Program-made: the position numbers and the translations under genes
In this document: one piece after another, positions 1 through 64,000 of the stretch
How the letters are laid out: each line of letters begins with the position of its first letter
Numbering within the stretch: the stretch's first letter is position 1
From: Candidatus Bathyarchaeota archaeon
GTDB lineage: Archaea; Thermoproteota; Bathyarchaeia; Bathyarchaeales; Bathycorpusculaceae
Length of the DNA: 64,000 bases
Direction of reading: 5' to 3'
NCBI GenBank assembly: GCA_963717465.1
Contig: OY970340.1
Span: forward strand, 2,176,001-2,240,000
The notes under the pieces: generated by a model
What the model was told of the DNA's origin: nothing
Seen by the model: only the letters and a program-made list of their open reading frames with translations
The model's database searches: none

Positions 1-469
1 GTTATATTGGCGTTCCATGGAGATGAGTTTCTGCCAGAGCAAAAACTTGAACTCTTGCAGGGAACTGATAAACAAGAAGGCTTAATTTCTAAAGTGAAGA
101 GAGCAGGAATCAAAAACATCTTAATCGACAACGCAGTTTTAGACGTGCCAAGCGTCGCTTACGTCGTCGCTTCCATTAACGCGGTTAAGGAAACATTAGG
201 AATGCCGTGTGGCTGTGCACCAGCAAACGTCTTTGATACTTGGCCCAGAATTAAAGAGCTTGGAGAAAGTGCTTCAGACGTATGTTACGCTTCATTGCCA
301 GTATTCATTCAAATTCACGGTGCAGACTGGCTTCTATACGGCCCAATGAAGAATGCAGACATCGTGTTTCCAGCTGTTGCCATGTCAAACTGCGATAATA
401 ACTTATAGCGGCGTAATAAACGGCTTCGAAGCTAAAACCGAGAAAACCCCACTATACACGGTATTTTAA
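1..469 (+). CDS. mtrH: 3' part of MtrH-like pterin-binding methyltransferase (truncated by window edge; frameshift near 390)
   Basis: Motifs LIDxAVLD, GMPCGCAPAN and GADWLLYGP are typical of MtrH; a shifted frame continues AIITYSG...PLYTVF to TAA at 467-469. Confidence 0.75.
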
Positions 470-590
470 CCGAGGCAATTGCCTTGGTTCCCGCACTCTT
501 TATTTTTTAAAGCGCAAAGAAATTTTAAAATTTTTTTCGTAGATTAGTTGTATTCTGTGCGTTTTTTAAAAAATATAGAATCCAGATTTG

Positions 591-782
591 TTAGGTATTT
601 TGCGAATCATTAAAATCAGGAAAATCCTGAAAATCTGGAAAATTCTGCGAATGGCATCGAGAATCTGGAAAAACTGAAAAAGAAAAAATTTTCTTCACAG
701 AAAACGAACATATCTGACCCTTGTTCTTTTGCTTTTTTAGATTAAACGATTGTTGTTTTACTTCTATCTTAGTAACGTCCAC
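591..782 (-). CDS. Small peptide with C-terminal FxD repeats (start uncertain, may extend upstream)
   Basis: ORF downstream of and co-oriented with the U32 pair; ends FPDSRCHSQNFPDFQDFPDFNDSQNT. Confidence 0.35.
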   Translation of the reverse strand: MDVTKIEVKQQSFNLKKQKNKGQICSFSVKKIFSFSVFPDSRCHSQNFPDFQDFPDFNDSQNT

Positions 783-860
783 CGTTTGGTCATTTTCGTT
801 TTGATTTTCGCTGCCTATAATGTTCTTGGTCGTTAGCCAGCCTTTTTCAATTTGATTTTA

Positions 861-1754
861 CTAAGCGTTTTTGAATGATTGAATGAAATCGTCTATTTTC
901 TGTCTTTTGTCTATGCGTGTGACTGGGTTCATTGAAATCACAAATTCTTCTACAGTGCTTCTTTTCAATTTTTTTATATCTTCTCGAAGAGGTTGCGCAA
1001 ATCTAAATACGGCATTTCCGTACAGAAAAAGTTCAGGCATTGGTAGGAACTCGTTCAAGAAGAATCCTTCTGAGACCTCTTTTCTTGGCAGCTTTAGTAA
1101 AAACGCGTTTTCAAAGCATGACTTGGAGCATTCTTCAGGGCTTTTTTCTCCAACAAAACGTGCTGTGTGGCATCTTCTGGCTAGGGTAACGGGAACTAAA
1201 TGAACGTGTACGCAAAGTTTGAGACCTGAATTTACTAGAGAATCAAAGCTGGCAAATGAGATCCAATCTATATCCACATTTCTTATTCCGCAAGATTGAA
1301 AGAATTCTATGGTTAAAGCGTAGTTCAGGCTTGTTGAATAGAACACTTTATTGAATCGTCTGTTTTCAAGTAGTCCCGAATCTGTGATCATGTCTATCCA
1401 GGGGCTTCGAGCAGGCGTTCTTATCAATTGTCTTCCCAAAATCGGGTGCATTCTATCATAATTTCCAACGATGTTAAGTGCTCCAAGATCGTTCACTACT
1501 ACGTCTGAAATGCCCTTTTCGTTTAGAAAAGCTAAGTGTTTTCTAAGTTTTTCGACGCCGCTGTTTGAAAGTCTTGGAGTAACGTATGTGAACTTTTTTC
1601 CAGTTTCGCAAATAATCTCATATGCGCTCTGCAGCATTTCAAGGCTTGGCATCTTGTACTCGCAAAATTCTGAGCCGAAACGTACACTATTGCACTTGCT
1701 GTTTGCTGCTTCTTCTAGCAACCTAAAGTCATCGAGTTGAACAGTAAAATTCAC
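861..1754 (-). CDS. Peptidase U32 family Fe-S protein, UbiV-like
   Basis: FGSEFCE, VVVNDLGAL and RRCHTAR...C...C cysteine pattern of UbiV-like U32 proteins. Confidence 0.75.
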   Translation of the reverse strand: MNFTVQLDDFRLLEEAANSKCNSVRFGSEFCEYKMPSLEMLQSAYEIICETGKKFTYVTPRLSNSGVEKLRKHLAFLNEKGISDVVVNDLGALNIVGNYDRMHPILGRQLIRTPARSPWIDMITDSGLLENRRFNKVFYSTSLNYALTIEFFQSCGIRNVDIDWISFASFDSLVNSGLKLCVHVHLVPVTLARRCHTARFVGEKSPEECSKSCFENAFLLKLPRKEVSEGFFLNEFLPMPELFLYGNAVFRFAQPLREDIKKLKRSTVEEFVISMNPVTRIDKRQKIDDFIQSFKNA

Positions 1755-2801
1755 TTTTGCGCTACTCCTGTGCTCGGCTTTGCTGATATGGGTATTTTAT
1801 AAGGAGCATGGAAAAAGGGAAGATAATAACATCGCTTCTGTTTACACGAGTTAGGCGGCAGGCTTGCACTGTATTCCCTATTTTTTATTGACTCCAATTT
1901 CTTTTGGAACACATCTAATTGACCGTGCTCTATTAAATCTGTGAGTTCACGGTACATTCTAGTAGTCTCTTCCACATATGCCGTTGGCGCACCCCTGCCC
2001 ACAATCTTAAATCCAGAAACACCGCTTCGAACCAAATCTGGTAATTGGCAAAGGGAGCAGAATGAAAAGGCGTCTAGTATCGGTTTCACAGCCTATTTTC
2101 ATTTGCCTGTCATCGTATATTTTATACATGTCATATGGAAGTCGACATAGCGTAAAGGCAAAAGTTGACGGCCCGTGAATTTTGGAATCAACGTGCTCTG
2201 TGCAGCCGTAACAGTTTACGTTAATGTTGGAGCAACCTGGACCATGAACAAAAATTTCTATCGCAACGTCTTTGTTGCTTTGAACGATTTCTCGTATCTC
2301 ATCGATTGCTAAATGACGTTCAAGCACAATTCTCTTAAACTCAAGCTTCTTTAAGAATTTAACAGCTTCATAATTCATGGACGCCATGTAAGTGCTTGCG
2401 TAAACGGGCACGTCCAACCCCATTTTCTTTATCAATAAAGCAATCCCAATGTCACTAGCTATTATCGCGTCAACGCCCTTTTCAACGCAACAACAAATGT
2501 AATTCTTAATTTCTTTTTCTATTCCTGCAGAAATAAAGGGCAATTCAGTAGTAACAAATACTTTTATGCCGCGGCCATGAGCATAACTAACAATTTTTCC
2601 AAGTTCACTATAAGATGAGAGGCTGCATTGAGTAGGACGAGTACTTAATCCAACATACTCAACACCTTCTATTTTAACGCCACAATAAAGCTCGTCAGCC
2701 CCTGCAGAAATCGCCGCTACAGCTCCTTCAAGAGAAGTAACTGGCGAAAGAATCTTAACCACTCTCTGAATCGCCACCGAAATTAAAAGGTGAACAGCCA
2801 A
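1751..2801 (-). CDS. Peptidase U32 family Fe-S protein, UbiU-like (frameshift near 2090)
   Basis: KILSP..SLEG...AISAGADELYCG, YASTY, VLERHL, EIFVHGPGC; ORF 1751-2089 supplies the C-terminal FKIVGR motif. Confidence 0.8.
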
Positions 2802-2999
2802 AGATCACCAAATTCAACTCCCTAAATCTAACCCAAACAAAAGACCGCGAATCAATATATAACTATTTTATTTAAACAAAATTCACCAATAGGCAAATAA
2901 CAGAAGCAAAAATGTTGCATATGCATGAGACCTGCTTTTAAAAGCTAAATCTACGCTTTTTGTTTTTTAATTAGCTTGTTAATCTCATGCTTACAAATT

Positions 3000-3896
3000 T
3001 TACTTTTCAGATAATGTTAAGTTGACATTTGCATTTGGCGAATGTGAGTGAGATAAGATTACGAAATCAGCTAAGTTGCCAAGAAGATCTCTAGCCTTGC
3101 TTGGTTTAAGTTTTTCAAGTTTTTGTTTTGCTTCAAAAACAAGTGAAGCAGACATTTTTTCAAGATACTTAGCAGTGCTTGTTTTAGCTAAACTTGAATT
3201 TGAAACTTGCACCATTTTTACTAGCGAGCTTGTTTCCCAATCTAAAATGTCATCCTGAATTTGGTACGCAGTACCGACCAGTTTACCGTACTCCGACAAA
3301 GCTTCAATCTCTGCTTCGCTAGCACCGCCGATTAGCGCCCCAAGCTTTGCTGAGACCTCAAAAAGAGAAGCAGTCTTCTTCTCAACAATGCCAACAAACT
3401 TGTCTAAGCTTACGCTTTCCGAAGTATTCACAACTTCTAGCTCTTCAAGCTCTCCTTCGCACATCATGCGAGCTCCGAAGGCAAGCGTTCGTGTAACTCT
3501 TGCGTCAGAATATTTTGCGGCAATGTTAAGAATCATCGAAAGAATGAAATCTGCACTAAGGGCAGATAATCCCCAGCCGTACAGGGCGTGAAAGGCTGCG
3601 GAGCCTCGCCTTAGGATGTCTTTATCAATTATGTCATCATGAATTAGGGATTCTGTGTGAGCGAGTTCTACCGCGACTGCTGCTGGCAGTGGACTCAGCC
3701 CTTTTCCGCCCACACTTTCGTGAGAAAGAACGAGTAATATTGGTCTTATCCGTCCGCCTCCTCGGGTAGCGTATGTCAGAGGCGTGAAGAACACTGAATC
3801 TCTGTAATTGTTGAGTTCGTCGGATAGAGCCTTTTCAATTTCGCTAACGTAGCCTTTTGTTTCAGTGCGAAATGAAGAAACATCTAATTTAGCCAT
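3000..3896 (-). CDS. Trans-isoprenyl diphosphate synthase (polyprenyl synthetase)
   Basis: GGRIRP, first Asp-rich motif LIHDDIID..RRG, KTASLF, second motif YQIQDDILD. Confidence 0.9.
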   Translation of the reverse strand: MAKLDVSSFRTETKGYVSEIEKALSDELNNYRDSVFFTPLTYATRGGGRIRPILLVLSHESVGGKGLSPLPAAVAVELAHTESLIHDDIIDKDILRRGSAAFHALYGWGLSALSADFILSMILNIAAKYSDARVTRTLAFGARMMCEGELEELEVVNTSESVSLDKFVGIVEKKTASLFEVSAKLGALIGGASEAEIEALSEYGKLVGTAYQIQDDILDWETSSLVKMVQVSNSSLAKTSTAKYLEKMSASLVFEAKQKLEKLKPSKARDLLGNLADFVILSHSHSPNANVNLTLSEK

Positions 3897-4117
3897 TTAT
3901 TTCACAAGAAATAATTGAACCGGACGTTTTTAAAGATTATTTCAAGGAAATATTAAACTCCAAATATAACTTTCAGTTATCAACAATCGTTATAATGCCT
4001 TATTACATGACTTTACGATCAGTAGAACGTCCATCAGAACCATGTGACATGCCAAGAATTGATTTAAGCATTATAAGTTTTAAATACATGAAATAACCAT
4101 GTTCTGTTGATTCAACC

Positions 4118-4528
4118 ATGGACTACAATTACAATGACCTCTTAAAGAAAGCTGTATCACAGTTACCAGAGGTTTCCCTAAAACGCGAACGTCTCGAATT
4201 ACCTAGGCTATTCATAACCACAGTCGGCATGCGAACCATAATCTCTAATTTCAAAGAAGTCGCTGACGCATTAGACAGAGATCCGCAACACATATTGAAA
4301 TTCCTAACGCGCGAAATGGCTACAGCCGCCACATTTCATGACTCAAGAGCCATTTTCCAAGGAAAATTCCAACGCGAAAGCTTTGAACGCTTGCTGCAAA
4401 GATACATGGAAAGCTTTGTAATTTGCCCTGTATGCAAGCGTCCAGATACAAAAATTGTTAAAGAGAAACGTTTAGCCTTTCTCGTTTGTAACGCTTGCGG
4501 AGCGAGATCATCAATTAAGCAAATATAA
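4118..4528 (+). CDS. eif2b: Translation initiation factor aIF-2 beta subunit
   Basis: RTIISNF, RDPQHILKF and C-terminal Zn ribbon CPVCKRPDT...CNACGA. Confidence 0.93.
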   Translation: MDYNYNDLLKKAVSQLPEVSLKRERLELPRLFITTVGMRTIISNFKEVADALDRDPQHILKFLTREMATAATFHDSRAIFQGKFQRESFERLLQRYMESFVICPVCKRPDTKIVKEKRLAFLVCNACGARSSIKQI

Positions 4529-4542
4529 AGAGAGCGTAAAAA

Positions 4543-4839
4543 TTGGAAGTCTACGTAAATCTCAAGCAAATAGGAAGAAACGTGCTATTGGCAATTTGCG
4601 ATTGTGAATTACTTGGAAAAACGCTTAGGGATGGCAAAATCGTATTTAAAGTAAAAAATGAGTTTTACAACGGAAGAAAAGCCAGTGTTGAAGAAGCAGT
4701 TGGCTTAATCAATAACTCCACTATCATAAACCTTGTGGGCAAGAATTGTGTTGAGAAAGCAATCGCTCAAGGTTATGTTCATCCCGAAGCCGTCATAAAA
4801 ATTGACGGCGTCCCTCACGCTCAAATCATTAAGATTTAA
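4543..4839 (+). CDS. DUF424 family protein
   Basis: LLAICDxELLGK, FYxG, INLVG..CV, IDGVPHAQ; usual neighbour of aIF-2beta. Confidence 0.85.
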   Translation: MEVYVNLKQIGRNVLLAICDCELLGKTLRDGKIVFKVKNEFYNGRKASVEEAVGLINNSTIINLVGKNCVEKAIAQGYVHPEAVIKIDGVPHAQIIKI

Positions 4840-4962
4840 ACGCGATTCTTTACAGAAGTAAATTGCTTATTGCAACCGCTTAATATTCAACTGAATTATC
4901 GCATTGAGTAAAAGCTTAATAGCCAAAATTTATTTAATTATAATCTAGAAGGAAATAAGTCC

Positions 4963-5943
4963 TTGTCTATTTCTAGATTCCTAAAAGATACCGCAGCAAA
5001 AAGCATCTCTAAAGTTTTACCACTACTAGCATGGGACAAAAGATGCTTTGAAATATTCCAAAAAGCAGGATTTCACGTTCAACCAAATCTCTGTCACTAT
5101 CCTTCACCCGATACAAGAACGTTAGATGACAAGTTATGGGAAAAAGAATCAGAACTTGTCGGCTTAAACATGAATTCAAGCGGGCAACTAAACTTATTAA
5201 ATGAAGGCTTCTCTCACTTCAAAAAAGAATTCAATTTTCCAGTTGAAAAAAGCACCACAATGCATGAATATGATTTTCACTTAAGCAACTTAACTTTTGG
5301 TTCAGGCGGTGATGCTGAAGTGCTGCATTCAATGATACGCTTCTTTAAGCCTAAACGCATAATTGAAATTGGCTCAGGCTTCTCAACGTATATTTCGGCT
5401 AGGGCTTGCCTATTGAACGAGGAGAAAGATGGTGTTAATACTAAGCTTATTGCTATTGAGCCTTATGCAAATGATACCTTAAAGAAAGGCTTTCCTGGAT
5501 TGACCAAATTACTTCAAAAACCTCTTGAACAAGTTGATCTGGAACTATTCCAAAGCCTTGAAGAAAATGATATTCTGTTTATCGATTCAACGCATGTATT
5601 AAAAATAGGCGGTGACGTAAAGTATGAGTATCTGGATATTCTGCCCAGACTAAAAGAAGGCGTTATCGTTCATAGCCATGATATTTTCTTCCCATGGGAA
5701 TATCCTAAAAGCTGGATCAGGGATGAACATTGGTTTTGGACTGAACAATACCTTTTACAAGCGTTTTTAACGTTTAATTCAGAGTTTGAAATTTTATGGG
5801 CAAGTTACTACATGGCAAAAAAGTATCCAGACATGGTGCAAGCTGTATTTCCATCATTTCAAAAGCTATCATCCAACGAGTATAATAAAGCTCGAGGAGC
5901 TAGCCTTTGGATAAGAAGGAAGATAACTGCAAGCGTACACTGA
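4963..5943 (+). CDS. Class I SAM-dependent methyltransferase (Methyltransf_24-like)
   Basis: IIEIGSGFST, LFIDSTH, HSHDIF.P.EYP, WTEQYLLQAFL. Confidence 0.85.
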   Translation: MSISRFLKDTAAKSISKVLPLLAWDKRCFEIFQKAGFHVQPNLCHYPSPDTRTLDDKLWEKESELVGLNMNSSGQLNLLNEGFSHFKKEFNFPVEKSTTMHEYDFHLSNLTFGSGGDAEVLHSMIRFFKPKRIIEIGSGFSTYISARACLLNEEKDGVNTKLIAIEPYANDTLKKGFPGLTKLLQKPLEQVDLELFQSLEENDILFIDSTHVLKIGGDVKYEYLDILPRLKEGVIVHSHDIFFPWEYPKSWIRDEHWFWTEQYLLQAFLTFNSEFEILWASYYMAKKYPDMVQAVFPSFQKLSSNEYNKARGASLWIRRKITASVH

Positions 5944-6001
5944 AATTACAAGACGGAACCCTTGCTTTTTATTTGCGATAATCTTTCGCTCATAGTATTT
6001 A

Positions 6002-6074
6002 CCGGCTTAGATTCAGCCTAAGGTTTGTCGGAGAACTTGGAAAGACGGCAAACCTTAGGTGTGAGTCTGGTTGG
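6002..6074. ncRNA. Long intergenic hairpin, candidate small RNA
   Basis: CCTAAGGTTTGTCG pairs with CGGCAAACCTTAGG and extends via AGATTCA/TGAGTCT; abuts the operator-like palindrome at 6068-6086. Confidence 0.4.
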
Positions 6075-6086
6075 ATTATCCAACCA
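6068..6086. promoter_or_regulatory. Palindromic operator-like site, copy 1 (TGGTTGGATTATCCAACCA)
   Basis: Perfect 9-1-9 inverted repeat; same motif at 12373 and 18718; minus-strand BRE/TATA (GTAAAG-TTTATAT) at ~6105-6117. Confidence 0.7.
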
Positions 6087-6188
6087 TTATTTGATAATTA
6101 ATCCATATAAACTTTACTAGGCAATAAAAATTAGTGACTTTCGCCTGCTGAAAAGCAAACGAGCAGTAAAATAAAAAAAAATCAAGTG

Positions 6189-6782
6189 TTAACTTTGGTT
6201 TCTTCTATTCCTGCTTAGCCATTCTTTAAAACTGCCTGTATACATTCCCCAAGCTTTGAGTTTTGGTGAGATAGCTCTAATCAAAGCTGGAGAGATTATG
6301 CATACTATTGGCAAGTTGATTAGAAATGTGCTTATGAAAGCTAATTCAGCCCATTCTGAAGTTGGAAATAATACTGGCAAAATTGTATATTGCCAAACGA
6401 TATAGGCTAATCCAACAAAGAGCGTCAAAGCATATACGCCTGCGAGGTAAGCGAGATTTCGTTTTTTTCCTTTCTCACCTGCATTTCGTGGCATGAGAAC
6501 CCAATTCATCATGTAGATTAGAAAAGCTACGACTGCTTCAAAGATGCCGAGTGGACCTAGACCTTCCGCGAAGGCTCCGCCTATAAACGCTCCAATCATG
6601 CTGCCTATTAGCCCGTTCCACCCGAACCATAGAGGGAAAACTCCTAGTAGAACTATTGGGAGATAGAGCAATGCGAATTTAGAAATATTAATTGCTGATG
6701 ACACAAAAAACAAGGCAGCGTAGATTGCTGCAGACATTGCCATTATGGACACTGATTTAGCTGAAATTGTTTTTCTATTCAT
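6189..6782 (-). CDS. QueT-like / ECF S-component membrane protein
   Basis: N-terminal AMSAAIYAAL, FGWNGLIGSMIGAFIG, 5-6 hydrophobic segments; 16 bp downstream of cobT. Confidence 0.6.
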   Translation of the reverse strand: MNRKTISAKSVSIMAMSAAIYAALFFVSSAINISKFALLYLPIVLLGVFPLWFGWNGLIGSMIGAFIGGAFAEGLGPLGIFEAVVAFLIYMMNWVLMPRNAGEKGKKRNLAYLAGVYALTLFVGLAYIVWQYTILPVLFPTSEWAELAFISTFLINLPIVCIISPALIRAISPKLKAWGMYTGSFKEWLSRNRRNQS

Positions 6783-6798
6783 TTTCCCTTTCCTCCAT

Positions 6799-7899
6799 TC
6801 AATTTTGCTGTTTTGAATTTACTAGGTGAGCGTAATTTGTTTCAATCTCCGACAGCAACATGTCTGATGTAATTTTGCCTTTTGACTTTGCCATAGCAGC
6901 TATGCTTGTCCCTCCAACGCCAACTCCTTCTTTTACAACGCCAGCTTCGTACGCTTGTAAACCCTTGAATTTTGATTTACTAAAATTCAAGTTTGCTACG
7001 AGAATTGGGGCGTCAGCGATTTGAGTAACTATTCCTTTAAGATCAGATGACTTGTCTTCAATAATCCATCTTGTAGTTCCAATTGCTACGTTCTTCAAAA
7101 CCTCATTGTCTAAAGCTTTGATAATGGATAAAACTGCAGCCATTTGGGTTCCTCCAGCCATTAAAACAGGAACATTCTCTGCCGCACCTAAAACCAACCC
7201 TGCGAATGCGGGCATCATTGGGTCGCCTAAACACGAAACTGCCTTAAGAGGTTCCTTTTTAAAAGCGCCTGGTCCGATGTTAAGTGTTTTGAGGCCTTGT
7301 TCAACTGCTTTGGTTTTGAGGTCATGAGGGTTCCCAGGCATGCTGCTGCTGACTTTTCCTTTTGCGTCTATGCCCATTGCAAGCAGAACGCCGAGTGCAG
7401 TTGTGGTTCCTCCGGGAATGCTTTCTCCTATGACGAGGTAATCTGCGGTTTGTGATAGCATTTTTCCAGCGAGTTGAGCTCTTTGCAGGACTTTTTCTGC
7501 GTTTTCTACGGCTTTTCCAGTTCGTATGTCTCCACCGTGTTTTCCGCCTAAATCAACGAATGGAACTTGAGGCAACACACGTAACCCTGCATTAACTGGC
7601 AATGCTGGTATGTCTGCCAGCTTCAGCGCTGACATGGTAACTAATGCGGGAGTAGGAATGCCGTCAGGTGTAACAGGTACGCCGTTGATGCATTTGCATC
7701 GACCAAGAAGTAATAGTTCTACATCTGCAGGTGGCGTATAATCGGTTATTTCCGGGCATGCTCCTGCGGCTGATATGCCAGGGATTTTAGCTGTCTCCGT
7801 TGTACCAATCGTGCATAAAAAAAGCGGTTTTTTTCCAGTTATTTTTTTAAGGAAACTTTTGCTTTTAACTTCGTTGTTAACTATAGTTATATCTTGCAT
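6799..7899 (-). CDS. cobT: Archaeal nicotinate-nucleotide:dimethylbenzimidazole phosphoribosyltransferase
   Basis: IPGISAAG, PTPAL, GESIPGGTTTA, LAGGTQM-like motif, VKEGVG. Confidence 0.9.
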   Translation of the reverse strand: MQDITIVNNEVKSKSFLKKITGKKPLFLCTIGTTETAKIPGISAAGACPEITDYTPPADVELLLLGRCKCINGVPVTPDGIPTPALVTMSALKLADIPALPVNAGLRVLPQVPFVDLGGKHGGDIRTGKAVENAEKVLQRAQLAGKMLSQTADYLVIGESIPGGTTTALGVLLAMGIDAKGKVSSSMPGNPHDLKTKAVEQGLKTLNIGPGAFKKEPLKAVSCLGDPMMPAFAGLVLGAAENVPVLMAGGTQMAAVLSIIKALDNEVLKNVAIGTTRWIIEDKSSDLKGIVTQIADAPILVANLNFSKSKFKGLQAYEAGVVKEGVGVGGTSIAAMAKSKGKITSDMLLSEIETNYAHLVNSKQQN

Positions 7900-7990
7900 T
7901 TTCTCAATCTCGGAGACTTTTTGCTTTCAAAGCAAGAATGGTAAATAATATAAGCCTTTTCTGCCGCATTACAAATGTAGTGTGTAAACT

Positions 7991-8920
7991 TTGAAGGTCA
8001 CTAATATCAGATTTTCCGAAAAGTTGCTATCCGACGCTGACAAATTGGCGAAAAAGCATGGGCTCAACCGCTCTGAAATCATACGCCAAGCGCTAACTGT
8101 CTACTTGCACCTAGTCGAAAACATGGGAACAATGCTTAGACCCGTGGCCTTTCAAGTTAAGCCTTCACAGATTAATTATATGCGCAAAGGAGACGTCTCA
8201 ATTTTAAGAATTCCCACGGGGCACGCAATCGTCGTTGGGTCAACTTCTTCCGGAGCTGTAGGGCCCAAATCAATGGATAAGATAAAAGTTGACGGAAGAG
8301 TACTTGGTAAGTTTCTCGCCAGGGTTGGCTTAATGGACGTCGCTGCAACGGGTGCCTTTCCAATTATGCTTTCTGCGACCTTAGGTGTAGAGAAAGAGCC
8401 TACTGGACGCGAAATTCTGGAGGGCATGCGACGTGAGGCTGCTGTACTTGGGCTTGAACCAAACCAAGTCTTAATGGAAAACACTGAGGAGAATTTTGAA
8501 ACAGTGCAAACAGGAGTTGGCTTAACCGTGGTTGGCTTTGCAAATGAAGAAGAGCTTCGAGTGGGGAAAAGTATGCCTGGAGACTTATTGGTTGCTATTG
8601 GCAAGCCTAAGGTGGGCAACGAAGTCATTTCTTCTGAAGCTAAAGGTGAAATAGCTGACTTAAAAAGCGTAATTTGGCTTAGCCAAAAAAAATATATTCA
8701 TGACATTGTGTCTGTTGGCGCTTTTGGAATCGCTTATGAAGCTAGAATGATGGCTCAAGCAGTTGGACGACAGTTGAAACTATCGGAGAACATGGTGGTG
8801 GATATAGAGAAATCCGCTGGACCTGCAACAGTGGTTCTCGTCACCGTAAACTCGGAAAAGTTTGAGGAGTTAGCTTCAGTTATCAAAAAACCTGTGGCTA
8901 TAATTGGAGAAATATTATAA
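7991..8920 (+). CDS. Ribbon-helix-helix domain fused to alpha-ribazole kinase (CblS)/PurM-like domain
   Basis: Residues 1-45 are CopG-like (TNIRFSEKLL..ADKLAKKHGLNRSEIIRQAL); the rest has SGAVGPK..D, EPTG, TEENF.TVQTGVGLTVVG, GKPKVG.EV and KSAGPAT, typical of CblS-like proteins. Confidence 0.75.
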   Translation: MKVTNIRFSEKLLSDADKLAKKHGLNRSEIIRQALTVYLHLVENMGTMLRPVAFQVKPSQINYMRKGDVSILRIPTGHAIVVGSTSSGAVGPKSMDKIKVDGRVLGKFLARVGLMDVAATGAFPIMLSATLGVEKEPTGREILEGMRREAAVLGLEPNQVLMENTEENFETVQTGVGLTVVGFANEEELRVGKSMPGDLLVAIGKPKVGNEVISSEAKGEIADLKSVIWLSQKKYIHDIVSVGAFGIAYEARMMAQAVGRQLKLSENMVVDIEKSAGPATVVLVTVNSEKFEELASVIKKPVAIIGEIL

Positions 8921-8944
8921 TTAAAAGTGCATATCTCAGAGAAA

Positions 8945-9907
8945 TTAAACGATCAGTGCTATAAGAGCTAAAATTGAAAAAACTACAATCACGCCAAACA
9001 AGATTGCAGTTACACACATTATCCTCCATGCCCTAGTAATGTCCCCGGTTGAAATCTTCGTTCCATCTCCAAGGGCATAATTGTTTTCCTTTTCAAGTTG
9101 AGTATTTAACGCTCCCGCCATAGCTGAAATTGTCCATCCAGCATTCGGGCTTGCAGTTTTGTTTTTATCTCTTTTTAGAATTCGCCAAGAATTCCGCCAA
9201 TTCGCACGCAGCAATCCAGCTGAAGCAACCATTAAAACCGCAGTAATCCTTGTTGGGACATAATTGGTTATTGTGTCCATTTTTGCGCTGAACCATCCGA
9301 TATTCACGTTTACTTGGTCTTTGTATCCTACCATTGAATCTAAAGTGCTGATGGCTCTAAAAGCGAAAGCGCCTGGAACTCCAAATAAAGCAAAGAAGAA
9401 AAACGGTGAGGTTACTCCATCTGTTGTGCTTTCTGCTATGGACTCAACTGCCGCGGAAATAATGTGCCGTTCATCTAACTCGTTTGGGTTGCGGCGTACA
9501 ATGAAAGGCAGCCACTCTCTAGCCCTGTTTAGATCTTTTTCCTTCAGAGCTTTTTCAATCGGATAAGTGTAATGACGCATGCCTTTGAGTGAAAATGTAG
9601 CTTTAAACATCAAGGCACCTAAAATTATGTATATCAGCGTGCCCCAAACAGGAATTTGCAGAACTGCCCACAAAATGACTCCTGCTGGAACTGCGAAAAG
9701 TACAATCAGCCCAACGCATAAAAAAACACCATTAATTTTTTCAACCTGTGGATTTGAGTTTTTGATTTTTGGCTTAAAAAAAGATATAACTTTTCCCATC
9801 CAAACCGTAGGATGTACGCGATCGGGAATCTCGCCGAAAATCAAATCAATCAAGAGCGCTAAAACAAAAATTAACAATGAATCCAAAAAAAATGCAGTAT
9901 CAAACAT
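8945..9907 (-). CDS. cbiB: Adenosylcobinamide-phosphate synthase
   Basis: DLIFGE..HPTVWMG, AAVESIAES..DG, STLDSMVGY, SPNAGW. Confidence 0.93.
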   Translation of the reverse strand: MFDTAFFLDSLLIFVLALLIDLIFGEIPDRVHPTVWMGKVISFFKPKIKNSNPQVEKINGVFLCVGLIVLFAVPAGVILWAVLQIPVWGTLIYIILGALMFKATFSLKGMRHYTYPIEKALKEKDLNRAREWLPFIVRRNPNELDERHIISAAVESIAESTTDGVTSPFFFFALFGVPGAFAFRAISTLDSMVGYKDQVNVNIGWFSAKMDTITNYVPTRITAVLMVASAGLLRANWRNSWRILKRDKNKTASPNAGWTISAMAGALNTQLEKENNYALGDGTKISTGDITRAWRIMCVTAILFGVIVVFSILALIALIV

Positions 9908-9926
9908 ATTTCGGCTTCAAACCTGT

Positions 9927-11052
9927 CTATCCATAGACTTCCTTTAGTGTCTCAAGCAGTTTTTTATTTTCGTCTCTTGTTTTAATTGCAATCCTGACAA
10001 AGTATTCATCTAAACCTGTAAAAGAGTTGCAGTCTCGAATTAGAACTCCCTGCTTAAGCATTTTTTCCTTAAGCTGCGCAGCTGTCCAACCTGATTTTCT
10101 GATATCGATAAATAGGAAGTTTGCGTCAGGCGGATAAATCTTGAAAGCCTTAAATTGTTTAAGCTCTGCTAGGAGAAATTTTTTTTCTTCTTTTATTAGT
10201 TTCAAAGTTTTCGTTAGGTGTTCTTCGTCTTTGAGAGCTGTAATTGCTGCTGATTGAGCTAAACAGTTAGCGTTCCAAGGAATCTTATTGCTTAACATAT
10301 AGCTGACAAGCTCTTCACAAGCAATTCCGTAGCCGACTCTCAAGCCAGTTAAACCATAGATTTTCGTGAAGGACTTTAAGATGAAAAGGTTAGGGTATTC
10401 TTCTATTTTATTTATGAACGTCAGCTTTTCTTGGTTTTCGACAAATTCTAAGAAATCTTCATCAAGAAAAACTAATGTACTATTTTCCAGTGCAGTTTGA
10501 ATAATAAACTCTAAGTCTTTTGTTGAAGTTAAATTTCCTGTTGGGTTGTTCGGGTTGCATAAAAAGAAGATTTTGGCTCCAGCAATATCTTTGGTGAAAG
10601 TTGCTTGTTCAACTTGAAAATTTTTATTTAACAGTAAGAATTTTACTTGCTCTCCCGTTCTTCTTATTGCGCCTTCGTACTCGCTAAAGCTGGGTGCTGG
10701 AATAACCGCGAAATCGTCTTTTTTCATGAAAATGTCCGCAAATAGGTAAATTAGCTCAGTTGAGCCGTTTCCAATTACGATGTTTTCCTTGCTAAGTGAA
10801 TAGTGATTTGCGATTGCTTCCCTGAGCTGGTTTGAGTTAGAATCTGGATATTTTGGGATCTGCCAAAAATTATCTAGTTATTGCTTCAAGAGCTTTGGGT
10901 GAGGGACCGATGGGATTTACGCTTGAACTAAAGTCTAAAATGTCAACAGGCTTTAAACCAGTCTGTTTGGCTGCAGCCAAGATCTGACCGCCATGAACGC
11001 ACGGCTTAAAATTCCTCAAATTGTCTTTAACTAAGCTTTCGATTGGCTTCAT
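9927..11052 (-). CDS. cobD: L-threonine-O-3-phosphate decarboxylase (frameshift near 10870)
   Basis: HGG..., LDFSSSVNPIG in the first piece; CNPNNPTG, DEDF, SFTKIYGLTGLRVGY and LIRDC in the second. Confidence 0.85.
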
Positions 11053-11074
11053 TATTTTTCCTCGTGATATTAAA

Positions 11075-12288
11075 TCAAATTAAGTTTAAGAGTATCGGCA
11101 TGACGTTTTTGCCTTGAATTCGTTTTAAGCCGCCCTTATACATTGCTTTTTCATTAAACTCAACGACTTCGTCTCTTACTATCTCATTGCTTGCTATTGA
11201 GATAGGCACTGGGTCGCCTGTGTGTTTTCTGGTTTTGCAGGATGTAACATGATCAGGCATTAAGGCTATAGCGACTTCTTCAAGGTTCACGTTATCCAGT
11301 ATTGTTCCCACCATTGTGTCAATTTTTTTGATTATACCTATTTTTCCTTGAATATCTCCGTTGTGGCTGGCTTCGTCAGGTGCTTCAACATGTACAAAAA
11401 CAAAATCATCCGTTCGAAGCGCGGCTAATGCTGCTTTAGCCTTTGCATTAGTGTCTGTATCAAGCTCGCCTGTGGCTCCAGGAACATCTACAACAGACAT
11501 GCCTGTTAATTTGCCGATGCCCTTAATGACGCTAACTGCAGCGACACATGATGCCTTCAACTTGTATTTTTCATAGAATGATTGAAGGACTGGCGTTTTG
11601 CTTCCACTCCAAGGAATCACAACGTTAGCAGGAAGTTTTCCTTTTGCCTTGCGCTGTAAGGTTAACAGGATTATTTTCAAGCAACGTATTAGAGGTTTTC
11701 ACAAACTCATTTAGCACTTCAGCGGTTTTTTTCGCTTCACTCGAATCGTCTAAAGGTTTGATCAACCCAATTGTACTGCCCACTTTAGGCAGTGTAACCG
11801 CAGACACATTGGCTGAGAGTTTTTCACCCCTAAGTACTAAAGCGCCTTTAAACCCCAATGTCTGCTTGAAAATAACTTCAACATCCGAATTTTTCTTTAA
11901 TTTTATATTCGCAACCTCTCGCTCTAAGTGCTTTAGCTTCCTCTCGAATGCGTCCTGCCCTTTCATCAACTAACATCAATTCTTTATTTACTGTTGCAAA
12001 GTTGCATCTGAACGCTGTGTCTCCGGTTTCAAGCTTTATTCCTGCTCCTGTAGCCTCAAAAGGTCCTCTTCCAGTGCAATTTTGTCCCTCGTAACCCAGA
12101 ATAGATAAGTTTGCAGCGTCGCTTCCAGGAGCAACTCCTAATGCTACTGAGTCAAGTAAACCGGAAATACCGTTGGCCGCTAACCTATTCATATTTCTTG
12201 GTTTGGCTGCTTGAAGCGGTGTTTTGTAATCCAGTTCCTTTAACGGTCGATCTGCCATTCCATCGCCGACTATGACGATTAGGCGCAT
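11075..12288 (-). CDS. apgM: Cofactor-independent phosphoglycerate mutase-like protein (ApgM family; two frameshifts)
   Basis: [42 protein letters not shown], DHxT...HTGDPVP across three overlapping ORFs. Confidence 0.8.
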
Positions 12289-12372
12289 ATTTTTTTCTCC
12301 TGGCTGCTTTGCTTTGCCGTAAGTCTATTATTTAGGTGTTGTTAGTGGGGTTTGCAAATCATATAAACATTT

Positions 12373-12389
12373 GGATGGATAGTCCAACC
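12373..12389. promoter_or_regulatory. Palindromic operator-like site, copy 2 (GGATGGATAGTCCAACC)
   Basis: 2 mismatches to GGTTGGATAATCCAACC; lies between TATA-like boxes of the divergent apgM-cobD-cbiB and cbiZ units. Confidence 0.65.
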
Positions 12390-12441
12390 GGAAATATTAT
12401 TATAGAACCAACTAATAAAACAGCGCAAAGGTGTAGTCATC

Positions 12442-13452
12442 ATGAAGCAAGTTGATTTGTTAGGCGTTAAAGGCAAAATCGTAATCAAAAATAACGTGCT
12501 ATTGATAACCAGTCAAACAGACATGACAACTGTTAGCTCCGCATTCTACAATGGTGGTTTAACAAAAACTAGAAACATCCTCAATATTCAAGTGTCCGGA
12601 TACAACCAAATAGAACTTCACAACGACCCGTTCATACCGATAAAACATGCCCAAAAAAAACTACAGCTAAACGATGATTTTGTCGCAATGCTCACTATTG
12701 TAGATATTAACAAGATGGCGTTTGTTTCTGCTAAAGCAGGCGAAATATCTATAAACGTGATTGCAACAGGAGGCTGCACTCACCCTGAATCCGCAGGAGA
12801 AAAAATTGATTCAACAGTAACCGCAGGAACAATAAACACTTTCGTCTTAGTGGATGGCAACCCTTCAGGCGGCGCTTTGATGAACTTATACTTAACAGCA
12901 ACTGAAGCCAAGGTTGCCGCTGTGCAAGATTTGGATGTTCGAAGCCGATACACCGGCGTCGCAGCCACAGGAACAGTAACAGACAGTTTGCTTGTGGCGG
13001 CTTCTGGTAAAGGTGAACGTTTCGATTTTGGCAGTCCCGCCTCGCCAGTAGGTCAAATAGTCGCACAGTGCGCCCGCAAAGCCGTTCGGCAAGCAATCCT
13101 AAACTACGAGTCTGAAAAATACGGCGGCTCCATCGCGACTCGATTAAAGGATAGGCAGTTGACAGTGGAACGGTTAGCTGGCGAGATTTCAAAAATTGAA
13201 GGCTTTCACAAAAACAAAAAGGCACTTGCTGCTGAAATTGAGAAAATATTGCAGGACGAATCATTAGCCATTTACTTGCTTGCAGCAGCAAAACTAGATG
13301 AAGACTGCGAAAAACAACTTATTAAATCCCAACTTTCCACTGCTTTTGGAAGTTTTTCACCAGCGAATCCAGTAAGCTTTAATAGCGATTCAGCAAATCT
13401 GCCGCAATTCACTAAACACGCCCTACTGAACTTACTTTTAAACAGAAAATAA
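12442..13452 (+). CDS. cbiZ: Adenosylcobinamide amidohydrolase with C-terminal extension
   Basis: SSAFYNGG, AMLT, GTINT, TATEAK, ATGTVTD. Confidence 0.85.
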   Translation: MKQVDLLGVKGKIVIKNNVLLITSQTDMTTVSSAFYNGGLTKTRNILNIQVSGYNQIELHNDPFIPIKHAQKKLQLNDDFVAMLTIVDINKMAFVSAKAGEISINVIATGGCTHPESAGEKIDSTVTAGTINTFVLVDGNPSGGALMNLYLTATEAKVAAVQDLDVRSRYTGVAATGTVTDSLLVAASGKGERFDFGSPASPVGQIVAQCARKAVRQAILNYESEKYGGSIATRLKDRQLTVERLAGEISKIEGFHKNKKALAAEIEKILQDESLAIYLLAAAKLDEDCEKQLIKSQLSTAFGSFSPANPVSFNSDSANLPQFTKHALLNLLLNRK

Positions 13453-13566
13453 AGGCAATTTCTATTTTTGTTTAGCGCGATTTATTGTGTCAAAGTTTAG
13501 TTGAAGGTATCGCCGCTTAAATAGCATCATCGGTTAATTTTGAATAAAAGTTGTGCAGCAATTTTC

Positions 13567-14316
13567 TTATACACTGCCCTTTTTCAGAGTTACAATTGAT
13601 GCTGAGAAGAAAAAAATTCCGTAGCCTATGAGCACTAAGAAGGACAACCATGGGAAAGACTGGTTCAACGCCGCCGCTCGCAAACACAGACTTGAATGTG
13701 TAAGCGGCAATAGATAAAGTGCAATCTTTAAGGCTTCAGGCACTTGATTCAAAGAGAAAAAAGTGCCACATAGAAAAGTCATGGGTAAAATAACTAAGTT
13801 GCTGAAATTCCATATTTTCTCATGCTCATTGAAGACTAAAGCGATAAGCACTCCAAATAACGCAAAGACAAAACAAGAGATAAGCAGTGTTAATATGAAA
13901 ATTGGGCTAACAGTTAGCGTCGGCAAAAGGACAAGCCCCACAAGCAGTATAGCAACCGAGCTGATTAAGCCACGAACCACGCCTATTAACGCCTTGCCCC
14001 AGACAATCGAATAAAAACTAACTGGAGACATTAAGAAATTGTCGAAGCTCTTGTAAAATAGTTTATCCATCTGAAGCTTTGATGAAGAACCGTTGTAGCT
14101 GGATGAAAATGCTGTCAAGGCAACAATCCCTGGAATGACAAACGCCAGGTAGCTTTCGCCTTCAATGTTGACGGCGTTTCCTAAGCCATAACCGAAAGCT
14201 ATTATGTATAAAAGAGGCTGCACAAGGCTAATGAGTACCGTTGAACGCCAATGATGACGCAAGTTCTGCAAATCTACCCAAAAAATGGAATAAGTGTCTT
14301 TTAGTGAGTCAAGCAT
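13567..14316 (-). CDS. ABC-2 type transporter permease
   Basis: QPLLYIIAFGYGLG, YLAFVIPGI, PMTFLCGTFF, LPLTH. Confidence 0.85.
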   Translation of the reverse strand: MLDSLKDTYSIFWVDLQNLRHHWRSTVLISLVQPLLYIIAFGYGLGNAVNIEGESYLAFVIPGIVALTAFSSSYNGSSSKLQMDKLFYKSFDNFLMSPVSFYSIVWGKALIGVVRGLISSVAILLVGLVLLPTLTVSPIFILTLLISCFVFALFGVLIALVFNEHEKIWNFSNLVILPMTFLCGTFFSLNQVPEALKIALYLLPLTHSSLCLRAAALNQSFPWLSFLVLIGYGIFFFSASIVTLKKGSV

Positions 14317-15182
14317 TATGCGTCACTGACCTTCTGCCCTGTGCTTTCTACAAAAACATCTTCTAGGTTAGTATCGCGGATAGTAATTGTCTTAATGTTT
14401 GGCGATAAATTTTGAACAAACGTGCTAGCTGCTGCTCGATCAGCAAAGAATTGGTAGTGAGTCTCTTTGTTATCTACTAGTGTCTCAACAGCGATTGGTC
14501 CCAAGTTCTTACGCAATTCCATAGGTGTGTCAACAGCGATCAAGCTACCCTTATGCATAATGCCGACACGTTTGCAGAGTGCCTCGGCCTCCTCAATATA
14601 GTGAGTAGTGAGAAAAATTGTTGTCCCATCCGAGTTTAATCGACGAACTAAATCCCAGAGGCGACGTCGCGCTTGAGCATCCAGACCTACTGTTGGCTCA
14701 TCCAGAAACAATAGTTTTGGTTTATGCAAAAGGCTGCAGACTATTGCGGCCCTCTTCTTCATTCCGCCCGAAAGAGTGTCTACCATTTTATCAGCACACT
14801 CTCCGAGCTCGACATAATCTATCAACTCGGCTATGCGTGCCTTGCGTTCTGATGAGCTCAGACGATGGAGTCTAGCGTTAAACTCCAAGTTTTCTCTAAC
14901 TGTCAAATCCCAATCTAAAGTAAGATGCTGTTGCACTACACCGATAATCCGCTTAACTTTATCTGGCTCTCTTGTTACGTCAAAACCTCCCACAGATGCA
15001 TAACCCGAAGTCGCGTGAGTTAAAGTAGTTAAGACACGGATGGTTGTGGTTTTTCCTGCTCCATTAGGTCCTAAAAAACCAAAAATTTCTCCACTTTGAA
15101 CTTTCAAATCGAGGTCGCGGATAGCTTTAGTGTTTCCGTAAGTCTTATTCAGTTTTTCAGTTACGATAGTTCCTTCAATCAA
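14316..15182 (-). CDS. ABC transporter ATPase (DrrA/NodI-like)
   Basis: GPNGAGKTT, LSGGMK, LDEPTVGLD, TTHYIEEAE. Confidence 0.9.
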   Translation of the reverse strand: MIEGTIVTEKLNKTYGNTKAIRDLDLKVQSGEIFGFLGPNGAGKTTTIRVLTTLTHATSGYASVGGFDVTREPDKVKRIIGVVQQHLTLDWDLTVRENLEFNARLHRLSSSERKARIAELIDYVELGECADKMVDTLSGGMKKRAAIVCSLLHKPKLLFLDEPTVGLDAQARRRLWDLVRRLNSDGTTIFLTTHYIEEAEALCKRVGIMHKGSLIAVDTPMELRKNLGPIAVETLVDNKETHYQFFADRAAASTFVQNLSPNIKTITIRDTNLEDVFVESTGQKVSDA

Positions 15183-15204
15183 CGAAATCCGCCTTTAGTT
15201 TTTG

Positions 15205-16525
15205 CTAAGCAGTTTTCTTAGATTTTAAGTGATCGACGACGCTTTGAGGGACCTCTCCGGACAGTTTGGACGTTTGAACGTGGATATCAAGCTTGGATAA
15301 AAGTTCATTTTGAGTTTTTACGAAGATTGCTCCCATTTTTTTTAGTTCGTCTAAGCATGCTTTTGCTTGTCCTTTAGTGAAGTCTCGGCTTTCTATGGGC
15401 ACTTGGTCTAATACTATTACATTAACTCCTTTTTGGAGAGCTTCTTTGGCTGCTTGCAAGTTCTCCAAGTTGCCATAGCCGAATGGAACAGAGGAAATGA
15501 CTGTAAAGTTAGCTTTTTTAATCATTTCCAAATTTATTTTCATTGATTTGTCGGTTATGGGTGAAAATGGGGCTTCACTAGCTACGGGTATATTGAGATA
15601 TTGTGCTGTTTCATAGTCAGTGTCTAAGACGTTAAGAACTCCAGCAGTAACCAAGTAGCCTTCGTTTTGAAAGATTTTCATGAGTTCAGCTCCCGTTCCT
15701 GCGCCACAAATCAAGTGAATGGAGCAGTTTTTGGGTGCAGGAGGCTTGGTGACTGACATGAGGTTAACGTATAATGAGCCTGTAACCGAGTTTTTCTTAA
15801 CTATGGCCTCGACATTGAACACGTTTTTTATGTTCTCGTTGGTTATAACTTGCTCTATAGTTCCTGCAGCATACACCTTGCCGCTTTTAAGAAGCAAAGC
15901 GTAGTTGCAGTAGCGCGCAGCCATATTCAGGTCATGGATAACTGCCAGTACCATAAGTTCCTCTTTTACGCAAAGGCTTTTCATCAAATCCATAATCTCA
16001 AGTTGATTAACTATGTCTAAATGTGTCAATGGTTCATCAAGGAGCATAATTCTTGGCTCCTGCGCTAGCGCCTGTAGCGATAACAACTCGCTGCTTTTCA
16101 CCGCCGCTTAACTCGTTTATGGGTCTTTGAGATAGATGCCATGTATTTGTGAGGTTCATGGCTTTTTTGGCAATTTCGAAATCTTTAGCGCTTTCCATCT
16201 CAAACCTGTTTAAGTGGGGGTTTCGACCCATTAGAACAATATCGAGCGCGCTAAAGCTGAATCCTATGCTGCTTTCTTGGGGAACAACCGCAACGTGTTT
16301 GGCGACATCGATACTTTTCATTAGGTAAACGTCATTGTTGTCGAGCGTTATAGCGCCCTTGTGCGGTTTGAGAGTTCTGCTGATGCTCTTAAATAAAGTG
16401 CTTTTACCAGAACCATTTGGTCCGAGGATTCCGATGAAATCTCCTTTTTTTACGGTTAGGGTGACGCCTTCCAAAACCTTAGTGGAGCCGTAATGGCATT
16501 CGACGCCTTCAACATTCAGCAGCAA
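15205..16525 (-). CDS. btuD: Corrinoid ABC importer ATPase with C-terminal extension (frameshift near 16075)
   Basis: GPNGSGKST, LSGGEKQRV, then ALAQEP..LLDEP..HLD and HDLNMAARY in the shifted frame. Confidence 0.85.
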
Positions 16526-16538
16526 AGTTTTAGCCTTC

Positions 16539-17618
16539 CTAAAGTGAGTAAGTGGTTTTCTTCCTTCTAAGCAGGTAGATGAAGAAAGGCGTTCCCAGCA
16601 AGGCAGTTATTACTCCAACTGGCAATTCTGCAGCACCCGTAGCTACCCGAGCAATAGCGTCACAGCATATCAAAAAGATTGCGCCTACAATTGTTGAGGC
16701 TGGAAGTAGGATGCGGTGATCTGGCCCGATTATGAGTCGGGTCATATGAGGAACTATTAAGCCTACAAAACCGATGATTCCGCTGATCGATACCGCTGCT
16801 GCAGTCATCAGAGATCCTAAAATTAGTAAAATTTGTCGCACTCTTTCCGTGTTAACGCCTAATTGTTGAGCCGTATCATCGCCTAACGCAAGCAAGTTGA
16901 GGTCGCGAGCAAAAAAATACGATATTGAAATACCTATTACAAGGAATGGCAAAACTTCCCAAACATTTAACCAACTCATGGCGCTAAAACCACCTGCAAG
17001 CCAAGCAACTATTCCAGTAAGAGCTTGCCCTGACCGCAACTCCATGAGTGTTTCAATTGCTAACAAGAAAATGTTGACTACGATCCCTGAAAGCAATAGA
17101 GTTGTTACTGGAACCCTGGAGCCAACTCTTGAAATGGAGTAGACCACCAAAATCGTAGCCATCGACACAACGAAAGCAAAGATTTGGTAAATGCTGGGAC
17201 CAAACAATGAAACAAGAGAACTGAAATACAGGACGGCAGCGATAAAGCCTACTGAAGCGCCTGCTGAAGCGCCGAGCAAATATGAGTCAGCCATTGGATT
17301 CTTGAAGACACCTTGATATAATACTCCTGCAGCAGCTAACGCTGCACCAACCAGTGCAGCTGCCATGATGCGTGGAAAGCGAATCAGCATAATTATTGCT
17401 GCATCGCTTGGCGATATTATTGTTGATGCAAGAGTTTTGCTTAAAAAAGGAATGTTTTTTCCGATTATGATCATAATTTCGGAAAATGAAATTGGCGCAT
17501 AACCAACGTTAAGGCAGATAACTATAGCTGCGATTAACGTAAGAATTAGAAATACGATTATTAATTTCCAGTGCGAAGAACGCTTATTGTATGACCCTTC
17601 GAGTTTATCTGCGCTCAT
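16539..17618 (-). CDS. btuC: Corrinoid ABC importer permease (FecCD family)
   Basis: IRFPR, FKNPMAD, A.QLGVN, GIIGFVGLIVPH, ELPVGVITA..G.PFF. Confidence 0.9.
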   Translation of the reverse strand: MSADKLEGSYNKRSSHWKLIIVFLILTLIAAIVICLNVGYAPISFSEIMIIIGKNIPFLSKTLASTIISPSDAAIIMLIRFPRIMAAALVGAALAAAGVLYQGVFKNPMADSYLLGASAGASVGFIAAVLYFSSLVSLFGPSIYQIFAFVVSMATILVVYSISRVGSRVPVTTLLLSGIVVNIFLLAIETLMELRSGQALTGIVAWLAGGFSAMSWLNVWEVLPFLVIGISISYFFARDLNLLALGDDTAQQLGVNTERVRQILLILGSLMTAAAVSISGIIGFVGLIVPHMTRLIIGPDHRILLPASTIVGAIFLICCDAIARVATGAAELPVGVITALLGTPFFIYLLRRKKTTYSL

Positions 17619-17705
17619 TCTTTAGCTCCAGTCATGTAGACGGGAAGCTTTCTTTGAGACATTACAATTCTTCCTAAAATAGCCTCTGACTAGAAATAAA
17701 AATAT

Positions 17706-18701
17706 TTAGGATGTTGAATTGAAAAGCTGCGGATACAAGCAAGCTGCGAGATCTTGAATTAATATGCCGATTCTTGGTCCTGGTTCACTGAAAAGGTCTT
17801 CATTAACAACGTATATTTGATTATTTTGCAAGGCACTTATTGTATTCCACCCTGTCCTTGCTTGAACATCAGCTGTCGTTACACCTAAATCATCTAGTAT
17901 GATGACATTGGGATTAAGCGTAATTATAGACTCCTGATCTACGGTAGGCCATGGGTCTGTGACATTAGCGAAAATATTAGTTCCTCCCGCCTGATGGATT
18001 GCATCGCTTATCCAAGTGGTTCCACCTACGCTTATGTAGCCTGTTGTGCTGCTCCAGACTTCAAAGTAAACGTTAACTGGTGTTGTAATATTTGCGTCGG
18101 CAATTTTTGTTGATATATTTGTTATTGTGCTGCTTATGTTGGTATCAAGTGATGCTGCTTGCGCCTGAGCTCCTGTTGCTCTGCCTACCAGGTCTATGTC
18201 TTGTTCTATGCCAGTCACTATGGTTGGGTTGAGTACTATTACTTTGTACCCGTCATCTCTTAGTGTTGCAATGCTTTGAGCGTCACATTGACTATCCGCT
18301 ATGATTAAGTCGGGAAGAGCAGAAGCAACGGCTTCCAAATTGGGTGTCCCATAGGCCCCATCAAACGTCATGTTGCCAGCTACAACCCAAGCGGTGAAAT
18401 TGTAGGGGTAATCTTCGCTTACGACATCAGGAGAATTTAACGCGCCTGTCACGGCTACTACCTTGTCGCCTACGCCTATAGCAAAACATATTTGTGTGGC
18501 ACTTGGCGCTAAGGAGACAATTCTTTGAGGTGTCGAAGTTAGGTTGGTTACGTATCCGTAGTCGTCTACTACTGAGATTTGAGCATTCTGCGATTGAAGG
18601 TTGTTGATTTGTGAAGAAAAACTGAGGTATATGAACAGTGAAGAAACGATGGCTATTATAGTTATAATTGCGGCTATGTAAGTTCCTGTTTTGTTACTCA
18701 T
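17706..18701 (-). CDS. btuF: Corrinoid ABC importer substrate-binding protein (likely start MSNK at 18701)
   Basis: N-terminal TM, PQRIVSLAPSAT, AGGTNIF, PGPRI; the ORF-track start at 18734 falls inside the operator palindrome. Confidence 0.85.
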   Translation of the reverse strand: MSNKTGTYIAAIITIIAIVSSLFIYLSFSSQINNLQSQNAQISVVDDYGYVTNLTSTPQRIVSLAPSATQICFAIGVGDKVVAVTGALNSPDVVSEDYPYNFTAWVVAGNMTFDGAYGTPNLEAVASALPDLIIADSQCDAQSIATLRDDGYKVIVLNPTIVTGIEQDIDLVGRATGAQAQAASLDTNISSTITNISTKIADANITTPVNVYFEVWSSTTGYISVGGTTWISDAIHQAGGTNIFANVTDPWPTVDQESIITLNPNVIILDDLGVTTADVQARTGWNTISALQNNQIYVVNEDLFSEPGPRIGILIQDLAACLYPQLFNSTS

Positions 18702-18717
18702 TTTTTGATCATCCTGC

Positions 18718-18738
18718 TTGGTTGGATAATCCAACCAA
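18718..18738. promoter_or_regulatory. Palindromic operator-like site, copy 3 (TTGGTTGGATAATCCAACCAA)
   Basis: Perfect 10-1-10 inverted repeat, directly downstream of the minus-strand TATA (TTTAAATA, 18740-18747) of btuF. Confidence 0.75.
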
Positions 18739-18824
18739 ATATTTAAAACTTACGACACGATTAAACTAAAAATAAAAAAGACGAGTGAAAAAGAATAAGC
18801 TGAATAAGTACAGGTGAAACGTGT

Positions 18825-19551
18825 ATGGATATAGAAAAAGTTGCAGTTTCATGGAGTGGCGGCAAAGACGGTTGTTTTGCTTGCTACAAAGCCATGAAGG
18901 AAGGCTTCCAAGTTTGTAACTTGTTAACTATGATGAAAGATGAATTTACGTCAAGTTTCCATTTAATTCGCTCTGACCTGCTTAGATGCCCAGGCAGCAG
19001 CTTTCGGAATTCCCATAATTAAAAAGAAGACTACGCTTGAAGGGTACGATGAAGATTTTAAAGCCGCTCTAAAACAATTAAAAGAGTTGGAGTAGAAGCC
19101 TTGGTTACTGGAGACATATATGAAGTAAGCGGACACGAGACAGGCTGGTTGGAACGAATCTGCAGCGAAGTTGGTTTGAAAACTTGGAAGCCGCTATGGA
19201 TGGGTGACACAAAAAAAATTTTCTGAGGATTATTTGAAGGCTGGCTTTAAAGCGATTGTAGTTAGAACAAAATTGGATGTGCTTAGAGCCAGTTGGCTGG
19301 GCAGGCAATTGAATGAAGAATTTCTCAAAGATATAATTGAGCTTGGAAATGTGGATCCGTGCGGAGAAAACGGTGAATACCATACGCTTGTTATCGACGG
19401 GCCAATATTCAATAGAAGCATTGAAATTGTTGAAACTAAGAAGCATAAGCTAGAAAGCGGTTATGGATTCCTGGAGATAAAACAGTTCAAAGTAACCCAA
19501 AAGCATGAGAGCCAAAAACGTCTAAAATCAGAAAATTCATTTGCTCATTAA
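18825..19551 (+). CDS. DUF71 / diphthine-ammonia ligase-like PP-loop ATPase (several frameshifts)
   Basis: SWSGGKD PP-loop, LVTGDI, DPCGENGEYHTLVIDGPIF. Confidence 0.8.
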
Positions 19552-19585
19552 AACCACGAACTAATGTAAAATAAGTGAGATTGTC

Positions 19586-20342
19586 TTGGTAGTTAAGCAA
19601 TTAAAAAACCTTCTATCTTTTCTTAACCGTCTTTCCAGTATCAATGGATAATAACTTTCTGACAGACTGCGCCAACTACATGTTCGCTTTTCCGTTAGTC
19701 GGCGCATTAATCGGTTTATTGGCTGGAGTATTCGGTTGGGCGCTAAGCTTCTTTCTTCCAACCTTAGTAGTTGGAACATTAATTCTAGCGTTAATACTGT
19801 TAATTACGGGGGTTCACCATACAGATGGCTTATTAGATTTTGGTGATGGCCTTATGGCTCATGGTTCTCCTGAGCATAAACTTGAGGTTATGCATGATCG
19901 TTTTACAGGCGCAGGAGGCATAGCCTTAGGCGTTATGACTCTTCTGATTACTGCCGTCGCCTTTGGGCAATTAAAAAGTGACATAATCATTCAAGCTATA
20001 ATCGTTGCAGAGGTTTCAGCAAAGCTTTCGATGGTTGTCACGACTTGGGCTGGCAAACCCGTGCGTCAAGGGATGAACTCACCCTTCATGCAAGCAATGC
20101 ATGGAGGCAAGGGCAATTTGCGCTTGATTATCGCTTTAATAATTTCACTTGTATTCGCGTTTCTGCTACTTCATGCGGCTGGTTTATTCATCGTACTTGC
20201 TGCAATAATAACTAGTTTAGTTATGGTCGCAATAGCGCATAAGAATTTTAATGGGGTAACGGGTGATGTTTTAGGTGCTACTAACGATCTTTCAAGAATG
20301 GTTGCAATCGTTGTTTTATTGGCGGTGATTAGTTGGGCGTGA
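19586..20342 (+). CDS. cobS: Cobalamin synthase (start likely 19586 with a frameshift near 19625)
   Basis: SFLT..P, FPLVG, TGVHHTDGLLDFGDG, MHD...GAGG, GVTGDVLGA. Confidence 0.9.
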
Positions 20343-20950
20343 CAGCGCTTGTTATGGCTGGAGGCAAGGGCTCACGTTTAAAAATTGCTCAGGAAAAACC
20401 GTTGATAAAAGTATGCGGTAAACCAGTTATCGATTATGTCCTCATGGCTTTGCTGAGCGCAAAGAAAGTTGATTCGATTATTGTGGCAGTTAGCAATAAT
20501 ACGCCCAAAACTGGGGAATTAATGGCTAATTTCCCCGTTAAAGTTATCCAAACACCCGGAAAAAATACTGTTTTTGATATGGGATACGCCGTCGAGCAGC
20601 TTAAGCTTGGAGTCGTCTTGGTCATTGCTGCTGACCTTCCACTGATAACTGGAAAAACCTTGGATGGCATAATTGATTATTATGAGCATTGCGGTAAACC
20701 TGCCTTGAGTGTTATCGTCTCAGCAGAAACTAAAGAACGGTTGGGAATGAGTATAGAACATGCATACAAAATAGGAGATAGACAGGTTGTCCCCGCCGGG
20801 ATTAATATCATTAATGGGCATAAAAGAATTGGCGATGAGTGGCTTGAACAAGAAGATTATCTGTTAGATATAGAACAAGTTGCCGTCAATATTAACACTC
20901 TCGAAGAATTAAGAGCTGCCAAACGCCTAATGGAGAGCGCAATTACTTGA
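20333..20950 (+). CDS. cobY: Adenosylcobinamide-phosphate guanylyltransferase
   Basis: ALVMAGGKGSRL..EKPL, ADLP, PAGINI, NINT; overlaps cobS. Confidence 0.88.
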   Translation: MGVTALVMAGGKGSRLKIAQEKPLIKVCGKPVIDYVLMALLSAKKVDSIIVAVSNNTPKTGELMANFPVKVIQTPGKNTVFDMGYAVEQLKLGVVLVIAADLPLITGKTLDGIIDYYEHCGKPALSVIVSAETKERLGMSIEHAYKIGDRQVVPAGINIINGHKRIGDEWLEQEDYLLDIEQVAVNINTLEELRAAKRLMESAIT

Positions 20951-21000
20951 CATTTTGTTGTGACATTTTGGTGTTAATGGGTATATGGTAAGCTGATACC

Positions 21001-22398
21001 ATGAACACTCCAAGGATATTAATCGCAGGCATGCATAGCGGTGTTGGAAAAACCACGGTTTCGTTAGGTTTAATGGGAGCTGTCAAAGAATTGGGGTTTA
21101 GGGTCCAAGGCTTCAAAGTCGGCCCAGACTATATTGACCCGAGTTATCACAATGTAGTTACTGGCGGAGCCTCGGAAAACCTGGATTCCTGGATGATACC
21201 GCACGACCAGATCATTGAATTATTCAATCGGGCAGCTTCCCACGCAGACATAGCGGTAATTGAAGGGGTTATGGGTCTATACGACGGCGTAAACGGTCTA
21301 GATGAATCAGGAAGCACAGCTGAAATCGCTAAAATATTAAAATGCCCAGTGATTTTGGTTATTGACTCACATGCATTGGCTCGAACCGCTGGAGCACTGG
21401 TTTTAGGCTTCAAAAATTTTGATAAAAAAGTAAATTTTGCCGGCGTTATCGTTAATAGAGTCGCAAGCCAAACCCATGCATTATGGTGCAAGCAAGCCAT
21501 CGAATCATCTACAGGGATAAAAGTTATTGGCTCATTGCCAGTTAATTCCGAATTGAAACTTCAGGAAAGACATTTAGGATTGATTCCCACTGTAGAAACC
21601 AAAACATTCAATCCAATATTAGCAAAGATCATGCGATTCGTGAAAAATAACATAAATATTGATGCAGTTATAGAAATTGCAAGATCCGCTAAACACCAGC
21701 CAAAAACCGCAAACCCAGTTTATCCGAAATTAAACATGCCTAAGAGAGTCGCTATAGGCGTAGCTTTCGACGAAGCCTTCAATTTTTATTATCCAAGCAA
21801 CCTGTCGCTTCTTGAAGTATATGGAGCGGAAATTAAGCATTTTAGCCCTATTCACGACCCAGAGTTACCAAACCACGTGAACGGATTGTACATTGGCGGT
21901 GGCTTTCCAGAGATGCTTCCAAAACAGTTAGAAGATAACCAAAAAATGCAAAATGCAATTAGAAAAGCCGCAGACATTGGAATGCCAATTTATGCTGAAT
22001 GCGGTGGTTTAATGTACCTAACAGACTCAATAGCCGATTTTGAAGGAAACACATTTCCTATGGTTGGCATATTGCATGGCAAAACTCTGATGACAAGCAA
22101 GACATTGCTTAACTATACTATTTCAAAGACATTCAAAGATAACATTTTAACCGCTGAAGGCTGCCTTTTAAGAGGTCATGAATTTCACTGCTCCAAAATT
22201 ATTGATATTTCAAGTGATGCACAATTTGCTTATCGCATGCAACAGGGTGAAGGTATAGTCAGAAAACAGGATGGCTGGATTAAAAACAATATTTTAGCCT
22301 CCTACATGCATATTCCTTTCATACAGTGTAGACAATTAGCATTTAATTTTGTAAATGCTTGCGAGAAACATAAAGATGAAAAGGCTTCAGCGACGTAA
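21001..22398 (+). CDS. cbiA: Cobyrinate a,c-diamide synthase
   Basis: SGVGKT, FKVGPDYIDP, EGVMGLYDG, ERHLGL, AFNFYY, YAECGG, GHEFH. Confidence 0.93.
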   Translation: MNTPRILIAGMHSGVGKTTVSLGLMGAVKELGFRVQGFKVGPDYIDPSYHNVVTGGASENLDSWMIPHDQIIELFNRAASHADIAVIEGVMGLYDGVNGLDESGSTAEIAKILKCPVILVIDSHALARTAGALVLGFKNFDKKVNFAGVIVNRVASQTHALWCKQAIESSTGIKVIGSLPVNSELKLQERHLGLIPTVETKTFNPILAKIMRFVKNNINIDAVIEIARSAKHQPKTANPVYPKLNMPKRVAIGVAFDEAFNFYYPSNLSLLEVYGAEIKHFSPIHDPELPNHVNGLYIGGGFPEMLPKQLEDNQKMQNAIRKAADIGMPIYAECGGLMYLTDSIADFEGNTFPMVGILHGKTLMTSKTLLNYTISKTFKDNILTAEGCLLRGHEFHCSKIIDISSDAQFAYRMQQGEGIVRKQDGWIKNNILASYMHIPFIQCRQLAFNFVNACEKHKDEKASAT

Positions 22399-22403
22399 TT
22401 ACT

Positions 22404-22601
22404 TTATTGGCTGCTAGTTTTCTTGTTCGCAATCTCTCGAAGGTTTTGGATTGGCGAATCTTGCAATTCCGAATTCGCATAGATCTTTTCATGATATTTT
22501 TTCTCGGCGACTTTTGCTTTAGATTCATTTGAACTGAATTCAACGCTATTTTCCAGTTTTCTTATTGTCCTGCCGAGTCTACGCTGTCCTATGGTAACCA
22601 T
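22404..22601 (-). CDS. Small basic hypothetical protein
   Basis: 65-aa ORF filling the gap, ATG start with GAG upstream; no recognisable domain. Confidence 0.4.
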   Translation of the reverse strand: MVTIGQRRLGRTIRKLENSVEFSSNESKAKVAEKKYHEKIYANSELQDSPIQNLREIANKKTSSQ

Positions 22602-22684
22602 TTAAATCATACTCAACAAAGTATCTTCCGCCTAATTAAATAAATTTTTAGGAAAAGAAAATGCAAATAGAACAAGAATTATCG

Positions 22685-23473
22685 CTAATGATCGGCAACC
22701 AGCGTATTCTCAATAACTTGTTTTGTTAACGAAACTGTTTCATTGACACTGCTACCTTTAAGGATAATTGATTTAGCTTCAGGACCTAAATTGAAAAGCA
22801 AGTCAATTATTGACATGTTGGGTTCAAATCCATCGAAATTTTGCTTATAAAACGGATGAGTATAATTATGCCAAATAATTTTAATATTGGAATCTGAAAA
22901 TTTGCTTTCTTCCATGTATTTTTTTCCGCCTGAACCTGAAAGGTAGGTATCGGCGCCAACGTGCTTACATAAAGAAATTAATTTTCCGTTTTTTTCTTTA
23001 TCATGGTGAGGGAACTTGGATGAAAAAGCAAGTTTCATTCTGAAGCCTAAACTCTGAGCAAACTTTTCTATTAAATTTAAATCCAGATCAATCAAAGAAT
23101 CATAATTAACCGCTAAAGTCTCTTCCACTATTGAGAAGTACTCTTTAAAATATGGTGCTTTGTCATAATTCTGCCTTAAAATTCTTAAATGATTTTGCTT
23201 CCATTGATCTCCAGCTATCTTAACATCTTTTATTAATTGAGGATAATTATGTTTGATGGGAACAGTTAGCCATCTCCAGCCCTGCATTGTTCTTATCCGA
23301 TTTCTGTTCTGAAAGCCTCCGTGAACAAACTGTGCATCATCATAAACAATAAAAATATCAGATTGCAAGAGCTTATCAAAAAATCCGATCCAGGGGATAT
23401 ATTCTGGCTGATGCACAAATGTAATCATGTCTTTCACTTCAGTATAGAACCAATTCTCCGATTTTCGTAGCAA
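22685..23473 (-). CDS. WbqC-like family protein (start likely ~23428)
   Basis: HQPEYIPWIGFF, YDDAQF, QNRNRI, WLTVP, YLSG.GG..Y, SIIDLLFN.G. Confidence 0.9.
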   Translation of the reverse strand: MLRKSENWFYTEVKDMITFVHQPEYIPWIGFFDKLLQSDIFIVYDDAQFVHGGFQNRNRIRTMQGWRWLTVPIKHNYPQLIKDVKIAGDQWKQNHLRILRQNYDKAPYFKEYFSIVEETLAVNYDSLIDLDLNLIEKFAQSLGFRMKLAFSSKFPHHDKEKNGKLISLCKHVGADTYLSGSGGKKYMEESKFSDSNIKIIWHNYTHPFYKQNFDGFEPNMSIIDLLFNLGPEAKSIILKGSSVNETVSLTKQVIENTLVADH

Positions 23474-23737
23474 TCACTCAAATTTTTAAATTAAAACTTA
23501 ATAGTTAAGAGCAAACAATTATCAAATTAAAGAACTTGATAAGTCTATATAAGGACTAGTTATTGCATCTAGCTGCCTACAACTCTCTCTTTTGCTCGTA
23601 GGCTCCATTAAACGGTTTTTAAAGATAACGAATCGTGGCTTCGATAACTGACAACAGCTGAGGGTAATTTATCAAAAATGGTTTTAGCGTTTTTAAAGCA
23701 GAAAAATTATAAATTTTGCAGTTTTTTCTTGTTTTTT

Positions 23738-24541
23738 CTAAATTTCGAATTTCTGGATAATTCTGTTTTCTTTTTCACCCGTTATTTCTGCTTCAACATG
23801 GAAGAACTGTTGAAGCCTTGAATTAACAATTCTTGGCTTAAGCAACTCGTCGATTTGGAAAACACCCGCAGAATTTGACATGCGAATCTTAATCACGATC
23901 GGTTTATCATCGTTTTCTCGCACTTCAACCACTACTTTTTCGATTGAAAGCGCAGATATAGCATGAATATCAACTTTGCCTGACTCAAAGGGAATTCGAG
24001 CTCTTCCCGCTTCCATATCCAATGCGTCAGCGATGCTTACAATCCCAGCCTCAAAGGTTAAGGGCTTGTTTGGTTGTTCATGGGCAACAATTGCATGCAG
24101 AACTTCTGAGGTCATTATAGCCTGTTCCTCAGCAGTGTAGATTGGGCTTAATAGTCTGTTAAGAAATTCCATTGCTAAAAAGGCGCTGTACTTTTCATGG
24201 CTTTCCCGTTGAACAGTCATGCCTAAGTCATGCAGTATTGAGCCAAGTACGACCACGATTTCTGCATCCTCATTTGTCATTCCATAGTTTTCGACGATAC
24301 TGGGTTTTATGAGTTGCTTCTCGATTAGTGTGCGGAGTAACTTCAGGGCTAGATTAGCAACTATTTTAACGTGTGTTGGACCGTGATCAGTGTAACCCAT
24401 GCGGTCGATCGCCATTACGTTGGCGCATCTCCAAAGAGTCTGCAATTTTTTATCTTCCTTGATTTTATCCATAACATCTTTGAGTTTACCATTATTCCGA
24501 ACAGGCAGGTTAAAGACGTATGACAATCTGTTAAACTCCAA
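23738..24541 (-). CDS. HD-domain phosphohydrolase
   Basis: DHGPTH, LHDLG, AH, ADALD..GRARIPF. Confidence 0.85.
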   Translation of the reverse strand: MEFNRLSYVFNLPVRNNGKLKDVMDKIKEDKKLQTLWRCANVMAIDRMGYTDHGPTHVKIVANLALKLLRTLIEKQLIKPSIVENYGMTNEDAEIVVVLGSILHDLGMTVQRESHEKYSAFLAMEFLNRLLSPIYTAEEQAIMTSEVLHAIVAHEQPNKPLTFEAGIVSIADALDMEAGRARIPFESGKVDIHAISALSIEKVVVEVRENDDKPIVIKIRMSNSAGVFQIDELLKPRIVNSRLQQFFHVEAEITGEKENRIIQKFEI

Positions 24542-24961
24542 TATGATTTTATTCCAAATAAGGAATTAAATTTAATACGCATTTATTTAATTCTTTGTGA
24601 ATTTTAGTCTTATAATTTATTGCAATGATTGTTTCAGATTAGCTTTAAAATCAATACTTAAAATTAATAATTCTTTAATTTTCAGCATCATATCTTAATA
24701 TTTTGATAAATATTGCGTAGAAGTTGAAAAAGGGGATACTGCATTTACCAATAAAATGAAACATCCAAATGGTCACTTAAGAAACCTAACATTGGAAATA
24801 CGCAATAAATTCAGTAGCTATTCTCAAAAACAAAACCATGCGCATGAGCAGGCGATCAAAGCGAAACTTCAAAAAAACAAGCATTAAAAACGAAAAATTC
24901 TGAGGATTCGAATGTACATTGTCAATTTTCTCTCTTTAATTTCTGTCTTTGTCTTGATATT

Positions 24962-25291
24962 TCTGAAAAGGGAGCACTTGAAATAAGAAGCCAACAAACG
25001 AATGACCAAGTAGAGATCGCATTCACCGACACAGGTGTAGGAATTCCTAAAGAAATCTTGCCAAAGATCTTTTCGCCGCTTTTTACAACTAAAGCAAAAG
25101 GCATAGGCTTTGGATTATCAATATGCAAACGAATTGTAGAATCACATGGAGGTGAAATAACGGTTAAAACGGCAGTAAACCAGGGAACAACATTTACGGT
25201 AACCCTGCCGGTCGAGCCTAAACTTGAGAGTGCAGTTGAAAAACCGTCGATAGACCTGCCTAAATCATTGCTCACGAGGTCAAAAACATAA
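24962..25291 (+). pseudogene. Fragment of histidine kinase HATPase_c domain
   Basis: DTGVGIP, IFSPLFTTK, GIGFGL, HGG..., GTTF present; H-box, N-box and sensor absent. Confidence 0.7.
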
Positions 25292-25490
25292 GAGATAGAT
25301 AGCAAAGAATGAAACGCTGCTTTTGTCCTTGCCTTGAAAACATGAATTGTAGAGAATCGCTAAGCCTGCTAAAGATCTGCTTAAGCAAAAACGAATTTTA
25401 GAAAAATCAATTAATAAGGCTCTGTATATTAGTACATACGCTTTTAAGTAGGGTTATTCATTCTTTTTTTATTGCGACGAGGTTTACGAT

Positions 25491-25796
25491 TTGGGAAAGA
25501 AGAAAGTACTGAGCGAAGGCGAAATCAGTGAATTAGTATATCCCGGACAAGGAGAAGTACTCGGTGTAGTTGTCAAACTGCTCGGTTTTGACCGGATACT
25601 AGTCAAATGTCAAGATGGCGCTGAAAGGTTATGCCGTATTAGAGGCAAAATGAAACGAAGGGTTTGGATTCGTGAGGGTGACATCGTGATTGCTTCGCCT
25701 TGGGATTTTCAGAGCGACAAACGTGGTGACGTAGTTTGGCGTTACACTCATGCGCAGGCTGACACGCTTAGGCGAAAAGGCATTTTAACTCTTTAA
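25491..25796 (+). CDS. eif1a: Translation initiation factor aIF-1A
   Basis: CQDG.ERLCRIRGKMKRRVWIREGD, PWDFQ. Confidence 0.95.
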   Translation: MGKKKVLSEGEISELVYPGQGEVLGVVVKLLGFDRILVKCQDGAERLCRIRGKMKRRVWIREGDIVIASPWDFQSDKRGDVVWRYTHAQADTLRRKGILTL

Positions 25797-25921
25797 TTCT
25801 TTATCATCTACTTGCTTTCTTAACTTGTTAAATTATTGTTTTTTCACTTAAATTACTTCAATTTTTGCTTTTCTGTTGAAGTGTTTTTAAATATGTGACA
25901 TGCCATACGTAAGAGTATTCT

Positions 25922-26704
25922 ATGTCAAGAAAAGCTCAGGAAAGACTTGCGCATCGCGAAAAAGCTGTGGAAAAAAGAGATAAAATGCTAATCCACGACC
26001 TATCTAACGAACGAGCTACGTTAGAGGAGGTTTTTGATCAATCAACACTTATGATTGTTTATGGATTACTAAATAGTGGCGTTTTGTACGAGGTAAACGG
26101 GGTTGTTAATTCTGGAAAGGAAGCACGAGTTTACTGGGGTAAGAACAGAGAGGGCAAGGATTTAGCCGTTAAAATTTACTTAACTTCGTCAGCTGAATTC
26201 AAAAAGGGAATGCTCCGTTACATTGAGGGTGATCCACGCTTCAAAAATTTCAAGCGTGATACTCGGTCTTTGATTGCTGCTTGGGCTCAAAAAGAATTTC
26301 GCAATTTGGAAGAGGCTCTTCAGGCGAAAGTGCGTGTACCAAAGCCAATTGTTGTTCGCAGTAACGTTTTAGTCATGGAGTTCATCGGAAAAGAAGGTGT
26401 TAGCGCCCCGTCATTAAAGGAACAACTGCCAAGCAATCCTGAAAAAGTTTATCATGTAATAATTACTTACTTAAAGAGACTTTACCAAAAAGCCAAGATT
26501 GTCCATGGGGACTTAAGCGAATACAACATTATGATATGGAAGGGACGACCAGTCATATTCGATATGTCTCAATCAGTTTTTATATCGCATCCTATGGCAA
26601 ATTTCATGCTGCAAAGGGATATTACAAATGTAAATAAGTTCTTTAGACGGTTAGGTGTTAATGTCTATTCTGATGAGGAAACATACTCGCTGATTGTAGG
26701 TTAG
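25922..26704 (+). CDS. rio1: RIO1 family Ser/Thr kinase
   Basis: SGKEARVY, AVKIY, WAQKEFRNL, VHGDLSEYNI, IFDMSQ. Confidence 0.93.
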   Translation: MSRKAQERLAHREKAVEKRDKMLIHDLSNERATLEEVFDQSTLMIVYGLLNSGVLYEVNGVVNSGKEARVYWGKNREGKDLAVKIYLTSSAEFKKGMLRYIEGDPRFKNFKRDTRSLIAAWAQKEFRNLEEALQAKVRVPKPIVVRSNVLVMEFIGKEGVSAPSLKEQLPSNPEKVYHVIITYLKRLYQKAKIVHGDLSEYNIMIWKGRPVIFDMSQSVFISHPMANFMLQRDITNVNKFFRRLGVNVYSDEETYSLIVG

Positions 26705-26711
26705 GTTAAGA

Positions 26712-27293
26712 ATGTCCAGTCCAGATGCATTTGTCAGAATTCCTAAGGAGCGTGTTGGCGTTTTAGTCGGTCCAGATGGAAAAGTAAAACAGTATATTGA
26801 AGATAGATTAAACGTTGAGCTTAAGATAGAAAGTGAAGAGGGAGGCGTAACTATAATTCTTCATGAGGGCATACCTGACCCATCTGTTTTGCTTAAAGCT
26901 AAAGACGTTGTACAAGCCATCGGCAGAGGTTTTGCTCCTAATGTTGCCTTCCGTTTGATTCGAAATGAAGACGAAATTTTCGACCTAGTTGATTTGCGAT
27001 TAGTCTTTGGCAGATCAGAGTCAGATATTAGCCGCATTAAAGCAAGAATTATAGGTGCAAACGGCAAAACACGTAGATTAATTGAGGAATTATCTGAAGC
27101 AAACGTGGTTGTTTACGGCCACACTGTTGGTCTTGTAGGAACTTTTGATCAAGTTGACACAGCTAGAAATGCTGTACAAATGATTATTGAAGGTTGCATG
27201 CATCATACTGTTTATAGGTATCTGCAAAAGAAGCGGACCGAAATGAAAAAGGAAAGGCTTGAGTTATGGGAAAAGCCAGAGAGCAAAAAATAG
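26712..27293 (+). CDS. KH-domain RNA-processing protein (Dim2/Pno1-like)
   Basis: IPKERVGVLVG, AIGRGF, RIIG.NGKTR; conserved aIF1A-rio1-KH order. Confidence 0.9.
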   Translation: MSSPDAFVRIPKERVGVLVGPDGKVKQYIEDRLNVELKIESEEGGVTIILHEGIPDPSVLLKAKDVVQAIGRGFAPNVAFRLIRNEDEIFDLVDLRLVFGRSESDISRIKARIIGANGKTRRLIEELSEANVVVYGHTVGLVGTFDQVDTARNAVQMIIEGCMHHTVYRYLQKKRTEMKKERLELWEKPESKK

Positions 27294-27409
27294 TTATACG
27301 CTGATAAAGTTGAATGAGAAAAACTCATGATTAGCGATTAATCCTTATATTTAGGTATCACGGGTCATAATGGCATAAAAAGAGAGTTAGGGAAAACGAA
27401 GGTAGCTGT

Positions 27410-27691
27410 TTGAGTCAATTCGTAGCCACGGTTAACATGTTTGTTGAATCCTCAGAGAAAGATAACGTTTTGATTGCACTCTCAAGAATCGATGCTATAA
27501 AAGAAGTTTATGAAGTAGCAGGGGAATATGACATTGTTTCCTTAATTTCAACTCCTGGCATGGAAGAGTTTCGAGAGCTATTACACAAAGAAATATTATC
27601 TATAAAAGGCATAAAAAGTACAGTTACAACTGTGATTTTGAAACTGCATGATAGACACGTTATCAAAAATATTTCAGAGAAAGGTATATAG
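27410..27691 (+). CDS. Stand-alone Lrp/AsnC ligand-binding (RAM) domain
   Basis: VYEVAGEYDI, I.GIKST.T; no HTH. Confidence 0.8.
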   Translation: MSQFVATVNMFVESSEKDNVLIALSRIDAIKEVYEVAGEYDIVSLISTPGMEEFRELLHKEILSIKGIKSTVTTVILKLHDRHVIKNISEKGI

Positions 27692-27730
27692 CGCACTTAA
27701 AATACCCAACCATGGGAAAGGAGACCATAT

Positions 27731-28039
27731 TTGCCTCGTTTATTCGCATTTGTTGATATCTTTGTTGAATCTCCAGAAATGGATAATGTGGTTTCTGCTC
27801 TTGCTAAATTAAAGAATCTGGAAGAATTGTATGAGGTAACTGGAGAATTTGACATAGTTACGCTTGTTTCAGCAACGGACATTGAAGAATTCCGTGACGT
27901 CCTTAAAAACAAGATAATGAAAATTAAAGGCGTGAAAAGTACTGTGAGCTCAGTAGTCCTCAAAGTCCATAAAGGACCAAGGTATGATGGAGGCTCCAAA
28001 GGAACGAACGCCACCAATCCGCATCTCCTTAAAACATAA
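27731..28039 (+). CDS. Stand-alone Lrp/AsnC ligand-binding (RAM) domain, paralogue
   Basis: LYEVTGEFDI, IKGVKST; no HTH. Confidence 0.8.
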   Translation: MPRLFAFVDIFVESPEMDNVVSALAKLKNLEELYEVTGEFDIVTLVSATDIEEFRDVLKNKIMKIKGVKSTVSSVVLKVHKGPRYDGGSKGTNATNPHLLKT

Positions 28040-28101
28040 GAGCAGCTTCATTTTAATTCAGCTAAACGCAAATTAGCATTATTTACCGCTAAAATAGACA
28101 T

Positions 28102-28512
28102 TTAATGGCCATTTAACCATTTCTTGGCTAGTTCTTCAGCTTGCTGTTCTTGTTTTCTTTCAGTTTCTCTGGTCATTTTTGTAAATAATGGGCTTTTATG
28201 ATCTAATTTTGCGTGGGCGATCTCTTGAGCAATTATTAAAGAAAAAGTCTCTTCTTCTTCGTGTTTTAAGTATTGCGATAGAAAAATGAATCCTTTCTTA
28301 TCTTTCCAATCGTCTAGTCTTCCCCAAAAGGCCAAGTATTCTGAGCTTGAGGAAACGAAAAGTGTATTTTTAATAGTCCAATCAACAATTTCTTTCGGAA
28401 GTTTAGTTAGCGTTTTACTAATTATGATCCTAAATTCAGGACTGACACTGTTCGTTTCAGCTAACATTTGTTCTGCTTCATCTATTGTATATCTATCTTT
28501 CATTCTCGGCAT
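28102..28512 (-). CDS. Hypothetical zincin-like protein with degenerate HExxH (QEIAH)
   Basis: IIAQEIAHAKLDH...E.QAEELA..W. Confidence 0.5.
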   Translation of the reverse strand: MPRMKDRYTIDEAEQMLAETNSVSPEFRIIISKTLTKLPKEIVDWTIKNTLFVSSSSEYLAFWGRLDDWKDKKGFIFLSQYLKHEEEETFSLIIAQEIAHAKLDHKSPLFTKMTRETERKQEQQAEELAKKWLNGH

Positions 28513-28531
28513 TTATGCAAGCCTTCAGCTA

Positions 28532-28647
28532 TAGGCAGGCTCTTGTAAGTGTCCAAGTTAACTGTAAAGTTAAAGTAGACACTTATCCGCACTCAAGATC
28601 CACATCATCCTCGCGTCTTCGGGGCCAGAGTCGTCATCGCCCACCTA
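28532..28647 (-). ncRNA. Candidate C/D-box guide sRNA
   Basis: Minus strand: C-like GCGAUGA, guide, D' CCGA, C' AUGAUGU, guide GGAUCUUGAGUG, D-like CGGA; terminal stem UAGGUGGGC/GCCUGCCUA; TATA-like TTTTAAT at ~28671-28677. Confidence 0.55.
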
Positions 28648-28762
28648 AGCCAAAAACAGGCTAAACAAACATTAAAATGTTCAGGTAAAACTAAACAATT
28701 CATTTTACGCCAAAGAAACCCATGAAATAGGCAGTTTTGTAACTATACTAAAGTTGATTAGG

Positions 28763-29320
28763 CTAAAGCTGTACCTTAATCTTATTCGCAAACCGTTCTT
28801 GCAGCTTAGCTATTTTTGGTGCAATGACTACCTGGCAATAAGAAAGTTTCGGATGCTTTTCAAAGTAGTCTTTATGATAAGTTTCTGCCTTGTAAAACAC
28901 TTTGAGCGGTTCCACGCTTGTAACGATTGGATTATCCCAGATACCTTGCTTATTTAAATCATCGATCATTTCCAGGGCAATTTGCTTTTGTTCTTCATTA
29001 TGGTAAAATACAGCTGAACGATACTGGATGCCAACATCATTCCCTTGGCGATTAAGCGTTGTCGGGTCGTGTGATGCAAAAAAGATTTCAAGAATTTCCT
29101 TAAAAGAAATAATTTCTGGATTAAAAGTTACTTGCGCCGCTTCAGCATGTCCACTTTGACCCGTTGAAACCTGCTCATAAGTTGGGTTAGGTGTTGATCC
29201 ACCTGTGTAGCCAGGTTCAACCAATTCTACTCCTTTAATTATCTTAAAAGTTGCTTCAATACACCAAAAACAACCACCAGCTAAAGTTGCAACTTCAAAT
29301 TTTACATGTTTATTTTCCAT
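28763..29320 (-). CDS. msrA: Peptide methionine sulfoxide reductase A
   Basis: GGCFWC, GYTGG, HDPTTLNRQGND.G.QYRS, AE.YH. Confidence 0.95.
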   Translation of the reverse strand: MENKHVKFEVATLAGGCFWCIEATFKIIKGVELVEPGYTGGSTPNPTYEQVSTGQSGHAEAAQVTFNPEIISFKEILEIFFASHDPTTLNRQGNDVGIQYRSAVFYHNEEQKQIALEMIDDLNKQGIWDNPIVTSVEPLKVFYKAETYHKDYFEKHPKLSYCQVVIAPKIAKLQERFANKIKVQL

Positions 29321-29445
29321 TAATCCTCCTCAAAAAGCCAATTATAGTTTAAAATTATAACTTGATCGTTAATAGTTTTGTGGTTGTAAAAGTACAACAA
29401 CTTAAAATAAAAATAAATAAACTCGTCATGATAAGGCTATATGCA

Positions 29446-30453
29446 ATGACAAATGCTCCAGAAAAAATAACGCCTTTGCATGAAATAAAGGTTACACCTA
29501 TCGCTGCTGAGAGTTTTGGTGTCAGATCAATGTGCACGCTTGTAGAAACTCCTGATTTAAAGGTGCTTTTGGACGCTGGCATGTCACTTTGCCCTTACAG
29601 ATTTAATCTGCTACCTCACCCAATAGAATTTAAAACCATAGAGAAGCTCCGAAAACGCATGGCAAAAGCTGCTGACAAAGCATCTGTAGTTACTATTAGT
29701 CATTATCATTTTGATCATCACACTCCATCATACGAAGACTGGTTAGTAAATTGGACCGAAGTTAATGAGACTGCACGGCAAATTTACCAAGATAAGCGAG
29801 TCTTACTTAAGAACCCTAAAGAAAAAATCAACGCTAGCCAAAGACAAAGAGCATGGCTTTTCCAAAAAACAGGCGGCAAATACGCAAAAAAACTTGAAGT
29901 TGCAGACGGAAAAACGTTCGTTTTCGGAAATACTTCCTTGAGATTTTCAACGCCAGTGTTTCATGGCCCAGAAGATTCTACGCTTGGTTGGGTTATAATG
30001 ACAACTGTAACTTTCAAGACTGAACGATTTTTATTCGCACCTGACATCCAAGGTCCAATGTCCAAGGTTACCTGTGAAGAGATAATTAAAATGAATCCAT
30101 CAATAATAATGCTTGGAGGCCCACCATTTTACCTTAAAGGTTTCAAAGTAGAGGATAAAAGTCTTAATTTGGGCTTAGAAAATTTAGCAAGCATAGCTGA
30201 AACCGTGCCAGTCACTATTCTTGAACATCATACTTTAAGAGATGAATTCTGGCAGGAAAAAGTAAAACGAGTTTATGATGTTGCCGCCAATGCTGGACAT
30301 AGCGTTTTAACTGCTGCAGAGTTTGCAGGTGAAAAAAACTTTTTTCTTGAATCTAGGCGAAAACAATTATTTAATGAAAATCCACCCTCTGAAAAATTCA
30401 TGCATTGGAGAAAAGCTTTAGACATTAAAAAAGTTTTGAAACCTCCGACATAA
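29446..30453 (+). CDS. Metallo-beta-lactamase fold protein (UPF0282-like)
   Basis: AAESFGVRSM, SHYHFDH, D.QGP, GGPP, EHH.LRD; start uncertain. Confidence 0.8.
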   Translation: MTNAPEKITPLHEIKVTPIAAESFGVRSMCTLVETPDLKVLLDAGMSLCPYRFNLLPHPIEFKTIEKLRKRMAKAADKASVVTISHYHFDHHTPSYEDWLVNWTEVNETARQIYQDKRVLLKNPKEKINASQRQRAWLFQKTGGKYAKKLEVADGKTFVFGNTSLRFSTPVFHGPEDSTLGWVIMTTVTFKTERFLFAPDIQGPMSKVTCEEIIKMNPSIIMLGGPPFYLKGFKVEDKSLNLGLENLASIAETVPVTILEHHTLRDEFWQEKVKRVYDVAANAGHSVLTAAEFAGEKNFFLESRRKQLFNENPPSEKFMHWRKALDIKKVLKPPT

Positions 30454-30805
30454 GAAAACTATAGTTAAGTCTTTCTTTTAATTAAATTAGCATACCAAAA
30501 GTGGCCTTCAGTATCAGTTTTTTAGAGTTATCGTTCGCTACACGAAAACTATCATGTCAAATATTTAATTTCTATGCTTTTTTTTCAGGTTTTTGTTTCT
30601 TTTCCTACGCACATTATCTATTATAAAGCTTGAGTATTTGTCTATTTGTTAAAGCTGTATTACTGGAGCTGACTTAGCTATTCGCAGATTACATAAGACG
30701 TTGCAGTATTTTGTTTTTTTATATGTATTTTTGATAATTAGGTTGCTTTCATAAGTTAGTTAAATATCCTGCGCTATTTGGAGATTGATTCGGAGGAAAA
30801 ATGAA

Positions 30806-30989
30806 GTGAAGCGACAGATTGCTGATAAAGGTAGAAAAGAATTAGAAGCAAAATTAGCAAATGTATTCATGGATAAAATTAGGTAATTTGTCAACAGAAT
30901 TGCAAGAAATATTGATAGATGACATGGTGACAGCATTCGAAAATAGATTAAAAGTGTTAAATCAGGCATCGAAAAAAGGTGCAATGTAA
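30806..30989 (+). CDS. Small helical protein (frameshift near 30885), not in ORF track
   Basis: GGAGG upstream; reads VKRQIADKGRKELEAKLANVF... then LSTELQEILIDDMVTAFENRLKVL after a 1-nt shift. Confidence 0.45.
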
Positions 30990-31077
30990 CCCATTGCATG
31001 GACAAAAATACTGATTAGTAATACATAAAAGCTTTATATAAAAACAGGAGAATGAAATAAAAAAAGAGGTCAATTGC

Positions 31078-31371
31078 ATGCGTCGTTCAAAACTTGAAAT
31101 GTATGTTGATATCTTGAAGGTATTAGCTCATAGAGGTCCATTAAAGTTAACCCATGTAATGTACAAGGCTAACGTTAACTGCAGTGTACTTAAGGAATAC
31201 TTAGATTTTCTTATTAAGCAGGGCTTAGTTGAAGAGCGTAATGTTGGTAAACGAAGAGTTGTTTATGCAGTTACTCAACGCGGCATCACTGTGCTTAAGT
31301 ACTTCAGAGAACTAAAGCAAGTACTTCCCATTGTTGAAGAAGCTAGAAACCAAGTACCAGTTCCTTACTAA
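31078..31371 (+). CDS. Winged-helix DNA-binding protein (HTH_45-like)
   Basis: MRRSKLE...DIL, THVMYKANVN, YLDFL...GL, Y.VT.RG. Confidence 0.85.
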   Translation: MRRSKLEMYVDILKVLAHRGPLKLTHVMYKANVNCSVLKEYLDFLIKQGLVEERNVGKRRVVYAVTQRGITVLKYFRELKQVLPIVEEARNQVPVPY

Positions 31372-31562
31372 TCGAATTTTTTTCCATATATAATCTACCT
31401 ATTGGTAGATTGATTAGCTTTACCTTTTAGTACAAAGGCATATGCGTAAATCTGATTTTATAAACAGTTTCTAAATAGTTATTTTTGTTTCGTAAGACTT
31501 AATAATCCCGTTTCATCGTAATTTGTACACAAGAAATACAGAACAGCACTCGGGGATATTCA

Positions 31563-31953
31563 TTGAGCAAAGAAGAAATACTAGGAAAAAAACCCTTAGC
31601 CATCCTAGAAAAAATAAAGGAAAACTTCGAAAGGCTAAATGAGAAAATGGAAGTAATGATCGAAATCCAGAGAAATTCAGGAACCCGAAAAGACAATCAA
31701 ATGTTACAAGACACATCACTTGATGTCATGACTTTATTAAATATGCCTGATCACCTTCGAAAGACCGCAATGACCATTTGCCGAAATGGCAGAGCGACAG
31801 CTGAAGAAATTTCTGAGCAAACGACTCGAGCTCGAGCAGTTGAAAGCGCGTATCTAAATCAATTAGTGATTATGGGTTATCTTAAAAAGGAAAGAAAAGG
31901 ACAGAAAGGCATACTTCTTCGTTGACAGGGACGCCCAAGAGGGAGAAAAATGA
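31563..31953 (+). CDS. Coiled-coil + winged-helix protein (frameshift near 31900; corrected stop overlaps the parA start)
   Basis: LL.MPDHLRKT, ATAEEIS..T.RARAVESAYLNQL; shifted frame ends RKAYFFVDRDAQEGEK* in an ATGA overlap at 31950-31953. Confidence 0.75.
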
Positions 31954-32729
31954 GCAAAATACTAGCTGTTCATTCATACAAAGGTGGAACAGGAAAAACT
32001 CTATTATCAGTAAACTTAGCTGCTACATTTGCAAAGCAAGGGAAAAAAGTTTGCGTTTTTGACTTAGATTTTAGAGCACCAAGCTTATTTTCTATCCTGA
32101 AAGTTGAGAATGCTGAATGCTGGTTTAACGATTATTTAAACAACACCTGCAACATTAACAAGACACTTATCGACCTGAGCAGCCGCATCCCGGGAGGAGG
32201 CCAATTCTTTACCGCACTAGCTAATCCTGCAACTGAAGCAATCCGAGATATGTCAGCAAAAGATCGAAAATGGGAAATGCGAGCGTTGGGACGTTTGTTA
32301 TCCCTTAGAAACTCACTATTAAACGAACAACATTTCGACTACTTAGTGTTTGATACAAGCCCTGGTTTACAATACTCATCAATAAACGCATTAGTGGCAG
32401 CCGACTTCGTAATTGTGGCAACAACAGGTGATAGATCAGACGTTGATGGAACAAAACGCATGCTACGCGAATTATACAACTTGTTCGAAAAGAAAACAGG
32501 CTTAGTCTTCAACAAAGTTCTAGACGCATCCTCAAAAGCCAAAAGAGATGAAATGAATTTGAAAGTCAAAGAAGTCTACCAGGTGCCCTTACTCGGGATG
32601 GTACCATGTTTCTGCGAAGTCTTGCGCGCTGAAGGAAACTTTATCTTTCCACAAGACAAACCTGACCACCCATTCACGAAGATTCTGGATGAAATTGCTA
32701 AAAAAATCGAAAACAACGATGTAAACTAA
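31950..32729 (+). CDS. ParA/MinD family ATPase
   Basis: Deviant Walker A KGGTGKT, DLDFRAP, FDTSPG, NKV. Confidence 0.88.
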   Translation: MSKILAVHSYKGGTGKTLLSVNLAATFAKQGKKVCVFDLDFRAPSLFSILKVENAECWFNDYLNNTCNINKTLIDLSSRIPGGGQFFTALANPATEAIRDMSAKDRKWEMRALGRLLSLRNSLLNEQHFDYLVFDTSPGLQYSSINALVAADFVIVATTGDRSDVDGTKRMLRELYNLFEKKTGLVFNKVLDASSKAKRDEMNLKVKEVYQVPLLGMVPCFCEVLRAEGNFIFPQDKPDHPFTKILDEIAKKIENNDVN

Positions 32730-32755
32730 GCTTCTCCTAAGATTTCCGATTTTTT

Positions 32756-32780
32756 GTATACAAAAGCATCAACGAAACAC
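32756..32780 (+). repeat. 25-bp dispersed box, copy 1 (GTATACAAAAGCATCAACGAAACAC)
   Basis: Starts 27 bp after the parA/minD stop; matches four other intergenic copies. Confidence 0.85.
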
Positions 32781-32800
32781 ACAAAAACTTAAGAACTCTC

Positions 32801-33451
32801 TTGAAACTAAGAATTTCAGGAATGTTCGTGGAAAAATCAGCAATCATTATAACAAGCGGAACATCAAACAGCATTAGTCAAGACGGCCTGCTAGAACTCC
32901 ATCATAAACCTCTAATTAATCATGTTTACGACGCAATTAAAACCCTTGTTGACGAAATAGTAATAGTCACAAAATCTAATGAAATAATAAAGAATTACAA
33001 GAAAAAAATACCAATAACAGCAAAGTTTGCAGTAAATGAATTCGACTCAAAAGGATTGTTAACTGATGCATTAACTGGTTTTAAAGCAGCACAAGGCAAG
33101 TATTCCTTACTTTTGTCTTATGATACGCCATTTGTTTCAAAAAAGGTTATCTCGCTACTTTTTGATTGCTGCATAGGTAAAACCGTGGCAATCCCCCGCT
33201 GGTCAATCGATAAAACCGAGCCATTACAAGCGGTGTACCAAACTAAACTGGTTCTTGAAGCCACAAATGAAGCTTTTGAGGCAGGAGAAACCGAATTAGA
33301 CGTAATAGTTGAACGACTCCGCGGCGTACGTTACATTTCCTCGCTCGTATTTGAGCAAATAGATCCGGAAATGCGCACGTTCTTTCGCATCAATACTCCG
33401 CAAGCTTTGAAAAAGGCCGAGTTAATGCTTACAAAGAAAAGTAAAAACTAA
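32801..33451 (+). CDS. mobA: Molybdenum cofactor guanylyltransferase-like protein
   Basis: KPLI.HV, DTPF, EPLQAVY, FF.INTP; N-terminal GG..RMG motif degenerate. Confidence 0.7.
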   Translation: MKLRISGMFVEKSAIIITSGTSNSISQDGLLELHHKPLINHVYDAIKTLVDEIVIVTKSNEIIKNYKKKIPITAKFAVNEFDSKGLLTDALTGFKAAQGKYSLLLSYDTPFVSKKVISLLFDCCIGKTVAIPRWSIDKTEPLQAVYQTKLVLEATNEAFEAGETELDVIVERLRGVRYISSLVFEQIDPEMRTFFRINTPQALKKAELMLTKKSKN

Positions 33452-34125
33452 CTAAGAACAGTACCAAACGAACCTTGTTAGTCTATTTCTGAATCATTGA
33501 GTACTTCTCGTTACCTAACTTAATTGAAAAGCCTGATCCTATTTTTCGAATAGTAACGAACCTTATATAACCATTCAGACCGTTTTTTGAAAGCCAAAAA
33601 AATGCTTGAAAAACCAGTCAATTTTTAAATCGTTAAGTCTTATTTGACCAGGCGGCTAATATTACGCCTGTGTTTTGCTTGAAATCATCTTATTTGCTAT
33701 GAAATGACCAACTTTCTAGATCTGATTAGTGAAATTGCTGCTTTCGGCTTTTTTTCTCTATTCTCTTTTAAGGACTTACGTGTTTATTCTATTAAGAGCT
33801 AGTAAAATCGCTCTCAAAGCGCTTTTGAAAAGCTTTTTAATTTTTGTGCGTTCCGAAAATTTGTCGAATAGACATTTTTTACAGCTTTAATGTAAATATT
33901 AATAATATACGAATGCTATAAATACATTAATTTTTAAATAATGGCTTCAATTCTGATTTAAAAGATCGGCAATTTACGAAGTGCACAGATTTTCAAAGAA
34001 ATTGACTTTGTAGTCTGTAATGCAAATGAAATGATTGGAAACGTATTTCAATATGTAGCTGCGAAATATTTTTGTTTAGTGAAACGATGAGAGGCAGTAT
34101 CTTGCTTAGAAGAGAAGTTAAGAGG

Positions 34126-34150
34126 GTGTTTTGGCGATGCTTTTGTATAC
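34126..34150 (-). repeat. 25-bp dispersed box, copy 2 (GTATACAAAAGCATCGCCAAAACAC)
   Basis: 3 mismatches to copy 1, inverted orientation. Confidence 0.85.
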
Positions 34151-34220
34151 CAATAAAGCAGAGTTTTGCTCTTAACATTGATTTTTCAGTTTATTTTAAA
34201 TGTTTTAGCTTATTTTATAG

Positions 34221-34928
34221 GTGTGCTCATTGAATTTTGAGGTAAATTTGTTAACTTCAGTATTAAAATTAACCCAATCACAGAATGCTTTAATTAAAGA
34301 TGTTAAAAATGACTCGAAACTTCCCGTAAGCACTACAATGATATTGCTTGAAAAGTTGCAAAGTGAGGAAACTGTTTATATTGAAGGTGAAAGTGTTAAA
34401 ATAGATTCTAAGAATCGTCTCAAATTGGCAATTAAAGCGGTTTCCTTAGGCGCTGACATAGAGCGAATTAGCAAGCTGCTATCTTGGATTGAATTTGAAG
34501 ATATGGCTGTAATGGCTTTGGAGAACAATCATTTTTCAGTAGAGAAGAATGTTCGTTTTAAAAGTTCTGATCGCAGATGGGAAATCGATGCAGTTGGCTG
34601 CAAGAAACCCCTTGTCATTTGCATAGACTGCAAACATTGGCAACGCGCGATTTCTCCCTCTGTTAAGGCTCGAATCGTTAATGCCCAGACCAGCCGTGCT
34701 AAAGCTTTGTCTGAAGCTTCCCCAAACGCCTCTATCAAATTAGACTACCAAAAATGGACCTGTGCCAAGTTCATGCCTGCCGTACTATCTCTTATTCCAA
34801 GCAATTCCAAGTTTTATAATAACGTACCCATTGTTCCAATACTGCAATTTCAAGATTTCCTTGATCAACTGCCTGCTTACGTAGACATGCTAAAAATATT
34901 CTACAAAACTTTTAGCCACTTGGGGTGA
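34221..34928 (+). CDS. PD-(D/E)XK restriction endonuclease-like protein (Mrr-like) with N-terminal helical domain
   Basis: W.EFE, RWEIDAVG, IDCKHW. Confidence 0.7.
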   Translation: MCSLNFEVNLLTSVLKLTQSQNALIKDVKNDSKLPVSTTMILLEKLQSEETVYIEGESVKIDSKNRLKLAIKAVSLGADIERISKLLSWIEFEDMAVMALENNHFSVEKNVRFKSSDRRWEIDAVGCKKPLVICIDCKHWQRAISPSVKARIVNAQTSRAKALSEASPNASIKLDYQKWTCAKFMPAVLSLIPSNSKFYNNVPIVPILQFQDFLDQLPAYVDMLKIFYKTFSHLG

Positions 34929-35046
34929 TCTTATTTTTTCTTAGAATTCTCCTGTAACTATAGAATCTCTTGTAAGTATCGAGTAGATAGAAGCTGCAAA
35001 GAAAAATTGTCTCCGTTGTCAAGCATAGGGAGTCTAGTAATAACTT

Positions 35047-36057
35047 TAGAAGTGTACACAATTAATTTTTTATCCTTTGAGTGCTAAATTAACTGTTGAG
35101 CAGGGCTGGGCTGGTACACTTAAACACTATTGGTTAGTATCTTAATGACAAAGGTGCCTAAAACCGTCAAATATTGTGTCAAACCCAGTACTTACTCACA
35201 GTTTTCAAGCTTTCTTCGCCAGCGATAAGCGCCCTTATCGTTTCAGCATCAAAACTTATCAAGCCAGCAATAACCATAGCCGCCTTCTTGACTAAGCCTC
35301 TTGGCCTAACCCAGCATTCATCCAAAACATTATCCTTGATATGCCCATTGAACTGCTTGAGAACATAACGTTTCTTCCTCAGAAGCATTCCAGATTCAAT
35401 TTTACAGCTTTTTCCGTTCTTGCGAGGATTATCAGCGATGACTGGCACTGCACCCATATCCCTGACAGCGTTAATATTACGCTTAGAGCAGTAGCCTGCA
35501 TCAGCCAAGACGTAATCAGCCTTCAAATCCCAAATCAACAGTGGAAGAAACGATCCATCATAACGATTGGTCGGCGTGACTAATGCTCGCAGTGGCAGTC
35601 CAAGCTGATTTACGGCGGCATGAAGTTTAAGGCCTTTGAACCTTCCTATGCCAGTGTGACCCCATCTTGCCTCCATATCATAGAGGTCAACGAGCGGCGT
35701 TGAATCAACGATGACAGCCTTTGTTGGCTCAATGAGCATGCATATCTGCAATGTTCACGAAAGTCTCCTCTAGAATGCTTAGGTAGCGCCTCCACTACCT
35801 TCCAATGGTGGTTCTATCTGGCATTTTGCATAATCCAAGCTTTCTTAACCGCAAAAAAATGCTTTTTCAAGTGCTCAACCAACCGCGTATCATTATCTAA
35901 TCCTTTCAATAGTGCTCTCACATACCCAAAACCAGGATTGCCAGCCTCTTTCGCTCAGCCGGAACTATCGCTTTATTGACTAAAAGCCTGACAAGCTTAC
36001 AGGCTTCCATAAAGACAAAAAAGCGCTAACTAGATTTTAAAATTATGCACACCTCTT
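35047..36057 (-). mobile_element. Degenerate DDE insertion sequence (~1 kb, IS4/IS5-like)
   Basis: Imperfect TIRs AGAAGTGTACACAATT (35048-35063) / AATTATGCACACCTCT (36041-36056), 13/16 match; flanking direct repeat ATAACTT at 35040-35046 and 36058-36064. Confidence 0.6.
35179..36010 (-). pseudogene. DDE transposase, frameshifted
   Basis: VDSTP, D.EARWG, G.KLH, ADAGY; the third catalytic Glu position reads RYVLKQFN; N-terminus broken across frames. Confidence 0.75.
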
Positions 36058-36246
36058 ATAACTTAATTAAGAATCAAAAAGCACTAACTGATAATCTGAT
36101 TGCTTTTTCGATAAATGATTTATTTTAAGAAATTAGGTTGAAATACTTATGATTTGAGCTAGCAAGTATGCAATTCAGTGACCATTTTTTTTAGTTAAGG
36201 ACCTGCGGGGTTAAAAAGTCGTTTTCCTTTAAGTTTTAGGGGAGTT

Positions 36247-36696
36247 TTAGGGGTAGCATGTTTCTATGTTTAGGTTTCCTCGGTCACGTTTGAGAATTCT
36301 GATTTTTTCTGGAATCTTATTCTTTTCCCAGTCTGTCCAACTAATTTCTTTAAACAGCCATCTTTTGCCTAGATGCGCTGCGACAACAGCATGTTTGTAC
36401 TTGTTGTCCGTTGGAATGAATTCATTTAAGAATCTGAAGAGTTTGTTTATTTGTTGGTTTGGGAAATATGCGTAATAAGTTACATTTTTAACTTCAAAAG
36501 CGTAGCTGTGCAATCCTTTGCGGGCAATGATGTCAGGCAATGGGTTGAGACTTGGATTGCTGACCGGTACTCGGACTGCGTTGTAACCTTTTTTCTGAAG
36601 AAGCTTTACGAGAACCGCTTCGCTATAGAAGCCTCTTTTGCGCCATCGGCGCAGTCTGACTTGGTCAAAGTCTTTACTCATAACATTGTGCTCCAA
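36247..36696 (-). CDS. hjc: Holliday junction resolvase Hjc-like nuclease
   Basis: G..SE..LV..L...GY.AVRVP.S, PDIIA, FEVK. Confidence 0.7.
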   Translation of the reverse strand: MEHNVMSKDFDQVRLRRWRKRGFYSEAVLVKLLQKKGYNAVRVPVSNPSLNPLPDIIARKGLHSYAFEVKNVTYYAYFPNQQINKLFRFLNEFIPTDNKYKHAVVAAHLGKRWLFKEISWTDWEKNKIPEKIRILKRDRGNLNIETCYP

Positions 36697-36752
36697 TCAA
36701 ATTTGTTAGCATGAATTGAAATAAAAACTATTGTAAAAAAAGCCTCTGAACA

Positions 36753-36777
36753 GTGTTGCGTTGATGCTTTTGTATTC
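36753..36777 (-). repeat. 25-bp dispersed box, copy 3 (GAATACAAAAGCATCAACGCAACAC)
   Basis: 2 mismatches to copy 1; left edge of the 2-kb ORF-free tract. Confidence 0.85.
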
Positions 36778-37030
36778 AAATTTCAGCTGAGCAAGTCACT
36801 GGTGAAGTTAGGTGATGGAAAGCGCATTAGGTAATATCTACATAACTGAGCACACAAAAGTGGATAGATACTTCCATAACAGACACCAAATAATAGAGCC
36901 TTAGCCTACTCTAAGTGCTAATAAACTTTGCAAACGCTTGAAAATATCGATAAAAACAGCTTTTTCCCGAGCACTAAATATGGCCAATTGCCTGGTGAAG
37001 CAGGTCATGACATTGTTTGTTCGCCAAGTT

Positions 37031-37056
37031 GTATACGAAAGCATCGTCAAAGTCAC
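37031..37056 (+). repeat. Dispersed box, copy 4 (GTATACGAAAGCATCGTCAAAGTCAC)
   Basis: 14/15 match in the core; tail more divergent, with a 1-nt insertion. Confidence 0.7.
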
Positions 37057-38618
37057 AATTCAATTATAACTTTGCCTGCTGCTCCTAGGAAAACTTTGTA
37101 GTTAGCGGCAATTAAAGTGGCCAGCAGATCGCACTCACAGTGCATTACTCATCAGTTTGAGTGTGTCGAAAAAATATTTTCATCAGTTCACTAACGACAA
37201 AGATGCAATTTAAAGAAGCAAAGTTTGCACTAAACACTTAAGTGCATCAAAAAGCAGTCGAAAACCTCGAAGTACTTTCGAAAAATCAGGTCAGAGCTTC
37301 GAATGGAGATTTTCGGAGGTACTTATATGAGGCCACGATTATCTCCATGCCTTGTCTCTAGGCAAAGCACTAAAACGGCTAAATTGGGCCCATTTTGGCA
37401 TTTTACTCCCGAATCAAGCAGTTTAAATGTCAGCTTTGGTTCAAAAAACTAGGCGAGTTTTTAGGTGCAACCATTCGGATAAAAACAGGCTTAATGGAGC
37501 CTATTTATTCAAAAATATGACTAAAAACTGGATGTTTTGTCAAAAATGACTTAACTATAAACCGTAACATTCAGGTATTAAAATTACGCATTTTCTTTAA
37601 TTTTACATTAAGGAATCTTAATCCTAAAGTAGGTTGCAGTGAAGGCTAAGGTAAGGCTTTCCGCCGCTAGGGTGAGAACGCAAGATAAGACGCCTAAAAA
37701 TGGGATCTCTTCGAAACCTCAATGCCACAATTCAGAGCAGCGTTCTCAAATCACCCAAAAATGCTCCTAAGACAAAGATCACCAACCACGTTACACCTTG
37801 TAGAATAAACACCCAAAAGAAGAAAGATTGAGCTATCGAAAACGCAAATAAAAGCGTTGAAAAAGGTTTGGCTCATTTGAACAAGTCTTCGGGTTTGAGA
37901 GACCCTGTTGAAGGGCAGCATGGGAGTTTCACAGATATACTTTCAGAAGCAGATTCAGTATATCTCTGAGTACGTAGCCTGCGCGAAAGCAGTGCTAAGT
38001 TGCTTTGGCGGCAATTAAGAAGATCGCATTGTACATTTCAAAATCCAAACTCTGTGAAGATGGAGACAACCGTCAAAGTCATTAGCCGCAATTTTAGATT
38101 TAACGACAGATATGTTTGCTTATTATTGAAAGTGTAATTAATTACAATTCCTCCTCAACAACCGCTTGTCGTCTGAATTACCTTTCTTATTTGTGAAGCT
38201 ATCCTGCAGTTAACCTCCTCTCATTTTATCGAGGAGCACTTATGTTTGACCGTTTGCATCTTCGAAAAACGATTATTTAACGCTTTAACTGTTTTTACCG
38301 GCATTAGCATAAATGGCACCAAAACGGAAAACCGGTTGAAAAGCATATGTGACTTAAGTAAGGAAATCGATTCACCTATCATCAATTACTTAACAGTTTA
38401 ATCGCAGATCGCTCGGATAAGGATTAGGGAATAATTGAAAAGTCAGTGTAATACACGCTGGAAAGTTTAGGAGACTTCACTGTTGCTTGCGAGAAAATTA
38501 CGAGTTAAATGACGACTCAAGTAAGTTCTTAGGAGCTGTTTAGCAATCCAAAAAATAATGTGTATTTAATTTTAAAGTGATGAGTTTGTGCTTCAAAGAT
38601 ATGCTTTGTTTATTCACG

Positions 38619-38643
38619 GTATACAAAAGCATCAACAAAACAA
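38619..38643 (+). repeat. 25-bp dispersed box, copy 5 (GTATACAAAAGCATCAACAAAACAA)
   Basis: 2 mismatches to copy 1; right edge of the ORF-free tract. Confidence 0.85.
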
Positions 38644-38713
38644 AATTTCATTGTTCTTAGAAATCTTTTTCAACTTTGCCTATTACTTGTTATGTGTTTG
38701 AAGGGTTATAGCT

Positions 38714-39130
38714 ATGTCTTCTTTTAGAGTTATGAATAAGAAAATTAATTTTGATACGCAGGGTGAAATTGATTTTGTTGATTTGTCTGATCGTGTTCGA
38801 GAAGCGATTGTTGAGTCAGACGTTAGTAATGGAATAGTTCATGTTTTTGCTCCTCACGCGACGGGCATTCTTATTTTAACCGAAAATGATGATGCTTTGT
38901 TAAGCGATATCAAGAATTTTCTTGAAGGCTTGGCGCCGAAACATAAGTCATATCAGCATCCGTCTAACGCGCATGCTCATTTGCGTTCCATACTTTTTCC
39001 GCCTGATAAAACTCTGCCTATTATAAATGGTAGAGTCGAATTGGGCACTTGGCAGTCTTTAATTTTTGTGGAAACAGATGTTTATCCCAGGCGACGAACT
39101 GTAATTATCCAAGTAATCGGCGAAAAATAA
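38714..39130 (+). CDS. yjbQ: YjbQ / UPF0047 family protein
   Basis: PHAT, NAHAHLRS, LGTWQ. Confidence 0.9.
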   Translation: MSSFRVMNKKINFDTQGEIDFVDLSDRVREAIVESDVSNGIVHVFAPHATGILILTENDDALLSDIKNFLEGLAPKHKSYQHPSNAHAHLRSILFPPDKTLPIINGRVELGTWQSLIFVETDVYPRRRTVIIQVIGEK

Positions 39131-39622
39131 TTTTCTTTTTATGATACTACTTTCAAGATCAGCTGAGTCTCTAATTTTGAATTTTAAGTTTATTCACTTT
39201 TAAAGCCTTCAAACTTCTATGACTTTCAAATTCAGTTCAGTTCTTTTGGCTTTGTTTCGTTTTTTCTTTTACTTTTATTCGTTTCGCGTATCGCGAAAAT
39301 TGATCAAGAGGGGCATTTTTTAAATATATCTGTAACTTTTCTTGATAATAGGCTATAGCTATTTAACAATTTAATGTAAATAATGTATGTTCGAATAAAT
39401 TTCGAAACTCCCTAAGGGAAAGAACTAACTGAAAGAGATTGAATTGAAGAGCGACTATCGCTAAAAAAGGCCGTAAATACCCATTTAATAACCGCCGGCA
39501 TGTCAATTTGACATGCAAAAACTCAATTGTCGACCCAATTAGAGCGAAAGACCAAGTTATTTGTAAGTTTTTAGCTTTAAAATCCATGATTATATATAAT
39601 TCGTTGTATTTCGAATAAAAAC

Positions 39623-40351
39623 TTATTTGTTGCGTTCGGAAGCAACGCGTTTAATAGATCCTTTTGGTCGCATCCTTGCTTTCTTTTTCAGAGCTACTTT
39701 TGTTGAAGGCTTCTCTGCAAGAAGATCAGATTCAGCTTCTCCAAGAGGCAGCCCTTCTGTATCATCAGGAAAATCATTTGAAACCGCTTGTTCAGCGCCG
39801 TATTGCATCATAAGTTTTACGGCGTTATCAACATCACTAGGCCTAGCGTTAATTCCTCTTATGGCATCCATGAGAACTACGACTTTGAATCCGAGTGTTA
39901 ATCCGTCTACAACTGTGTTTACAATACAATAGTCAGTTGCTACGCCGCAAATGAAAAAGCGCTCAACTTTGTCCTTTTGAAGCAATTCTGCAAGCGTCGT
40001 CCCGTCAAAAGCAGAGTAACTTTCTCTTTTTGGATCAGTTGCTTTAGAAACAATTACTGCATTAGGCGGCAATTTTAGGTCAGGATGAAGTTCTGCCCCA
40101 GACGTATTTTGGATACAATGATTGGGCCAAATTCCTCCTTGAGACTTGAAGGAAATATGATCCGCGGGATGCCAATCTCTGGAAGCATAAATATGCAATT
40201 TTGCAAGCTTGAACCGCCTTAAGTAATCGTTTATTATTGGAATAATTTGATTTCCTTGCGGAACTGGAAGTGAGCCACCTTTTAGAAAATCTTTCTGGAT
40301 ATCTGTTACTAACAACGCATCTGAATTGTTTATCGAATATGTTTTATGCAT
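39623..40351 (-). CDS. pncA: Nicotinamidase / isochorismatase family
   Basis: D.QKDF..GGSL.V, DWHP..H.SF, WP.HC, YSAF, G.ATDYC. Confidence 0.88.
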   Translation of the reverse strand: MHKTYSINNSDALLVTDIQKDFLKGGSLPVPQGNQIIPIINDYLRRFKLAKLHIYASRDWHPADHISFKSQGGIWPNHCIQNTSGAELHPDLKLPPNAVIVSKATDPKRESYSAFDGTTLAELLQKDKVERFFICGVATDYCIVNTVVDGLTLGFKVVVLMDAIRGINARPSDVDNAVKLMMQYGAEQAVSNDFPDDTEGLPLGEAESDLLAEKPSTKVALKKKARMRPKGSIKRVASERNK

Positions 40352-40735
40352 AGGGTATCACTCAAAAACTCTAATTTGCATTTGTTGAAACTCGAACTAT
40401 GTAAGGATATGTTATTGGCACTCAATAAACTTTCTTAAAGAGAGCTTTTCGACTTTTATTTTCAATAAGTCATTGTTAGATTGGTTATCTTTAGAGTTTA
40501 AATCACCTTGACTGGTAGGGCTGAAGAAAGTGATTTTAAGCATATTTTGATTAGCTAACTTGAGAGCACTTTAACAGGTTAATCCGTTTGTTGCTGCGTT
40601 TTAATATTCAAAAAATTAAAGTTTAGATATTTTATCGTTAGTGTATTTTTGTTGTACTTCAAGACAGTTTATGATTAAATAAGTAATATTTATTAAGACT
40701 CAATATACTGATTTGTAATAATCAAAAAGAGGTCT

Positions 40736-41440
40736 ATGAGAGCGATAATCATGGAAAAGTGGCTCATTTTTGGAAAAATGAGGAACATAAGAAAAATCTG
40801 GATGACATTCCAAAAACCAGATATGAATAAGACAAAAGCAGAACCTACTGCTAAGTCAAATATCAACAAGGCTGGGAGTTACAAGGCTTTAGATGGCAAC
40901 AAAACAAGTATATTCAACAAGGCTGGGAGTTACAAGGTTTTAGATGGCAACAAAACAAGTATATCTGCTAAGGTTAAAAATCCAAGAATCACCAAAAGAT
41001 TGCTAATCGGTATAGCAACATTGGCGATAATTGCCGTTGCTTTGACCACGCTAACATCAGGTTTGTTGGCTGCTCAACAACCTATATCATCAAATGGCAA
41101 TATTCAAACCTCAGTAAACATCGGCGTCTATTCTAATTCAGCAGCCACGATAGTGTTATCAAGCCTTAGTTGGGGAACTGTAACGCCGGGTACAACTACA
41201 AATCAAACCATCTACATAAAAAACACAGGCAACGCAGCCGAAACACTTAACATGACAACTTCTGGCTGGAGTCCATCGTATGCAAGTTCATACTTAACCT
41301 TAAGTTGGAATCAAGAGGGAAGCGCCATAGCGTCAGGTTCTATTGTAAGCGCAACTATTACTCTTTCAGCAGCATCGAGTACAGGCAACTTGACTAGTTT
41401 TAGCTTCAACATAATTATAACAGGAACCCAACAAAGCTAA
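40736..41440 (+). CDS. Membrane-anchored/secreted Ser-Thr-rich beta protein (start uncertain)
   Basis: Single hydrophobic segment followed by WG.VTPG...IYIKNTGN and FSF.I.ITG. Confidence 0.7.
   Translation: MRAIIMEKWLIFGKMRNIRKIWMTFQKPDMNKTKAEPTAKSNINKAGSYKALDGNKTSIFNKAGSYKVLDGNKTSISAKVKNPRITKRLLIGIATLAIIAVALTTLTSGLLAAQQPISSNGNIQTSVNIGVYSNSAATIVLSSLSWGTVTPGTTTNQTIYIKNTGNAAETLNMTTSGWSPSYASSYLTLSWNQEGSAIASGSIVSATITLSAASSTGNLTSFSFNIIITGTQQS
40863..40964 (+). repeat. 51-bp tandem duplication (17 aa, NKAGSYKxLDGNKTSIx)
   Basis: Two copies differing at one base. Confidence 0.9.
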
Positions 41441-42031
41441 TCACCAATTTTTATTCTTAATTTCAGTTCTCCTAGCTTTTTATCATTTCTTTCTTTATTT
41501 TCCATCACATTGCCTGCATTTTGCGCAATGATGATCTTTGTTATTTGTACAAATGAAGACAACCTATTGTTTTCCGTTTTTTGCACGTTGCATCGACTTC
41601 TAATGCTCTTTTATCTATGATCGTTACCAAATCAATTGAGAAAAACAATTAGAGATGCAATGTCATAAATGCTTCAATCTTAGACAACCGATATTGACCA
41701 TTTGAAAAAGATAAATGCACAATTCAAATCCCCAAGAGGATTTCAAATAGCCATCGAGTTTCTGGAATCTTCGTGACATTAATATTAAAAAAGATTATTT
41801 CCAGTTTATTGCAGATCATTAATTTACATATTCCAAATACGAAAGCCTATAGCATACATCAACATTAAAACTTACTCAACTACTTGATTGTTTGTGCATT
41901 AGAATTTTGGCATTTGCGCATTTTGGGTCCAATTTGACTATAACTTGATAGTTCCTTTATTACTTGTTCGCTTTAATTCCATTGTTTAGTTAATGAGCTT
42001 TTTTAATGATACAATAGAGGAAGTGTTTGCT

Positions 42032-44149
42032 TTATTTTAGTTGTTCTTGCAGTTCTTTAAGTTTTTTGGCGTTTCTTGTTTCTTTGCTTTTTAGCAGGAG
42101 TAAAAAGACGATTATGCCTACCAATGCACAGATGGCTATAATGGCTATTACTTCTATAAACGCAGCGTTCAGTGAGTAATTGCTACTTGCGGCTGTGCTT
42201 GATAATTCGACTCTTAACGAGTTTTCGGTGGGATAAGCTATTGTCCCATTTACTGTCGGGTATCCATCTTTTTTCACGCTATAGCTGTATGTACCTGATG
42301 TGTAGTTTTGAAAACTTACGTAGCCAGATGAATTTGTAACGTCCACTAAGGTTCCATTGATGTACACTTGAGCTGAACTTAATGAGTTTCCATCGCCGTC
42401 TGTTACGTATATGGTTAATGTTCCTGTGGAGTTGCTTGTTGGCTCAGTTGTAGGGGTTGACGTTGGGGTAGGAGTCGGAGTCGAACTTGAGGTTGATAGC
42501 GGGGTGACAGTTATTTGCGTCGTATTTGAGCCATCCAGATATCCTGTTTTTGAGGCAGTGGCTGTAATTGTGCAAGTTGTATTTTGCGCAAAGTTTGCTG
42601 CAGTAAAGTTTGCTTCATAATAGCCATTCCCGAGTTCTACTGGCGATGAGAATGTTCCTCCGTTATCAGACTCAAAGTTGATGGTTGCGCCTGTTACCGT
42701 TGAATTGTTTACAGTTACGTAAACTGTTACGTTTGCATCATCGCCATTGCTAACAATTTGTGGGTCTGCCGTTACGTTTACTTGTAAGGTTGAGTAATCA
42801 ATCAGGTAGGTTGTTACTTGCACTTGAGCTGTTGCATAACCTGCTGCTGAAGCTGTAATCGCAGTCGTACCAGGTGTATTCGTTACATTAAGTTGGCCTA
42901 TGGCTTGAGTGCTGCCAAACGGGATCGTTAATGTCTGGTTCACCTGGCCTACTAAATCGTTTGATGAGAATAGGTTAATAGTTACATCCGTTGATGGATC
43001 TTTTGCTGGCTCGCCTTGAACGTCTTGAAGTTGCACGACGATCGCTTCGTAAGTAGAATTGTCAGATGGCAATGCTGATGGGACGCAGAAAACAGCCAGT
43101 TTCGCCGGAACATAACCAATTGTTGTAATCGTTCCTGAGCCTTCAAGTAAGTTATTGGCCACTGCAGTTATCGTTGTTGTGCCTGCTGTATATGTTGAAT
43201 TTAATGTTGCTATGGCATAAGTTTGGCCTGTAGGAATTGTGATGTTCGAGTCTATGGTTCCAACTGCTGGATTTTGGGACGAAAGAGCAATTGTGACGTT
43301 TGAGGTAGCTGCAGCTATATAGCCTGACGAATCTACAAGTTGGATAGCAATTTGCGGGTACGAGTTTTCGTCTGCCTGGATACTTGTTGAACCCATGTAA
43401 ACATTAATTTGGTAAGGTATTGAACCCAAGTTTTGAGTGGTTACTGTTGTTTGGTAAGTTGTGTATCCTGACGCAACCGCTGTTATCGTGGCAGATTGGG
43501 CAGTAGTCGAGGTAGTAAGAGTTGCAACAGCATAAGTTTGGCCTGCTGGAATTATTACTGAAGAATTGACTGAAACAATGCCCGTATTTGAACTGAAGAG
43601 CATTACAGTTACGCCAGCATCTGGGGCTCTTGCTGGATTGCCGCTTGAATCTTGCAGTTGAACCATTAAGGCGTTATAAGAGTTTCCATCGGCTGGCAGG
43701 ACGGAGGGAAATCCGTACAATACTATTTGGGAGGGCGTGTATCCCTCAGTAGTTATTGATGACTGTACTGTGCTATAGCCTGTTGCTGATGCAGATATTG
43801 TAGTTGTTCCTGGAGTAAATGTTGTGTAGAAATTGGCGTTAACATACGTGTTCCCTTTTGTTATGGTAACTGTCGGGTCTACTGTGCCGTACATGGTGTT
43901 AGATGAATACAAGCTTATTGTCGTGTCCTGAAGCGCTCTTGCAGGGTGACCACTGGAATCTTTCAATTCCACAAAAATGCAACTATACGTGCTATTGTCA
44001 GCTAGCACACTGGTTGGTCCCATAGCAATAGCAAGCTGGGCAGGACTGGCTGTTGTACTTGATCCAACGGTACGGTCAAAAATCGCAAATGCAGATATTA
44101 CAATCATTGAAACCAAAGCTAAAGCTAAATAAATTTTCTTCTTGTTCAT
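42032..44149 (-). CDS. Cell-surface protein with four Ig-like repeats, Pro/Thr linker and C-terminal TM anchor
   Basis: Signal peptide; repeated VQL.D..G.PA..., TI..G.TYA, TITA.A.GY; C-terminal hydrophobic helix plus basic tail. Confidence 0.85.
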   Translation of the reverse strand: MNKKKIYLALALVSMIVISAFAIFDRTVGSSTTASPAQLAIAMGPTSVLADNSTYSCIFVELKDSSGHPARALQDTTISLYSSNTMYGTVDPTVTITKGNTYVNANFYTTFTPGTTTISASATGYSTVQSSITTEGYTPSQIVLYGFPSVLPADGNSYNALMVQLQDSSGNPARAPDAGVTVMLFSSNTGIVSVNSSVIIPAGQTYAVATLTTSTTAQSATITAVASGYTTYQTTVTTQNLGSIPYQINVYMGSTSIQADENSYPQIAIQLVDSSGYIAAATSNVTIALSSQNPAVGTIDSNITIPTGQTYAIATLNSTYTAGTTTITAVANNLLEGSGTITTIGYVPAKLAVFCVPSALPSDNSTYEAIVVQLQDVQGEPAKDPSTDVTINLFSSNDLVGQVNQTLTIPFGSTQAIGQLNVTNTPGTTAITASAAGYATAQVQVTTYLIDYSTLQVNVTADPQIVSNGDDANVTVYVTVNNSTVTGATINFESDNGGTFSSPVELGNGYYEANFTAANFAQNTTCTITATASKTGYLDGSNTTQITVTPLSTSSSTPTPTPTSTPTTEPTSNSTGTLTIYVTDGDGNSLSSAQVYINGTLVDVTNSSGYVSFQNYTSGTYSYSVKKDGYPTVNGTIAYPTENSLRVELSSTAASSNYSLNAAFIEVIAIIAICALVGIIVFLLLLKSKETRNAKKLKELQEQLK

Positions 44150-44153
44150 GTTA

Positions 44154-44507
44154 TCAACTTTTATTCTCTTTTTCAGGCTGATTGCCACATACTTGTTGGC
44201 AAAAAGCACAAGTAACGTTCGATAATTCTAAATGGTAATGCGTCTTAGGTTCAACACAGCGTGCAATTTTGCATTCTGTAACCAAGGGAATCCCTTTTTT
44301 TGCCTTCGAACTTGCCTTTGAGCCTAAAATGAAGAAACCGCATTGCCCATTTTTTGCGAAGGCGCAATTTGATTTTTTAATATCTCCGAAAAATGAGGCA
44401 TTTGACAAGATTTCTATTAAGGTTAAAAGTTCTTCTTCATTATGCCGCTCCAGTTTGCAGACTCTTTTATTTAGCTCTTCTAGCGTTATTTCCATCATTT
44501 TCGGCAT
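44154..44507 (-). CDS. Small Cys-rich hypothetical protein
   Basis: N-terminal coiled coil, CAF....QC, C...C, CAFC. Confidence 0.55.
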   Translation of the reverse strand: MPKMMEITLEELNKRVCKLERHNEEELLTLIEILSNASFFGDIKKSNCAFAKNGQCGFFILGSKASSKAKKGIPLVTECKIARCVEPKTHYHLELSNVTCAFCQQVCGNQPEKENKS

Positions 44508-44673
44508 CCAATGGTTAATTCCATAAGTTTGCTTATATAGTAAGAAAAAAGGGTGCTGCCTCCAATAGTCGCCGATATCCGCCTAGCTTATTCTTGAGAT
44601 GATTTTTCAGAGAATAAGTTACATTTGAGAATTTTTTTGAAAAATAAGAAGATACCGCAACGCTGTTTTTTTA

Positions 44674-45474
44674 TCAAGTAGCTTTGGAAGAGGCAGACAT
44701 TAGCTTTCTAATTCTTGCTTCGTTAGTGTAAACGGTTCTTTCAGAAATTTTGAATATTTCACCGATTTTTTCTTTGGAGATTTTTATCTTGTTCTTTTTG
44801 CATGAGTTGTAGAAGGCGCCAGCTGCGACGCCGATTGGGTTTCCGCCTGCTCTTTTAAGTTGAAGCAACGTGCTTTCAGCATGTTGAATCAGTTCTTTGT
44901 TTGTCGTAATTTTGCTTGCGTATTCATGCAAATAATTTATGGCTGTTTTTCTTGTAATTCTTATGGGTTCTTGAAGGGCTAATGTTTTCTTTAGCACCCA
45001 TGCTTGTTTCTCGACTATACTGTTGTCTAGGCTGAGTTCTCTGCTTATTTCTTTTAATGAACGATTCTTATTGTACTCTTTAAGAATGAATTGAATTAGT
45101 GCTGCCACAGTGGCTCTTTTGTTTTTTGATAATTTTTGAGATTTGAAAAGTACATTTCTTTGAGTTCTTATTTTTCTAGCAGCCTCTTCTCTGAAAGGAA
45201 AACTTGGGAGGTTTAATTGGCAAGAAACAGATCTAAGTATGGTTAGCCATTCTTTTAGGGTTTCAGAATCGTCTTGTGTCCAGTTTGAATACCACTCCGG
45301 AGACCATTGTCCATCACTTCTTATGGATGGAGCATCATCGATGACAATGCCGCATTTGGAGCAGATTTTTTCTCCTCCAATACCTTCTGGATAAATTATA
45401 GCCCCGTTACATCTATGACATCGCTGATTTTCTAGGCATTCTAGCATGGTTTCATTTACTGTATCGGCTATCAT
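44674..45474 (-). CDS. Divergent transcription factor B (TFIIB-like) paralogue
   Basis: Zn ribbon CHRC...GEKICSKCGIVID; cyclin-repeat motifs QLNLP, GGNPIGVAAGAFY, ISERTV. Confidence 0.75.
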   Translation of the reverse strand: MIADTVNETMLECLENQRCHRCNGAIIYPEGIGGEKICSKCGIVIDDAPSIRSDGQWSPEWYSNWTQDDSETLKEWLTILRSVSCQLNLPSFPFREEAARKIRTQRNVLFKSQKLSKNKRATVAALIQFILKEYNKNRSLKEISRELSLDNSIVEKQAWVLKKTLALQEPIRITRKTAINYLHEYASKITTNKELIQHAESTLLQLKRAGGNPIGVAAGAFYNSCKKNKIKISKEKIGEIFKISERTVYTNEARIRKLMSASSKAT

Positions 45475-46022
45475 AGCAATGCTTGGTTGTTATGAAAATT
45501 TTACATATAACTCTTGAGAAGCAGTAATACAGATATTTGATTTATATTCAATTAATTTTTTTTTCAAAAGTACCAATTGTGCTTTAAATTTTGGAAAAAG
45601 AAAATTTTTGAAAAACAACTTTAATGCGTTAAACGAGAGTTGAAATAAGTTAATAATTATAAAAGCAATCTTGAGAAGACAAAAGTCCCTACTGAATATT
45701 GTTTTGCGATTAAGCATATCATGAATAAAGATGTTGTGCCTGAAGCGCTCCATGGTGGTGTCGAAATGTTTGCAGTCAGATGTTAATTGAGTATGCCGCC
45801 AACTAAACTGGAAAGAATCCTGAGATGCCCTTGCTCGCCAAAACTAACCTATAATTTGACCGGTTGTAAGGGTCTAGTAGTTCATGCAAAGTTGTTAGTT
45901 ACGTGTCTTTTAACTAGAAAAGCCTCATCTCGGATATATTCCGTATTAATATACGTTGTTTATAAAGGCTCAGTTGGAATAAATTGTCAAATAAAAATTT
46001 AGCTTGGAGGTGACGATGGAAG

Positions 46023-46478
46023 ATGAATTATAACAGAATACTAAAAAACAGTAAAGGTATTTCCCCAATATTCGCCACCCTTATCCTCATCGCTATTGCT
46101 GTAATCGCTGGAGTAGTTGTCTACATGTTCACCAGCGGAACAGTAGCAACTATGACAAACGGAGGCACAGCAGGACAAGAAAAAGTGACAGTACAAGCCG
46201 CGAGCTATAGTGGTTCCACAGGCAGCCCTGCGAATACTGTAAGCGTAATACTTGAGCAGACTAGTGGTCCAACGGCAACCGTGAACGGGTTGATAATTAA
46301 AGATGCAAATGGAAATACCATTGGTACCGCAACATTGGCCGCCAATGTACCTTTAACGACTGGGACACTTCAAACAATAACTGGAACGATAAGCGGTCTT
46401 AGCTCTTCAACTTACTATACAGTTACTGTGACGACAGCGGCAGGTGGCAGTTTCGTTTCAGGTCAATTCCTAGGTTAA
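46023..46478 (+). CDS. Archaeal type IV pilin (likely major pilin)
   Basis: Class III signal peptide KG/ISPIFATLILIAIAVIAG. Confidence 0.9.
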   Translation: MNYNRILKNSKGISPIFATLILIAIAVIAGVVVYMFTSGTVATMTNGGTAGQEKVTVQAASYSGSTGSPANTVSVILEQTSGPTATVNGLIIKDANGNTIGTATLAANVPLTTGTLQTITGTISGLSSSTYYTVTVTTAAGGSFVSGQFLG

Positions 46479-46599
46479 AAGGGGACGAGACAATGTTTTC
46501 CAATACCCAAATTTTTTAATTTATCGCAATTGTTTAGGCTGCGAGGTACGCACAAGAGGATAAATCAATACTGAAAATAGAGTTAGGTTCGATGCATGG

Positions 46600-47142
46600 A
46601 TGAAAAAAGGTGAAATTCGACGGCTTGGTAAGCGAGCGCTTAGTCCAATATTTGCAACTCTTATACTAGTGGCGATTGTGTTTATTTTTGGCTCTTTAGC
46701 TTATTATTACTCAAGTAATCTTACAACGACGGCTACGAACAATTATGTTAGTTCAGCGTCTACTAGTCAACAATCAGAGGGTGAAAGATTAGCCCTTGAA
46801 AACTTCGCGTATACGCAATCTTCACCCGCAACTTTGACTGTTTATGTTCTCAATTGTGGAATTTCAAACAACTTGCAAATTAACGGTTTGATACTATACA
46901 ATGCTAGTGATACCACTCATACGCCTCTTGCAACTTATTCCAATACTCAATTTATAAGCCCAGGCATGGTTGATCTTAACACTGGAAAAACTATTACCTG
47001 CTTAAATGCGGGTCAAGAAGGGTACTTTACAGTCAGTTTAACAACTTCGCATGGTTCTGTCCCTAACTTGAAAGGATCAATCTGTGAAATACAAATTACA
47101 ACAAAAAGCGGAAGTTCATTTAACTATGAATTTGCACCATAA
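46600..47142 (+). CDS. Archaeal type IV pilin (minor)
   Basis: RA/LSPIFATLILVAIV, ER..LE, VYVLN.G. Confidence 0.85.
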   Translation: MKKGEIRRLGKRALSPIFATLILVAIVFIFGSLAYYYSSNLTTTATNNYVSSASTSQQSEGERLALENFAYTQSSPATLTVYVLNCGISNNLQINGLILYNASDTTHTPLATYSNTQFISPGMVDLNTGKTITCLNAGQEGYFTVSLTTSHGSVPNLKGSICEIQITTKSGSSFNYEFAP

Positions 47143-50100
47143 ACTACCAAGTAACAAAAAAGGAATTAGCACCATATTCGGTATGATATTTTTCCTACTA
47201 GTGGTAATGCTAGTTTTCGCAAGCATGATGATCCTTCTCAACCAAAACACTTCTGTACAGGATGCAGTAGCGGAGGCAAACCAAGCAGATTTAAACCGGT
47301 ACACAGAAATGACAACCGTATCAATCGTAAACCCTGCATTGGCCACTGGAACCAACGTAGTATACATAAACTGTTTCATCTTGGACACTGGTCAATTACC
47401 CGCTCAACTACTTCGATTATGGGTCAAGGACAACACCACGGGAGCAGTCGCTAATTTAGCTATCTCCCCAGCTATTACCCTGCAACCTGGAGCAGATATA
47501 CAATACTTCAACGCAATCAGTTTGCCTAACGTGGCTTCCACTGACAGTATCAGCTTTTGGTTTGTCACCGCCAGAGGAAACGACATATCAGCATCCCCGA
47601 CAACTAGCCAACTAAATACCTTAACCAACGGGGCATTAGACGGCCAAACGTCTGGTTCCGCCAACGGGAACTAGCACCATAGGCTTTTCACTCACAACTA
47701 AAAATAAGAATGACCTGATTTATTTAGCTGCAATTTATGATGATGGAAACGATGGATACTATGGAAACGGCCCTACTATCACCATTACCTCAACTCCCAG
47801 TCTAGTTTGGACTTCAAGAGATCAATCTGCTTCGGATGCCTATAATGGCTATGGTTATGGTAATAACCAGCAAGGTGATAGCATTGTCCAGACATGGTAC
47901 ACCATAATGCCATCCCCTGGCAACTTAACCATCACCTTACAGGAGAGCAATGTTGACGATAATTACTGGGCGGCAACAGCATTCGCCGTCAGTAACGTCA
48001 ATACAGCTTCACCTTTTGATGTTTCTCCTAAAACTACCACAGATTCCAACAGTCTTACGGCAGAACCAATTATCAGCATAACGACAACAAACACAAATGA
48101 TTTAATAATAGGTGCAGTCGGAATCGATTGGCAAAATCCTATTGTGACACCAGGGTCTGGATTTACGCAAGTAATGGGAGTAACTAGTACAAGCGGCGCC
48201 ACAGGTCTTAGTGAAACCGCAGCTCCCAGAACAATCTGGGTTGAAACTATGAACACAACAACTGTCCAAAACAACTTGCCCGTAAGTTGCACGCTTTCCA
48301 GCAGTTCGGGTCCACTCTCTGTTGCTTGGGCAATAATTGCGGATACAGTAAAATTAAATAGTGGCACTCCTATCACGCTTTCCCCTACGAGTGGTCCTGC
48401 AGGAGAATCAGTTACAGTTACTGGCAGTGGCTATGCAGCCAACTCCAAACTCGTAGCTACCTTTAATGGGTCACCAGTTTCATTCAACGGCACTACCGAC
48501 TCATCAGGCAATATCAAATCCGGCGCCGTCTTCACTGTTCCTGCAGGTTTAGCAGCTGGAAACTATACAGTCACAATTACTGACAGCAGTTTCAATTCTG
48601 CATCAGCTACCTTCACAGTTGTAGCATCTAACATAACTGTGAGTCCGACAAGTGGTCAGTTTGGATCACAAGTTACACTAACAGGTACAAACTATATTTC
48701 AAACGCCAATGTTAATGTCACCTTCGACGGAAACCTTGTGAGCACGAATCCTTCCACAATAACTGCAAACTCATCAGGCGGTTTTTCCGCAACCTTTAAT
48801 GTTCCACTGGATACAACAGGCATCAAATCTGTGGCGGCAACAGACAGCGTTAACACTGCGTATACTAATTTCACTGTTACTCCATCGATTACTTTGAGCC
48901 CAACCAGCGGTTCGGTTGGTTCAACAGTTACTGTTTCAGGGTATGGTTTCGCTGGTTCCGAGTACGTGGCTATTACATACAATGGCGCAACAATTGTAAC
49001 TAACCCTACTAGCGTGCTTACAAACAGCTCAGGCTACTTTAACGCTTCCTTCAGTATACCAACAGGCCAAACAGCAGGAAGCAAAATAGTTACAGTAACT
49101 GATGCCAGTGCAAATACTGCCAGTACAACATTCACCGTAACTCCATCCATTTCTACCTAGCCCGACTATCGGCAATGCTGGTTCAACCGTTACCGTTTCC
49201 GGCAACGGCTTCGCAGCAAACTCAGCACTCACAGCAACCTTTGGAGGAACAACAGTCACGTTAAGCGGCGCAACAAGTACAAACTCCACAGGTTCATTTA
49301 CTAATGCAAATTTCACTATACCAACTACAACAGCAGGAGGATCCCAAACTATAGCAGTCACAGACGCAAGCTCCAACTCTGCCACCGCCACGTACACAGT
49401 AAACACGGTAACCCAAACAATCACAGTTACACTAGCCAATTCTGCTCCAAGCGCCACCGTGACAATTAGCGGCGGTTATCCTACACCTAACACATTCGCG
49501 GCTGATGGAACCCCCTATAAAATAGCCATGGTTGCAGGCGACAACTTTACACTATATTTCACAAACAGCGGCACTACTCGAGATGGCTTTATCGTATTAA
49601 ACGTTTTTTCTGCTAATTCAAGCCAATACTACGCAAGTTCTACTGCCATTTCTATTACTGCTTACGAACAGGTCCAAAATACTTTCAGCGTCACATTCAA
49701 CGGCGGCTCTCCTACAAGCAGCGATTCTCTCAAATTAACGGGCACTTATCTAGGTACAAGCTCGGCAACTATTGCAACTCTTACTTCCACTAATAATTGG
49801 AGCAACTCTACCTGGAGCGATTACAACACGGCTGTCACTTTCCCAGCTACAACGAGTCTGAGCAATTCAACTATACAATGGATTCTAAACGGTGGCGCAT
49901 ACACTACAAGCGCATTAACCGCTGGCGGAAATACTTACCCTAAACTTTATTATCACCAGTATTTGATTACTTTCCAGTACTCTGTTTCTGGCGGTGGCTC
50001 ACCAACTGCACCTGCCGTGACTTACACTCAGTTCGGCATTAGCGGCAATACAGTAAATGCTACAACAACTGGTGGCTCAGGCGTCTGGGTCGATGCCGCC

Positions 50101-52737
50101 TCAACGTACACTTATACTAACCCACTTTTAGGATCAGGCTCCAGCGAACGATGGGACACCAGCAGCGCAACAGGAACCGCAAGCGCCACAGGCACAATAA
50201 TCGAGCCCTACTATAACCAGTTTAGTGTTACGTTTGGTTATGGTGACCAAGACTCGAGCACGATAACAAGCGGCAGCCAGATCGGCTCATACTACCAGTT
50301 CGGCGCATCCATAGCCATTAACGCAGGATCTTCCTATGGAGTTACGAGCCCTGCTTCTGCATGGGTTGATGCCGGCAGCAATATGGTTAGTTATCAGACT
50401 TTCACTTCTGGCTCCCAAAGATGGGCCCTATCATCATCACCCGCAACCTTCACAGTAAGCTCCTCAACAACAATCTCCGACACCAACTTCTACCACCAAT
50501 ACAACGTTCCATTCGCCTACACAACCAACGACGGCTCAACCATTAAGAGCCAAACAAACCTGGTTGCCTACACGCAATTCGGCAACGTATTACATCTGTC
50601 CACTAACTCAGCAGGTACGCTTTCCCTTTCCAGTGACTGGGCTGACGCTGGCACCTCCATTACTTACGTTTCGCCCATTTCAATCTCAGGCACCGAGAGG
50701 TACATAATTGCATCAAGCGACAGCGGCATTCACACGGTGATTTCATCCGTTGCTTCCGGCGCAAATGCTAATCCCACATATTATCATCAGTTTACGGTTA
50801 CGTTTGGTTATGGTGACCAAGACTCGAGCACGATAACAAGCGGCAGCCAGATCGGCTCATACTACCAGTTCGGCGCATCCATAGCCATTAACGCAGGATC
50901 TTCCTATGGAGTTACGAGCCCTGCTTCTGCATGGGTTGATGCCGGCAGCAATATGGTTAGTTATCAGACTTTCACTTCTGGCTCCCAAAGATGGGCCCTA
51001 TCATCATCACCCGCAACCTTCACAGTAAGCTCCTCAACAACAATCTCCGACACCAACTTCTACCACCAATACACGGTTACGTTTGGTTATGGTGACCAAG
51101 ACTCGAGCACGATAACAAGCGGCAGCCAGATCGGCTCATACTACCAGTTCGGCGCATCCATAGCCATTAACGCAGGATCTTCCTATGGAGTTACGAGCCC
51201 TGCTTCTGCATGGGTTGATGCCGGCAGTGGTAAAGTCACGTACCAGACTTTCACTTCTGGCTCCCAAAGATGGGCCCTATCATCATCACCCGCAACCTTC
51301 ACAGTAAGCTCCTCAACAACAATCTCCGACACCAACTTCTACCACCAATACAACGTTCCATTCGCCTACACAACCAACGACGGCTCAACCATTAAGAGCC
51401 AAACAAACCTGGTTGCCTACACGCAATTCGGCAACGTATTACATCTGTCCACTAACTCAGCAGGTACGCTTTCCCTTTCCAGTGACTGGGCTGACGCTGG
51501 CACCTCCATTACTTACGTTTCGCCCATTTCAATCTCAGGCACCGAGAGGTACATAATTGCATCAAGCGACAGCGGCATTCACACGGTGATTTCATCCGTT
51601 GCTTCCGGCGCAAATGCTAATCCCACATATTATCATCAGTTTACGGTTACGTTTGGTTATGGTGACCAAGACTCGAGCACGATAACAAGCGGCAGCCAGA
51701 TCGGCTCATACTACCAGTTCGGCGCATCCATAGCCATTAACGCAGGATCTTCCTATGGAGTTACGAGCCCTGCTTCTGCATGGGTTGATGCCGGCAGCAA
51801 TATGGTTAGTTATCAGACTTTCACTTCTGGCTCCCAAAGATGGGCCCTATCATCATCACCCGCAACCTTCACAGTAAGCTCCTCAACAACAATCTCCGAC
51901 ACCAACTTCTACCACCAATACACGGTTACGTTTGGTTATGGTGACCAAGACTCGAGCACGATAACAAGCGGCAGCCAGATCGGCTCATACTACCAGTTCG
52001 GCGCATCCATAGCCATTAACGCAGGATCTTCCTATGGAGTTACGAGCCCTGCTTCTGCATGGGTTGATGCCGGCAGTGGTAAAGTCACGTACCAGACTTT
52101 CACTTCTGGCTCCCAAAGATGGGCCCTATCATCATCACCCGCAACCTTCACAGTAAGCTCCTCAACAACAATCTCCGACACCAACTTCTACCACCAATAC
52201 AACGTTCCATTCGCCTACACAACCAACGACGGCTCAACCATTAAGAGCCAAACAAACCTGGTTGCCTACACGCAATTCGGCAACGTATTACATCTGTCCA
52301 CTAACTCAGCAGGCGCACTTTCCTTGTCGAGCGACTGGGCTGACGCTAGTACTTCTGTTAGTTATGTTTCACCTATCGCGATTTCAGGAAGCGAGAGATA
52401 CATGATTGCGTCAGGCGACAGTGGCACTCATACAGTGATTTCATCCGTTGCTTCTGGTGCTAGTGCTGACCCTGAGTATTATCACCAATACCAACTAACC
52501 GTTACTGCAACAACAGGGTATACGGGCGGGACTTTCAGAATAACGTATACAGAGTTCGGGACGACGTATACAAACCAGCAGGAGACCACAACATGGTCTT
52601 CATGGGCTGACGCTGGAACAACGGCAACTGCTAGCAGTGCACAAAGTAGAGTAAACGGAGTCTATTTCACAGGTTATACGCCGTCATCTGGCTCAGTAAC
52701 TATGAATCAAGCTCAGACAATAACACTAAACTACTAA
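47127..52737 (+). CDS. Giant pilin-adhesin (~1870 aa) split by frameshifts near 47668 and 49155
   Basis: KKG/ISTIFG class III signal; the gaps 47670-47906 and 49157-49458 are open in the downstream frames; IPT/Ig-like repeats, then 93/97-aa repeats. Confidence 0.75.
50227..52490 (+). repeat. Hierarchical intragenic repeats A-B-A-A-B-A-A-B' (A 279 bp, B 291 bp; 849-bp higher-order period)
   Basis: A units start at 50227, 50797, 51076, 51646 and 51925; near-identical at DNA level. Confidence 0.92.
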
Positions 52738-53174
52738 AGACTAAGTTCAACAGTCTTTTTTTTAATATTTTAAAACTTTAAAGGCCGGCTACTATCTTTT
52801 CTTTATACCAAGATTAAACTTTGGCCTCAGCCAGTAGGCTAAGTACTCTGACTTGGCAAGTCTTGTCACAGCAATTAAGACCATGAATTCGTTGTGGTTA
52901 AAGTTTTTCTTAATTCAAAAAGTATGATACCCAGGAACGTATTCAATTTACAGACTGCTTACTGTATAGAAAGTTCAACAAGCGAATAAGAATAAGAAAA
53001 TAAAAAAAGAAAATCACAAAAAAACATGAATTAATTTGTGGATTTTAATGTTTACCCATTCAAAGCCGCCAAGTTTGAGGGATAGGGGCTGGATTAAAGA
53101 AAGAATTAGAGCTGCACTATCTTGGTACCATTCTATCAATTATTACAATATAAGCAAGGTTGAATAGATGCATA

Positions 53175-53843
53175 CTAAGTTATAGTTAGTGTTATATCTA
53201 AATCTCCACTATTAAAGCTGCCACTGCCACTTGTTTGTATTTGTTCTAAAGTTTGGAAAGGTACATTTATGACGAATGGAGATGTGCCTGTAACCGGCGA
53301 AGAGGGGTTTGCAACGTTTACGCCTGTGATTATAATTGCGCTGTCATTTACAAAAATCTGAATAGATCCATTACAATACCCATATCCAAAAGCGCTTGCG
53401 TCTCCGCAGTTATAGGAAAAGAATGTGCCATTGTAAAATGTTATCGACCAAATTGGCTGTTGAATAGCTAAATTAGTATCATTATATGCCTCAATATTTA
53501 ATCCGTCGTATCCATCAGCCATGGTATTATTCAAGGTAAGTAAATAGGAAGATGAAGCAGTCTCATTCCAAAAGTCTGTATCGCCACTAGCCATTGTTGA
53601 CCAATCAACTATGTGTGTGGAACTATTTGATGGTGTTGTAGTTGAGGTTGGCGTCGCTGTTGGTATAGGGCTAGCGGTAGGGGATGCAGTAGGTGTAGTT
53701 TCAGGTGACTGATTAGATGATGAAGATGTTTGGAGAGCAATAAATACTGCAACCACACTTCCCACAATAAGAATTATGACTAATACGACAACAAGTATTC
53801 TTTTTGGCCCTAATTTTGAAGTCAAATGCATTTGTATTTTCAC
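53175..53843 (-). CDS. Membrane-anchored protein with Pro/Thr linker
   Basis: N-terminal TM, TPTASPT linker, beta-rich C-terminal domain. Confidence 0.65.
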   Translation of the reverse strand: MKIQMHLTSKLGPKRILVVVLVIILIVGSVVAVFIALQTSSSSNQSPETTPTASPTASPIPTATPTSTTTPSNSSTHIVDWSTMASGDTDFWNETASSSYLLTLNNTMADGYDGLNIEAYNDTNLAIQQPIWSITFYNGTFFSYNCGDASAFGYGYCNGSIQIFVNDSAIIITGVNVANPSSPVTGTSPFVINVPFQTLEQIQTSGSGSFNSGDLDITLTIT

Positions 53844-54025
53844 GTCTTTAAGTTTTTTAAAATCTATCTTTCTTGTTTATTAGTTTTTACGAATTTCTAC
53901 TCAATATTAGAAAGATACGTTCCCTTAGAAAATGCATTGACTATTCTGCTGCTACTAAATGTTAAGCCAATAAAATTACTTAGTTTATATTGACTCTTAA
54001 AGAATTTAATCATGGAGACGCTTAA

Positions 54026-55645
54026 TTGAAGCTGTGGAAACTCGGAAAAAAGGAGCAAGCGCTACAAACTCAGAATGAGACTCCAATTTTAAATGGGAAT
54101 AACCAGCTGCAAACCTTGGAGATGCCAAAAGAAACAAAGACTTCGGATGTTCCTGAAACTTACAAAGAGCATTATCCTCTTTTGCTTCCTTTTTCTTATG
54201 CAGCAATTGTTGAAGACGAAAAAAACGAACTAAAATATTCTCTTCTAGAGCCAACATTAACAGAATTAGATAAACAATTGTTAGATGAGCTAAAAAATAT
54301 TCTTTGGGATGAACTTTCAATTAATATAAAAAGTTTAAAAGATCCGCAATGCAGCCGAAGAATTCTTAAAATATAAAATTTTGGAAACAGCAGTAAAATA
54401 TCGACATAAATGTTGACGGCAAAACACTTGGCAAATATCAGTATTACATTACCCGAGACTTCTTAGGTTTTGGAAAAATAGATGGAATAATGAGAGACGA
54501 AAACATTGAAGACGTCTCATGCGATGGTATTAACTCACCAGTGTTTGTTTGGCACCGCAAATATGAATCCATACCATCAAACATAGTATTTGAAACACCT
54601 CAAGAACTAGAAAACTTTGTCTTCAAACTTGCTTATCTTTGCGGCAGGCACATCTCCATCGCACAGCCAATCCTTGATGGAACATTAAATGATGGCAGCC
54701 GAGCCCAAGTAACATATGGAACAGAAGTAACACCTAAAGGCAGCACATTCACAATAAGAAAATTCAAGAAAACCCCTCTCACAATCACCGACTTAATAAT
54801 ATACAAGGCATTATCACCTGAAATCGCAGCTTATTACTGGTTCATTAATAGAAAACAGACACTCAGTCATGATTGGCGGCGACATCGGCGGAGGAAAAAC
54901 CTCAATGCTCAACGCCATCAGCCTTTTCATTAGACCAACACTAAAAATAGTAAGCATCGAAGACACACAAGAAATACGTTTACCTCATCAAAACTGGGAA
55001 ATGATGGTTACAAGACAAGGCTTAGGCACAGGCGCAGGAGCAGTAGGTGAAGCCGGAATCGGCAGCATCAGCATGTTCGACCTACTTACGAGCGGCACTA
55101 AGACAAAGACCAGACTTCATCATTGTAGGCGAAATCCGAGGCGAAGAAGCTTACGCGTTATTCCAAGCCATGGCAACAGGACACTTAGGATTAACAACCA
55201 TACACGCTGAACATGTACAAGGAGTCCTGCACCGACTAACAACAAAACCAATGAACATTCCACAAACTCAAGTGAAAACTTAAATGCAATCTCAATCGTC
55301 CGCAGACTAGTCGTAAACAACGTTTCCTTAAGACGAACCATAAGCGTCTCAGAAATGGTTGGTTGGGACAAAGAAAAAGATGACTTTCAAAATTCAAGAC
55401 ATATTCAAATGGGACGCAGAAAAAGACATTTACGTAAAAATAGGCAGAAGCCCACTGTTAGATAGAATAGCAGCTCAATGGGGATACTCACCAGAAGAAA
55501 TAGATCGAAGAACTAAAAATGAGACAAACAATTCTCGAATACATGGTTAGAAAACACATACGCTCATACGAAGACGTTTCCAAATTAGTGTTAGACTACT
55601 TCTCAAGACCCAGAACAAATATACAGAAAAGCAAAAGTGAGTTAA
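54026..55645 (+). CDS. Type IV pilus/type II secretion assembly ATPase (multiple frameshifts)
   Basis: [50 protein letters not shown] across consecutive ORFs. Confidence 0.88.
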
Positions 55646-55647
55646 GA

Positions 55648-56538
55648 ATGAAGTTCGAACCCTGGACCACAGCATACCAATCTACTTAACAAGAAACTAG
55701 AAAAAGTATATCCGCAATTTCAAGAGCTCCATATTCAACTCAAAAAAGGCGGCGTACTGATAGCATTCAAGGCATACGTTGCCTTCATGGTACTAATTTC
55801 AATAATTGCTTTTGCAGTTGCAATTCCCAGTATCATTTATCATTATTGCCGCTTTTAATCGGTATTCCATTCTTGTCAGTAATGAATTTCTGCATTTAGC
55901 TTAGTTAGCTGCAGTCGTCAGCAGCATTAGTAACATTAATGGTAATGTACATTTATCCTGGAATGAAAGCAAGCAACAGAAACGGACCAATAGACAGAAA
56001 TTTGCCCTACATAGCCAACTTTCTAACTCTTCTTTCAAGCTCAAATGTTCCACCCAGCGTTATTTTCGAATCAATGGCAAAAATTGATACTCTCAAAGAA
56101 GTACGCTTGGAATTCAGCAACATTATAAGAGACATAGGAATCTTTGGCAATGATCTTATGACTTCAATTGTAGAAAATGCCAAACTAACACCCAATGATC
56201 AACTTCGGCGAAATACTTGAAGGTTACGTAGCAACAGTAAGAACGGGCGGAAACCCAACAGAATACCTAAAAATTACAACAGAAACAATAACAAAAGAAC
56301 GAATGGGCAAACTAGACGTGATGCTAGAATCACTTTCAGCAATGGCGGAAATATACATCATGATGCTAGTCGCTGCTCCATTGCTTTTCGTAGTTCTTTT
56401 TGTAACACTTAGGCATGATAGGCAGCGGCACAATTGGCAGGCATGAGCATGGCAACGCTTCTTTACTTGATGACTTACCTTGGAATCCCAATAATGGGTG
56501 CAATAATGATGGTTATAATGTCAACATTCGAAAAGTGA
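55648..56538 (+). CDS. TadC/GspF-like pilus platform membrane protein 1 (frameshifted)
   Basis: IDRNLPY, G.DL, TP, GGN..EYL, AEIY. Confidence 0.75.
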
Positions 56539-56544
56539 GCGCTA

Positions 56545-57384
56545 ATGAAAATAACCAAAAAAACAATAAAACGAATAACAATAATTTCTGCATCAGCAGC
56601 AGTCATTTTCTTCGTTGTTGCATCTATTTTTCTATCTTACTGTCTCCAACATTGGATTATATGATTGTAATCGCCATTAGCAATAGGTGTGGTTCCTCCA
56701 AGCATAGACAAGATAATACATAATCAGATGGAAAATCAAAATTGAAAAAGCAACTCCTGAATTCTTAAGAGACTTAGCAACTGCATCAAGAACAGGAATA
56801 CCACTTGCAAGTAGCCTTAGAACATGCTTCCAAACGAACTGTATGGTCCATTAACAGATGAACTAAAAATATTAGTTGCACACATGAGTTGGGGCATGAA
56901 TTTTAACGAAGCCCTAACAGAATTTAGCTGATAGACTAGATTTACCTTTAATCAAAAAAGCAACAGTTCTAATAAATGAAGCAGGAAAACATGGAGGAGA
57001 CCTTTACAGACATCTTTGACTCAACAGCAAAATACCTTGAAAACATGAATGCGTGGAGCGAAAAAAGAAGACATGCAAACAATTCCATACGTGCTAATAT
57101 TCTACTTCTCAGTATTCATGTTTCTTATTCATAATTATCATTATTTCAAACATGATGTTCGCTCCTCTTAGCCACACAGCAGCAGGCGCAACCTCTTTCA
57201 TAAAGCCAATACTAACAGCAGACTCAATCAAGACGATTATTTCTCCATGCAGCACTACTAGAATCATTATTCGGAGGATTAATTGCAGGAAAAATAAATG
57301 AAGATTCATTTGCTAGACGGATTAAAACACGTAGCAGTTTTAGCAATTGCTTCAGGAATAGCATTCTATTTGTTCCTCCATTAA
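56545..57384 (+). CDS. TadC/GspF-like pilus platform membrane protein 2 (frameshifted)
   Basis: Read by eye across frames: IEKATPEFLRDLA, YGPLTDELK, MSWG, EAGKHGG, FGGLIAGKI, GLKH. Confidence 0.7.
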
Positions 57385-57437
57385 ACAAAAATATAGGACT
57401 AATGTAAAAGCAGTAAAAAGATAGGAAGTCGCGAAAA

Positions 57438-58633
57438 ATGAAGAAAAATCAACGCCAACTTTAAACAGAAACAACAAAGATCAACAAAGCGAGTCAAACT
57501 TCAATCAAAGACAGAAGCATCAAACCTATAGATTTGAATGACAAATATAGAACTTGAGAGAAGAGAAGCATACATTGAACCCGAAAACACGCGAACCTTC
57601 TAAGAGAACTTACTTCAAGGTGAAGAAAAAGATGAAATAATTCCTATTTACACTCCAGGCATTAGGATTTATTTACCAAATAACTAGAAAAGAATCCTAA
57701 TCAAGCTGAAACTGGTCGATATTTCAAAAGAATTCTTAGAAAATCTTGCAAGACTAGATATACTTCACAAAAGATTTTTTGATTCAGTATCAGTTTGTCC
57801 CAGATTGCCAATCAACAATCATGACACTGCATAATCGATGCCCAAAATGCAAAAGCCACAACGTTGATAAAACAAGCTTAACTGAACATATTCCATGCGG
57901 ATTCATCGACCAAAGAAACAAATACATTGGAAATCATTTGCCCAAAATGCGGAGAGCAACTCGATTGAAGGGCAATATAGAAACATGGGTCGCTGGTACA
58001 TATGCCAAGAATGCAGCGAAAGATTCGAAAATCCAGAATTTGACTTATCTGTCGAAACTGCAACAAAAACTTTTGCATATAAAAGAAGCCCAACTAACAG
58101 AAATACCACAAATTTTCACTAAATCTAAAATAGAAAGAAAGAGATAAGGCAGAACGTTGCAAGTCTTAGAAAGCTTTAGAGCAACTTTTGATTGATCTGG
58201 GCTTTAATGTTGAAATTCCTGGAATTGCAGTAGGACAAAAAAGTGGAATGCAACATCATTTCAGTCTTATAGCAAAAAAACAAATCAACAGATCAAGAAA
58301 TGATTATAGCTCTTGATCATGCTAGTAAGCGAACCTGAAGTTTCATCTTCACCGCTAATACTTTATATCTACAAAACTTCCGAAGTAAAAGTTGATATTC
58401 CGATATTTGTTGCGATGCCACAAATAAATGAAACAGCAAAAAAAATAGCTCAAGGACATGACATTCTTCTAATCGAAGGATCAATTTACAAGAAAGAAGA
58501 AATAGAAAGAATAAAGAATGAAATTGAATACAGATTGAATATAAAATCAGTAGAATCACAAGAAGATAAAGCAAAAATCCAGAAATCCTCATTAGCCGAT
58601 AAAATTGGAAAATCATTCAAATTTAAAAAATAA
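57438..58633 (+). CDS. Multi-Zn-ribbon protein (TackOD1-like) with C-terminal nuclease-like domain (frameshifted)
   Basis: CPDC, RCPKC, EHIPCG, CPKC, YICQEC..RF, CRNC; later GQKSG..H.F. Confidence 0.6.
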
Positions 58634-58840
58634 TGGATATTAGACAAATTCACCTGTTCAAAAAAAAAACTATTAAAAACTAAAACCAATTTTCTCGTTT
58701 TAGTGAAGATGCTTTTTCATTTCTTGATATCACGAATTGAAGGATAATTCAAATAGTTAAAATCAAAGCGCTCTTCAAAAAACTGTTAAATCTAAATAAC
58801 AGAATACATTGAAAATGCTTTATAAGGAATATTAAATTCT

Positions 58841-59377
58841 TTACAAATTTGTTTCTGTAAGTACCTCGTTTGTTCGGCTGTTTCCTTGATTTTTCGTTTC
58901 GCCTTCTTCGTATTCTTTACGCGCCATCTTTAGATACTCTACAAAAGATAATTCCATGTCAATCCATTTACTTAGCGAGCAATCAGAATCGATACCTTCA
59001 CAATTGGACTTAATTTTAGAATCCAAATTTTTTATAAATTTTATTTCAAGACGAGAAGCACCTAGCCTAAAAATTTTGTGCATTATATCTGAAAATTCAT
59101 CAATTCTCGTTGGAATTTCATTTTTTGAAATACCAAAATCTCTTTCTAAATGCTCATATATTGTGTTTTTAACGGCTTCCCCTAGAGTCGATAAGGCTTC
59201 ATCAATTGCTTCGACTAAAAAACGATCAAATTGTGCTTGTCTGAGGCTTTGAGCTTGTTCTGTGCCGCTTTCTTCATTCTTTGCAAACTTCGAGAAAGGT
59301 TCTTTGTTTTCGTTAAAATCATTTAAATTAACATAAACGCTTGCAGTTTCTTTTTTCTCTTGAAGCTCATTAACCAT
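58841..59377 (-). CDS. DUF3227-like helical domain protein
   Basis: EAIDEALS.LGE.VK..IY.HLE..FGI...EIP.....F...IF..GA. Confidence 0.55.
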   Translation of the reverse strand: MVNELQEKKETASVYVNLNDFNENKEPFSKFAKNEESGTEQAQSLRQAQFDRFLVEAIDEALSTLGEAVKNTIYEHLERDFGISKNEIPTRIDEFSDIMHKIFRLGASRLEIKFIKNLDSKIKSNCEGIDSDCSLSKWIDMELSFVEYLKMARKEYEEGETKNQGNSRTNEVLTETNL

Positions 59378-59996
59378 TTTTTGGCCTCATATATGTTTTT
59401 TAACTATAATTTCAAATTATAATCTTATTATCGTGAAATACGGTTTTTTGATTTACATTTTAAATACAGGTTTAAAGCGCAGGCCAGCCCGAATGTATCA
59501 TAACACAATCTTATATATAAAGATATAATATACAAAGATATAATATACTCAAAAACTCGAAACTCAACCCCAACAAGAAAAGACGAAGAGGCACAACATC
59601 AGCCGTTAATGAATAAGGCAGCTTCCTAAAAATACAGATTTTAGACTGCATGAAGCTAAAACTCAATTAAGCCTTCTACGCCTTGTCTTATTCAATGGTT
59701 CAGTAACATACCGAATCAAAGCGTTTAGAGTTAAACCGAAAAATAAAAGAATTTTCATGAAAACTAAATCGAACCAATGCTTGATTCTTTTGCTCCGAAC
59801 TCAATCGAAAGCTCAGATACCGAATTATTACATTATTGGATATGTTTTGGGTTTGGTAATTTTGCTTATTAAGAAATGTGTATTAACCTTCAAGAAAGGC
59901 GATACACGAATGAATCCGATTAATCTAAAAATTTGTGGAAAATCTTGCAGTTTTTCAATTAAAAACCATTTGAAAAACCAAAGCAAGAGTGAAAAT

Positions 59997-61994
59997 ATGA
60001 ATAGAGTAAACATCAAACCGTTCAGCGTGGCTTTAATTGCGGCGGTTGTGGGCATTTTGCTCATTGTGTCCTTAACTGCACCGGCCTTAGCTTGCACTGG
60101 TCATGATCCAAAAGTTTCCGTGAACCCAGGTTCATGTGTTATGGATGTTGGTCAATCGCAAACTTTTACTGCAAACGCATCTGGCGGCTCAGGTATCTAT
60201 AAGACATATCAATGGTATGTTGGATCTTCTGAAGTTCAATGCGGAGCTGCAAACTCTTACAATTATACAGCTTTGGCTGCTGGCTCTTACTCAATTACTG
60301 TGAAAGTCACCGACAGTTGGGGTGAGACATCAAATCTTGCCGCACCAGCAGTGGTCACAGTTGATTCTGCCCTTTCAATTGCGGTTCAACCCGCTTCTAC
60401 CACGAGTGATGCAGGTCAGCAAGTATCATTGTCGTCCACAGTTGTTGGAGGCGCAGGATCATTCTCATGGCAATGGTATGATGAGAACGGTGCAATTTCA
60501 GGTGCTTCAGGAGCAGGAACAATTGCCACTTGTGCCTTTTCAAGTTCAGATGCTGGGATCTACGTGACATTTACTGATGTGGGAACAGGTTCCGCGACTC
60601 CAGAGCTGACAGCTACTTCTAACGTAGTATCAGTGACAGTAAATGATTTACCAACCGTAAGCATTGATGTTGGTCAAACTTTAGACGTCGGACAAAGCCA
60701 GACCTTCACCGCAACCGTAACTGGCGGAACAGGCCCATTCAACTACCAATGGTACCTCAACGGCAACCCAGTCGAAACAAACAGCCCAACATACACTTAT
60801 ACAGCAGTTGCAGGAGATGAACAATCAGGAGCAAGCATCTACGTCAACATAACCGACAGCTTCCAAAACAACGCCACATCAAACACAACAACAGTCACAG
60901 TAAACCCCCTACCGACTGTAAGCATCAACATTGGCCAAAGTAGTCAAACCTTGGATATTGGTCAAAACCAGACCTTCACCGCAACCGTAACTGGCGGAAC
61001 AGGCCCATTCAACTACCAATGGTACCTCAACGGCAACCCAGTCGAAACAAACAGCCCAACATACACTTATACAGCAGTTGCAGGAGATGAACAATCAGGA
61101 GCAAGCATCTACGTCAACATAACCGACAGCTTCCAAAACAACGCCACATCAAACACAACAACAGTCACAGTAAACCCCCTACCGACTGTAAGCATCAACA
61201 TTGGCCAAAGTAGTCAAACCTTGGATATTGGTCAAAACCAGACCTTCACCGCAACCGTAACTGGCGGAACAGGCCCATTCAACTACCAATGGTACCTCAA
61301 CGGCAACCCAGTCGAAACAAACAGCCCAACATACACTTATACAGCAGTTGCAGGAGATGAACAATCAGGAGCAAGCATCTACGTCAACATAACCGACAGC
61401 TTCCAAAACAACGCCACATCAAACACAACAACAGTCACAGTCAATGCTGTTACTCAATCTCAAACAGGAACTGGCTCTACCTCAACAGGAACTGGCTCTA
61501 CCTCAACAGGAACTGGCTCTACCTCAACAGGAACTGGCTCTACCTCAACAGGAACTGGCTCTACCTCAACAGGAACTGGCTCTACCTCAACAGGAACTGG
61601 CTCTACCTCAACAGGAACTGGCTCTACCTCACAAACGCCTTCAACAAGCTTATTCACGGTAGGATTGCTGGCACTGATAATATTCTTAATAGCCTTATTA
61701 GCAGCTTTATTGTTGACTCGGCGCAGAAAAAACAAGAAAAACAATGTATCTTCAACTGCACCATCAGAACAAACAATTGAAAAAATCAATGAAGGCAATG
61801 CAGGTTCAAATGTGCCTTTAGAACAAACAATTGAAAAAATCAATGAAGGCAATGCAGGTTCAAATGTGCCTTTAGAACAAACAATTGAAAAAATCAATGA
61901 AGGCAATGCAGGTTCAAATGTGCCTTTAGAACAAACAATTGAAAAAATCAATGAAGACTCGAATCCAAGTCCAGAAAAAAATAATCTTCCTTAA
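59997..61994 (+). CDS. Single-pass surface protein with PKD/Ig-like repeats, Ser/Thr/Gly linker and repetitive cytoplasmic tail
   Basis: Signal peptide, DVGQSQTFTA...GG..P..YQWY repeats, TM + RRRK; start likely 59997. Confidence 0.85.
   Translation: MNRVNIKPFSVALIAAVVGILLIVSLTAPALACTGHDPKVSVNPGSCVMDVGQSQTFTANASGGSGIYKTYQWYVGSSEVQCGAANSYNYTALAAGSYSITVKVTDSWGETSNLAAPAVVTVDSALSIAVQPASTTSDAGQQVSLSSTVVGGAGSFSWQWYDENGAISGASGAGTIATCAFSSSDAGIYVTFTDVGTGSATPELTATSNVVSVTVNDLPTVSIDVGQTLDVGQSQTFTATVTGGTGPFNYQWYLNGNPVETNSPTYTYTAVAGDEQSGASIYVNITDSFQNNATSNTTTVTVNPLPTVSINIGQSSQTLDIGQNQTFTATVTGGTGPFNYQWYLNGNPVETNSPTYTYTAVAGDEQSGASIYVNITDSFQNNATSNTTTVTVNPLPTVSINIGQSSQTLDIGQNQTFTATVTGGTGPFNYQWYLNGNPVETNSPTYTYTAVAGDEQSGASIYVNITDSFQNNATSNTTTVTVNAVTQSQTGTGSTSTGTGSTSTGTGSTSTGTGSTSTGTGSTSTGTGSTSTGTGSTSTGTGSTSQTPSTSLFTVGLLALIIFLIALLAALLLTRRRKNKKNNVSSTAPSEQTIEKINEGNAGSNVPLEQTIEKINEGNAGSNVPLEQTIEKINEGNAGSNVPLEQTIEKINEDSNPSPEKNNLP
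60698..61441 (+). repeat. 270-bp tandem repeat (~2.75 copies; 90-aa Ig-like domain)
   Basis: Units start at 60698, 60968 and 61238; identical by eye. Confidence 0.92.
61464..61631 (+). repeat. 21-bp perfect tandem repeat x8 (ACAGGAACTGGCTCTACCTCA; TGTGSTS)
   Basis: 168 bp = 8 units. Confidence 0.95.
61767..61956 (+). repeat. 54-bp tandem repeat x3.5 (EQTIEKINEGNAGSNVPL)
   Basis: Units at 61767, 61821, 61875 and partial at 61929. Confidence 0.92.
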
Positions 61995-62101
61995 TTTTTT
62001 TATATTTTTTAAACTTAGCAGGCAAAGATCTTTCTTAAACATGAATTAACTTGAAACATTAATTTAGAGATAAAGCTAATGCCCTTTTGCTTTTTAACAA
62101 T

Positions 62102-62341
62102 TTAGACATAGCTGAGAATAAAGCGCCCAAACATAAATGCGAAATAAGCTACGCCGACACCAGTTAAAGCGAGTTCGGACGATAGAATTAAGGGATTCTG
62201 TTCTATCCCTCTGAAATAACCGAATCTTAATATGTCCGTAAAAACTGTTCCTTGCAGAAAAAGGGCTCCTCCAATACTGCTCAAGCCAAGACTATGGAGT
62301 ATAGTGCTCATTTTTTTATTGATCTTGGGCAAGTTTGCCAT
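62102..62341 (-). CDS. Small two-TM membrane protein
   Basis: Two hydrophobic helices separated by GYF.GIE.NP.IL..E. Confidence 0.6.
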   Translation of the reverse strand: MANLPKINKKMSTILHSLGLSSIGGALFLQGTVFTDILRFGYFRGIEQNPLILSSELALTGVGVAYFAFMFGRFILSYV

Positions 62342-62620
62342 TTTTCTCTACCTTCAACCTGTAGTATATATTATGTTTTACTACGCAATTAAACTCTAAT
62401 TAAGTCTTATGAACTAAGAATATAAAACTGAAATCTTGAGCCGGGGCGAGTTATCCTTTCTTCGCCTTTAATTGTTAAAGCGCATATTTTGCAATTAATC
62501 ATTTTATTTCAAGCTTGCATAGCATCCGCTAGCACTTAAAAACACTGCCGAAAAAAAGAGAGATGAAAGCTTATTCGAAAAACAGAAGACTTGAGTAAAT
62601 TATATCAAGTTGAGGTTGGT

Positions 62621-63574
62621 TTAGCCATCGCTAAGTGAGGTTAACAAATTCTGATTTAGTAATTCTTTAAGGCCTTTCTTTAGTGTGAATTTAGGTTCGA
62701 ATCCTAAAGTTTTTGCTTTATTTATGTTAGCGTAGCTTTGTTTGATGTCTCCTTGTCTTGGCGGTTCTTTAATAATTTCTATTTTAGCATTAGTCAATAA
62801 TAGCATCGTCTTTGCAAGTTCATCGATTGTAACTGCTTTTCCTGTTCCTACGTTGAAGACCTCTTTACTTATGGTTTTATTTTCGAGCGCTATAACAATA
62901 GCGTTCACAACATCTTTTACGTAAACAAAGTCTCTTGTTTGTAATCCATCGCCGTAGATGGTTAAGGGGAGTTTTTGCTTGATTCGATCAATAAATTTGG
63001 TGATAACTCCGCTGTACTCATTTAATCCTTGTTTAGCACCGTAAACGTTAAAAAATCGAAGGACGATTGACTTGATATTGTTGGTTTTTAGGCCTAGAGT
63101 TTCTTTTTCTGCTGAAAGCTTGGATTCCGCGTATGGCGAAATAGGACGGGGCGGGTGCAATTCATCAATGGGTAAGTATATAGGGTCGCCATAAACAGCA
63201 CATGAAGATGCAAATATGAACTTTTGGATTTTATTTCTGACGCTATATTTAAGCAGATTCTTTGTTCCCCCAATATTTACTTCATTATTCAGTTGAGGGT
63301 TTTGAATCGAAAACGGCACACTTATTTGTGCAGCAAGATGAACAACTGCATCGATATTTCTAAGAGATTCATCGACAAGTTTTGAGTCTCTGATATCCCC
63401 TTTGATGAAATTGACTGATCCATTATTAAGAAGTTCTGAGTCAATGTTAGACAGTTTTCCAGTTGAGAGATTATCAATAATTCTTATTGTGTATCCTCGA
63501 GCGGCAAGTTCTTTGACAAGATGACTACCTATAAAGCCTGCGCCACCAGACACCAATATATTTGAAGATTGCAT
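62621..63574 (-). CDS. NAD-dependent nucleotide-sugar epimerase/dehydratase
   Basis: GGAGFIGSH, HLAA, SSCAVYG, YAESK, RFFNVYG, GDG.QTRDF. Confidence 0.92.
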   Translation of the reverse strand: MQSSNILVSGGAGFIGSHLVKELAARGYTIRIIDNLSTGKLSNIDSELLNNGSVNFIKGDIRDSKLVDESLRNIDAVVHLAAQISVPFSIQNPQLNNEVNIGGTKNLLKYSVRNKIQKFIFASSCAVYGDPIYLPIDELHPPRPISPYAESKLSAEKETLGLKTNNIKSIVLRFFNVYGAKQGLNEYSGVITKFIDRIKQKLPLTIYGDGLQTRDFVYVKDVVNAIVIALENKTISKEVFNVGTGKAVTIDELAKTMLLLTNAKIEIIKEPPRQGDIKQSYANINKAKTLGFEPKFTLKKGLKELLNQNLLTSLSDG

Positions 63575-63878
63575 TTTTTAGTTCTTACCCTTTTTGTGCC
63601 CCGTGATTTTTTAATAGGGATAGATGATTGAAAGATCTCACCAGAACAGGCTTTTCAAGTCTTTCTTATCTGGCTAAGAATTCAAAGACCAATGTTTTGT
63701 AATTAACAGGCATAAGGGGTTCTTATATTTACTCTTTAAGAATTATATGTAATGCACAAAAAAAGCTTAAAAGTCAATCAATCGCTTTGATTTTAAACGC
63801 TATGAGTTATCGTCAATTGGCTACACTGTAATCAATTGCATAGATACTTAATCATTCTAAAAATCAAGGGTTAAAGGG

Positions 63879-64000
63879 TTACTTTCCAAGACCTACTGCG
63901 CTGAAATTTATCTTGCTCTTGAATAGCTCGGGATTGTAGATTCTTCTTCCATCGATTACAATTGGTTGTTTCATGTTTTTGATAAAGTCCTGGGGGGTTA
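63879..64000 (-). CDS. 3' end of UDP-glucose/GDP-mannose dehydrogenase family gene (truncated by window edge)
   Basis: Minus strand reads ...MKQPIVIDGRRIYNP...FSAVGLGK*. Confidence 0.7.
   Translation of the reverse strand, partial: TPQDFIKNMKQPIVIDGRRIYNPELFKSKINFSAVGLGK

Follow-up and report, generated by a model that had tools for sequence, protein, structure and literature searches.

The 17-base palindrome GGWTGGATNATCCAWCC, the motif under study, is quite likely the operator of an archaeal cobamide regulon that is read by a DUF4443 protein and exerts its control from two positions. As far as comparison of genomes can tell, it is a conserved operator that marks genes of B12 uptake and assembly in many archaea, and in one methanogen group the same palindrome marks the mcr genes. 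Its reader is probably a winged-helix/DUF4443 protein doing the job of the bacterial B12 riboswitches. The regulon bears on how archaea control their B12 genes without riboswitches. The motif, its conservation, its target genes, its geometry and its linkage to DUF4443 are the observations from which we infer the pairing of protein and DNA, the ligand and the sign of control. The first-pass annotation had proposed an undescribed corrinoid-responsive repressor. The operator is indeed conserved at cob genes, whereas "repressor" suits the uptake genes only. A wHTH-DUF4443 candidate can now be named as the regulator. "Undescribed" has to be qualified, because a cobalamin regulon of P. furiosus was already predicted, as PMC10746257 mentions.

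Copies of the palindrome and the surrounding genes

Within the window (the whole stretch of 64,000 nucleotides analysed), GGWTGGATNATCCAWCC is matched at 6069-6085 (no mismatches), 12373-12389 (two mismatches) and 18720-18736 (no mismatches). The three copies reported initially are therefore real: shuffled windows hold 0.03 matches on average and none of 100 reaches three, an enrichment far above chance. The longer palindromes at 6068-6086 and 18718-18738 are perfect except for the centre base. A fourth copy lies outside the window, at C1:2867182 of the same genome (G000). The genome-wide scan that the first-pass annotation had called for was run with a PWM trained without the G000 sites. It gives the four sites scores of 22.8 to 33.7 (32.2, 22.8 and 33.7 for copies 1, 2 and 3), well above the next-best site of this genome (13.9) and the peak of the reversed genome (14.5). 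Rfam at its gathering threshold returned no match anywhere in the window, which agrees with the earlier statement that no cobalamin riboswitch is present.

Copies 2 and 3 sit, as originally described, in divergent promoter regions. Copy 3 separates btuF (minus strand) from DUF71 (plus strand) and lies between the btuF TATA box and the btuF start, just 3' of the box as had been claimed: TTTAAATA, read from 18747 to 18740 on the minus strand, stops 3 nt before the copy. The genes behind it on the minus strand are btuF-btuC-btuD and then those of an ABC-2 ATPase and permease (13567-18701, btuF ATG at 18701, btuD frameshifted). On the plus strand, DUF71 (frameshifted, ATG at 18825), cobS, a cobY-like gene and cbiA/cobB occupy 18825-22398, and a plus-strand TTTAAA at 18742, 5 nt after copy 3, could serve as their promoter element. 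Copy 2, the weaker one, separates an apgM-like gene (minus strand) from cbiZ (plus strand) beside a two-way TATA element (12360-12369). On the minus strand the element reads TTTATATG, 5 nt beyond the copy in the direction of the apgM-like-cobD-cbiB operon (8945-12288, minus strand, with frameshifts breaking the apgM-like gene and cobD); on the plus strand it reads TATAAACA, 3 nt before the copy in the direction of cbiZ, the adenosylcobinamide amidohydrolase gene (12442-13452, plus strand; PF01955, E 1e-42). The cluster also encodes a minus-strand membrane protein, weakly QueT/ECF S-like (6189-6782; PF06177, E 0.003, below the cut-off), which is downstream of the archaeal CobT phosphoribosyltransferase (6799-7899, minus strand; TIGR00303, 407.8 bits against a cut-off of 240).

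Conservation and targets in other archaea

The motif is found in 34 of 41 related genomes at 76 sites, compared with five matches in the reversed control, and mainly before btuF, CbrT-like transporters, cobD-cbiB and DUF71-cobT. Among the 71 non-G000 sites that were inspected, 50 precede ECF, btuF, cobD-cbiB or DUF71-cobT genes and 12 precede genes for secreted proteins or a chelatase subunit, the other nine having no assignment; at 12 loci in the relatives an orthologue of copy 2 stands ahead of cobD-cbiB. The site is kept before orthologous or functionally linked genes while the flanks diverge, and each genome carries 1 to 11 copies with unrelated flanks. Judged by the test proposed at the outset, the motif is kept upstream of btuF and other cob genes of the relatives and does not behave as a repeat. 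Exact matches in GTDB comprise 121 loci, 63 of them archaeal by our own labelling, and uptake genes, mcrB or mtaB lie downstream of the site in 55 of these 63 (some assigned by eye). The sole PDB match of the ECF profile is 6FNP (E 3e-15), the cobalamin transporter ECF-CbrT; the DUF4430 profile had no match in the PDB sequence search. Importers of intact corrinoids (CbrT-like, BtuF, DUF4430) and salvage enzymes are the commonest targets, and this gene content points to a corrinoid as the signal. The motif also flags several unannotated genes as likely cobamide genes, namely the DUF4430 partners, secreted beta-propeller and alpha/alpha-toroid proteins, DUF71 and the apgM-like enzyme.

Position of the site relative to the TATA box

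The site holds a fixed position relative to the predicted TATA boxes, and two arrangements occur. The best TATA precedes the site in 43 of 43 ECF, 31 of 32 btuF and 8 of 8 DUF71-cobT promoters, and follows it at cobD (13/13) and mcrB (7/7), as called with a simple matrix of our own and orientation by hand, several elements reading both ways. The "repressor geometry" noted earlier therefore applies to the uptake genes, where the site just downstream of TATA speaks for repression, but not to cobD-cbiB or mcrB, where the site is upstream of TATA. At mcrB of Methanomassiliicoccales it is 9 nt upstream, which suggests activation. In 29 unselected mcrB promoters, a site is present in 19, with the 9-nt spacing in 17 of these, and 10 are without a good site.

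In the most likely mechanism, the DUF4443 protein would bind DNA when a cobamide or its precursor is plentiful. A site between TATA and the start would then block initiation and shut uptake (btuF, the CbrT-like ECF, DUF71-cobT and probably cbiZ), and a site about 9 nt upstream of TATA would probably activate corrinoid-consuming metabolism. The latter class would include mcrB and corrinoid-protein genes in Methanomassiliicoccales and an MtaA-type gene in Methanosuratincola. At cobD-cbiB, where the site is 5 nt upstream of TATA and over the BRE, activation and repression would both be possible. It is conceivable, and we put it forward tentatively, that the protein is an ancient wHTH-DUF4443 corrinoid sensor which, through one near-invariant site, serves Thermoproteota and Thermoplasmatota alike as a two-way switch. 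It would repress B12 uptake, act in methyl-reducing methanogens as a direct activator of the mcr operon and of corrinoid methyltransferases, and control two small hairpin RNAs in the present genome. Such a switch, if true, would couple methane formation to cobamide supply. The fixed activator spacing at mcrB suggests that the main methane-forming operon of Methanomassiliicoccales is under direct control.

The DUF4443 candidate

The wHTH-DUF4443 candidate of this genome is encoded outside the window (C1:941540-942178) and passes both the PF22167 winged-helix and the PF14544 profiles (40.7 and 70.4 bits, both over cut-off). Its gene is unlinked to the cluster and has no site upstream, the best match there showing five mismatches. 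Elsewhere, 12 of 63 archaeal loci have a DUF4443 gene within 3 kb of the motif, the motif occurs in the DUF4443 gene's own promoter in three lineages, and no other DNA-binding family turns up repeatedly beside the motif across several lineages. Of the 34 motif-positive relatives, 32 have DUF4443, as do all five distant motif-positive genomes. In a phylum sample of 201 genomes, the motif was found in 75 of 167 DUF4443-positive genomes and 4 of 34 negative ones, against 12 of 201 for the control, counts in which kin genomes are not independent; since DUF4443 is so common (167/201), this co-occurrence is only moderately informative. At one mismatch or fewer, the motif is absent from 92 of the 167 positive genomes, among them almost every genome of families f40, f47, f43 and f52, and one f47 and one f52 genome showed no excess of it even at three mismatches. 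Family f40 has DUF4443 divergent from cbtA in five of six loci, and a degenerate site in five of six.

The winged helix of DUF4443 contains near-invariant G55, G57 and a GR motif, and such residues fit a near-invariant DNA site. Its C-terminal domain resembles the GAD domain of AspRS, and the DUF4443 domain has a conserved Arg-Asp motif. The two-domain fold matches PDB 2P8T, the structure of the DUF4443 protein PH0730 from Pyrococcus horikoshii, at 27-28% identity (Foldseek E 1.5e-11; VIA Z 20.2, rmsd 2.5, 176 aligned); the entry names it a hypothetical protein. Neither a B12-binding fold nor a B12 enzyme was among the structure matches listed for the whole-protein query, and a Pfam scan detected no DtxR family in DUF4443 proteins, which sets the system apart from DtxR-type regulons. 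Literature on DUF4443 or DUF2111 was not found, nor was any on this motif or on an archaeal CblR, in searches that left most subscription journals and RegPrecise outside. Binding and ligand become testable at once, given the motif, the list of targets and a candidate whose structure has been solved, though not annotated (2P8T).

Alternative explanations

The operator and DUF4443 may be paired correctly while the signal is not a corrinoid but cobalt, or the cell's energy or methyl-transfer state; in Methanomassiliicoccales the long DUF4443-DUF2111 paralog beside mcr may then sense a ligand of its own. This we regard as unlikely, although the gene linked in f40, cbtA, is a predicted cobalt transporter, the targets include mcrB, whose system depends on F430 and not on B12, and long and short paralogs coexist in three of three Methanomassiliicoccales genomes checked. 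Against it stand the preponderance of intact-corrinoid importers and salvage enzymes among the targets and the lack of Cys and His in the invariant and near-invariant columns of DUF4443. Still less probable is a cobamide operator read by another regulator, such as a MarR-like/DUF7839 protein, with DUF4443 merely a member of the regulon. A mere target, too, would be expected to carry a site in its promoter as DUF4443 does, three of the 70 loci in relatives have a MarR-like/DUF7839 gene next to the site, and the motif occurs without a DUF4443 match in the four phylum genomes and in two relatives (G010, 92% complete, and G021, 65%). But the recurrence across lineages is DUF4443's alone, and the near-invariant residues of its winged helix fit a near-invariant site.

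The window itself holds a second regulator, a fusion of ribbon-helix-helix and AIRS/CblS-like domains (7991-8920, plus strand; PF01402 and PF00586), which lies among the three sites, is common in the genus and might read GGWTGGATNATCCAWCC while sensing alpha-ribazole. We consider this very improbable. The fusion is found at none of the 121 motif loci, had no match with this query in any of the five distant motif-positive genomes, and outside the genus occurs in 1 of 16 genomes against 12 with the motif, G024 having the fusion without the motif. Its own promoters bear another palindrome, approximately GTAWTAC-N4-GTAWTAC (here at 7965-7984), and in 18 of 18 of them GGWTGGATNATCCAWCC is at least five mismatches away; the fusion had no match in the PDB sequence search. 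Equally remote is a role as an RNA hairpin or an element akin to a riboswitch, and likewise an origin as a small repeat or mobile element. The motif can fold as a 7-bp hairpin, and two G000 copies, neither heading a gene, have a hairpin in common downstream. At most promoters, however, the motif is upstream of TATA or between TATA and the start and so is largely not transcribed, RNA pairing is broken as the W positions vary independently, and the copy numbers, unrelated flanks and empty Rfam search noted above disagree with a repeat or a riboswitch.

The orphan site and its hairpin

No gene follows two of the four G000 sites. Copy 1 is in a convergent intergenic region, with a minus-strand TATA-like box of its own (TTTATATG, 6104-6111, 18 nt upstream of the copy) and no ORF downstream. 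Just downstream is a minus-strand hairpin (6010-6068; MFE -21.2 kcal/mol, z -2.6), which shares an arm with a second hairpin after the copy at C1:2867182 and is a possible small RNA. An Rfam e-value search around 6069 gave weak unrelated matches only. Hairpin and site together were seen in none of 119 genus genomes, of which eight show the hairpin pattern with a best site of 4-8 mismatches. Among 120 metagenome loci, none had the hairpin and three had a site with 2-3 mismatches; 300 class genomes yielded one raw match.

Comparison with known regulators

ThiR is an archaeal winged-helix vitamin regulator with a palindromic operator. RbkR regulates riboflavin genes in archaea, and operators that lie some 5 nt upstream of TATA are read there as activating (PMC5397151). 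The proposed system resembles both, in that a winged-helix protein of archaea and its palindromic site take the place of a bacterial vitamin riboswitch. It differs in motif and pathway, in a putative sensing domain (DUF4443) that resembles GAD and no pathway enzyme among the matches listed for the whole protein, and in having both repressor- and activator-type positions with targets that reach mcr. AmzR of Methanosarcina acetivorans binds a ligand and regulates methylotrophic methyltransferase genes, but is a Zipper-like PAS/GAF protein that senses methylamines, and the accessible portion of its text mentions neither DUF nor cobalamin (bioRxiv 10.1101/2025.05.05.652248). The regulon predicted for P. 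furiosus, "CblrR (unknown)", with a citation group that includes RegPrecise, is likewise a protein-type cobalamin regulon in an archaeon (PMC10746257); in the same genus, P. horikoshii encodes the DUF4443 protein PH0730. Beyond that paper and its preprint, no further literature on it was found in searches with most subscription journals outside.

The riboswitch regulons of bacteria control the same kinds of target, among them btuFCD, cbrT, cbtA and cob salvage genes. Unlike them, the archaeal regulon has a DNA site in the promoter and no Rfam match, and its site apparently also marks B12-consuming genes for activation.

Conservation and targets of the palindrome

The palindrome pattern matches the window three times, at 6069-6085, 12373-12389 (2 mismatches) and 18720-18736, compared with a mean of 0.03 matches in the shuffled window, and a fourth copy lies beyond it in the source genome (C1:2867182). 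Phylogenetic footprinting and a genome-wide PWM scan, both proposed in the first-pass annotation, bear out these sites. With a PWM trained on 86 sites, all from other genomes, the four sites score 22.8-33.7, well above the next-best position (13.9) and the reversed-genome maximum (14.5); the training sites were picked by closeness to the consensus, so that the scan tests the source-genome sites, not the consensus. Among 41 related genomes, searched with W allowed at two motif positions, 34 hold 76 sites with at most one mismatch (control matches, 5). The downstream gene was examined for 71 non-source sites (one more site lies outside this set): 21 head btuF, 12 cobD-cbiB, 9 an ECF S component, 8 DUF71-cobT, 9 secreted or membrane proteins and 3 a ChlI-like chelatase operon, with 9 left without an assigned target. 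Opposite cobD, relatives mostly carry a gene for a TP-methylase (Dph5-like by eye), thus cobD-cbiB is the conserved target.

An exact-match scan of GTDB returned at least 121 loci. The 63 archaeal loci among the matches listed, labelled by hand from titles and genes, comprise 36 ahead of an ECF-type S component, 10 ahead of btuF/btuC, 7 ahead of mcrB, one each ahead of mtaBC and a secreted protein, and 8 without an assigned target (the target was assigned by eye at several short loci). The 58 bacterial loci among the matches listed, compared with the window proteins only, gave no btuF/btuC match. The S-component profile matched a single PDB sequence, 6FNP, which PMC5997447 describes as the cobalamin transporter ECF-CbrT; the usual partner of the motif-linked S component carries DUF4430.

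The earlier claim that riboswitches are absent agrees with Rfam, which gives zero matches across the window at gathering threshold. The earlier gene names also hold, with cobD, cobY and btuF below their NCBIfam cut-offs. Near homologs of one source-genome protein carry Bathyarchaeia labels. Frameshifts split the apgM-like, cobD, btuD and DUF71 genes, which we attribute to assembly errors; split genes are numerous at 1751-2801, 9927-12288, 15205-16525 and 18825-19551, probably through assembly indels.

Position of the site relative to TATA

Sites were oriented by hand to their targets, and a simple matrix served to predict TATA boxes. At ECF (43/43), btuF (31/32) and DUF71-cobT (8/8) promoters the best-scoring TATA precedes the site, mostly 7-15 nt ahead of the site start; at cobD (13/13, gap 5 nt) and mcrB (7/7, gap 9 nt) promoters it follows the site. 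Both divergent regions of the window hold a TATA element readable in either direction; read towards btuF and cbiZ, the site follows TATA, and read towards DUF71-cobS-cobY-cbiA and apgM-cobD-cbiB it precedes TATA by 5 nt.

A search of 81 Methanomassiliicoccales genomes for site, 9 nt and TATA in succession finds this arrangement in 49 (control, 0); among the 30 loci listed it heads mcrB (22) or a corrinoid protein (6), with 2 lacking an assigned target. Among 29 parsable mcrB promoters from the best 30 loci by protein score, chosen independently of the motif, 19 have a site with at most 2 mismatches (spacing exactly 9 nt in 17), 2 have one with 4 mismatches and 8 have none, while the reversed control is never better than 5 mismatches. 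A Methanosuratincola MtaA-type gene has equal spacing; the other methyltransferase sites examined show no clear fit to it.

Most likely, a corrinoid-activated DNA-binding protein acts at the palindrome; we infer its pairing with the site, its ligand and its sign. Such a reader would shut uptake genes, and in methyl-reducing methanogens it would turn on corrinoid-consuming genes. Operators just upstream of TATA are read as activating in the RbkR paper, where experiment is still awaited (PMC5397151). A predicted cobalamin regulon of P. furiosus, its regulator listed as unknown, is mentioned in PMC10746257, and through this regulon the palindrome may partly be known already.

Candidate regulators

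The candidate reader is a winged-helix DUF4443 protein, which would work like RbkR and ThiR but belongs to a different protein family from both. At 12 of the 63 archaeal GTDB loci listed (11/40 with long flanks), its gene and the site are no more than 3 kb apart, and the gene often follows ECF-DUF4430 or diverges from it; in the source genome it is unlinked to the sites (C1:941540-942178). It is present in 36 of 41 relatives and missing from all three genus members without the motif; two genomes, G010 and G021, have sites and no DUF4443. In a phylum sample of 201 genomes, the motif occurs in 75/167 with DUF4443 vs 4/34 without (cross-counted by hand), and 5/5 distant motif-positive genomes have DUF4443. 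In 3/3 Methanomassiliicoccales genomes a site overlaps the start of a longer form, DUF4443-DUF2111, about 7 kb from mcrB in two of them. Near the mcr operon, the divergent neighbour of this long gene is an ABC ATPase that looks AtwA-like by eye (L225, L226, L227).

The strict motif is rare in one family of the sample (f40), probably ammonia oxidisers, where DUF4443 is divergent from cbtA in 5/6 loci and a site with 2-4 mismatches lies upstream in 5/6; three of its genomes have 22-29 matches at 3 mismatches vs 6-7 in controls. No upstream site was found at the other 14 DUF4443 loci of the set examined, three of which have the order ECF-DUF4430-DUF4443. In fold, the protein model (pLDDT 94.3) matches PH0730 (2P8T), winged helices of MarR/CggR and the GAD domain of AspRS; our literature search found nothing on DUF4443 or DUF2111.

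The RHH-AIRS fusion at 7991-8920 resembles the alpha-ribazole kinase CblS, and is without an Asp kept in 4/4 aligned stand-alone homologs. It was rejected as reader of the main palindrome, since its distribution does not track the motif. Such fusions have a different palindrome in their promoters, of which 15/20 come within 4 mismatches of GTAWTAC-N4-GTAWTAC, mostly 26-36 nt ahead of the start. The window copy, left out of training, scores 16.2, second in the genome, and is equalled by the reversed genome, so that the case for this operator rests on position, not score. With its own palindrome at the fusion, and the main motif not tracked, the cob cluster appears to be under two regulators. 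The operator of the fusion (the two together span window 7965-8920; L023, L024, L025) is also found upstream of stand-alone ECF + CblS-like operons, and would mark a second regulon, probably a lower-ligand one.

Other observations

Two orphan copies, in units at window 6010-6111 (minus strand) and C1:2867150-2867260 (plus strand), show TATA, about 20 nt, the site and then a hairpin, with no ORF. The hairpins (at the 6069 and C1:2867182 copies) share an arm, have z of -2.6 and -3.4 and show one apparent compensatory change between stems; no relative of the unit was found among 119 genus genomes or 120 metagenome loci. Regulated small RNAs or promoter remnants could account for these units.

The motif also heads secreted alpha/alpha-toroid (prenyltransferase-like), cohesin/PKD and PQQ beta-propeller proteins (L185, L207, L054, L160, L170, L171), candidate surface B12-binding proteins. 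A zinc alcohol dehydrogenase and TrpD-like glycosyltransferase pair with the motif, in one Methanomassiliicoccales genome and Methanosuratincola (L233:2003-4016, L243:846-3254), is a candidate for an unknown step of cobamide metabolism. A perfect site between purM and purS-purL, 255 nt ahead of purS (L149, G040:C1:20267), possibly links the motif to the provision of AIR for making the lower ligand. The apgM-like gene (related to TIGR02535, 'proposed homoserine kinase') recurs in cob clusters, directly ahead of cobD at 11075-12288 (also L107, L242, L021), and its enzyme may supply threonine phosphate instead of PduX. The cbiA/cobB gene (21001-22398) scores 538.7 bits against the model of the F430 enzyme CfbB (cut-off 560), and is also above the cobB cut-off.

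Follow-up and report, generated by a model that had tools for sequence, protein, structure and literature searches.

Oriented 25-bp boxes at the replication terminus of uncultured Bathyarchaeia, candidate sites of a terminus-organising protein

What could be the role of five intergenic copies of an asymmetric 25-bp box, packed into a small part of an archaeal chromosome beside genes for a winged-helix (wHTH) protein and a ParA/MinD ATPase? The boxes lie in the window, a stretch of 64,000 bp from Candidatus Bathyarchaeota archaeon, and coordinates given as ranges are counted from its first letter. The original prediction had read them as a centromere-like segregation locus or a non-ORB replication origin. 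Replication completion and sister chromosome separation in archaea are a largely open field. In Sulfolobus, as far as the accessible text of the source goes, random fork collision ends replication and dif lies elsewhere, and the sole archaeal SMC boundary described in the accessible text of PMC11840125 depends on a nucleoid protein next to dif. Within the literature covered, mostly open-access main texts without supplements, no account was found of the box, of any Bathyarchaeia terminus element or of a comparable terminus signal in archaea.

Box copies and their distribution

The five copies, four strong and one degenerate, were found exactly at the predicted positions and strands. Copy 1 (32756..32780, plus strand), outer left, points at the core element described below, and the same position is occupied in relatives; it begins at the 27th base after the ATPase stop codon (a 26-nt gap), as predicted. 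Copy B (34126..34150, minus) is located 5' of a nuclease gene but reversed, and points away from the core, which was the case in 20/20 genus loci with the nuclease gene. Copies C (36753..36777, minus) and D (37031..37055, plus) are the left and right halves of a back-to-back pair, and copy E (38619..38643, plus), 5' of yjbQ, points away from the core.

The 14-mer TATACAAAAGCATC, with at most one mismatch, had seven matches in the whole 3,053,889-bp single-contig genome, five of them in the locus, and the two outside were without the AAACAC tail. A whole-genome scan with a weight matrix (built from 111 sites), as proposed with the original prediction, gave 33-44 bits for four copies and nothing else at or above 14, so that a single cluster exists with no other good copy in 3.05 Mb. 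The degenerate copy D reached 13.7 bits with a softer matrix, inside the range of shuffled-matrix controls (maxima 13.7-22.2) and thus at background level by itself; it was accepted as a box solely because it is syntenic with strong copies in relatives. Self-complementarity of the box is confined to 8/25 positions, and the claims that it resembles neither ORB, parS nor dif and that the cluster is a chromosomal site of undescribed type both held.

The box was present in 115/120 genomes of the order, which consists of uncultured Bathyarchaeia, against 3/100 outside it, with 1 to 20 copies per genome. Its first 15-18 bases are near-invariant across eight families, while at genus level information falls to about zero beyond about 31 bp and the flanks are unrelated. 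The neighbours of the box differ from family to family, and nnrE of the source genome, relocated about 70 kb from the locus, has no box; for these reasons the box appears tied to position rather than to a gene.

Replication origin and terminus

After correction for gene strand, the T-A skew cumulated over fourfold sites had its minimum at 685,923 (cdc6-1) and its maximum at 2,221,075, a signal matched by 0/500 permutations, and splits of 4-6-mers placed origin and terminus at 692 kb and 2,219 kb. Upstream of cdc6-1, ORBs with G-strings and a 90% AT tract were identified, which recur in 5/5 relatives. The hallmarks of an origin (skew minimum, ORBs and AT-rich unwinding element) are at 686-687 kb, and the box locus is the skew maximum. 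The predicted absence of cdc6 from the window was confirmed, yet two cdc6 genes exist elsewhere in the genome. Agreement with the cdc6 origin was obtained only from T-A, keto and k-mer measures; plain cumulative GC skew had no clear signal, and G-C skew at fourfold sites, taken alone, put the best origin elsewhere, at 1,240 kb.

The core is 0.5 kb off the exact antipode of the origin. Five single-contig genomes from three genera gave angles between core and origin of 179.9, 176.5, 174.2, 178.9 and 175.4°. The back-to-back pair of G040, a member of family f7, lies at about 177° by our own arithmetic, and 6/8 single-contig genomes of the order, the source included, have the box cluster at 174-180°. 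The box cluster is situated opposite the ORB-bearing cdc6 origin, at the strand-skew reversal, which is the terminus; the five boxes represent an asymmetric 25-bp DNA motif shared across the order and clustered there. An order of uncultured Bathyarchaeia thus keeps a precise, oriented terminus sequence, apparently without XerA, and in fragmented genomes of the order the box shows where the terminus is and in which direction the origin lies.

The two remaining single-contig genomes count against the terminus reading: in G092 (family f6) the only box is next to hjc, at about 150° from the origin, and G089 is without a box cluster.

Back-to-back pair, spacer and core

The smallest shared unit is the back-to-back pair, with its boxes about 250 bp apart, a spacing fixed across 35 aligned pairs. 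The non-coding spacer between C and D (36778..37030) is conserved in the family of the source genome and in family f7, and the blocks TGGTGA, GTAATAC, ACCA/TCACC and TTAGCCTAC were revealed in the 35-pair alignment. The core (37296..37351), overlooked in the original prediction, is a family-specific single-copy element with imperfect inverted arms (CATGGA...TCCATG) and an AT-rich centre. Immediately left of it are two CGAA half-sites about one helical turn apart (37266..37285, plus), and to its right is a phased AA/TT tract (37361..37620) with a best period of 10.0 bp over 18 loci. A further conserved element, CGAAAA..TCGAA..CATTTTTTACA (33854..33883, plus), is located left of box B, and a similar block stands beside the pair in family f7.

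A structured non-coding RNA was rejected for core and spacer, as Rfam gave zero matches in the locus and compensatory changes were found in 0/13 predicted pairs of the core and 0/5 of the spacer. On inspection, a coding role for the core was discarded too, its variation not following a synonymous pattern. The core as a lon promoter was dismissed as well: a LonB-like gene is present 3' of it in 17/25 loci and absent in the source genome, which keeps the core.

Orientation of the boxes

On contigs carrying cdc6, 48/49 listed distant copies point to the origin, a tally that left out one weak G001 match pointing away from it; the same orientation was found in 3/3 distant copies of G040 and 3/3 of G360. 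By our own count these copies occur in about 18 gene contexts, and the number facing the start of a gene is about equal to the number facing the end of one. The orientation of distant copies follows the replichore, whatever the neighbouring gene does. Near the core the pattern changes with distance, since 41/44 sites at 0.45-3 kb point away from the core, those at 3-5 kb are mixed (16 towards, 21 away), all 43/43 at 5-15 kb point towards it from both sides, and those at 15-80 kb are mixed again (9 towards, 3 away). The independent orientation events are far below these counts because orthology links many of the sites and longer flanks are common to four of those in G239. With a strand skew of 2.7%, the G+T-rich reverse strand of the box alone would favour the observed orientation by about 2:1 (our own estimate). 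Origin-side copies are missing from the source genome, G236 and G237, and are therefore dispensable.

Neighbouring genes

The coiled-coil/wHTH gene (31563..31953, plus) is frameshifted in the assembly, and both the frameshift and the ATGA overlap with the start of the MinD/ParA-family ATPase gene (31950..32729, plus) were borne out against three orthologues. The ATPase has a deviant Walker A (KGGTGKT motif, AAA_31/CbiA), and adjoins a small DNA-binding gene. It is a common neighbour of the boxes and separable from them. The other genes are an Sso10a/HTH_45-family winged-helix gene (31078..31371, plus), a MobA-like NTP transferase gene (32801..33451, plus), a gene for a winged-helix and PD-(D/E)xK (Mrr/NERD-like) nuclease (34221..34928, plus), a DDE transposase remnant seen only in the source genome (35179..35751, minus), an Hjc-like Holliday junction resolvase gene (36247..36696, minus) and the conserved neighbour yjbQ (UPF0047; 38714..39130, plus). 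The Hjc-like gene is the sole match to Pfam Hjc in the genome, has no paralogue and scored 55 bits with NCBIfam, under the cutoff of 70; it was near the core in 24/25 loci.

Many terminal boxes lie just 5' of promoter-like sequence in the direction of the gene, which counts against the terminus reading.

Three local proteins were rejected as readers of the box by their gene profiles. Family f11 has the box in 19/19 genomes, the 31563 wHTH in 0/19 and the ATPase in 0/5 tested, and the wHTH query had matches in 43/100 genomes of other orders, which have no box. The 31078 protein gave only paralogue-level matches (at most 49% identity) in the five f11 genomes covered. The nuclease is class-wide (136/151), so it is probably not the reader; with the query used it was not found in three box-bearing genomes, and its predicted model (pLDDT 89) gave only generic wHTH and PD-(D/E)xK matches.

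Alternative roles of the boxes

The centromere of the original prediction, in which the 31563 wHTH would bind the boxes as an adaptor and the adjacent ATPase would segregate them in the manner of SegAB, is largely refuted by these profiles and very improbable. The overlapping genes, the deviant Walker A next to a DNA-binding gene and the conservation of the ATPase agree with it (single-copy, 111/120 family genomes; within 15 kb of the core in 48/57 genomes with both on one contig). However, in the source genus the wHTH-ParA pair drifts 20-286 kb off while the boxes stay put, and is inside the fetched 20 kb in only 4/21 genus loci; the cluster is not origin-proximal and does not co-occur with the operon. 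Among solved structures the ATPase is closest to MinD proteins, and the accessible text of PMC12139799 assigns SegB to the ribbon-helix-helix proteins and places Saci segS at a distance of 7.6% of the genome from an origin. A second, non-ORB origin, the other original proposal, has hardly any probability left. Inverted boxes that flank non-coding DNA do resemble origin anatomy, as does the conserved inverted repeat, which is single-copy, but the skew has two segments instead of four (a one-origin model with cdc6 scores 5765, a two-origin model 102), a canonical ORB origin already exists at cdc6-1, and the spacer has 61% AT, about the genome average. What survives of the original reading is a real clustered site of undescribed type, without the wHTH-ParA link and the non-ORB origin. 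A remnant end of a mobile repeat, inserted with strand bias at forks and piling up at terminus and origin without host function, could explain why copy number varies and why four G239 copies have a common downstream flank of about 70 bp or more. It is decidedly improbable: the genus-level information ends outside about 31 bp, the near-invariant first bases and fixed pair spacing indicate selection, and 0/43 single 18-mer matches in viral contigs, about the chance level by our estimate, reach into the box tail.

A transcription-factor operator, of the ordinary or the cell-cycle kind, serving genes such as hjc, yjbQ and gdh-GINS-MCM has a low probability. At hjc (19 loci), yjbQ (13) and gdh (7), the box does stand just 5' of promoter-like sequence and has the same direction as the gene. 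Yet its distance to the promoter-like element varies, its orientation is opposite at the nuclease gene (20 loci) and nnrE (17), in about half of the distinct distant contexts the box faces the end of a gene, orientation tracks the replichore, the adjoining genes are functionally unrelated, and the boxes do not travel with genes, as the source-genome orthologues of gdh, mazG and nnrE have none; the simple operator offered as an alternative in the original prediction was thus rejected. Counts in a sigma-70 scan were at chance level. It is similarly improbable that the boxes are accessory sites of a dimer-resolution locus, helping synapse or orientation at a dif-like crossover in the core. The core is single-copy at the terminus in 78/83 matching genomes, its centre shares 8/11 bases with one Thermococcus kodakarensis dif arm (accessible text of PMC11840125), and family f7 has short tyrosine recombinases (21/25 genomes), often within 1 kb of the pair and, in genus g16, between two dif-like palindromes. 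Against this, inverted 11-bp arms with TAA-N6-8-TTA are absent from the core, the dif-like arm is altered in 6/6 variant cores, no conserved candidate dif dyad was found in the window stretch or nine related loci, and XerA passed the NCBIfam cutoff (NF040815) in 0/5 single-contig genomes (best 98 against 220 bits), while 4/14 control genomes passed. The two source-genome integrases compared match those of congeners at no more than 49%, and a short recombinase was present in only 9/76 family genomes and not in the source genome. The main rival is a polar, Ter-like fork trap, in which a monomeric terminator on the asymmetric box would let forks enter the C/D pair and block their exit, the distant copies being permissive. 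It is unlikely, though the site is of about Ter length, the minimal shared arrangement consists of two opposed boxes at the antipode, and distant copies have one orientation per replichore, comparable with the two opposed groups of E. coli ter in the accessible text of PMC10331603. The inner and distant sites comply with two such groups, but all 43 copies at 5-15 kb from the core are turned the other way, into the non-permissive orientation, and efficient blocks there would strand several kb unreplicated; moreover, Sulfolobus termination is described as stochastic collision in the accessible text of PMC3020120.

Proposed role of the boxes

Because the box is real, order-wide and clustered opposite the origin, it is a likely docking site of a protein organising the last-copied DNA. 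The boxes very probably bind a protein, for which they would be a ready DNA bait, and a terminus-organising role is probable. The preferred reading, which could equally prove right or wrong, takes them as oriented terminus-organising protein sites that act as a direction-sensitive roadblock or anchor, presumably for SMC loop extrusion; the SMC mechanism taken singly is speculative and rather doubtful. The inner back-to-back boxes would stop SMC extruders coming from either arm at the core, and the outer inward-facing boxes together with the origin-facing distant ones would delimit small domains at the terminus and at the origin. The region insulated in this way, which includes the Hjc-like resolvase gene, could then serve fork fusion and sister separation without Xer/dif. 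An SMC complex is encoded in the source genome, with SMC_N, SMC_hinge and ScpA at about 321-325 kb. The oriented block is borrowed from CTCF, which blocks SMC in an orientation-dependent manner. In the accessible text of PMC11840125, SMC stalls on both sides of the dif intergenic region of Thermococcus (about 1.9 kb), and MatP and XerD keep SMC off bacterial termini.

More broadly, and only tentatively, the order may have replaced Xer/dif with a direction-sensitive chromosome code, in which one predicted protein would read the box, back-to-back at the terminus and convergent around terminus and origin, as either a CTCF-like oriented SMC barrier or the first archaeal fork trap. The exact coordinates of the boxes are available for 3C and fork-pausing tests.

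Comparison with known systems

The T. kodakarensis boundary flanking dif, where Smc-ScpAB is stalled by TrmBL2 (accessible text of PMC11840125), has in common with the box locus an extensive intergenic region (about 1.9 kb, against about 2 kb at the boxes) with a single-copy inverted-repeat site, a genome-encoded SMC and a suggested function in resolving sisters. The T. kodakarensis site is a canonical 11-6-11 dif bound by XerA, a nucleoid protein forms the roadblock and the accessible text reports no repeated motif, whereas the box locus has no detected XerA, a core unlike dif, a long asymmetric motif and oriented distant copies. Archaeal XerA/dif with short polarised words (accessible texts of PMC2958812 and PMC5357621) also has a single-copy site at the skew reversal, and TGGT is the top leading-strand 4-mer in the source genome too; here XerA is under the cutoff, the dyad is lacking and the polarised element is 25 bp long and rare.

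In Sulfolobales SegAB/segS (accessible texts of PMC12139799 and PMC12858884), sites are likewise clustered in about 20 kb with distal ones, and a Walker-type ATPase gene overlaps a small DNA-binding gene. In contrast, the boxes are intergenic, at the terminus and without co-occurrence with the ATPase-wHTH pair across families, and the adaptor is winged-helix instead of ribbon-helix-helix. Tus-ter and RTP-ter (accessible text of PMC10331603) resemble the boxes in having asymmetric sites of about 23-30 bp in several copies, opposed across the terminus, the distant ones oriented by replichore; the box system differs by its outer ring of opposite copies 5-15 kb from the core and by distant copies that gather near the origin. 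MatP-matS and XerD SMC unloading (accessible text of PMC11840125) are alike in that repeated protein sites in the terminus region shape architecture and not transcription, protein binding being predicted for the box.

The form of the sites is different in this last case. The matS site, a short palindrome, is scattered across hundreds of kb, whereas the box is asymmetric, packed in about 10 kb and also present near the origin.

Position of the locus on the chromosome

The box locus is the replication terminus of the host chromosome. The ORB-bearing origin was located at cdc6-1 (685-686 kb), upstream of which lay ORBs, G-strings and a tract of 90% AT, an arrangement conserved in five of five relatives, and the core element of the locus was 0.5 kb from the exact antipode of this gene. 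T-A skew corrected for gene strand was lowest at 685,923 and highest at 2,221,075, with none of 500 permutations equalling the skew score. The k-mer splits agreed with this placement, and G-C skew alone disagreed. The original prediction had allowed that the locus might be an origin, a reading overturned by the T-A skew, the k-mer splits and the antipodal cdc6-1 origin, with scores of 5765 for a single-origin model and 102 for a two-origin model.

With single contigs treated as whole circles, the angle between core and origin was 174-179° in four more host-family genomes assembled as single contigs, and that between the back-to-back box pair and the origin was ~177° (by simple arithmetic) in G040, which belongs to family f7 of the same order. 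Two genomes counted against the terminus rule. G092 (family f6) had one box only, beside hjc and ~150° from the origin. G089 had no box cluster, and the antipode of its cdc6-1 fell at the ends of contig G089:C1 (1,497,484 bp), as if the assembly were broken at the terminus.

Box copies and their distribution

All five predicted copies of the box were found, at 32756(+), 34126(-), 36753(-), 37031(+) and 38619(+). In a whole-genome scan with a weight matrix built from 111 sites, the predicted clustering held outright for four strong copies, every one in this locus, and no other match of at least 14 bits was present in the 3,053,889-bp genome. The fifth copy (37031) scored at background level alone, and was accepted only by its position, which is that of strong copies in relatives. 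The information content was concentrated in ~31 bp, neither palindrome nor direct repeat structure was detected in the box, and the DNA flanking the sites in the host genus was unrelated from site to site.

The full box pattern was identified in 23 of 24 congeners and at least 108 of 120 family genomes, and an 18-bp form in 115 of 120 genomes of the order versus 3 of 100 genomes of other orders, these samples being related, mostly incomplete genomes. Boxes around the nuclease, hjc, yjbQ and nnrE genes formed a fixed array in 20 congener loci; the genes neighbouring boxes differed from family to family. The smallest unit common across families was a back-to-back pair of boxes that lie 200-340 bp from each other and enclose a conserved spacer (36753-37055 in the window).

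Core element and comparison with dif

The original inventory, sound for the boxes, had overlooked a core at 37296-37351, ~250 bp to the right of the pair and ~55 bp long, whose inverted arms are imperfect. Phased CGAA half-sites preceded it, and AA/TT tracts of 10-bp period came after. The core was matched in 83 of 120 family genomes (single in 78, double in 5) and in none of 115 genomes of other families, and a variant core was present in all six further family loci examined. RNA covariation was found neither in the core nor in the pair spacer. Two cores 460 bp apart were observed in G224, and a second core-like copy in G183:C1 (L120) at ~512 kb, ~80 kb away from cdc6-1, with unrelated neighbouring genes and no boxes, in a bin with 9% contamination. 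A LonB-like membrane protease gene started 290-400 bp after the core in L116 (10312-12561) and 16 other family loci, representing most other family genera examined; it was missing from the host genome.

Archaeal dif is defined, in PMC11840125, by a TAA-N6-8-TTA dyad. This dyad was absent from the core, whose centre matched one arm of the T. kodakarensis dif given in that source at 8 of 11 bases; in variant cores the dif-like part was altered and the outer arms persisted. No protein above the XerA cutoff was found in five single-contig genomes. On these grounds the core was rejected as a canonical dif. Integrases varied between congeners, the two of the host genome being at most 49% identical to those of congeners and one pair from two other genomes 77% identical, compared with mostly 67-91% for housekeeping orthologues.

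Genes for short catalytic-domain tyrosine recombinases often lay beside or inside the pair in family f7. Its genus g16 carried a catalytic-domain-only recombinase of 231-238 aa inside the pair (L170:11599-12312 (+), L176:13543-14235 (-) and L178:10995-11687 (-)). On either side of this recombinase lay a dif-like palindrome, with TAACAGTT/AACTGTTA as the arms, and the whole may be an Xer-like module or a mini mobile element. In other genera (L172, L177) the same site was taken by two further kinds of short recombinase. Within the host family, just 9 of 76 genomes gave a match to the short recombinase, the host genome not among them.

Orientation and possible function of the boxes

Among the matches listed, 48 of 49 sites on cdc6-bearing contigs (29 genomes) faced the origin, at 9-507 kb, and the exception lay ~1 kb from it; these counts include many orthologous sites and four related copies in G239, and leave out one weak G001 match facing away from the origin. 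In G040 and in G360, all three distant sites faced the origin. Origin-side copies were missing from the host genome, G236 and G237. By hand count, the distant sites represented ~18 distinct gene contexts, about half before the start of a gene in the same direction and about half facing a gene end, so box orientation goes with the replichore rather than with the neighbouring gene. Near the core (153 sites in 43 genomes, among the matches listed), sites facing towards and away from it numbered 12 and 5 below 0.45 kb, 3 and 41 at 0.45-3 kb, 16 and 21 at 3-5 kb, 43 and 0 at 5-15 kb, and 9 and 3 at 15-80 kb. The data show that the box is asymmetric and under selection, and that it is linked to position and direction on the chromosome.

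The box could act on a machine that tracks along DNA, as a barrier or anchor sensitive to direction, with the orientation logic taken from CTCF. Such a barrier would accommodate all three orientation classes, and Smc and ScpA are encoded in the host genome, so a putative terminus-organising site is the reading we favour, at an even chance; that SMC would be the machine, by analogy, is a rather doubtful part of it. An efficient replication fork trap could account for the distant copies as well as the inner pair. The 43 inward-facing outer copies (among the matches listed) do not fit it, because forks would be blocked short of each other. Likewise, a transcription operator would explain only the boxes near promoters, and leaves the replichore rule, the gene-end contexts and the relocated genes that lost their boxes unaccounted for. 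For the terminus-organising site, the Thermococcus dif boundary (PMC11840125) offers a precedent.

The box would work similarly to bacterial terminus sites, whereas on the features tested it belongs to none of dif, Ter-type traps, SegAB/ParABS and origins. The literature consulted included PMC2958812, PMC5357621, PMC11840125, PMC3020120, PMC10331603, PMC12139799, PMC12858884, PMC8371274 and bioRxiv 10.1101/2023.11.21.568159. Neither the box motif nor a Bathyarchaeia terminus element was described in the literature searched, which was mostly non-subscription papers without their supplements (where predicted dif lists may occur).

Neighbouring genes

The ATGA overlap between the coiled-coil/wHTH gene (31563) and the ParA/MinD ATPase gene was as predicted, and the frameshift in the former was present in the assembly, where split genes are common. 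Many essential genes were split by single-base indels, such as cdc6-2 (1.49 Mb) and smc (321 kb), and further examples were the polD small subunit (684 kb) and nnrE (2.285 Mb), a pattern that points to errors of long-read assembly, among them probably the 31563 frameshift. The ATPase was conserved, and in 48 of 57 genomes it was found no more than 15 kb from the core; in the host genus it was shifted 20-286 kb off while the boxes remained. In family f11 the box was present in 19 of 19 genomes, versus the wHTH in none of 19 and the ATPase in none of five, and the wHTH query matched 43 of 100 genomes of orders without the box. The proposal that this pair and the boxes form one system is contradicted by these counts; judged from its occurrence, the pair is a neighbour of the boxes and not their putative reader. 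The winged-helix protein at 31078 (compared in five f11 genomes) and the nuclease (34221) are probably not readers either, since their occurrence did not track the box.

L266:2829-6233 (genome ~1.79 Mb) and L182:13067-16500 carried a short additional SMC-like operon, in which an Nse4_C-type kleisin gene and one further gene were also present and which we take to be coalescin/Smc5-6-like. In the f11 genomes G034 and G059 this operon lay a few kb from the terminus genes. In the window, 32535-32575 (parA coding sequence) and 39213-39253 (intergenic, after yjbQ) formed a 41-nt inverted repeat, 90% complementary, which may be an antisense element or may have arisen by chance in low-complexity sequence. 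The 234-aa ORF at 40736 contained a tandem duplication of 51 nt at 40863-40964, its copies being 98% identical. Two tandem genes consisting solely of the Lrp/AsnC ligand-binding domain were located at 27410-28039, and similar genes recurred beside the box cluster in congeners.
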